Below are positions 1 to 29,097 of a stretch of 29,097 bases of DNA, piece by piece. Positions within the stretch are counted from its first letter, which is position 1; each line of letters opens with the position of its first letter. A model generated the notes under the pieces. That model searched no databases. It had not been told where the DNA came from and worked only from the letters and a program-made list of their open reading frames with translations. Origin of the DNA: an uncultured virus (IMG/VR IMGVR_UViG_3300020048_000028) (taxonomy: Duplodnaviria; Heunggongvirae; Uroviricota; Caudoviricetes); the IMG/VR virus record IMGVR_UViG_3300020048_000028. One strand, given 5' to 3'. A program made the position numbers and the translations under genes.

Positions 1-480
1 AGTATTGGAGGATTTGCTAATTTTGAAAATAGTCAAGTAAAAGATTTAGGTAATCTAACAACTATTGGTAGTATTGGAGGATTTGCTAATTTTGAAAATA
101 GCCAAGTTGAAAATTTAGGCAATCTAACAACTATTAGAGGAGATGCTTATTTTGGTAATAGTCAAATTAAAAATTTAGGTAATCTAACAAGTATTGGCGG
201 AGCTGCTTATTTTGAAGATAGTAAAGTTGAAAATTTAGGCAATCTATCTTATATTGGGGGGAATATATATGCAAAGGGAAACAAATTAACCAAAGAGCAA
301 GTTGAGCAGCATATAAAAAATATAAATGCAATTAATCTTATTAGAAAAGGATTGTACTATATTTCAAACGGAGAGGTTTTTATTAAACGAAATGATGTTG
401 AAGTAAAAAAAGTAGATTATAAACATTTTTTCATCAGAGATTTGAAATTCAATGATAACGGAACAATAGCATTAAGATAA
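1..480 (+). CDS. 20-aa solenoid (LRR-like) repeat protein, paralog A; 5' truncated by window edge
   Basis: Frame +1 is open from base 1 to TAA at 478-480: SIGGFANFENSQVKDLGNLTT...FFIRDLKFNDNGTIALR. Same repeats and C-terminal domain as the three downstream ORFs. Absent from the ORF track because its start is outside the window. Confidence 0.9.
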   Translation, partial: SIGGFANFENSQVKDLGNLTTIGSIGGFANFENSQVENLGNLTTIRGDAYFGNSQIKNLGNLTSIGGAAYFEDSKVENLGNLSYIGGNIYAKGNKLTKEQVEQHIKNINAINLIRKGLYYISNGEVFIKRNDVEVKKVDYKHFFIRDLKFNDNGTIALR

Positions 481-1397
481 TGACACAGGAAGAAATAAAA
501 ATAAATATAGAAAATCAAATAGAGGATTTTAGGAAAACCTTAAAACCTGATGAGATAGCTGAGTCTGAACAAGACTTCAATCCAAAAAAAACTAAATTGA
601 TTTATTTTAATGTTAATTTTGAATTTACTAAAATAACAGATTTAGGTACGCTTGAAGTGATTGATGGATACGCTGATTTTAAAAACAGTAAAATAAAAAA
701 TTTAGGCAATCTAAAAATTATTGGTGGATATGTTAGTTTTAGCAATAGTGAAATATTTGATTTGGGTAAATTAAAAAGTGTTCAATCTGATGTTTATTTA
801 ACAGATAGTAAAGTAACTAATTTAGGTAATCTGACAACTATTGGGGGTGATATTAGTTTTAGATATATAACTAATTTAGGTAATCTAACGACTATTGGTA
901 GTTATGCTTCTTTTCATGGAAGTAAAGTAACTGATTTAGGTAATATAAGAATTATTGGCGGAGGTTGTCGCTTTCAGGATAGTGAAGTAATAAGTTTAGC
1001 TAATCTAAAATTTATTGGTAAAAATGCTGATTTTACAGATAGTAAAATAAAAAATCTTGGTAATTTAACGACTATTGTTGGAGAAGCTGCTTTTGAAAAT
1101 AGCCAAGTTGAAAATTTAGGCAATCTATCTTACATCGGAGGAAATATAAGTGCAAACGGAAATAAATTAACCAAAGAACAAGTTGAGCTGCATATAAAAA
1201 AGATGAATGCAATTAATATCATCAAAAAAGGGTTATATTATATTTCAAAAGGAAAAATTTTTATGCAGCCAAGAGAAGGAGAATGGGGATTTACGCTTGG
1301 TAAATCCATAAATCGTTTTTCCCTTTCGAGTAAGGGTAGGGATTTTTTAATTAGGGATTTGAAATTCAATGATAACGGAACAATAGCATTAAGATAA
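480..1397 (+). CDS. 20-aa solenoid (LRR-like) repeat protein, paralog B (9 repeats plus cap)
   Basis: 305 aa. N-domain MTQEEIKINIEN...DFNPKKTKL, repeats IGGxAxFxNSxIxNLGNLTT, C-domain KGLYYIS...RDLKFNDNGTIALR. TAATG overlap with neighbours. Confidence 0.9.
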   Translation: MTQEEIKINIENQIEDFRKTLKPDEIAESEQDFNPKKTKLIYFNVNFEFTKITDLGTLEVIDGYADFKNSKIKNLGNLKIIGGYVSFSNSEIFDLGKLKSVQSDVYLTDSKVTNLGNLTTIGGDISFRYITNLGNLTTIGSYASFHGSKVTDLGNIRIIGGGCRFQDSEVISLANLKFIGKNADFTDSKIKNLGNLTTIVGEAAFENSQVENLGNLSYIGGNISANGNKLTKEQVELHIKKMNAINIIKKGLYYISKGKIFMQPREGEWGFTLGKSINRFSLSSKGRDFLIRDLKFNDNGTIALR

Positions 1398-2152
1398 TGA
1401 CACAGGAAGAAATAAAAATAAATATAGAAAATGAAATAGAAGCTTTTAAAAAGACTTTAAAGCCTGATGAGATAGCTGAGTCTGTTGATGACTTCAATCC
1501 TAAAAAGACTAAGTTGATTGATGGATACGCCAATTTTGAAAATAGTAAAATAGAAGATTTAGGCACACTTGAGGCTATTGGAGGATTTGCTAATTTTGAA
1601 GATAGCCAAGTTAAAAATTTAGGCAATCTAACAACTATTGGAGGAGATGCTTATTTTCAAAATAGTCGTATTAAAAATTTAGGTAATCTAACAACTATTG
1701 GAGGATATGCTGATTTTGGAAACAGTAAAGTAGAAAATTTAGGCAATCTAACAATTATTGGTGGAACTGCTATTTTTTATCATAATACTAAAATAAAGGA
1801 TTTAGGGAATCTAAAAAGTATTGGCGAAAGTGCTAATTTTGTAGGTACTGAAGTAACAGATTTAGGCAATCTAACAAGTATTGGTAAAAATGCTAATTTT
1901 AATTATAGTCAAGTAACAGATTTGCGTAATCTATCTTATATCGGAGGAGATATATTAGCAAACGGAAATAAATTAACCAAAGAGCAAATCGAGCTTCATT
2001 TAAAAAAGATAAATGAAATTAACCTTATTAGAAAAGGGTTGTACTACATTTCAAACGGAGAAGTTTTTATTAATAGAAATGATGCTGATTATAAACATTT
2101 TTTCATCAGAGATTTGAAATTCAATGATAACGGAACAATAGCATTAAGATAA
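1397..2152 (+). CDS. 20-aa solenoid (LRR-like) repeat protein, paralog C (7 repeats plus cap)
   Basis: 251 aa, same architecture. The 60-nt periodicity is visible directly in the DNA at 1561-1780. Confidence 0.9.
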   Translation: MTQEEIKINIENEIEAFKKTLKPDEIAESVDDFNPKKTKLIDGYANFENSKIEDLGTLEAIGGFANFEDSQVKNLGNLTTIGGDAYFQNSRIKNLGNLTTIGGYADFGNSKVENLGNLTIIGGTAIFYHNTKIKDLGNLKSIGESANFVGTEVTDLGNLTSIGKNANFNYSQVTDLRNLSYIGGDILANGNKLTKEQIELHLKKINEINLIRKGLYYISNGEVFINRNDADYKHFFIRDLKFNDNGTIALR

Positions 2153-2913
2153 TGACACAGGAAGAAATAAAAATAAATATAGAAAATGAAATAGAAGCTT
2201 TTAAAAAGACTTTAAAGCCTGATGAGATAGCTGAGTCTGTTGATGACTTCAATCCTAAAAAGACTAAGTTAATTGATGGAGCTGCTGATTTTGAAAAAAG
2301 TACAATAAAAGATTTAGGCACACTTGAGGTTATTATTGGAAATGCTGCTTTTTTTAGATATATTAAAAATTTAGGTAATCTAACAATTATTGGTGGAAAT
2401 TCTGATTTTCAAAATACTAAAGTAGAAAATTTAGGCAATCTAAAAATTATTGGAAGAAGTGCTAATTTTCAAAATAGCCAAATTAAAAATTTAGGTAATC
2501 TAATAAGTATTGGTGGTACTGCTAATTTTGAAGATAGTAAAGTAGAAAATTTAGGCAACCTGACGACTATTGGTAGAGATGCTTTTTTTCCAAATAGTGA
2601 AATTGAGAATTTAGGTAATCTAACAACTATTGAAGGAATTGCTTATTTTAAAGGTAGTCAAGTTCAAAATTTAGGCAATCTATCTTATATCGGAGGATTT
2701 TACGCAAACGGAAACAAATTAACCAAAGAGCAAGTTGAGCAGCATATAAAAAATATAAATGCAATTAATCTTATTAGAAAAGGATTGTACTATATTTCAA
2801 ACGGAGAGGTTTTTATTAAGCGAAATGATGTTGGAGTAAAAAAAGTAGATTATACGCAATTTTTCATCAAAGATTTGAAATTCAACAATAATGGAACAAT
2901 AGAATTAAAATAA
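2152..2913 (+). CDS. 20-aa solenoid (LRR-like) repeat protein, paralog D (7 repeats plus cap), last of the array
   Basis: 253 aa. N-terminal ~43 aa identical to paralog C; C-domain closest to paralog A. Confidence 0.9.
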   Translation: MTQEEIKINIENEIEAFKKTLKPDEIAESVDDFNPKKTKLIDGAADFEKSTIKDLGTLEVIIGNAAFFRYIKNLGNLTIIGGNSDFQNTKVENLGNLKIIGRSANFQNSQIKNLGNLISIGGTANFEDSKVENLGNLTTIGRDAFFPNSEIENLGNLTTIEGIAYFKGSQVQNLGNLSYIGGFYANGNKLTKEQVEQHIKNINAINLIRKGLYYISNGEVFIKRNDVGVKKVDYTQFFIKDLKFNNNGTIELK

Positions 2914-2915
2914 GC

Positions 2916-3821
2916 CTATTCTTTATTTTCAATTTCATTTATAAAGTTTTTAAGCTCCAATCCTTGATGAATAAGTTTATCAAATATCTTTATTATCGCT
3001 AATCTTTTCATTTCTGAACTTATAATATCTTCAATAGTAGGCGTAATGCTATTTGTTGATATTGCATTTATTATATCTCTAAATTGTTTTATTTCAAATG
3101 TAGACTTAGCATTATGAGAAGAATGTTTTCTTATAGTGTTGGTTCTTGCTTTGTCGTATAATATTTCTTTTTCTAAAGTGGTAAGGTATCCTATCGAGTG
3201 CTTGATACAGTAGTCATAAAATATATGACCAAAATCGTATATTTTAATTTCCTCTCCTTTTTTATGTCTTTCAAAATCATCTATATGAGATTGAAGCCAT
3301 CTTTGATAATATTCTTTTTTCTCATCATCATTTATTTTAGAGGGTTCATTTTTTTGAATAGATTGTAATGATTTTATAGCTTCAGATTTAATAGTTTGAT
3401 TATATGTTTTTAACCAATTATAAAAAGTACGAACACTTAATCCCATATATTCGCCTAAATCTCCTCTAATTCCTTTTCTAAAGGCTAAACTAATCTCAGA
3501 TAGCGTCATGTAACCAAAGTCCGAGAAGATGTCTTTGATGACAAGTATAATTAATTCTGATATGTTTTCAGTTTTAAATCCTGATTCAAAAATCGTTAGG
3601 TTAATTAATTCCTGTATTTTTTTACCTGATAAGTTAGCGTCTATATCTTTAATAGGTTTTTCTGAAAAACGAGCAAGCAAAACCTCTCTATTAGAAATGC
3701 TTATATTTGAGTCTTTAATGTCTGATATGGTTATTTCTCCCCAAACTTTAAAGTTGTCGTTAATTTCATTTTCATTTAAAACTTGGATTGATTGGTTTGT
3801 GTTTGAAATTTCGTTGTTCAT
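2916..3821 (-). CDS. Phage replication protein, putative helicase loader (lambda P-like position)
   Basis: 301 aa directly downstream of the initiator-like gene. Motif MTLSEISLAFRKGIRGDLGEYMGLSVRTFYNWL resembles proteins found at this position in Bacteroidota phages. Function inferred from position. Confidence 0.5.
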   Translation of the reverse strand: MNNEISNTNQSIQVLNENEINDNFKVWGEITISDIKDSNISISNREVLLARFSEKPIKDIDANLSGKKIQELINLTIFESGFKTENISELIILVIKDIFSDFGYMTLSEISLAFRKGIRGDLGEYMGLSVRTFYNWLKTYNQTIKSEAIKSLQSIQKNEPSKINDDEKKEYYQRWLQSHIDDFERHKKGEEIKIYDFGHIFYDYCIKHSIGYLTTLEKEILYDKARTNTIRKHSSHNAKSTFEIKQFRDIINAISTNSITPTIEDIISSEMKRLAIIKIFDKLIHQGLELKNFINEIENKE

Positions 3822-3823
3822 CT

Positions 3824-4534
3824 TTATTTTTTTAGTGTGTTAAAATCAAAATTTTCTATTTTCTTATTTCCCTCAATAATATTATCCATTTTTGTAACTA
3901 CTTGTTTTTTGTATTGATTTGAGGATTGGTTTGGTCTTTGGAATTTTGAATTTCTCCTGAAGCAATTTATAAATGATTTGCTCCAATCTACCATCTTCTT
4001 AGCTCCTACTTTCCACCCAACACTTTCATAGTAATCATAAATTGAAATAATTTCTTCGGGTTGTACTCCTGCCCAATCTCCTTTGTTGAAATGTGAAATT
4101 ATCTCATCTACGGTAGGTTTTACAAATGTAGATGGCATTTTAGATTTAGTCGCTTTCTTTACATTTTTTATAGCAGATTGTAATTCATTAGCGTTATTAA
4201 ATCTCGATAGATTGTTTTCTATCTGTAATTTTATAAAGTTTCCTTCTGTCGTTTTTAAGTCAAGTGGTAATCTGTTTTGATGTAACAAAAACTTTTTAAT
4301 CCATATCTTTGTGAAATCAGCACTTAATATATAAGTTTTTTGTAAGTTTTTTAGACTTGATGTTAATCCATCTTTACTTATTCCTGTTTCATTAGTAATC
4401 TTGCTAAAATTAACATCTAAAAATCCTGCATCATCACAGTTTTCATAAAAATATATGAAGATGAGTTTTTCAAAAGGTTTTAGGTTAAGGAAAAACGTAT
4501 CTTTCCATTTTTCAGGTTTGGTTATCCGTATCAT
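3824..4534 (-). CDS. Phage replication initiator / replisome organizer-like protein
   Basis: N-terminal KWKDTFFLNLKPFEKLIFIYFYENCDDAG winged-helix-type start. C-terminal FVKPTVDEI...YDYYESVGWKVGAKKMVDW typical of phage initiators. Start at 4534 (MIRITK) preferred over 4591 to avoid overlap. Confidence 0.7.
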   Translation of the reverse strand: MIRITKPEKWKDTFFLNLKPFEKLIFIYFYENCDDAGFLDVNFSKITNETGISKDGLTSSLKNLQKTYILSADFTKIWIKKFLLHQNRLPLDLKTTEGNFIKLQIENNLSRFNNANELQSAIKNVKKATKSKMPSTFVKPTVDEIISHFNKGDWAGVQPEEIISIYDYYESVGWKVGAKKMVDWSKSFINCFRRNSKFQRPNQSSNQYKKQVVTKMDNIIEGNKKIENFDFNTLKK

Positions 4535-4541
4535 GTTGTTT

Positions 4542-4823
4542 TTAGTTGTAAGCAATTTGTTTTTCAATAATGCCATGCTCGTTATAAGCATCTTTAAATG
4601 TTACAGATTCCAAGTTGTAAAAAGATTTGAAATCTTTCCTTAAATCTTTTAATATTGCATTTGAAACTTCAGGCAAACAAACAAAGCACCCGTGCATCTT
4701 TTCTTTGAAATGGAAGAAATCATCAGAGCAATGTAAATAATTGCAACTATCTTTAATTCTTATGACACAGAAATCTTTAGGTATTTCTGAATACTTGAGT
4801 GATAATTTATTAATAATTTCCAT
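4542..4823 (-). CDS. Hypothetical protein
   Basis: Likely start MEIINK at 4823, just after the stop of the VRR-NUC 3' fragment. Confidence 0.65.
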   Translation of the reverse strand: MEIINKLSLKYSEIPKDFCVIRIKDSCNYLHCSDDFFHFKEKMHGCFVCLPEVSNAILKDLRKDFKSFYNLESVTFKDAYNEHGIIEKQIAYN

Positions 4824-4824
4824 T

Positions 4825-4989
4825 TTATTTAATATTAAAATATGCTTTAATTTCTTTAATAGCATCATCTGCACCAAAACAACAAATAGATTTAAAGCCA
4901 ATATTGTTTAATTTCTCTATTAATTCTTTTTGTTCTTTAGAGAGCGTACCTTTTGATTTAACTATTCTACCTTCGTTCTTTCCTTTTAA
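4825..4989 (-). pseudogene. VRR-NUC nuclease, C-terminal fragment separated by the IS607 insertion
   Basis: Translates LKGKNEGRIVKSKGTLSKEQKELIEKLNNIGFKSICCFGADDAIKEIKAYFNIK*, containing the KG-x-LS-x-EQ motif that ends VRR-NUC domains. No start codon of its own. Confidence 0.88.
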
Positions 4990-5016
4990 TAGTTATAAAT
5001 AATATAGAAATAAATT

Positions 5017-6282
5017 CTATGCTACTTTTTTATAATGATGTCCACTTTTCAGATTAATCATTATTGGACGTACTACAACGCCCTCTATTCCATCTGCAAA
5101 AGCGTTTGGAAATTCTTTTCTTATTATATTACCACTACCGTTACAATCGGCATTTATTTTAATTTTGTTTTTTGATATAAATAATCCACGATGCTTTCTT
5201 CTTCCTAAATATTCTTCTTGATGTTTCATTTCCTCATTATCAATAAAACTGCATTTACTTGTATAGCTTTCTTCTGTTACGATTACTTCCACTCCAACTA
5301 ATTTACATTTGTACTGAATCATTTGAATAAAACGAGCATGAGGAATATTTACAAAAGCCTGATTATTTCTTTTACCTATATTTATATCGGTTTTCCATTG
5401 TTTGTTTTTGCCAATTACTAAAACTCCAAATTTATTTAAAACAAGGTGGTCAACTATTATTTTACTTGAATTGTGCAAATAATTGTCAACTTTTCTATTT
5501 CTTTTATTTGTTATTTTTATTAATCGGTTCGAGGATTTATCACCTACATAAGATTGTAATTGTGCTTTTTTCTTATTGTAGAATTGATTTATAGATTTTA
5601 GTGGTCTGCCGTTAATCAGTAGTGGTACTACTTTTTGATTTGATGTTATAGCTACTAAATTATTTAATCCTAAATCTACTCCTGCTACCCTGTTTTTGTT
5701 TAAGTTTTCATTGATTACCTCCTGTTTATTATAAACTATTTCGATTACATAATGACCTATTTTAGGCACTACTCTTACTTGTTGTATTGTATTTGTATCT
5801 TGCTTTGTCCGTATTCTTATTTTAGTTCCTGATAATAAAACAAATCCTTTTCTCAATTCTACTTTTGAAATTGCTTGAATAGTATAAATTAAAATACCTC
5901 TACCATTTTTTTTATGCTTATATTTAGGTAATGATGGTTTCCCTTTATATTTACTCGGATTCTTTTTCCAATCACGAATTGATTTAAAAAACGAAGTCCA
6001 ATTTTTATCCAATAACCTTAAAATGTGTTGAGAAACTTTTGAAGGTAATTTTTTATAATCAAAATCTTTATCATCTTGTAATTGTTTTTGTATTTTGTTA
6101 TAACGAATCCAATTTGCCTTATCACGTTTACCTAATTCTTTTTCTTTTGATGTTGAGATAAATTCCTGACGAATTATGTAATTAGCTTTATTATAAAGGT
6201 TCTTTGACAGAAATCCAATAGAATCTAACTCATCATAAAATAAGTGATTTTTATTAATTATATGTCGCTCTACTAATTGCAT
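5017..6282 (-). CDS. tnpB: TnpB RNA-guided endonuclease
   Basis: 421 aa: SKNLYNKANY N-terminus, RuvC-I AGVDLGLNN, EESYTSKCS, RuvC-III INADCNG, C-terminal ADGIEGVVVRP. Confidence 0.95.
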   Translation of the reverse strand: MQLVERHIINKNHLFYDELDSIGFLSKNLYNKANYIIRQEFISTSKEKELGKRDKANWIRYNKIQKQLQDDKDFDYKKLPSKVSQHILRLLDKNWTSFFKSIRDWKKNPSKYKGKPSLPKYKHKKNGRGILIYTIQAISKVELRKGFVLLSGTKIRIRTKQDTNTIQQVRVVPKIGHYVIEIVYNKQEVINENLNKNRVAGVDLGLNNLVAITSNQKVVPLLINGRPLKSINQFYNKKKAQLQSYVGDKSSNRLIKITNKRNRKVDNYLHNSSKIIVDHLVLNKFGVLVIGKNKQWKTDINIGKRNNQAFVNIPHARFIQMIQYKCKLVGVEVIVTEESYTSKCSFIDNEEMKHQEEYLGRRKHRGLFISKNKIKINADCNGSGNIIRKEFPNAFADGIEGVVVRPIMINLKSGHHYKKVA

Positions 6283-6848
6283 TATTTTTCTAATTCTTTT
6301 ATCAGTTGTTCGGTTTTTCTTTTAGTTCTTCGTTGACCATATAGCCTTGCTGTAAAACTTGTGATTATAGAAACAAAATCCTGCATTAAATCATCTCTGT
6401 CGCTACTTTGTTTGTTAACTACTTCGATTGACCTACCTTGATTTTTCATTAATTTTTCAATATAATTCATACCAAATCGACTAAATCTATCAGAATGTTC
6501 TACAACTATTTTAGTTACACTTTTATCAAGTAATAATTTCTCTAATTGTTTTCGATTATCATTTAATCCACTTCCAATTTCTTTTACTACCTTGTCAACC
6601 TTCCATCCTTTCGCATTGCAATAGGAAATCAATCTATCAGCTTGTTTTTCTAAATTATTTTTATTTTCACTTGACGAAACCCTTGTGTAAATAACAATTT
6701 TTTCTTCAATATTAGTTAACTCTTTATTGTCAACAACAATACTACCTGACGTAAGTTTTCTTGAATTTGGTATTTTACCCATCTTGAATAAATCCCATGC
6801 TCGTTTATATCCTAAATCATTCTTTTTTGCCCAATCTCTTAATTTCAT
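6282..6848 (-). CDS. tnpA: IS607-family transposase TnpA (serine recombinase with N-terminal HTH)
   Basis: 188 aa: N-terminal MerR-like HTH, catalytic IYTRVSS, EIGSGLN, VEHSDRFSRFG, SFTARLYGQR. Confidence 0.95.
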   Translation of the reverse strand: MKLRDWAKKNDLGYKRAWDLFKMGKIPNSRKLTSGSIVVDNKELTNIEEKIVIYTRVSSSENKNNLEKQADRLISYCNAKGWKVDKVVKEIGSGLNDNRKQLEKLLLDKSVTKIVVEHSDRFSRFGMNYIEKLMKNQGRSIEVVNKQSSDRDDLMQDFVSIITSFTARLYGQRRTKRKTEQLIKELEK

Positions 6849-6852
6849 ATTA

Positions 6853-6901
6853 CAAATATATGAATATTTTTATACTTATATATATTTATTTATATATATT
6901 T
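6853..6901 (-). promoter_or_regulatory. IS left end: Bacteroidota-type -7 promoter element and 12-nt direct repeats (candidate TnpA binding sites)
   Basis: Minus-strand TATATTTG at 6860-6853, 4 nt before the tnpA ATG. ttatatatattt occurs at 6876-6887 and 6890-6901. Confidence 0.55.
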
Positions 6902-6910
6902 GTTAAATGT

Positions 6911-7186
6911 TTATAATACAATTCTATTATGCTCAGGAGCTTTTAATTCTATAACCAATCCATGATATTTTAAAACATCGTTTTCGTATTTAGGGTGCAG
7001 AAAAACAAAATCAGGTATTCCTGCTAATGCTCCCATAATGCTAAACTTGTATTGCTCAAACTTACTTCTCCTGCCTTCGTTTACAGGATGAAAACAAATA
7101 ACATCTTTAAGATTATCTTTTACATAACTCACAACTTCAACATGATGTTTATCTTCAACTGATAGGAACTTGTAAAAAGGATTCAT
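6911..7186 (-). pseudogene. VRR-NUC nuclease (Holliday junction resolvase-like), N-terminal fragment
   Basis: FHPVNEG...MGALAGIPDFVF...LVIELKA PD-(D/E)XK motifs. Truncated by a TAA at the IS junction. Confidence 0.88.
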
Positions 7187-7659
7187 TAGAATAAGCTTGG
7201 TTGTTCGTTGTTGGTTTTTTTGTCTGCTACTTTTTTTGGTTTTTGTGCTTTAATCTCTATTGGCTCTTGAGGTTTTATTTTAATTGGCTCTTTAACTTGT
7301 ACTTGTATAGGTTGTATTATTGGCTCTTTAGGTTTTTCTTGTATTGGTTCTTTAAAATCTTCTTGTATTGTTTCTATAATCGTTTCTATAATCGGTTCTT
7401 TAACGGGATGCTTATAATTTAATTTTTTCATAAAAATTTTAGTTTCAGCTTGTCTTATTTGATAAGATTGAGCTAAATCATAGCACTTTTTGTCAAAATA
7501 TTTATGATAATCGGTATTACTTGGGGGAACAGGTATTTCTTTTAGTCCATTCAATACTCTCCAATAGTTAGTAGCATCGAGTGATTTTACTTTACTTGGA
7601 TTTAAAGAGTAGTATAATGGATATTCCTCCTTTTCTAATTTAATATTAATATTCTTCAT
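7186..7659 (-). CDS. Hypothetical protein with low-complexity (K/Q)EPI linker
   Basis: Repeated KEPI/QEPI units; ends QPSLF. ATG at 7659 preferred over the track start 7668. Confidence 0.7.
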   Translation of the reverse strand: MKNINIKLEKEEYPLYYSLNPSKVKSLDATNYWRVLNGLKEIPVPPSNTDYHKYFDKKCYDLAQSYQIRQAETKIFMKKLNYKHPVKEPIIETIIETIQEDFKEPIQEKPKEPIIQPIQVQVKEPIKIKPQEPIEIKAQKPKKVADKKTNNEQPSLF

Positions 7660-7789
7660 TTGAATCAAAATAACCTTTAAAAATCTTTGTGTAAAAAAAA
7701 TTCAATAATTTAATTATTAGATATAAAGAAATTAATAAAACTAATACTAAAACAATAGTCCAAACTAACATGAGCAAAAACAAATCCAT
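7646..7789 (-). CDS. Small single-pass membrane protein (47 aa), not in ORF track
   Basis: MDLFLLMLVWTIVLVLVLLISLYLIIKLLNFFYTKIFKGYFDSNEEY*. Its ATG overlaps the upstream stop (TAATG at 7791-7787) and it fills the gap. Confidence 0.65.
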   Translation of the reverse strand: MDLFLLMLVWTIVLVLVLLISLYLIIKLLNFFYTKIFKGYFDSNEEY

Positions 7790-8001
7790 TATAATAATCC
7801 TTTTTCTGTTAAGTGTTTTTTTAAAGATTCGTTCAGGTAAATAAAAAACTCTTGTTCGTTATTGAAAGAATCTTTCATTATCGAATAGGCGTAATTAAAA
7901 AAATCTGATTCTTCTTGAACTGTTGGATTATTGTTAGATAATTCAATAAATTCTTCACAAATCATATTCATTTGTGGGCTTAATTCTTCTTCGTTGGTCA
8001 T
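7789..8001 (-). CDS. Hypothetical protein
   Basis: 70-aa acidic ORF, tightly packed in the operon. Confidence 0.7.
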   Translation of the reverse strand: MTNEEELSPQMNMICEEFIELSNNNPTVQEESDFFNYAYSIMKDSFNNEQEFFIYLNESLKKHLTEKGLL

Positions 8002-8005
8002 TTTT

Positions 8006-8506
8006 TTATTGTTTTTTAGTTAAACTTTCCATTAAATCGTACATTCCATTATCCTGCTTACTTAATAATTGTTCTTCAAGCATCTCCGTCAATTTATCCC
8101 AATTATCTACTAAATTAGACCACTCTAAAGATAGTGCTTTTAATTTATATAATTCATTATTCCATTCAGGTATAGCTTTTAAAAGCATATAGCATCTTCT
8201 AAAATCATCGGGGTCATGTGGATGACAGCCGTTATCTTTTCTGATTTTTCTACCTGAAATAGTTTCAAATATAGTTTCTGAACTTATTCCTCTCTCTCCA
8301 TTATCAAGCCACCAATATAATCTATGCGTCATTGGTAATGTCATGTCAGGTTCAGGCTGTTTCCAAAGTCCTTTGCATTTTTTGTGCATTTTCTCAAAGC
8401 TTTTTGTCATTGCCGTTAGTATAGGTATCTGTATCGGAAATGGAACTGTTTGTTCTCCTCCACAATTAGTACAGAATATTTTCTCGTTTCTGAAAGTAAT
8501 AGCCAT
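8006..8506 (-). CDS. Conserved phage protein with N-terminal CxxC
   Basis: GERGISSETI and HPHDPDDFRRC motifs recognisable from phage hypotheticals; CTNCG near the N-terminus. Confidence 0.7.
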   Translation of the reverse strand: MAITFRNEKIFCTNCGGEQTVPFPIQIPILTAMTKSFEKMHKKCKGLWKQPEPDMTLPMTHRLYWWLDNGERGISSETIFETISGRKIRKDNGCHPHDPDDFRRCYMLLKAIPEWNNELYKLKALSLEWSNLVDNWDKLTEMLEEQLLSKQDNGMYDLMESLTKKQ

Positions 8507-8508
8507 GT

Positions 8509-9705
8509 TTAGTTAAATAATTCTCCTGAGTTATTTTCTTTTGAATTATCTTGATTTTCATCTTTTAATTCAGTATCGCCATTTAAAAAATCATTGTTAG
8601 GTTCTATTTCATGTATTTGTTCTAAGGCTGTTCTTAAAGACATACGTTTATTAGTTGTACCACCTTCCTTATGATTATTTTTTTTAGTTTTATTAGGAAC
8701 TCCCTCTCCTCCAATAATATGTTCTACAATCCCTTTTTCTGATTTAATCTCTTTTTCTGAAACCTCATCTTCTACATTAATATCTTTTTTTTCTTCCGAT
8801 AGCGATTCAAAAGAAACTGAATTAGTTAATTTATCAGCCGTTGGTTTCAATTCAACAATTTCATTTTCAATTTCATTATTTTCAATTTCATCAGCTAAAG
8901 AAACTGATAATGTTTTTGATGCTTTATTTACGGCAGTTGGTTTTAATGAAATTGAGAATGCAAGTTCAAGTGTGGTATCTCCATCTTTTATAGCAGTAGC
9001 AATTCCTTTTAAATCAAAAATATCATCTCTTGATAATTCATCTATTGTTTTTTTATCAAATAAACTAAGGATGGTTTTAGTAGAAACTCCTTGCTTTTCA
9101 AAATACTCAACAGATGATTTTCTAATGCTATTAAAATCTTTTTCTTCTCCCATCATGACTGATTTAATTCTTTCTTGAATCCTGTTAGTTAAAGCTAATG
9201 GAATACATTTGAAGATTGCGTTACGAATAGCAATAGAACAAGCTGCATTTGAAGTTACTACAACCATATCTTCTGAAAATGGTCTACCTGTCTTGTCGGT
9301 AATTTTTCTTTTTACCTCAATAGAATAAGCCACATTGTTTTCTAAATCCCAACACATTCCTTGTGCCGTAAGAATACGACCATCATTTGAAATAATTCTT
9401 GCACTTGACCTTAAATTGCCATAACAATTTGCCATTATCTCGGCTAATCGAATTGATGCTCCACGAATAACTTTTCCATCTCTTTTGATTGAATAAAAAC
9501 AGTTGTCGGCTGTGTCTTTGTCTTGTGTTGCAAGAAAGAATATGTTATCGAGAACGGTAGGCAAATGCCTCTTATATTTTTTTGCTGTGCTGACTTGAAT
9601 ATCAATGTTAGCTCTTGTGTCTGCTTCAAATATCTCGGCTGAAGATACTCTTAATTCATAGTCGTTGTTTTTGTTGTCGTTAAATTGTTCGCTTAGTAAT
9701 GTCAT
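8509..9705 (-). CDS. Putative phage recombination / strand-annealing-type protein
   Basis: 398 aa. Core IDIQVSTAKKYKR...CFYSIKRDGKVIRGASIRLAE...CWDLENN plus long acidic tail. This family is usually linked to PD-(D/E)XK exonucleases; function inferred. Confidence 0.5.
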   Translation of the reverse strand: MTLLSEQFNDNKNNDYELRVSSAEIFEADTRANIDIQVSTAKKYKRHLPTVLDNIFFLATQDKDTADNCFYSIKRDGKVIRGASIRLAEIMANCYGNLRSSARIISNDGRILTAQGMCWDLENNVAYSIEVKRKITDKTGRPFSEDMVVVTSNAACSIAIRNAIFKCIPLALTNRIQERIKSVMMGEEKDFNSIRKSSVEYFEKQGVSTKTILSLFDKKTIDELSRDDIFDLKGIATAIKDGDTTLELAFSISLKPTAVNKASKTLSVSLADEIENNEIENEIVELKPTADKLTNSVSFESLSEEKKDINVEDEVSEKEIKSEKGIVEHIIGGEGVPNKTKKNNHKEGGTTNKRMSLRTALEQIHEIEPNNDFLNGDTELKDENQDNSKENNSGELFN

Positions 9706-9769
9706 GGTTAGTTTTTGGTTTAGTTAAATTTAATTATTTTTTTTGTTCAACTTTATTTTGTTTATAAGT

Positions 9770-11095
9770 TTATTTTAATTCAAGAGCTGATTGAGCCTTA
9801 CTTCCTTTTTTAATCTTTGCCTCCTCAAACTTGATGTTGTCAAATTCAATGTTTGGTTTCCCTTTGGCATTTAGCTCTTTTACAATTATTGTCCTTTTAA
9901 ATTTATATTTATTATCTACAATTGGTCTATAACTGCATTGTAATAATTTATAACCACTATTAAATACTCCACGCTGTATTGGGCTAACAGAAATCGCAAA
10001 TGGTTTGTAATAATCATCAGGAACAAAATTATCTACTACTAACATACCTTTTGAATCGTAATATTGCTTAGGTATTTCTGATAATGGCTTTATTTTATCT
10101 GTTTTATGTTTTTGTTGAATATTTGTGTAAACTAAAGCTATTGCGTTTTTCTTTTTGTATGTTGGGGTTAAAAACCAATCAAATCTGCATGGTAGAACAA
10201 AAAGTTTTTTGTTCCATAAATCTTTTGTCCATGTATATTGTACTGCTGTTTTACTTCCTAAACATATAACATCTTTTCCTGTTGAAAGCATACATTTAAA
10301 GAAATGTTCAAATTTTGAAAAAGGAGGGTTGGTAATAATTATATCAGCTTCGTTATTTGCAATATCCATACACTCTTTATCGGAATAAGAACCATGAAAA
10401 TTAGACTTACTACCAACGGGAGGTATTCTTAAAATCTTTTTTCCATCATAAATTGCAATAAATCCATCGTATTCATTCCATTGATTGCTAAAAAGAGAAC
10501 CTGAAAAGTCTAATTTAGAGCCATCATAACGAGTAGATATAATTTTTTTTAATTTTAGTTTTTTAAAGTTATTGTAAAAGTAAATCCAAAAAGCTGATTG
10601 TCCTGCATCATCACAGTTCATATAAACCACTTTGTTTTTCCAATAATCTGTTCCAAAATGATTTACTATTGTATCTACATCATTATAAAAAGTATAACAT
10701 TCATCACTTTCAATAGAAACCATATCTTCATCGTCATTGTATCTACCTTTGGTTCTCGTTTTGTTTAGTCGCTCCAAATCTGTCAAACTGCCATTTTCAT
10801 TAACTTGTGGTAAATGTTTAACAGAAATCAAAGGAAATATTTTTTGCCAAATAGCAGAACGAAGTTCTTTGCTATCGTAACTACATTCTCTGCCTTTACC
10901 TACCTCATTCCATTCAGGCAAATTGTAAATAGTTTTTAAAACTTCATCTGCATTGTTTTGTACTTCTATTGGCAAAATCCATTCAAGTTTTTTGCCTTTT
11001 TGCCCTTTCCAAGAATATCCCCCACGCCCTCTATGTAATTCAAGTTGTCCGTTACAACTTTCTAATATTACATAATCAATTTTTTGTTTTTCCAT
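9770..11095 (-). CDS. Adenine-specific DNA methyltransferase, EcoRI family, with N-terminal extension (orphan)
   Basis: KNKVVYMNCDD...SAFWIYFYNNFKKLKLKKIIST and ADIIITNPPFS match M.EcoRI-family motifs. No adjacent cognate restriction enzyme recognised. Confidence 0.85.
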   Translation of the reverse strand: MEKQKIDYVILESCNGQLELHRGRGGYSWKGQKGKKLEWILPIEVQNNADEVLKTIYNLPEWNEVGKGRECSYDSKELRSAIWQKIFPLISVKHLPQVNENGSLTDLERLNKTRTKGRYNDDEDMVSIESDECYTFYNDVDTIVNHFGTDYWKNKVVYMNCDDAGQSAFWIYFYNNFKKLKLKKIISTRYDGSKLDFSGSLFSNQWNEYDGFIAIYDGKKILRIPPVGSKSNFHGSYSDKECMDIANNEADIIITNPPFSKFEHFFKCMLSTGKDVICLGSKTAVQYTWTKDLWNKKLFVLPCRFDWFLTPTYKKKNAIALVYTNIQQKHKTDKIKPLSEIPKQYYDSKGMLVVDNFVPDDYYKPFAISVSPIQRGVFNSGYKLLQCSYRPIVDNKYKFKRTIIVKELNAKGKPNIEFDNIKFEEAKIKKGSKAQSALELK

Positions 11096-11108
11096 TTGGT
11101 CTTGTGGT

Positions 11109-11369
11109 TTAATTAAATTTAATTATTTTTTTACTTAGATTTATTCTTTTAAATGCTCTTTTTTCAATACTCGCTAACTTATATTCAGAATACCTTATTC
11201 CATCTATTCTATAATACATACTTCCATTATGATTAGATTTTTCTATTATTTTATATCTTTTAAATCTGCCTAATCTATCGTAATAGTTTAATTGATATAA
11301 GCTCCCATCTTCTGACATAACAATGTGTGGTAAATCTTCATAAATCTTTCTTATTGTTATTTGCGACAT
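11109..11369 (-). CDS. Hypothetical protein
   Basis: Basic ORF; start MSQITIRK at 11369 preferred (track start 11396). Confidence 0.6.
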   Translation of the reverse strand: MSQITIRKIYEDLPHIVMSEDGSLYQLNYYDRLGRFKRYKIIEKSNHNGSMYYRIDGIRYSEYKLASIEKRAFKRINLSKKIIKFN

Positions 11370-11664
11370 TTCTTGTTCTAAATTTCTTATTCTCAAGGTA
11401 TTTTGATTTCCCTTTGATGTACTCTTGCATCAGTTCTTCTTCTATTGTGTCTTTTTTTCGTTTATCACATTCCTCGCAAAGTAACCACAGGTTCTTAACA
11501 GAATTTCCTCCGCCTTTAGATAATGGTATCTTGTGGTCTATTCTTCTTTCTGTTTCTAAATCTATTAGATTTTTATAGCATCTTTGGCACTCATAGTTAT
11601 CTCTTTCAAATATATTGTTTCTAAATTCTTTACTGAATTTTTTACGCTTTACTTTATTCGGCAT
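11338..11664 (-). CDS. HNH endonuclease
   Basis: IFERDNYECQRC...IDHKIPLSKGGGNSVKNLWLLCEEC. Confidence 0.9.
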   Translation of the reverse strand: MPNKVKRKKFSKEFRNNIFERDNYECQRCYKNLIDLETERRIDHKIPLSKGGGNSVKNLWLLCEECDKRKKDTIEEELMQEYIKGKSKYLENKKFRTRNVANNNKKDL

Positions 11665-11666
11665 TA

Positions 11667-11870
11667 TTATAAATCTTGAATTATTCTTATAAACTTTTGA
11701 ATTTCAGTATTGTTTTTTTGTACGTCTGCCATTAATTCATCTTGTTTAGTTTCTAATCTTTTCGCTAAATCTTTAGCTATCTCTAATTGAGAAAGTACAA
11801 AATTAAATTCTTCTTCTACTCTCTTTGAACAGGAATGCTCTTTGCCTTCTATTACTATTGATGATGCCAT
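11667..11870 (-). CDS. Hypothetical coiled-coil protein
   Basis: 67 aa, tightly packed in the operon. Confidence 0.65.
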   Translation of the reverse strand: MASSIVIEGKEHSCSKRVEEEFNFVLSQLEIAKDLAKRLETKQDELMADVQKNNTEIQKFIRIIQDL

Positions 11871-11872
11871 TG

Positions 11873-12040
11873 TTATTGTGATTTTAAAAAAATTATTGTT
11901 TTTTTGCTTATTTTTTTTATTAAAGCATTAATAAACTTAATCTCTACTTTATTATCAGGCAAGTCTTTCCAAAATACGATTCCATCTAATTCAGATTTAA
12001 CTTTTATGAATTTAGCAGTTGTTGTTGTTATGTTTTCCAT
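11873..12040 (-). CDS. Hypothetical protein
   Basis: Start MENITT at 12040 overlaps the upstream stop (TAATG). Confidence 0.6.
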   Translation of the reverse strand: MENITTTTAKFIKVKSELDGIVFWKDLPDNKVEIKFINALIKKISKKTIIFLKSQ

Positions 12041-12240
12041 TATAATAATATTATTTCGCATTTGTTTTTATCTATCTTACTTATTTCATCGTCAAAAAAC
12101 TCAATTACTGAATAAATACCAAGTCCAATATCATTTAATGGTATCCAACAAAGGCGGTATGAGCCGATATTTTTTAATGATTTATAGTTTTTGTATGCTC
12201 CTGTGAAATTATTCATTTTTTTAATATTAAACTTGCTCAT
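12040..12240 (-). CDS. Hypothetical protein
   Basis: 66 aa filling the gap in the operon. Confidence 0.55.
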   Translation of the reverse strand: MSKFNIKKMNNFTGAYKNYKSLKNIGSYRLCWIPLNDIGLGIYSVIEFFDDEISKIDKNKCEIILL

Positions 12241-13126
12241 CTAAATAAAAAACACTAATAGGAGGAACTTCTGCTCTAAATTGGCAATCTGATGCTAAAG
12301 GACATAATGAACATTTTTTTAATTCAGGCTTTGCTTTCACTCCATATTTATTTATTTCAGCTACCCTTAGCACAGTATTTTTAATATCATCTAAATGTCT
12401 ATCAAATGTTGATTCATCTACCCTAAAGTCAATAATTCTCGCATCAAGCTCATTAGTAGTTGAAAATAACAAAAATAAGAAAGGTGGTTCTTCTCCGAAG
12501 TTCAACATATCAATATACTTGTAGTGAATAGGTTGAGTAATTAATTTAGTTTTGTTACCTAAATTATCTAATTGCCAACCGAAATCATTCCATTTATCCT
12601 CAAGCAAGCCTGTCGCCTTTAAATCTATAATTACAATCTGCCCTTCTTTTGCAACTAAAACCTTTTTCTTTTTTCTAAATTCTCCATATTCAGTATAAAT
12701 ATCTTTTGTAGCTCTTGCTCTAATATCTAATGTTCCTGTAAGAAAAACTTCAAAGCCAAATTCCTCCATGCTATTAGGCAATAAAACTTTAACATCTTCT
12801 CCTACTCGTAAAATTTCAAAGCCATACATCTCTATCATTTTATTGAAATTATCGACCTGCTTTTTCATTAAACGGTATGGAGCTGTTAATTGTGGGCTTC
12901 CACTTTCGTCTTTACCTCTTTTCATGTATTCAGCTTGAGGTACAGCTCCATTCTTAGGTATGCTTCCTGTTGCCATATATTCAAACCAAGCTCCGACATT
13001 TTGTGCATCAGAGGGAGGAAATAAATCAAAACGACTATCTAAGTATTTTGCTTTAAAGACATAACCGCACTCTTTCCCAAGAATATAATCTTGTAATCCT
13101 TTAATTAATGATTGACTTACTTTCAT
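12227..13126 (-). CDS. PD-(D/E)XK nuclease (Cas4/AddB-like phage exonuclease)
   Basis: LTGTLDI...IVIIDLKATG...QPIHY, C-terminal CSLCPLASDC and an N-terminal Cys, consistent with an Fe-S staple. Confidence 0.78.
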   Translation of the reverse strand: MKVSQSLIKGLQDYILGKECGYVFKAKYLDSRFDLFPPSDAQNVGAWFEYMATGSIPKNGAVPQAEYMKRGKDESGSPQLTAPYRLMKKQVDNFNKMIEMYGFEILRVGEDVKVLLPNSMEEFGFEVFLTGTLDIRARATKDIYTEYGEFRKKKKVLVAKEGQIVIIDLKATGLLEDKWNDFGWQLDNLGNKTKLITQPIHYKYIDMLNFGEEPPFLFLLFSTTNELDARIIDFRVDESTFDRHLDDIKNTVLRVAEINKYGVKAKPELKKCSLCPLASDCQFRAEVPPISVFYLDEQV

Positions 13127-13176
13127 ATTTTATTTATTTATTTTTTTATTGCAATTTTTATTGAACACTCCTATTT

Positions 13177-13512
13177 CTATAATTGATGACAAAAACTAAG
13201 CTGTTTTTTAATTTGTTCGCCATAATTTTTCCGAACTATTTCTATATGATTTAAAATAGAAGAAGCAAATAATTCAAGTTCATTTATTCTAACGTCTGCT
13301 GTTATTGTATTTTCATCTTCTTCATCTCCGATTCCAATCTCAAATCTGAATATAGTTCCATCCATTTCTTCTTTATTTATACTACTAATAAATAAATCTT
13401 CAGTATCCGATAAGACTCTTACTCTAATTCGTTTCTCAAAATCAGATTCTTCTATCTTTTTACCCTCAAAGAAAGAAGTATAACAATTTATTGATTCAAT
13501 TATATTTTGCAT
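13177..13512 (-). CDS. Hypothetical protein
   Basis: 111-aa ORF with A-rich upstream leader. Confidence 0.7.
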   Translation of the reverse strand: MQNIIESINCYTSFFEGKKIEESDFEKRIRVRVLSDTEDLFISSINKEEMDGTIFRFEIGIGDEEDENTITADVRINELELFASSILNHIEIVRKNYGEQIKKQLSFCHQL

Positions 13513-13555
13513 AATTTTTATTATTTTTAATTTTTATTTAGGTTTATTTTTATAA

Positions 13556-13747
13556 TCAATCTTCAGGATACCATTCAGTAATTGATGTATCAACAAAATT
13601 TTCGGGTTCAGCGTTTAGTAATTCGTTTGTATGAAATACAGCTTCTTCGTACCTAATAAATGGTTTGTCATCGGAAGTTACATAAATTACATTTAATTGC
13701 TGACCTAAATCAGTTGAAAAAATTTTGTTTGCTTTTTCTTGTGTCAT
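13556..13747 (-). CDS. Hypothetical protein
   Basis: 63 aa, co-oriented. Confidence 0.65.
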   Translation of the reverse strand: MTQEKANKIFSTDLGQQLNVIYVTSDDKPFIRYEEAVFHTNELLNAEPENFVDTSITEWYPED

Positions 13748-13750
13748 TTT

Positions 13751-14005
13751 TTACTTATTATAAATTAATAAAACTTCTTCTTTATTTTTTTCAAATACAA
13801 CTATGTATCCACTTTTAATAAGAACATTAAGCATAAATTTCACATAATATTTCACATCATTAAATACTAAGGTATGAATAGGATGCCCTCGTTCAATTCT
13901 CTCTCTTGCTTTTTTTCTAAGGTGAGGAGTATATAATGTTATTTTTTTAGTATCAATGCAAATAGTGTATGATTTTAAGCCTATTGGTTCTTCGTATTGA
14001 ATCAT
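13751..14005 (-). CDS. Hypothetical protein
   Basis: 84 aa, TAATG-coupled to the upstream gene. Confidence 0.7.
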   Translation of the reverse strand: MIQYEEPIGLKSYTICIDTKKITLYTPHLRKKARERIERGHPIHTLVFNDVKYYVKFMLNVLIKSGYIVVFEKNKEEVLLIYNK

Positions 14006-15060
14006 TATTTTTGACTTTCATTTACAAAAAACACTTTGTAAAAACCCATGCCTTTATCATCATCATAACCTTTTTCAATTAAATCATGTCTGTTTATGAT
14101 TGTGATTTCAAAATTCTCATCAAGAACAATATTACTTTTCATAAACTTGTTTCCTTTTTTCAAAGCATTTTTAGAAATGGTAAAGTTGTCTGATATTTCG
14201 GCATTATATGTTTTTTCAAAATTGCTCTTGTTTTCATTAAAGGCAGCTATTAATTCATTCTGAATTAAAACTTCGTGCTGAAAATCATCTTTATTAAATT
14301 CTATATTTCTATCAAGATATTTCATAGAATTATTTAAAATCATCATTTTGTCCTTTTCATCAACTCCATTTTCTTTTGTTAAAACTCTTTCGGAGAAATC
14401 AACACAAAGATTAATATAGTTAGATGTGTGTAAGTAAGGTGAAGCTTTAAGTTTCATGTTAAGGAAATCTACTAACCAATAAAGAGATGGTTCTTTTAAT
14501 TTGTTAGATTTATCAATCATTACCGCTTTATATCCTTTGTCTTTATCAAGATTGAATATCAATACTCCCATATCCAATTTCTTAGGGCTGATGCCTAAAT
14601 CTGTATCAATATCGAATGTATCATTGTGAATATCTACTTTAATAAAGGTTTCTTTTGATTCTGATTTGAAAATACCTACTGCATCACAAAGTTGACCGTC
14701 AACAATAATATTTTTTATCAATGAAACGTAAAGTTCTCCTCCTTTAGCTTTAGGGTGCATCGTATGTCTATGTAAGCTTTTAGCTATTTCAACAGAACAA
14801 TCAAATAACTTATTGCTGTCATCGAAAATCATTTCCGATAAATCTTTTACTGCTCCTACTCCAAATTGTGAATCACTTGAAAATTGGTAATAGATGTCAT
14901 TTTTAAAACCTGATAGTAAAAAGTTAAAGAAAACCTCTTTTACTACGGCATTTTTAAATTTATATGGTTTATCTGTGATAACCATTTCTTCTCCTAAACC
15001 ACTATTACCTACATAGTGTGTTGTTAATGCAGACATATCTGCTCTTGTGAAATCAATCAT
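14005..15060 (-). CDS. Nucleoid-associated protein, NdpA/YejK (NA37) family, Bacteroidota type
   Basis: 351 aa. HYVGN, HPKAKGGELYV, AVGIFKSESKETFIKV, YWLVDFL and IVLDENFEI...IEKGYDDDKGMGFYKVFF match the Bacteroidetes form of this family. Confidence 0.85.
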   Translation of the reverse strand: MIDFTRADMSALTTHYVGNSGLGEEMVITDKPYKFKNAVVKEVFFNFLLSGFKNDIYYQFSSDSQFGVGAVKDLSEMIFDDSNKLFDCSVEIAKSLHRHTMHPKAKGGELYVSLIKNIIVDGQLCDAVGIFKSESKETFIKVDIHNDTFDIDTDLGISPKKLDMGVLIFNLDKDKGYKAVMIDKSNKLKEPSLYWLVDFLNMKLKASPYLHTSNYINLCVDFSERVLTKENGVDEKDKMMILNNSMKYLDRNIEFNKDDFQHEVLIQNELIAAFNENKSNFEKTYNAEISDNFTISKNALKKGNKFMKSNIVLDENFEITIINRHDLIEKGYDDDKGMGFYKVFFVNESQK

Positions 15061-15071
15061 GTTTTTTTGTT

Positions 15072-15254
15072 TTAGTTATATGTTTTATTAAAGTAATTTT
15101 CAGCTTTTTCTTCTGTGTTTATTATTCTGCTATCTGCCTTATAAGCATCTGTGATAGCTTTCTTCTCTTGAGATAATAATTCTTTCTCCATTTGTGGACT
15201 TATATAAATTCTACTTTTAAGCCACTCTAAGTGTTGTTGCATTGGGGTTTTCAT
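15072..15254 (-). CDS. Hypothetical protein
   Basis: 60 aa; MKTPMQ...AENYFNKTY style common in Flavobacteriia phages. Confidence 0.65.
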   Translation of the reverse strand: MKTPMQQHLEWLKSRIYISPQMEKELLSQEKKAITDAYKADSRIINTEEKAENYFNKTYN

Positions 15255-15255
15255 A

Positions 15256-15630
15256 TTATTCTGTTAATTTTTGCCATTCTTTTATCTGAAAGGAATACTC
15301 TTTAAACTCTTTTTTAATATCTGCTCCACTAAAAAGGCATTGGTTTTCGTAAACTGAAACAATCTCTCCATTCCTTTTTTCCTTTCTTGGAGGGATTGGT
15401 ATAAATATTATATCATCAGCCAAATCTTCTATACTACAAACAGAAACATTATTAAAGCATTTTAACTGCTGTTCTACTGAATAAACTAAAATTCCCATGT
15501 ATTTTCCAAGTTCCGATTTTCCAAGTTCCGAATCTTGACGAATATCAGCAAGGGCAAATTCCTTTGCTTTTGTTTGACCAATCATATTATATACCCTTTC
15601 TGTTTTACGAGGACGTATTCGCTTACTCAT
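15256..15630 (-). CDS. Hypothetical protein with 5-aa tandem duplication
   Basis: 124 aa; SELGKSELGK arises from a 15-nt tandem repeat at about 15501-15531. Confidence 0.7.
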   Translation of the reverse strand: MSKRIRPRKTERVYNMIGQTKAKEFALADIRQDSELGKSELGKYMGILVYSVEQQLKCFNNVSVCSIEDLADDIIFIPIPPRKEKRNGEIVSVYENQCLFSGADIKKEFKEYSFQIKEWQKLTE

Positions 15631-15746
15631 TTCATTTTGTTTTTCATTAGTTCTTTATTTATTTTTAGTCAAATAAAGTTCCTTGTGGTAAAGGTTTAGT
15701 TTCATCACTTATTCTGTATAGTATTATATTATAGTATTCTCCATAA

Positions 15747-16031
15747 TCATTCAAATATGTATATTGTTACAGGTTTTTCTCTAAAGTATTCGGAAACCAT
15801 TACTCCATGAACCATTTGCCTATCTTTACTATTTATGTTGTGCCATTTAGCGACATAATCATAACCTTTCATCAGGGCTATTGGGTTTAGTCCATCCATA
15901 GAACCTGTTTCGTATCCATTATCTTTCGACCAACTGTTAGCAGCATAGTAACTATTAAAAGTTCCTTCTACGTTAAATTCGTGCTTTTCTTTTATTTTTT
16001 TGCCTAAATATGTTTCTCCTATTTTTCTCAT
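15747..16031 (-). CDS. Conserved phage hypothetical protein
   Basis: 94 aa; GTFNSYYAA...GYETGSM...PIAL...VAKWHN motif. Confidence 0.7.
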   Translation of the reverse strand: MRKIGETYLGKKIKEKHEFNVEGTFNSYYAANSWSKDNGYETGSMDGLNPIALMKGYDYVAKWHNINSKDRQMVHGVMVSEYFREKPVTIYIFE

Positions 16032-16157
16032 TTATTTTGAATCTTAAATTATACAGCTTTTATGTATAGAATAAATATTTTAACTTAATTAAAATTTAGA
16101 CTAATTTTACCATGTCTAAAGTTGTCAGACGTTAGTTGTTTCATATAGTCTTTGGTT

Positions 16158-16185
16158 AAAGGGAGGTTTCATAGCCTCCCTTTTT
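16158..16185. terminator. Intrinsic terminator-like hairpin downstream of the DUF932-like gene
   Basis: aaagggagg-tttcatag-cctccctttt: GC-rich stem flanked by A/T runs, just past the stop at 16193. Could act in both directions. Confidence 0.75.
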
Positions 16186-16192
16186 GGTTAGA

Positions 16193-17389
16193 TTAATTAA
16201 GAATACTTTGTGTTTTAATGGATTTAGATATGCTTGGTTTATCCATATCTTTTATCTTAGGAAGTATGTCTATTGCAACAGATTCCATTTCGTGAGCTTC
16301 ATCAGCATCTTTTGTTTCATGTGCATAGAAAGTTAATGCTTGACTTACTCCCATTGCTGTAAAGTCGCCACCACGCATAAAGAAATCAAGAATGCTTTTT
16401 TCTTTTTCTTCTGTGATATTTAAAAACTTAGATACGTTTTTAACTGTTTCAATAGGGTGCTTTAAATCTACTTCAGCATATTCGTTTAATTCGGAAATCT
16501 TACTTGCTAAAAAATCTTCGCTTGTAAATTTCTTAACTGCATCTTTTACTTGTGCCTGAATAAGCTCGTAATTTTTGCGTTTAGTTTCTTCGCTCCAATC
16601 AATTTGACTGAACTCTCCCATTTTACCTCCTAAATGTATTTTACCAAAAGCATCATTTTTGAAAACCATACCATTTGAACATTTTAATACAACTGCTCTT
16701 GGGCTAATAGAGAATGAACCTTGTCCTAATTCTGAATTAGTAATTACAAATCCTGTAATGATTCCATCACCTACTGAACTTCCTCCTCCTTTTGGGCTTT
16801 TATAATTCTTCAATAAGTCGGGAGCGTTAATTTCTACATCAGGCAAAATAAAACGAATATACATTTTAGACTCAGTTAAATCGCAACCGTTATCTTCAAT
16901 TTTAAGATTTAGTCCACTTTCTTTAACTGCTTCAAGTGTAGCGAATAAAACATCGAAATTATCAATTACATTATATCTATCAGATAATATTGCTCTTGCA
17001 TAACCTTTGTTCTCATCTTTGTTAATGAATGTTCTTAAAAAGATATTGCCTTTCATGTTCTTCAGCCAATGACTTACATTGCTATCAATAAGTTTAGTTT
17101 CCTCTAATGTTTGAATACGATTGTAGTATCTACGAGGAATATCTAACTTATCAGATAAATTTTGATGTAAAATAGGTAGGCAATTTAAGATAAGCTTGTT
17201 ATTACTTTCTGATTCAATTCCTACTTCTTTTAACAATTTAGATAAGCTATCATCTTCATTGTAATTGTTTACCACTAATTGACCGTTTTCCATTGATAAA
17301 AGATTTGCAGGTACTACGAAATCTTTTTTCTGCATATTTTGGTCTTTTAATTCATTTACCAATTCTGCAAGTGTTGTGTGCCTTTTCAT
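16193..17389 (-). CDS. DUF932-family-like phage protein
   Basis: 398 aa; RAILSDRYNVIDN, LTESKMYI, GFVITNSELGQG, LKCSNGM, KIHLG motifs. Confidence 0.75.
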   Translation of the reverse strand: MKRHTTLAELVNELKDQNMQKKDFVVPANLLSMENGQLVVNNYNEDDSLSKLLKEVGIESESNNKLILNCLPILHQNLSDKLDIPRRYYNRIQTLEETKLIDSNVSHWLKNMKGNIFLRTFINKDENKGYARAILSDRYNVIDNFDVLFATLEAVKESGLNLKIEDNGCDLTESKMYIRFILPDVEINAPDLLKNYKSPKGGGSSVGDGIITGFVITNSELGQGSFSISPRAVVLKCSNGMVFKNDAFGKIHLGGKMGEFSQIDWSEETKRKNYELIQAQVKDAVKKFTSEDFLASKISELNEYAEVDLKHPIETVKNVSKFLNITEEKEKSILDFFMRGGDFTAMGVSQALTFYAHETKDADEAHEMESVAIDILPKIKDMDKPSISKSIKTQSILN

Positions 17390-17413
17390 TTTTTTCTGAT
17401 TTTAAGTTAATAA

Positions 17414-17495
17414 TTGACCGTATAATTGTGAGATACAAAATTAGTAATATATATTTAATTTGCAACAACTGTTTAATTAAAGTTATTAACAATTT
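17414..17495 (-). promoter_or_regulatory. Early-type promoter P1 (TAATTTTG -7, upstream TTG, TGTTAATAA box, downstream TACGGTCAA)
   Basis: Minus-strand TAATTTTG at 17443-17436. 17433-17495 matches 28333-28395 at 54 of 63 positions without gaps. Confidence 0.75.
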
Positions 17496-17513
17496 TATGA
17501 TTTTTGAACTGAT

Positions 17514-18953
17514 TTATAATTCCATGATTTGATTATATATATTACTCAAAGCATCTCTCCACTTTTTTTGAGTATCCCAAAATTTTTGTGGTAAAAAATC
17601 ATTCTTTTCATTAGTTGGGAAAGTAATTTCGTGAATAGTAACACATCTGTTTTCAACCTTATCCCATTCATACGATATATCAAAAAGTAATTTTAATGCC
17701 AAATTTTTGAATAAACGCAAATTCTCGGTATTACTTCTTTCATTGTATAGCTTTAAGCAATAAGTAAAGTTTTGATTAGCAAGGGTAAAATTAGAAACCA
17801 TTTGTGCCTTTTGGTTATCGTCTATCACTTTTGATGAATTTAAAATTGTATTTGTAAATTCTATTCTTTCATCTAACCACTCTGTTATTGTGCTTGGAGT
17901 CCATATATTATCATCACTCCATTCTTCTCCATCTTTAAGACCGATTTCAATTTTTAAATCATTGTCATTTAAAGCAGCATTTGGTTCTAAATCCAAATTC
18001 AAAAAATCATTGTCATCATTTATATTTGGTTCTAAATCCAAATTCAAAAAATCATCATCAGGTAATTCCATTGTAATTTTTAAACCACCTAAATAATCTT
18101 GCTGATGATTTTCCAAATTCAAAAATTTCGCAAGTTTTTGCTTTTCAGTTTCACTTACCTGTATCAATTCAGTTTCATCCCACTTTTCGCAAAGTGTTTT
18201 TTCGGGTAATGATGTTGGAGAAAAGAATTTGTGTTCAGTTCCGTTTTCATCTGTTACAGTTATAATTGTAGTTCCGCCATCTCTATATCGAACAAAACTT
18301 TTAATCACAAATTCTTTTACATTTTCGTTTTCAATCACAAAAAATCTGTGGTTATCATATTTGAAATTGTAAGCAGGGTAATCCACTACAAAATATTTCG
18401 GATTTGCATCTTTTGTTTTGTAGCAGTATTCAATTTTTCTTACGTTTTCGGGTATTTTCAAATACTTCATTGATAACGATTCTTCAATCTCTTTGAAGTT
18501 TACAAAAGTTTCATTTGGGTAAGGTTGATTGAAAGGGTTTCCTTTATCATAACTTGCAACTCTTTTCATAAAATTAAATTCAGGAACAAAGTCAGATTCT
18601 CCCATTAATAATATTAAGTCATTATTGTGAGAGTATATTGTAATACGAGAATTATCATCGTCTTTCCATACATTTTTACCTGAAGCTTCTAACATATCGC
18701 CTCTACCTGAGCCAAAACCACCATCAATCATTTCTACGAAGTAATCTGTATTTGGAAAGCGAACATATAATTGATGGTCGCCACCATCCAAACCAAAACG
18801 TAATACTTCAAAAAATGCTTTAGCCGTTTTTCTGTTTTCATACTCTACTTCTGTAAAGTATATTGCTGTTTCGTTTTGGTCTGAGCTTCTAAAAAGCTCT
18901 ACATCTCTTTTTGCGAACTCTGATAAGTTGCCAAACTGTTTTCCTGTTTCCAT
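17514..18953 (-). CDS. Multi-domain hypothetical protein with internal acidic duplication
   Basis: 479 aa; DFLNLDLEPN repeated with 45-nt period at about 17979-18055. Confidence 0.75.
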   Translation of the reverse strand: METGKQFGNLSEFAKRDVELFRSSDQNETAIYFTEVEYENRKTAKAFFEVLRFGLDGGDHQLYVRFPNTDYFVEMIDGGFGSGRGDMLEASGKNVWKDDDNSRITIYSHNNDLILLMGESDFVPEFNFMKRVASYDKGNPFNQPYPNETFVNFKEIEESLSMKYLKIPENVRKIEYCYKTKDANPKYFVVDYPAYNFKYDNHRFFVIENENVKEFVIKSFVRYRDGGTTIITVTDENGTEHKFFSPTSLPEKTLCEKWDETELIQVSETEKQKLAKFLNLENHQQDYLGGLKITMELPDDDFLNLDLEPNINDDNDFLNLDLEPNAALNDNDLKIEIGLKDGEEWSDDNIWTPSTITEWLDERIEFTNTILNSSKVIDDNQKAQMVSNFTLANQNFTYCLKLYNERSNTENLRLFKNLALKLLFDISYEWDKVENRCVTIHEITFPTNEKNDFLPQKFWDTQKKWRDALSNIYNQIMEL

Positions 18954-18986
18954 TTTTTTAATTGTTAAATTGATTGTTTTTATTGG

Positions 18987-19190
18987 TTATTTTTTAATTA
19001 AATCTATTTCAATACCCTTACAATTAGCACATTTTAGTTTTTCATCATAGAAACTTAATTGTAAGTCATCCCAATATGAAAATTGTTTACCACAATCGCT
19101 ACATTTACCACCGCAACCCTCTCTAAGTCTTGGGTCAGTAGTTCCATTAGCTCCAAAAGCATAGAATTTAATTTTAACTTTTTTATCCAT
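18987..19190 (-). CDS. Small zinc-finger protein
   Basis: CSDC...CANC. Confidence 0.65.
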   Translation of the reverse strand: MDKKVKIKFYAFGANGTTDPRLREGCGGKCSDCGKQFSYWDDLQLSFYDEKLKCANCKGIEIDLIKK

Positions 19191-19460
19191 CTATTTGTTT
19201 TTATTGCTTCTTGTATTTAAAGACCTGCAAGTATGTGAACAACATTTAGCATCACTTCTATTGCTTTCAAATTTGCAATTACAAATACAACATTTTTTTT
19301 TATGAAAAATCCTCGTTTTGTATTTTGGAATTGGTTTGTTTTCTAAATATAAATTATAAGATGTAATTGCGTTATCTAATTTTATCCAAGCTAAATTCAT
19401 TTCTTTCCTCGCTTTTATTAGAGCAAGTTCTACTTTTGGTTGTTTTACTTTCTTTGCCAT
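19191..19460 (-). CDS. Basic protein with C-terminal Cys cluster
   Basis: CCICNCKFESNRSDAKCCSHTCR. Confidence 0.7.
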   Translation of the reverse strand: MAKKVKQPKVELALIKARKEMNLAWIKLDNAITSYNLYLENKPIPKYKTRIFHKKKCCICNCKFESNRSDAKCCSHTCRSLNTRSNKNK

Positions 19461-19469
19461 AATTTTAGT

Positions 19470-19781
19470 TTATTCAAAATCCATTTTAGTTTGCTGACTA
19501 ATTAATTTTTCTTGTGATTTTCTTGCTTCGTATGTTTTTCCTCTTAATCCTTCATTATGCTCTTGAAGTTTTCTCCTGCATCTCGTTACTGAATCAGGAA
19601 GGGCTAATTTTCCACTCAATAGCATTTTTTTAAAATCTTCGTATTGTTGTATTTTGCCAAACGATTGAATGTCCCAAATTTTTAATAAAAGCAAATTATC
19701 ATCATCTCTTGTTTCAAAGTCATTTAATAGCACATTTGCAACAGTAGGTTTAATCTTTATGTATGAAGCAATAAAATCCAT
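19470..19781 (-). CDS. Conserved phage hypothetical protein
   Basis: ETRDDDNLL...PDSVTRCRRKLQE...LRG motif. Confidence 0.72.
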   Translation of the reverse strand: MDFIASYIKIKPTVANVLLNDFETRDDDNLLLLKIWDIQSFGKIQQYEDFKKMLLSGKLALPDSVTRCRRKLQEHNEGLRGKTYEARKSQEKLISQQTKMDFE

Positions 19782-19791
19782 TTTTAGTCTT

Positions 19792-19965
19792 TTATTTAAT
19801 TTTTTCTTTAGATAAAACTATTTTAATCATTCTAATGCTACTCATTACTTGCCTATCTGCACAAGTTTGTCCTTCTATTTTCCTGCTACCAAGTATGTTT
19901 GCCACTATTCTTAAAGTATCTTCGATTTGTTCAGCTTCAAATTTGTGTATAATTAATTCTTCCAC
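19792..19965 (-). CDS. Hypothetical protein (57 aa, GTG start), not in ORF track
   Basis: MEELIIHKFEAEQIEDTLRIVANILGSRKIEGQTCADRQVMSSIRMIKIVLSKEKIK*; fills the gap between neighbours. Confidence 0.6.
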   Translation of the reverse strand: MEELIIHKFEAEQIEDTLRIVANILGSRKIEGQTCADRQVMSSIRMIKIVLSKEKIK

Positions 19966-19975
19966 GCTATTTTAT

Positions 19976-20188
19976 TTAAAAGTTTTTTTTTAATTCTTGC
20001 ATAATTGCTTCCCAAAGTATCTTATGTTCTTCTTTGATGGATATTCTTAATTTTCTTTCACAATGACCTATTGCTCTTAATTTACTTGATTGAAAGCTAT
20101 TAAAATCTCTTTCGTACATTTCAAATATATCATTGGCTTCGTCTTTAGCCAATTTGCCATTTAAAAAATAATTTTCTTTAATATCCAT
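19976..20188 (-). CDS. Hypothetical protein
   Basis: 70 aa, packed in the operon. Confidence 0.65.
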   Translation of the reverse strand: MDIKENYFLNGKLAKDEANDIFEMYERDFNSFQSSKLRAIGHCERKLRISIKEEHKILWEAIMQELKKNF

Positions 20189-20191
20189 TTT

Positions 20192-20452
20192 CTAAATAAG
20201 AGGAATGTTTTTTTTGTCTTTAGCTAATTTTATAGCTACTTCTATTGGCAAGGTCATTTCCACTATTTTTTTAATTGACATCTTCTCTCTCTTTACTCTG
20301 TAACCTTTATCGTTTCCAACTTTGATTATTGATAATTTTTTTATGCCGTATGATTTCCCTTTTGATACAGATGGTAGGCGGTATAATTCTTTTTTATGCC
20401 AACCAAATAGAAATCCATTATATTCAAATCCGTATTTAAAATCTATAATCAT
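20192..20452 (-). CDS. Hypothetical basic protein
   Basis: 86 aa; FGWHKKELYRLP. Confidence 0.7.
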   Translation of the reverse strand: MIIDFKYGFEYNGFLFGWHKKELYRLPSVSKGKSYGIKKLSIIKVGNDKGYRVKREKMSIKKIVEMTLPIEVAIKLAKDKKNIPLI

Positions 20453-20456
20453 TCTT

Positions 20457-21257
20457 TTAATCTTTTAATTTTAAATTATATCTATATAAAACGCTATTAA
20501 CTTCTCTTAATGTTGTTAATCCAAAATTTCTATATTTCATTAAATTTTTAGCTGAGGCTAAAGACAATTCTCTTAATGTTGTTATGCCTGCTGTTTTTAA
20601 TGAATTTAAAGCTCTTACCGATATATCAATATCTATTAATTCTGTTTCAAGTAATATATTAGCGTTTTTTTCGCTATCTAAAATGTTTTTATTTAACTCA
20701 CTATATTCTGATTGTAAAAAATCATACTTCTTTTTAAGTTCATTATAGTCATTGTTAATCCTGTTTGAACTAACTACTCTATAATATGATTTTTCAAAAA
20801 TTTGACGAACTCTCTCAGCCGAGATTTTATATTCATTACATACATCTTCTCTTGATTTATTTTCAACCAATAAAGCTCTTAGTACGTTATATTCTCTTTC
20901 GCTTAAAGTGTCTTTAATATTTAATAAAAATAAGTTTACAGTTTTCTCTATCATATAAAATAAATAATTAGTATTATGATTATACTTTTTAATATGATTT
21001 TCTAATTCATTTTCAAATATGAATGTTGCAGAGCCTTTATTTTCAGAATTTGAAAAACTTGATATAATGCTTTTTTTTATCAATCCAATGATATAATTAG
21101 ATGATATATTATCATGCTTTTTTAAAAAGTCATTCAGTCTTATAGGGTTTTCATTTAATATCCTTTCGCAAAGTATTTCGTTAGATAAGATAAAATATGC
21201 ACTTCTTTTACCTAATTGTAACTTGTCTAATATTTTTTCTTCTAATTCTTTGGTCAT
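20457..21257 (-). CDS. Sigma-region-4-like HTH fused to an RNA polymerase alpha C-terminal domain
   Basis: LSEREYNVL...SREDVCNEYKISAERVRQI (sigma70 region 4), a coiled coil, then IDISVRALNSLKTAGITTLREL...LMKYRNFGLTTLREV (alpha-CTD). Start is 21257 or 21281. Confidence 0.85.
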   Translation of the reverse strand: MTKELEEKILDKLQLGKRSAYFILSNEILCERILNENPIRLNDFLKKHDNISSNYIIGLIKKSIISSFSNSENKGSATFIFENELENHIKKYNHNTNYLFYMIEKTVNLFLLNIKDTLSEREYNVLRALLVENKSREDVCNEYKISAERVRQIFEKSYYRVVSSNRINNDYNELKKKYDFLQSEYSELNKNILDSEKNANILLETELIDIDISVRALNSLKTAGITTLRELSLASAKNLMKYRNFGLTTLREVNSVLYRYNLKLKD

Positions 21258-21273
21258 TTTTATAATTATTTTA

Positions 21274-21498
21274 TTAATCAATAATTCTCATAGCACGAAA
21301 AGTTTTGAAAACATCCGAATGGTATGTTATTATCTCATTATCTACTATCATGCAGGTATTTACGCCAAGTGATTGATTAAAACTTTCCTCGTCTATTTTT
21401 AATTCTATCAATAAACTTTTTATTTCAGAGTCAGTAAAACCTTCCTCGTATTTTGTTTTGTAATTATAAACTAAGTCTTGTAATTCTTTATTTGCCAT
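21274..21498 (-). CDS. Hypothetical protein
   Basis: 74 aa, packed in the operon. Confidence 0.7.
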   Translation of the reverse strand: MANKELQDLVYNYKTKYEEGFTDSEIKSLLIELKIDEESFNQSLGVNTCMIVDNEIITYHSDVFKTFRAMRIID

Positions 21499-21499
21499 G

Positions 21500-21760
21500 T
21501 TAATAAGTTTTAATCATTGGATATTCTTGTATCTTTACAAATTTACTTCCTATCTGAAAGTGATTATCTAAAACATATTTTAGCAATTCTTTTTTTGTGT
21601 TTTTGCAATATAGGTAATTTACAGAACCGTAACCCGTATCTATATTATAGGTTAGGTATCTCCAACCATACCATTTTTTTTGCTGAATCAAGTAATCTGA
21701 AGCTTTAGTAGATATATCTTTACATCTTGCAACAAACCTTATTTTAAGTGTCTTTTTCAT
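21500..21760 (-). CDS. Hypothetical protein
   Basis: 86 aa; YLIQQKKWYGWRY motif. Confidence 0.7.
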   Translation of the reverse strand: MKKTLKIRFVARCKDISTKASDYLIQQKKWYGWRYLTYNIDTGYGSVNYLYCKNTKKELLKYVLDNHFQIGSKFVKIQEYPMIKTY

Positions 21761-21774
21761 TTTTATGTAAAAAA

Positions 21775-22032
21775 TTAATCGGCATCAAATTCTAAATCAC
21801 TTGTTTCTTTAAGTAAGTCATTCATGTGTTCAACGGTAATACTTAATTCATGCGAAAGTAATTTAATTACAGATTTAGTTGCGTGTCCTTGATTTACAAT
21901 TCTATTAATAGTATTGGTAGATAAAGAAGTCTTTTCAGATAATTCTTTTTGGTTTATTCCTTTTTTTAAAAGCCAAAGTTTAAGTTTAGGAACTTTTATA
22001 ACTTTTTGCTCTTTTGTTTTTTTAGATTCCAT
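21775..22032 (-). CDS. XRE/Cro-C1 HTH regulator
   Basis: LKLWLLKKGINQKELSEKTSLSTNTINRIVN. Confidence 0.85.
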   Translation of the reverse strand: MESKKTKEQKVIKVPKLKLWLLKKGINQKELSEKTSLSTNTINRIVNQGHATKSVIKLLSHELSITVEHMNDLLKETSDLEFDAD

Positions 22033-22036
22033 TTTA

Positions 22037-22384
22037 TTAATTTTTATTATTTGTATTGTAAATTGTTATTGCTCGTTCTAATGCTCCATTAATGGCTTCT
22101 TGTCTACTCGAATAGTCATTCATTGATATTATTTCATCAGTTAGATAAATTCTACCACTCCAAAACTCTGTGTTACTAACAGGCATTATCCCTATCTTTA
22201 TGTTTTTATTATCAAAAAAATTAAATAATATACATAAATTCTTATCTATATTATTTCTTTTGCAAAAATTATCAAATAATATTTTAGTAACCTTAATAGG
22301 GTTTACTTCTATCTTATCATAATGATATATTATTTCGCTACTTAAATCTTTTGATACATATATATCATTTAATATTTTACACAT
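22037..22384 (-). CDS. Hypothetical protein, probable paralog of 23551-24033
   Basis: LFNFFDNKNI...YSSRQEA...ALERA; start MCKILN at 22384 preferred. Confidence 0.65.
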   Translation of the reverse strand: MCKILNDIYVSKDLSSEIIYHYDKIEVNPIKVTKILFDNFCKRNNIDKNLCILFNFFDNKNIKIGIMPVSNTEFWSGRIYLTDEIISMNDYSSRQEAINGALERAITIYNTNNKN

Positions 22385-22388
22385 AGTA

Positions 22389-22682
22389 TTATTTTTTTCT
22401 GTCTTTAATAATATCAATAGCTTTCATTAATGTATTTAACACTTTAGGATTATCTCCATATTCTGAAAATATTCTATCAGCAATATATGTTTCATTAAAT
22501 TCATGTTCATTTATTTCTAATGCTTTTGCTATTTTTTTTATTTGATGCGGCAGTATTTTTCTTTCTCCTTTTTCAATTCTTGAAATAGTTGTTTCATTAA
22601 TTTCAACTATTGCTGATAATTTTACTTGCGTTAAGCCTTTTTGTTTTCTTTTCTCTCTAATGTAATCTCCTAATATTTGCAT
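22389..22682 (-). CDS. XRE-family HTH regulator
   Basis: LGDYIREKRKQKGLTQVKLS...ISRIEKGER...IAKALEI. Confidence 0.9.
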   Translation of the reverse strand: MQILGDYIREKRKQKGLTQVKLSAIVEINETTISRIEKGERKILPHQIKKIAKALEINEHEFNETYIADRIFSEYGDNPKVLNTLMKAIDIIKDRKK

Positions 22683-22724
22683 TGTTTTTTTTGTTTTTGT
22701 TTATCTTTTAGGCTGTTCACCATG

Positions 22725-23558
22725 TTATAATTTTGAAATTCTTGATAATACATCGTTTGAGCTATGACCATCAAATGAAGGTGCTTGTGCTATTGTATTT
22801 GCGAAATTAGTTTCATCCCAATATTTAATAGGTAAATGATATGTTATTTGTTCACCCTGTTCTTGTCCTAATCCCATTATGAACCAACCTTTCCATGCAG
22901 AGCCATCGGAGTGAGCCATACTTTTCCAAACTTTTGATTTTTGACAACCTTGATATTCAGGATTATTTGCTATCTCTCTACATAGGGCTATAAACAAAAC
23001 TATTCTATGTTCATAAAGTTCCCCGAATGTATGGTATCCATCTGAAATATGGTTTGTGTCAATTTTGCTCGTCTTAATTTCATTATTAAGAAAATCAATT
23101 TTTATATCGCAAAATGGTTCAGGTGGAGGAAGTGGAGTTGCCGCTTTTTCAATTTTAGGGTTTTCAATTTTAGTTGTTTTATCATATATTTGAGTTTGAT
23201 AGCAACCTTTTACATCCTTGAATGATATTGCAAACTTAACAACATCATCATCATTTTTTAATTCTCCTATAATTGTTTTTACTTCTTCCTTATTTATAGG
23301 AGCTGTATGGTGTCCAACCTCATCTCTTGGAAATATTTTCAAAACATATCCTGTACATTCTTCAATTTCCTCATATTGAGGAGTCCAATTCTCATCATAT
23401 TGACCATCTTCCGATTTATTAATTAATTCAACGGTATGGTAATGTCCACAAATATCACAAAATTCTTTAAGCTCCTCTGATTTATGATTGTACTCTGAGT
23501 ACATTTCTTCGTTTCCGCATACATTACACAATTTCATATTTATAGTACTGTTACTCAT
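22725..23558 (-). CDS. Zn-ribbon domain fused to a WDGH-like phage domain
   Basis: N-terminal CNVC...CDICGH, Pro-rich linker, C-terminal SDGYHTFGELYEHR...HSDG...GWFI...QITYHLP...FDGH. Confidence 0.72.
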   Translation of the reverse strand: MSNSTINMKLCNVCGNEEMYSEYNHKSEELKEFCDICGHYHTVELINKSEDGQYDENWTPQYEEIEECTGYVLKIFPRDEVGHHTAPINKEEVKTIIGELKNDDDVVKFAISFKDVKGCYQTQIYDKTTKIENPKIEKAATPLPPPEPFCDIKIDFLNNEIKTSKIDTNHISDGYHTFGELYEHRIVLFIALCREIANNPEYQGCQKSKVWKSMAHSDGSAWKGWFIMGLGQEQGEQITYHLPIKYWDETNFANTIAQAPSFDGHSSNDVLSRISKL

Positions 23559-24033
23559 AGGTTATTAAATTTTTTCTTCTGTAAGTTAATACTTTGTCTA
23601 CATGAACCCAATTCATATTCAAGCATGATGAATCTGAACTTTCGTCATAAAAACGGTATTTGGTTAATTCTATAAATAATTTAGTATCAAGGAACTGAAA
23701 TGCTTTTTGAAAAGCTACAAATTCAGCACTTTCTCTGCTACCTAAATCATATTCTTTTACTTCTTCTTTATCAATAAATATTGCTATTTCCCAACTACAT
23801 TTAAGCTTATCTCCTTTACTCTCTACATTCTGTGGCTGTACCGACACTATTATAGAATTTTCATCAAAAAAAGAATATAATAATGCTGTAATGTTTTTAA
23901 AGCCAATGTCCTCAAATTCATTAATGCCATAACCAAAATCCTTATGATTGTTTTTAAGATAAAAATCCAACCTGCTTAAAGCTCTTGTGTATTTACTCTT
24001 AACTAAATCTATTATTATTTTTGACTTTTGCAT
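23551..24033 (-). CDS. Hypothetical protein
   Basis: 160 aa; LYSFFDENSI...SRESAE...AFQKAF; first gene after promoter P2. Confidence 0.72.
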   Translation of the reverse strand: MQKSKIIIDLVKSKYTRALSRLDFYLKNNHKDFGYGINEFEDIGFKNITALLYSFFDENSIIVSVQPQNVESKGDKLKCSWEIAIFIDKEEVKEYDLGSRESAEFVAFQKAFQFLDTKLFIELTKYRFYDESSDSSCLNMNWVHVDKVLTYRRKNLITYE

Positions 24034-24036
24034 ATT

Positions 24037-24058
24037 TTGACCGTAAGTTACAAATATA
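24037..24058 (-). promoter_or_regulatory. Promoter P2 (TATATTTG -7 element with downstream TACGGTCAA)
   Basis: Minus-strand TATATTTG at 24058-24051 in an 82-nt intergenic gap; TACGGTCAA at 24045-24037. Confidence 0.65.
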
Positions 24059-24115
24059 AGTATAATTACTTATTGAATATTAAAATATAATTAAAAAGAT
24101 ACAAACAAATGTTAA

Positions 24116-24367
24116 TTATTTGCTTTCTTCAACAAAAAATGTGTATTTATTTCCAAATTCTCCATTTTCATATTTTCTCTGCATAGTTGTAATGATTGTG
24201 TCATCTTTCGATTTTTGTTGAAGTGTTCTAAATCCACCTTTTGATAGTTCATTGATGTAATTATAAGATTCTTGACTTATTTTTTTTCCTTTGTTCAATT
24301 CTATGAGTCTTTCGCATTCCGAGAATCTTAGATTCATTTCTTCTTTGCTTTCACTTATTTTTTCCAT
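24116..24367 (-). CDS. Hypothetical protein
   Basis: 83 aa. Confidence 0.65.
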   Translation of the reverse strand: MEKISESKEEMNLRFSECERLIELNKGKKISQESYNYINELSKGGFRTLQQKSKDDTIITTMQRKYENGEFGNKYTFFVEESK

Positions 24368-24385
24368 TTTGTTTATTTTTACTTG

Positions 24386-24742
24386 TTAATTTTTTTTATT
24401 GGTTCTATCTGAAATTATATTTAAAAATTTTTTAAAAAAAACCATAGCATCTAAATTAGCTTTTGCTTTATATTCATCATTTCCGAATTTTGAAAATAGT
24501 GCTGATATTCCAACAGGAATAAACTCAATAATGATTAGTTGTAAAAATTGGTCGTCAGTCATTTTAGAATAATCTGAATCTGAAGATGGTTTATAGGAAT
24601 ATATTTCTGCATCTGATATTTCATGCTTAATCATGTACTTTTCAAGCATAGCTTTAGCATTTTCTTTCTCTCCTCCAATTCCTCTTTCGGCAAGTTCTTT
24701 TAGCTTTTTGGCTTTGTCAAGTATTTTTTTTCTACTCTCCAT
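24386..24742 (-). CDS. DUF2786-like N-terminal domain protein
   Basis: KILDKAKKLKELAERGIGGEKENAKAMLEKYMIKHEI. Confidence 0.7.
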   Translation of the reverse strand: MESRKKILDKAKKLKELAERGIGGEKENAKAMLEKYMIKHEISDAEIYSYKPSSDSDYSKMTDDQFLQLIIIEFIPVGISALFSKFGNDEYKAKANLDAMVFFKKFLNIISDRTNKKN

Positions 24743-24960
24743 TACTTCGCTTTTAGCTCAAAGTTTTTATTAAAAAAATCTTGACCAACTATTTCTTTTG
24801 CTTTATTATACGCTTTTTCTTGACATTGAAACTTTCCATTTCTTTTAACTAAAACTTCTCCTAAATCTTTCCATCCAAAAGCTCCTCCTTCTGCAAGTGT
24901 GTTTAGCACTTTTAAAAAGTATTCTTCGTTTTCAATTTGTTGTTTGTACGTTAAATTCAT
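24742..24960 (-). CDS. Hypothetical protein
   Basis: 72 aa, TAATG-coupled. Confidence 0.7.
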   Translation of the reverse strand: MNLTYKQQIENEEYFLKVLNTLAEGGAFGWKDLGEVLVKRNGKFQCQEKAYNKAKEIVGQDFFNKNFELKAK

Positions 24961-24961
24961 T

Positions 24962-25375
24962 TCACTTGACTTTATATATTTGAGATTTACTTTCTATTAA
25001 TTTTTTAATCAACTCAGTATAGCTATCTTTCTTGTAAATTTTCTCAGTTAAAAGTTGCTCCAATGTGCATTTTCTTATGTTTACGTCTAAGGTTGTTTCA
25101 TCGGTATATATAATAGTTCCTAAAAAGCCATTATTATCAGTTCTTTTGTTTAATACTTCTGTTTGGTGCATATACTGTGTAGCTATATCAGTATGAACTA
25201 TCTTTGTTTGAGAAATGGTATATCCACCCCATTCTCCCATAACAAGATAGAAAAATCCATGCTTTTCTTGGGCATATTTCATTCCTTTCCATTTAACTCC
25301 CCATGAAGCTTTAATAGACTTTTCTTCTGCGGTAGTAAGGATTATTTTTTCAACTGTGTAGCTTATTATTTTCAT
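24962..25375 (-). CDS. Hypothetical protein
   Basis: 137 aa. Confidence 0.7.
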   Translation of the reverse strand: MKIISYTVEKIILTTAEEKSIKASWGVKWKGMKYAQEKHGFFYLVMGEWGGYTISQTKIVHTDIATQYMHQTEVLNKRTDNNGFLGTIIYTDETTLDVNIRKCTLEQLLTEKIYKKDSYTELIKKLIESKSQIYKVK

Positions 25376-25377
25376 AA

Positions 25378-25809
25378 TTATTTTTTGAATAGAACACTTT
25401 TAAATTGGTTATTAAATTCTTCGTTTGACCTCCAAAAGAAAAAGTCATTTTGAATATCCCACCAAAAATCAGAAGTCTTATAATTTTTGTTGCCTTTCAA
25501 ATAAGCATCTAAATCGCAATATTCTTTTAATTTCAATTCTCTATCGGCAAGTTGAGCTAATATTTTAGGCAATTCTTCCTTATCCGATTCTTTACATAAA
25601 ATGATAATTGGCTTATCCTCAAAATTTTCAAAGGTAAACTCAAATTGAATATACTCTTTTTCGTTTTCTCTTGTTCTTTTCAATGCTTTAGGCAATGCAC
25701 CCCACTCATATTCAGAACTTCCCATATAGTCAAAATTGAGTATGCTATCTATTCCTGATTCATTATCACTTTTTTCAAATTTTGCTCTTTGTATTAAGTA
25801 TATTCTCAT
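25378..25809 (-). CDS. Conserved large-phage hypothetical protein
   Basis: YLIQR...FDYMGSSEYEWGALPKAL...WWDI motif. Confidence 0.72.
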   Translation of the reverse strand: MRIYLIQRAKFEKSDNESGIDSILNFDYMGSSEYEWGALPKALKRTRENEKEYIQFEFTFENFEDKPIIILCKESDKEELPKILAQLADRELKLKEYCDLDAYLKGNKNYKTSDFWWDIQNDFFFWRSNEEFNNQFKSVLFKK

Positions 25810-25814
25810 TTTAA

Positions 25815-26060
25815 TTATTTTAATTCTTTGTTTATGTAGTTTTTTATTTGAGCAACAACATTGTCAAAACTATCTCCTTTAAATTTTTGATTACCTTCAG
25901 TATTACCGTTTTTGAATTTAATATTACCGTATGCTGACCATTTATCATGGTCAAAAAGACTTTGAGAATAGTCTACATTTATGCTAATTATGCTTGATTT
26001 TTTAAAAGGGTTATTTGTTATTGACGGCATTTGTTCTTCACCTAATTTTTCTAAGTCCAT
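25815..26060 (-). CDS. Hypothetical protein
   Basis: 81 aa; IKFKNGNTEGNQKF. Confidence 0.7.
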   Translation of the reverse strand: MDLEKLGEEQMPSITNNPFKKSSIISINVDYSQSLFDHDKWSAYGNIKFKNGNTEGNQKFKGDSFDNVVAQIKNYINKELK

Positions 26061-26068
26061 GATTATGA

Positions 26069-26437
26069 TTATTTTTTAGTATTTAAAGATTCATTGAATT
26101 TTCTTTCGATTTCATTGTACTCATGAATTACATTTTCACGAATAGTGCAAGCTGTAATTAAATCAAAACTGCCCCCCATCTCATTCATTTTGTTAAATAC
26201 TCTAAGTATAATATCTGCTGAAGGTATATCTGTGTGTATTCCTGACATAGCTAATGATATGCTTAATTCGTGAGCTTTAGGGCTATGTTTAATCATGTGT
26301 CCGAACAAAGTTCTTGGTGCTTTTTTAGGTTCGGATTTTGCAGAGGCTTTTTTAGGTTCGGATTTTGCAGAGGCTTTTTTAACTGCTTTTTTTGGTTTCT
26401 TACGAACGTAACCTTTATTTCTTGGATAGGCTTTCAT
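26069..26437 (-). CDS. Protein with Lys/Ala/Pro-rich N-terminal tail
   Basis: KKPKKAVKKASAKSEPKKASAKSEPKKAP; perfect 27-nt tandem repeat at about 26319-26380. Confidence 0.72.
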   Translation of the reverse strand: MKAYPRNKGYVRKKPKKAVKKASAKSEPKKASAKSEPKKAPRTLFGHMIKHSPKAHELSISLAMSGIHTDIPSADIILRVFNKMNEMGGSFDLITACTIRENVIHEYNEIERKFNESLNTKK

Positions 26438-26466
26438 TTGATTTAGTTTTTAGTTTATATTTCGTT

Positions 26467-26814
26467 TTATCGGGTTGGTGCGTTATATTTTACTCTTAGT
26501 TCGTATAGCAATTCTGAAAGCGTTTGATTTTGAGCAAGTGATATGAATGGTATTGTTTGTAGTAATTTAATTAAATCGTTTTTTACTTCTTCCTGTTTAT
26601 TAATTTTATCTTTTAAGTTTTTGATTTGCCTTTCTTTATAAACAAGTTGCATATTCTCATAACTTTCTATGCTTGTTAAATGCCAATTAAAACACTTTTC
26701 ACATAAATAAGCTCTAATTGGCTTTAATTTTCTGTCGCTTGTTTTATTTAGCTTTTCAATATAAGCGTTAGCGTTTTTTTCATCCGCAAAATATACTTTG
26801 GTGCAACCTTTCAT
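26467..26814 (-). CDS. Phage Zn-binding hypothetical protein
   Basis: CTKVYF...PIRAYLCEKCFNWHLTS followed by a coiled coil. Confidence 0.72.
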   Translation of the reverse strand: MKGCTKVYFADEKNANAYIEKLNKTSDRKLKPIRAYLCEKCFNWHLTSIESYENMQLVYKERQIKNLKDKINKQEEVKNDLIKLLQTIPFISLAQNQTLSELLYELRVKYNAPTR

Positions 26815-26816
26815 GC

Positions 26817-26993
26817 TTATTTGTTTTTACTCAGTTTTTCAACTCTCTTATGTATTTTTGTTAATTCTCTGCAAATTTGATTTCTTAAATCATTCTGCTC
26901 ATCATTAAGGTAAAAACAAGCTATTTCATTTATTGCTGCAAGGCTTGTGATTATCTCAATCATTAGCTTTTCTTTGTTTTGCTCTTTTGCCAT
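26817..26993 (-). CDS. Hypothetical protein
   Basis: Start MAKEQ at 26993 preferred (track start 27032). Confidence 0.6.
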   Translation of the reverse strand: MAKEQNKEKLMIEIITSLAAINEIACFYLNDEQNDLRNQICRELTKIHKRVEKLSKNK

Positions 26994-27258
26994 AATTTTC
27001 TGTTTTTTTAATGTTTTCAATTTCCATTTCAATTAAATCTATACCTATAAGTAAATTATTAATGTGCTTTACCTGAGTTTCATTTAGGTATTCTGCATTT
27101 ATATTAGTTTTTGCAGGAGTGTATCGACCATTCTTTTTAATATAAGGTCTAAGTCCATTAAGTTTGTTTATGTGATATTTTGCAGATAATATTCCTTCTG
27201 ATTTAGATATATCCTTAATTGATACCAATGCGGTGTTTTTAGATAATAATTTTGACAT
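26956..27258 (-). CDS. Hypothetical protein
   Basis: 100 aa. Confidence 0.65.
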   Translation of the reverse strand: MSKLLSKNTALVSIKDISKSEGILSAKYHINKLNGLRPYIKKNGRYTPAKTNINAEYLNETQVKHINNLLIGIDLIEMEIENIKKTENYGKRAKQRKAND

Positions 27259-27260
27259 GG

Positions 27261-27491
27261 TTATTTTTTTTTAAATTGTTGTACGGAAAAAACATACTCT
27301 AATTGATAATATAGATAATCTGCTGATATTCCCTTAGACTCCAATAGAGCCTTTCTTTCAGGAACATTTAAAAAGCTTTTAGCACCTTTGAGGTCTTTTT
27401 TTTCAAAATAATTAGCAATAGCTTTTATTTCTGTATCAGTTAATAGTTTATCAAGCTGAATTGTTGTTGTTTTTTTATTTTCTTTTTCCAT
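27261..27491 (-). CDS. Hypothetical protein
   Basis: Start MEKENK at 27491 avoids overlap with the upstream gene. Confidence 0.65.
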   Translation of the reverse strand: MEKENKKTTTIQLDKLLTDTEIKAIANYFEKKDLKGAKSFLNVPERKALLESKGISADYLYYQLEYVFSVQQFKKK

Positions 27492-27495
27492 AATA

Positions 27496-27873
27496 TTATT
27501 TTTTGTAATCGTTGCAGGAATAAATATCAGATATGTTTTGTTTTTTTTCTTTTTCTCTTGTTTCAAAACTTTCCCAAACAAAATATTTTTTTTTCACTTT
27601 GGTATTATAATGTAGCTCTATAAAAGATATTAATTTATTTTCCATTTTTTTATCATATTTATTATATTGATTTTCCATTTCAGTAGGCTTTAATATGAAG
27701 TCTTGCACATCTTTAGGAAGAAGAAATATTGGCAAATCATGTTTTGGCAAGTTAAAAGAAAATTCATCTAAGCACATTCCTGCAAATTCTTGCCAAACTC
27801 TTAGTTCCTTTTCAAAATCTTCAGGTAACGGTATTATTTTTTCAATTTTATTGAAAGTTATTTTAATATTCAT
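27496..27873 (-). CDS. Hypothetical protein
   Basis: 125 aa. Confidence 0.65.
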   Translation of the reverse strand: MNIKITFNKIEKIIPLPEDFEKELRVWQEFAGMCLDEFSFNLPKHDLPIFLLPKDVQDFILKPTEMENQYNKYDKKMENKLISFIELHYNTKVKKKYFVWESFETREKEKKQNISDIYSCNDYKK

Positions 27874-27887
27874 ATATATGTTTATTA

Positions 27888-28310
27888 TTAAGCTGAAAGT
27901 AATCTTCTACCATCTTTGAAAAGTTGTTCTACTTCCCATGCAGTATATTCTTTACTGTATTGTATAAAGAAATTAACTTTAAATTCATCGGTTAAGGAGT
28001 TTTTAATAACGCCAAACCTATCTTGATATTCGTCAATTTCGTTTTCTAATCTACAAATATCATCTTCTAAATCATCTATCTTATCTTCTAATTCCTCTAC
28101 CTCATCTTCATCCGAAAATTCTATTCCGAATTTGTTGCAAATTTCTTCGTATGTTTTAGAGTAAGCGTATTGAAAAGATTTTTTATCTTTTATTTCAGCT
28201 ATTTTCTCTATTACCCCTGAGCAAGAGTTGAACTCTTTAGCGAGTAACACTAATTGATGCCTTAGAACATCATAATTAACTTTTTCAGTTAAATTTTTTT
28301 CTTTTTCCAT
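27888..28310 (-). CDS. Acidic coiled-coil hypothetical protein
   Basis: EVEELEDKIDDLEDDICRLENEIDEY; first gene after promoter P3. Confidence 0.72.
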   Translation of the reverse strand: MEKEKNLTEKVNYDVLRHQLVLLAKEFNSCSGVIEKIAEIKDKKSFQYAYSKTYEEICNKFGIEFSDEDEVEELEDKIDDLEDDICRLENEIDEYQDRFGVIKNSLTDEFKVNFFIQYSKEYTAWEVEQLFKDGRRLLSA

Positions 28311-28395
28311 TGACCGTAGAATTATAATTATAATACAAAATTAGTAATAAATGTTTAATCTGCAATACCTATGCAAATAAAGTTATTAACAATTT
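28310..28395 (-). promoter_or_regulatory. Early-type promoter P3 (near-copy of P1)
   Basis: TAATTTTG at 28343-28336, TGTTAATAA box at about 28391-28383, TACGGTCAA at 28318-28310 overlapping the A of the ATG. Confidence 0.75.
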
Positions 28396-28639
28396 AGCTT
28401 ACCCCCTCGTATTCATCTCTTTCTTTAATAGCATCAAAATATCTAACAGGCAATTTAGGGTATTCTATTGAGGAGGTTATGCACTCCCAATCATATAGGT
28501 AATTGGCGTGTTCTTTATCGCCAATCATTATTCCATTTTTGTAGACTTCGTTACAATGGTGGCAATCGCAAGTAACTTTTGAACGATAGACAATATTGCC
28601 TATTCGTTTCGTAAACCATTCTTTTCTTTCTATGCTCAT
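28394..28639 (-). CDS. Hypothetical protein with CxCxxC
   Basis: CDCHHC; ATG at 28639 is TAATG-coupled to the upstream stop. Confidence 0.65.
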   Translation of the reverse strand: MSIERKEWFTKRIGNIVYRSKVTCDCHHCNEVYKNGIMIGDKEHANYLYDWECITSSIEYPKLPVRYFDAIKERDEYEGVS

Positions 28640-28980
28640 TAGCAATTTTCGTAAATTATTTCTAAACCATACTGCAAGGCAATTTCGTGTTCAATTTTAC
28701 ATCCTCTTGCATTTTCCCACCCTTTTGCAAAATATGCCTTATGACAAAGGCTCATATTTGCAACTGATTTTGATAGAAAACATAAAGGTATTTGAACCAC
28801 GCCTCTTGATGTCATAGCATCTTTTGAATACCACTCATCTTGAAAGTAAGTATTAACTACTTCCAATTTTTCTTTTTCGGCAAAATGTAAAAATCTGTTT
28901 CTTGTTTCTACAATTTGTTCTTCCGTAAAGCCGTTCATCGGCTGACTAATCATTACTTTTTTAGTTTGTGAGTTTTCCAT
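28639..28980 (-). CDS. DUF4406 / nucleoside deoxyribosyltransferase-like fold protein
   Basis: KVMISQPMNG...AYFAKGWENARGCKIEHEIALQYGL. Confidence 0.75.
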   Translation of the reverse strand: MENSQTKKVMISQPMNGFTEEQIVETRNRFLHFAEKEKLEVVNTYFQDEWYSKDAMTSRGVVQIPLCFLSKSVANMSLCHKAYFAKGWENARGCKIEHEIALQYGLEIIYENC

Positions 28981-29097
28981 TTTTTATTTGTTTTTATTGT
29001 TATAAAATTTCAAGTTATAAAATTTCAAATGTTTTTAAAATCATAAATAAAATTATTATTAGTAATATCCACTTTAACCATTTCCAATTAGAAGTAA

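What the first reader, a model, noticed from the sequence alone, without database searches (positions are those of the whole stretch)
1..2913. Tandem array of constant-cap / variable-solenoid proteins: a candidate VLR-like diversified binder repertoire in a phage
Seen: at least four head-to-tail, TAATG-coupled paralogs. Each has a near-constant ~40-aa N-domain and 60-80-aa C-domain around 9, 7 or 7 copies (full-length genes) of a 20-aa repeat IGG-x-A-x-F-x-[ND]-S-x-[IV]-x-NLGNLTT. Scaffold residues are conserved, while the alternating x positions vary widely in almost every repeat (DAYFQ, YADFG, FANFE, TAIFY, GCRFQ, DAFFP, IAYFK, SANFV). No signal peptide or TM segment. Established: alternating hypervariable strand positions between fixed caps is the design of LRR binders such as lamprey VLRs and internalins. 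Inference: a phage-encoded family of variable-specificity protein binders (anti-defence inhibitors, host-factor adaptors or virion-displayed binders), with the constant ends docking to a common partner.
Basis: partly seen in the sequence, partly recalled or inferred. Interest (0 to 1): 0.85.

Follow-up and report, generated by a model that had tools for sequence, protein, structure and literature searches.

The report
Tandem LRR-like solenoid genes in phage
A phage carries at least four back-to-back genes for small leucine-rich-repeat-like coil proteins whose ends are kept alike by recombination while the exposed repeat residues differ; the same repeat is built into giant phage and plasmid 'polyvalent' proteins, so they are probably host-binding modules, but nothing shows antibody-like programmed diversification.

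Summary
Observation confirmed. Window 1-2913 holds four head-to-tail + strand paralogs (first one cut by the window edge) joined by identical TAATG stop/start overlaps. Each has a 41-aa N-cap, then 9, 7 or 7 copies of a 20-aa repeat, then a 62-79-aa C-terminal part.

AlphaFold gives a confident beta-solenoid. Its closest solved relative is Vibrio FlrP, an LRR protein (Z 15.1; profile E 5.7e-5).

The repeat is not confined to this family. It occurs in two other families of small tandem paralogs with different caps. It is also embedded in or next to giant polyvalent proteins (ART-PolyVal, RadC-JAB, LPD38, PBECR5) of phages, and beside a conjugative coupling protein.

Variation concentrates at repeat positions 11, 13 and 15, but from a narrow alphabet (D/N/Y; E/Q/K). 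Divergence between repeats is saturated, and the one unsaturated pair gives dN/dS about 1.2 (p 0.61). A near-identical copy in another metagenome differs by one solenoid residue and a swapped N-cap. Exact 77-119-nt runs in the caps show recombination or gene conversion. No reverse transcriptase is present.

Verdict: a recombining germline LRR-like family, probably cytoplasmic binders used in host takeover. It is VLR-like in architecture only.

The parts
1..480 (+). Paralog 1 (g0), 5'-truncated by the window edge: at least 4 repeats plus a C-terminal part (codons from 274). Contains a recent 69-bp (23-aa) unit duplication.
480..1397 (+). Paralog 2 (g1), 305 aa: N-cap 480-602, nine 20-aa repeats 603-1154, C-terminal part 1155-1397 (79 aa, with a 12-17-aa insertion relative to the others).
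1397..2152 (+). Paralog 3 (g2), 251 aa: N-cap 1397-1519, seven repeats 1520-1960, C-terminal part 1961-2152. This is the protein that was modelled.
2152..2913 (+). Paralog 4 (g3), 253 aa: N-cap 2152-2274, seven repeats 2275-2706, C-terminal part 2707-2913. Its stop lies 2 nt from the stop of the convergent minus-strand gene 2916-3821.
415..515 (+). Example of a conserved junction block (end of the C-terminal part, TAATG, start of the next N-cap): 101 nt identical to 2087-2187. Similar exact runs are 439-515 = 1356-1432 (77 nt) and 1356-1437 = 2111-2192 (82 nt).
1397..1515 (+). N-cap coding stretch, 119 nt identical to 2152-2270 (g2/g3). Identity falls to 58-89% in the repeats that follow.
277..386 (+). 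C-terminal coding stretch, 110 nt identical to 2710-2819 (g0/g3).

Best explanation
The array is a germline multigene family of small, cytoplasmic, LRR/L-domain-like beta-solenoid proteins carried as accessory cargo by a phage whose genes almost all lack Shine-Dalgarno motifs (probably a Bacteroidota host).

Shown:
- Each 20-aa repeat is one coil with three short strands. A helix caps the N-terminal end. A helix plus an orphan, basic tail of about 40 aa follows the last coil.
- The same repeat module is widespread in tailed-phage and conjugative-element proteins. It occurs as small tandem, TAATG-coupled paralogs with other caps, and also embedded in or next to giant polyvalent proteins.
- The array changes by ordinary homologous recombination: unequal exchange between 60-bp repeats alters repeat number, and exchange or gene conversion in the conserved block formed by the C-terminal part, the junction and the next N-cap makes chimeras.

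Inferred:
- The solenoid is a protein-binding module.
- The ladder formed by positions 11/13/15 (D/N/Y-rich, then E/Q/K/R/G) is its contact face.
- The paralogs give the phage several fixed binding specificities against host factors during takeover or counter-defence.

There is no dedicated hypermutation or somatic assembly.
For: Fold:
- AlphaFold2 mean pLDDT is 79.9, at or above 90 for residues 11-160 by 10-residue blocks, with a repeating EE---EE-------E pattern.
- VIA-align: 8z5u_0 (Vibrio FlrP, 'typical LRR protein') Z 15.1, rmsd 2.8 A, 165 of 180 residues, well above the next rows at Z 10.8 or less.
- Profile A1 against PDB sequences: E 5.7e-5 to the same chain.
- Recep_L_domain or LRR_5 score above Pfam cut-offs in relatives (P0007 34.0 bits, L004 40.4, L024 37.5, L023 LRR_5 30.5).

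Spread:
- 84 homologues.
- ESM Atlas look-alike clusters are 99-100% Viruses/Uroviricota (a lead only).

Company:
- The repeats lie inside a 5307-aa protein with PBECR5, RadC-JAB and LPD38 (L001).
- They lie inside proteins with ART-PolyVal, NUDIX or GNAT domains (L006, L007).
- Small arrays follow RadC-JAB giants (L010, L011).
- An array of at least 6 paralogs sits beside a T4SS coupling protein (L025).
- Polyvalent proteins are interpreted as conflict weaponry delivered with the DNA (PMC5512222, abstract and passages).

Recombination:
- Exact runs of 119, 110, 101, 82 and 77 nt occur in the caps, against 37 nt at most in the repeats.
- P0004 equals the g1 N-cap joined to the g3 body.
- g0 carries a 69-bp unit duplication.

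Accessory status:
- Related phage L029 has the two neighbouring genes (59% and 48% identity) but no repeat ORF in the 20.7 kb held.

No signal peptide or TM segment.
Against:
- No polyvalent protein is visible in this window, because the array runs off the left edge.
- dN/dS at the variable positions cannot be told from 1. For the g0/g3 pair, 14 non-synonymous and 2 synonymous changes on 46.5 and 7.5 sites give a binomial p of 0.61.
- Aligned repeats are no more alike than random repeat pairs (scaffold pS 0.25-0.38 against 0.33; x-position pN 0.30-0.53 against 0.46). Divergence is therefore saturated.
- The alphabet at positions 11 and 13 is narrow (D/N/Y/S 88% and Y/D/N 86% of 95 distinct units in the sister families). 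This could reflect structural ladders rather than a paratope.
- g3 and P0004 differ by only 1 solenoid residue.
- The face assignment rests on periodicity and DSSP, not on measured solvent exposure.
- The nearest solved relative, FlrP, is a structural spacer, not a variable binder.
Confidence: 0.5

Rival explanations
1. Virion-associated proteins. They would be either packaged and ejected with the DNA, as polyvalent proteins are thought to be, or displayed as accessory host-recognition elements docked through the constant ends.
For: - The array ends a + strand block that converges on the replication module. In related phage L029 the convergent block holds lysis genes (GH19, amidase), which suggests a late transcription unit.
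- g1 gives a weak hit to phrog_8765, 'internal virion protein' (E 2.9e-4).
- Goslar virion proteins combine a shared docking module with LRR/beta-helix domains (bioRxiv 10.64898/2026.04.21.720040, passages).
- The basic C-terminal tail is an orphan that models poorly on its own (pLDDT 50.1), as a docking element might.
Against: - The phrog_8765 hit was not reproduced: 0 of 12 relatives and paralogs hit it.
- No structural genes are visible in the window.
- No known virion-docking domain was found by Pfam or PHROGs.
- Late timing is inferred from a distant relative only.
Confidence: 0.2
2. Programmed or selection-driven hypervariable repertoire (VLR-like or DGR-like). The x positions would be actively diversified to track changing targets.
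For: - Constant caps surround variable cassettes, and recombination acts between paralogs.
- Nei-Gojobori dN at x positions exceeds dS in all 6 gene pairs.
- Codons at positions 11 and 13 are NNY in 37 of 38 cases, which resembles the outcome of adenine mutagenesis of AAY codons.
Against: - The dN > dS result is a saturation and AT-bias artefact: random repeat pairs give the same values.
- The least diverged pair gives omega of about 1.2, p 0.61.
- No reverse transcriptase was found among the window's 11 other ORFs of 250 aa or more, all scanned.
- All genes are complete ORFs.
- The g3 solenoid differs by one residue from P0004, found in another metagenome.
- NNY follows simply from a D/N/Y/S preference in a 28% GC genome.
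Confidence: 0.05
3. Nucleic-acid mimic or nucleic-acid-directed solenoid, like the pentapeptide-repeat proteins Qnr and MfpA. An acidic 20-residue-per-coil helix would imitate DNA to block restriction enzymes or topoisomerases.
For: - Pentapeptide-repeat proteins are the next structural matches (2j8k Z 10.8, 2bm4 Z 10.5).
- They also have 20 residues per coil (this is recalled knowledge).
- The solenoids are acidic (pI 4.5-5.4) and the sister family more so (net -21 over 404 aa).
- Weak Pentapeptide_3 hits occur in P0012 and P0018.
Against: - Net charge is only -2 to -6 per solenoid, far from known DNA mimics.
- The inward-facing residue spacing (2, 5, 8, 12, 14, 19) does not fit the A(D/N)LXX register (my reading of the sequence).
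- FlrP/LRR matches are much better (Z 15.1, rmsd 2.8).
- The window proteins give no Pentapeptide hit at E of 1 or less.
Confidence: 0.07
4. A repeat family that expands and contracts by recombination with little or no specific function, so that the variation is neutral drift at surface positions of a stable scaffold.
For: - Omega of about 1 at x positions.
- The array is absent from related phage L029.
- Repeat number varies from 3 to 18 in the sister family.
Against: - Scaffold and caps are under purifying selection (dN/dS 0.25-0.38).
- All ORFs are intact and translationally coupled.
- The restricted alphabet at positions 11 and 13 is conserved across three cap families and in giant proteins.
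- The module recurs in phages and conjugative elements of several phyla.
Confidence: 0.12

Closest known systems
Vibrio FlrP (PDB 8z5u chain 0; bioRxiv 10.64898/2025.12.04.692373)
   Same: It is a beta-solenoid of 20-residue LRR-type coils and the best structural and only significant sequence match among solved structures (Z 15.1, rmsd 2.8 A, 21% identity; profile E 5.7e-5).
   Different: FlrP has a Sec signal peptide, a positively charged surface and a fixed structural role as a spacer on the flagellar rod (passages). The window proteins have no signal peptide, have acidic solenoids and an extra C-terminal tail, and occur as a variable multigene family in a phage.
BspA-type LRR (Pfam LRR_5, e.g. 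TpLRR 6mlx) and Receptor L domain (PF01030)
   Same: They share an IG..AF-type repeat signature. Weak-to-significant Pfam hits occur across the family, and TpLRR gives Z 9.2 at rmsd 3.8 A.
   Different: The window proteins score below both curated cut-offs (15.4 against 27.7 bits; 19.6 against 21.8 bits). Their period is a strict 20 aa, shorter than LRR_5 units. No dedicated Pfam, NCBIfam or PHROG model covers them.
Polyvalent proteins of phages and conjugative elements (Iyer et al. 2017, PMC5512222)
   Same: The same repeat module is embedded in or adjacent to proteins carrying ART-PolyVal, LPD38, PBECR5 and RadC-JAB domains.
   Different: The window proteins are single-module and small. The paper's text has no occurrence of 'leucine-rich', 'LRR', 'solenoid' or 'beta-helix', so this module does not appear to be part of its catalogue. 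Its supplements were not read.
Tandem LRR-protein arrays of Flavobacterium psychrophilum (PMC8400371)
   Same: Both have consecutive LRR paralogs whose number varies between isolates, in a repeat-rich region prone to recombination (passages).
   Different: Those are bacterial chromosomal genes discussed as virulence or host-interaction factors. Homology to the window family was not tested here.
Lamprey and hagfish variable lymphocyte receptors
   Same: Both are LRR solenoids with constant caps and variable residues on the strand face, and both diversify by exchange of LRR cassettes.
   Different: VLRs are assembled somatically from an incomplete germline gene plus flanking cassettes, have Cys-rich LRRNT/LRRCT caps and are secreted or anchored (recalled knowledge). 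Here all genes are complete, there are no such caps and no signal peptide, and the structural match is generic (2o6q Z 8.4, rank 42).
Goslar DUF7941 proteins (bioRxiv 10.64898/2026.04.21.720040)
   Same: It is a phage paralog family that combines a shared module with LRR/beta-helix or carbohydrate-binding domains, proposed to act in host recognition (passages).
   Different: No DUF7941 is present here, and virion association is not shown for the window family.

Membership tests
LRR / L-domain-like solenoid superfamily | Tandem 20-30-aa units with a conserved hydrophobic/Asn skeleton | tested here: met
   19 of 23 anchor spacings are exactly 20 aa; L2, G3, L5, I8, F14 and S17 are nearly invariant; TRF scores 229-404.
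LRR / L-domain-like solenoid superfamily | Score above the curated cut-off of an LRR-clan or Recep_L Pfam model | tested here: inconclusive
   Window proteins score below the cut-offs (LRR_5 15.4 against 27.7 bits; Recep_L 19.6 against 21.8). Relatives with the same repeat score above them (P0007 34.0, L004 40.4, L024 37.5; L023 LRR_5 30.5).
LRR / L-domain-like solenoid superfamily | Solenoid fold superposable on solved LRR proteins | tested here: met
   The model has pLDDT at or above 90 over the repeats. FlrP gives Z 15.1 at rmsd 2.8 A; internalins, IpaH and YopM give Z 9-10 at rmsd 5-6 A.
Variable lymphocyte receptors (VLR) | Incomplete germline gene completed by copying flanking LRR cassettes | tested here: not met
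   All three full-length genes are complete ORFs with start, caps and stop, and no cap-less cassettes lie between them. Somatic events cannot be tested in a phage sequence.
Variable lymphocyte receptors (VLR) | Cys-rich LRRNT/LRRCT caps, signal peptide, membrane anchor | tested here: not met
   The N-cap is an acidic helix and the C-terminal part is a helix plus a basic tail. No hydrophobic segment is present (maximum KD19 0.9).
Diversity-generating retroelement target | Reverse transcriptase plus a template repeat near the variable region | tested here: not met
   No RT family was found among the window's 11 other ORFs of 250 aa or more, all scanned with Pfam or PHROGs. Only 29 kb is visible, so an RT elsewhere in the genome is not excluded.
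Polyvalent proteins (Iyer et al. 2017) | 2-15 unrelated conflict domains in one polypeptide | tested here: not met
   The window proteins carry a single solenoid module. Relatives L001, L006 and L007 do qualify.
Pentapeptide-repeat proteins | A(D/N)LXX pentapeptides forming a quadrilateral helix; Pfam Pentapeptide models | tested here: not met
   No Pentapeptide hit at E of 1 or less for the four window proteins. Structural Z is 10.5-10.8, well below FlrP.
FlrP family | Sec signal peptide and periplasmic flagellar-rod binding | tested here: not met
   No signal-peptide-like N-terminus, only 21% identity, and a phage context.
Known anti-phage defence proteins (PADLOC) | Match to a PADLOC model | tested here: not met
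   0 of 6 proteins matched at E of 0.001 or less.

The most novel reading that the evidence does not exclude
The small solenoid proteins are free-standing, exchangeable targeting subunits for the polyvalent effector proteins of phages and conjugative elements. The same module would be either fused into the giant enzyme-bearing protein or encoded as a translationally coupled panel next to it. Each paralog would steer the shared enzymatic 'warheads' (ART, JAB, nuclease) to a different host target, much as LRR or F-box substrate receptors do for E3 ligases. The conserved ends would then be the docking surfaces. Recombination between cap blocks would be the way phages reshuffle their target range.
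Probability: 0.15. Interest if true: 0.8.

Novelty: new variant of a known kind. Interest (0 to 1): 0.5.

Why it matters
LRR-type solenoids are the scaffold of choice for evolvable recognition in animals, plants and bacterial pathogens. This finding shows a compact 20-aa version that tailed phages and conjugative elements use repeatedly. It appears as tandem, translationally coupled panels in at least three cap families, and also inside polyvalent conflict proteins.

No Pfam, NCBIfam or PHROG model names the module. The polyvalent-protein paper's text does not mention it.

If the paralogs bind host factors, they would be a new, easily recognised class of candidate anti-defence or takeover adaptors. 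They would also be a natural, small, cysteine-free binder scaffold.

The work also corrects the more exciting reading: there is no sign of programmed or positively selected hypervariation.

Tried and rejected
- Whole-genome search: no genome is held for this window.
- GenBank phage tblastn with g2: no match.
- IMG/VR scan with g2: only L001. Scan with the 301-aa neighbour: nothing.
- Foldseek against PDB: 0 matches at E of 0.001 or less.
- NCBIfam: nothing for the window proteins. PADLOC: 0 of 6.
- The phrog_8765 'internal virion protein' lead was not reproduced: 0 of 12.
- C-terminal part:
  - Profile against 1.84 billion representatives gave 5 hits, of which 3 are family members and 2 are repetitive proteins with promiscuous Pfam hits.
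  - ESM Atlas scores were 0.77 or less.
  - AlphaFold on it alone gave pLDDT 50.1, too poor for a fold search. Its fold stays unknown.
- Complex prediction (homodimer of g2, to test head-to-tail docking of the constant ends) was not available.
- dN/dS: rejected as evidence for positive selection after the random-repeat-pair control.
- Literature: the 'PcfJ' search returned only C. elegans plasmid names. Searches for phage plus LRR plus anti-defence, paralogs or multigene family found no description of such a phage family.
- The metagenome and genome scans retrieved the repeat in other architectures, but no second contig with the window's own caps.
Full report
**1. What is in the sequence**

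The left 2.9 kb of the window holds four + strand ORFs: 1-480 (open at the window edge), 480-1397, 1397-2152 and 2152-2913. The three junctions have the same 27 bases, and the TAA stop shares its last A with the next ATG.

Tandem Repeats Finder finds arrays of period 60, 69, 120 or 123 in every gene, scores 229-404. Anchoring on the conserved [DNS]L[GAR][NKT][LI] motif gives 4, 9, 7 and 7 repeats. Of the 23 spacings, 19 are exactly 20 aa.

- The 41-aa N-cap is identical in genes 3 and 4 and 88% identical in gene 2.
- The 62-79-aa C-terminal parts are 60-88% identical.
- No 19-residue window exceeds a Kyte-Doolittle mean of 0.9, and the N-terminus is an acidic helix.

**2. What the fold is**

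With a 16-sequence family alignment, AlphaFold2 gives mean pLDDT 79.9. The value is at or above 90 for residues 11-160 by 10-residue blocks and below 50 for residues 206-251. DSSP shows a helix at residues 3-19, then a strictly repeating pattern of three short strands per 20 residues, then helices at 195-204 and 208-212.

- Foldseek against the PDB gave nothing at E of 0.001 or less. The weak rows were LRR proteins, L domains and Qnr.
- The exhaustive VIA-align search put one chain clearly on top: 8z5u_0, Z 15.1, rmsd 2.8 A, 165 of 180 residues, 21% identity. It was followed at Z 10.8 or less by pentapeptide-repeat proteins, designed LRRs, internalins, SspH1/IpaH/YopM, TpLRR (Z 9.2) and, at rank 42, a hagfish VLR (Z 8.4).
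- The family profile also finds 8z5u_0 by sequence (E 5.7e-5).

That chain is FlrP of Vibrio. The passages I read describe it as a typical LRR beta-solenoid with a Sec signal peptide and a positive surface, five copies of which bind the flagellar rod.

Pfam agrees weakly for the window proteins: LRR_5 E 0.018 and Recep_L_domain E 0.001, both below their cut-offs. It agrees above the cut-offs for relatives with the same repeat.

BFVD gives uncharacterised or 'leucine-rich repeat' proteins of uncultured Caudovirales. The best is E 8.7e-4, TM 0.51.

**3. Where else the repeat occurs**

A search of 5.8 billion proteins found 84 homologues. About a dozen share the window's caps but differ in repeat number (208-280 aa). 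The rest carry the repeat in other architectures, for example with a PcfJ-like domain (P0034) or an FkbM methyltransferase (P0045).

The contig scans returned 1 viral, 19 metagenomic and 8 MAG loci. In L001-L020 I found 27 ORFs with at least 3 repeats in 18 loci. None has the window's cap motifs.

Three observations stand out.

(a) A second cap family exists, with 3 to 18 repeats. Its N-cap begins MAKSVVAFSL and its C-terminus ends EAEWEKRKNK. It forms tandem arrays: L011 has 4 genes, L010 has 3 and L016 has 2 plus a large protein. The same TAATG overlap is present.

(b) A third cap family, with at least 6 paralogs of 260-347 aa, lies on a Clostridia MAG contig beside a type IV coupling protein and BspA-type LRR proteins (L025). 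Its C-terminus shares a G-x-[FY]-[FI]-x-R-N-D motif with the window's tail. That is my reading of the sequences.

(c) Eleven ORFs of 450 aa or more embed the repeat.
- L001 is a 5307-aa protein with PBECR5, RadC-JAB and LPD38.
- L006 and L007 carry ART-PolyVal; L006 also has NUDIX and GNAT.
- In L010 and L011 the small arrays directly follow RadC-JAB giants of 2559 and 1593 aa.

These are the hallmark domains of the polyvalent proteins of Iyer et al. 2017. That paper interprets them as weaponry of phages and plasmids in conflicts with their hosts (PMC5512222, abstract). Its text does not mention LRR, solenoid or beta-helix modules; its supplements were not read.

ESM Atlas look-alike clusters of g2 (scores 0.93-0.94) are 99-100% viral, mostly Uroviricota. 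This is a lead only.

**4. Is the window a phage, and is the array core or cargo?**

All other genes lie on the minus strand. They include a replication initiator, HNH endonuclease, EcoRI-type methylase, PDDEXK exonuclease-like protein and many small ORFs. Of the 26 ORFs scanned, 13 hit PHROGs. One 398-aa ORF has homologues in 244 GenBank phage records.

Only 1 of 39 genes has a Shine-Dalgarno-like motif, and GC is 25-31% across the 2-kb windows. By established knowledge this points to a Bacteroidota host; that is an inference.

A related IMG/VR contig (L029, 73.6 kb) has the replication initiator (59% identity) and the adjacent 300-aa gene (48% identity). At the convergent position it carries small ORFs, a TnpB, GH19 and amidase lysis genes and a sulfotransferase. 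No repeat ORF occurs in the 20.7 kb held. The array is therefore accessory cargo at the junction of two transcription blocks.

**5. How the variation is distributed**

Entropy over the 19 exact units:
- Positions 11, 15 and 13: 3.05, 3.09 and 2.5 bits.
- Positions 20 and 7: about 2.2 bits.
- Skeleton positions: 0.5 bit or less.

A12 and x13 are in a strand, and A12 and F14 are the conserved hydrophobic residues. Positions 11, 13 and 15 must therefore point outward on one face and stack in register coil after coil. They correspond to the x positions of the LxLxx strand of canonical LRRs. This is inference; I had no access to model coordinates.

The variation is not free.
- In 95 distinct units of the other small proteins, position 11 is D/N/Y/S in 84 (88%) and position 13 is Y/D/N in 82 (86%). 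In 105 distinct units from the large proteins the figure is 82 of 105 for both positions.
- In the window, codons at these positions are mostly GAT/AAT/TAT. Those at positions 15, 18 and 20 are mostly GAA/CAA/AAA.

The states are thus one first-base change apart. The same positions vary in all three cap families and in the giant proteins, so this is a property of the module.

**6. Tests for diversifying selection**

Nei-Gojobori counts give dN 0.39-0.91 at x positions, against dS 0.27-0.58 at the same codons and 0.31-0.53 at scaffold codons, for the six gene pairs. Taken at face value this looks like omega above 1.

The control removes the signal. All 171 pairs of repeat units, most of them not positionally homologous, give scaffold pS 0.33 and x-position pN 0.46. 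These are the same as the aligned pairs (pS 0.25-0.38, pN 0.30-0.53). Divergence is therefore saturated, and pS is capped by AT-biased codon usage.

The least diverged pair (g0/g3) has 14 non-synonymous and 2 synonymous changes on 46.5 and 7.5 sites. Omega is about 1.2, and a binomial test against neutrality gives p = 0.61. Scaffold and caps give dN/dS of 0.25-0.38.

P0004, from another metagenome, is 247/253 identical to g3. Five of the six differences make its N-cap that of g1, and one is a K/E change at a position 15.

No reverse transcriptase is present among the window's 11 other ORFs of 250 aa or more, all of which were scanned.

**7. How the array actually changes**

Nucleotide identity is mosaic.
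- g2/g3 share 119 identical nt over the N-cap.
- g0/g3 share 110 nt in the C-terminal part.
- g0/g2, g1/g2 and g0/g1 share 101, 82 and 77 nt across the block formed by the C-tail, TAATG and the next N-cap.
- The longest exact run inside the repeats is 37 nt, and repeat identity falls to 58-89%.

This pattern indicates gene conversion or unequal crossing-over between conserved cap blocks. P0004 is exactly the chimera expected from an exchange between the N-caps of g1 and g3. The 69-bp duplication in g0 and the 3-18 range of repeat numbers show slippage or unequal exchange between the 60-bp units.

**8. The constant ends**

The N-cap comprises a helix and the F[ND]P..T+ strand, which also occurs in the other cap families. 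It is a solenoid cap. All families also follow the last coil with an amphipathic helix.

Only the last 40 aa or so of the window family are specific to it.
- They are basic (the C-terminal part has pI 9.4-10.2, against 4.5-5.4 for the solenoid).
- They are an orphan: 5 hits in 1.84 billion representatives, of which 3 are true family members.
- They are not modelled with confidence (pLDDT 50.1).

Whether they dock to a partner is open.

**9. Conclusion**

- Best reading (0.5): a recombining germline family of cytoplasmic LRR-like binding modules belonging to the conflict and takeover arsenal of phages and conjugative elements.
- Rivals: virion association (0.2), a largely neutral repeat family (0.12), a DNA-mimic-like role (0.07), and programmed or positively selected hypervariation (0.05).

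It agrees in kind but was not tested here.

My literature searches found no description of this module or of such arrays in phages. They did find tandem LRR arrays in Flavobacterium psychrophilum and LRR-bearing virion paralogs in phage Goslar.

Noticed in passing
window 5017-6848 (minus strand): An IS607-type pair sits inside the phage replication block: a serine-recombinase TnpA (6282-6848; Resolvase, phrog_6620) and a TnpB (5017-6282; OrfB_IS605 plus Cas12f1-like TNB). Related phage L029 has a TnpB at a different site (13881-15053).
   Followed up: partly
window 20457-21281 (minus strand): A 274-aa protein combines an RNA polymerase alpha C-terminal domain (E 8.4e-14) with a weak sigma-70 region 4 hit that falls below the Pfam cut-off. 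This is an unusual fusion that could redirect host transcription.
   Followed up: no
window 14005-15060 and 9770-11664 (minus strand): The phage encodes a 37-kDa nucleoid-associated protein homologue (NA37, E 4e-24), an EcoRI-type adenine methyltransferase and an HNH endonuclease.
   Followed up: no
window, 39 minus-strand gene starts: Only 1 of 39 starts has a Shine-Dalgarno-like motif. The upstream regions are A-rich and GC is 25-31%. This suggests a Bacteroidota-type host (inference).
   Followed up: partly
L001 389-16312: A 5307-aa ORF of an IMG/VR contig carries PBECR5, RadC-JAB, LPD38 and two HExxH motifs. It also has a run of at least 23 copies of the same 20-aa repeat with an SQLTSLG.L.SIGG.A.F signature.
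   Followed up: partly
L010 12342-13091 and L011 7123-7878: A GDSL-family lipase/acylhydrolase gene is interleaved within the sister-family repeat-protein arrays in two independent contigs.
   Followed up: no
L021, L022, L026, L027 (Bacilli, Clostridia and Erysipelotrichaceae MAGs): Proteins of about 680-780 aa (L021 is a 346-aa fragment) have an N-terminal HELLHF motif and a conserved central region, and end in 3-8 copies of the repeat. L022 has no Pfam family at E of 0.001 or less.
   Followed up: partly
window 2911-2918: The last array gene and the convergent 301-aa gene end 2 nt apart, which leaves no room for an intergenic terminator.
   Followed up: no
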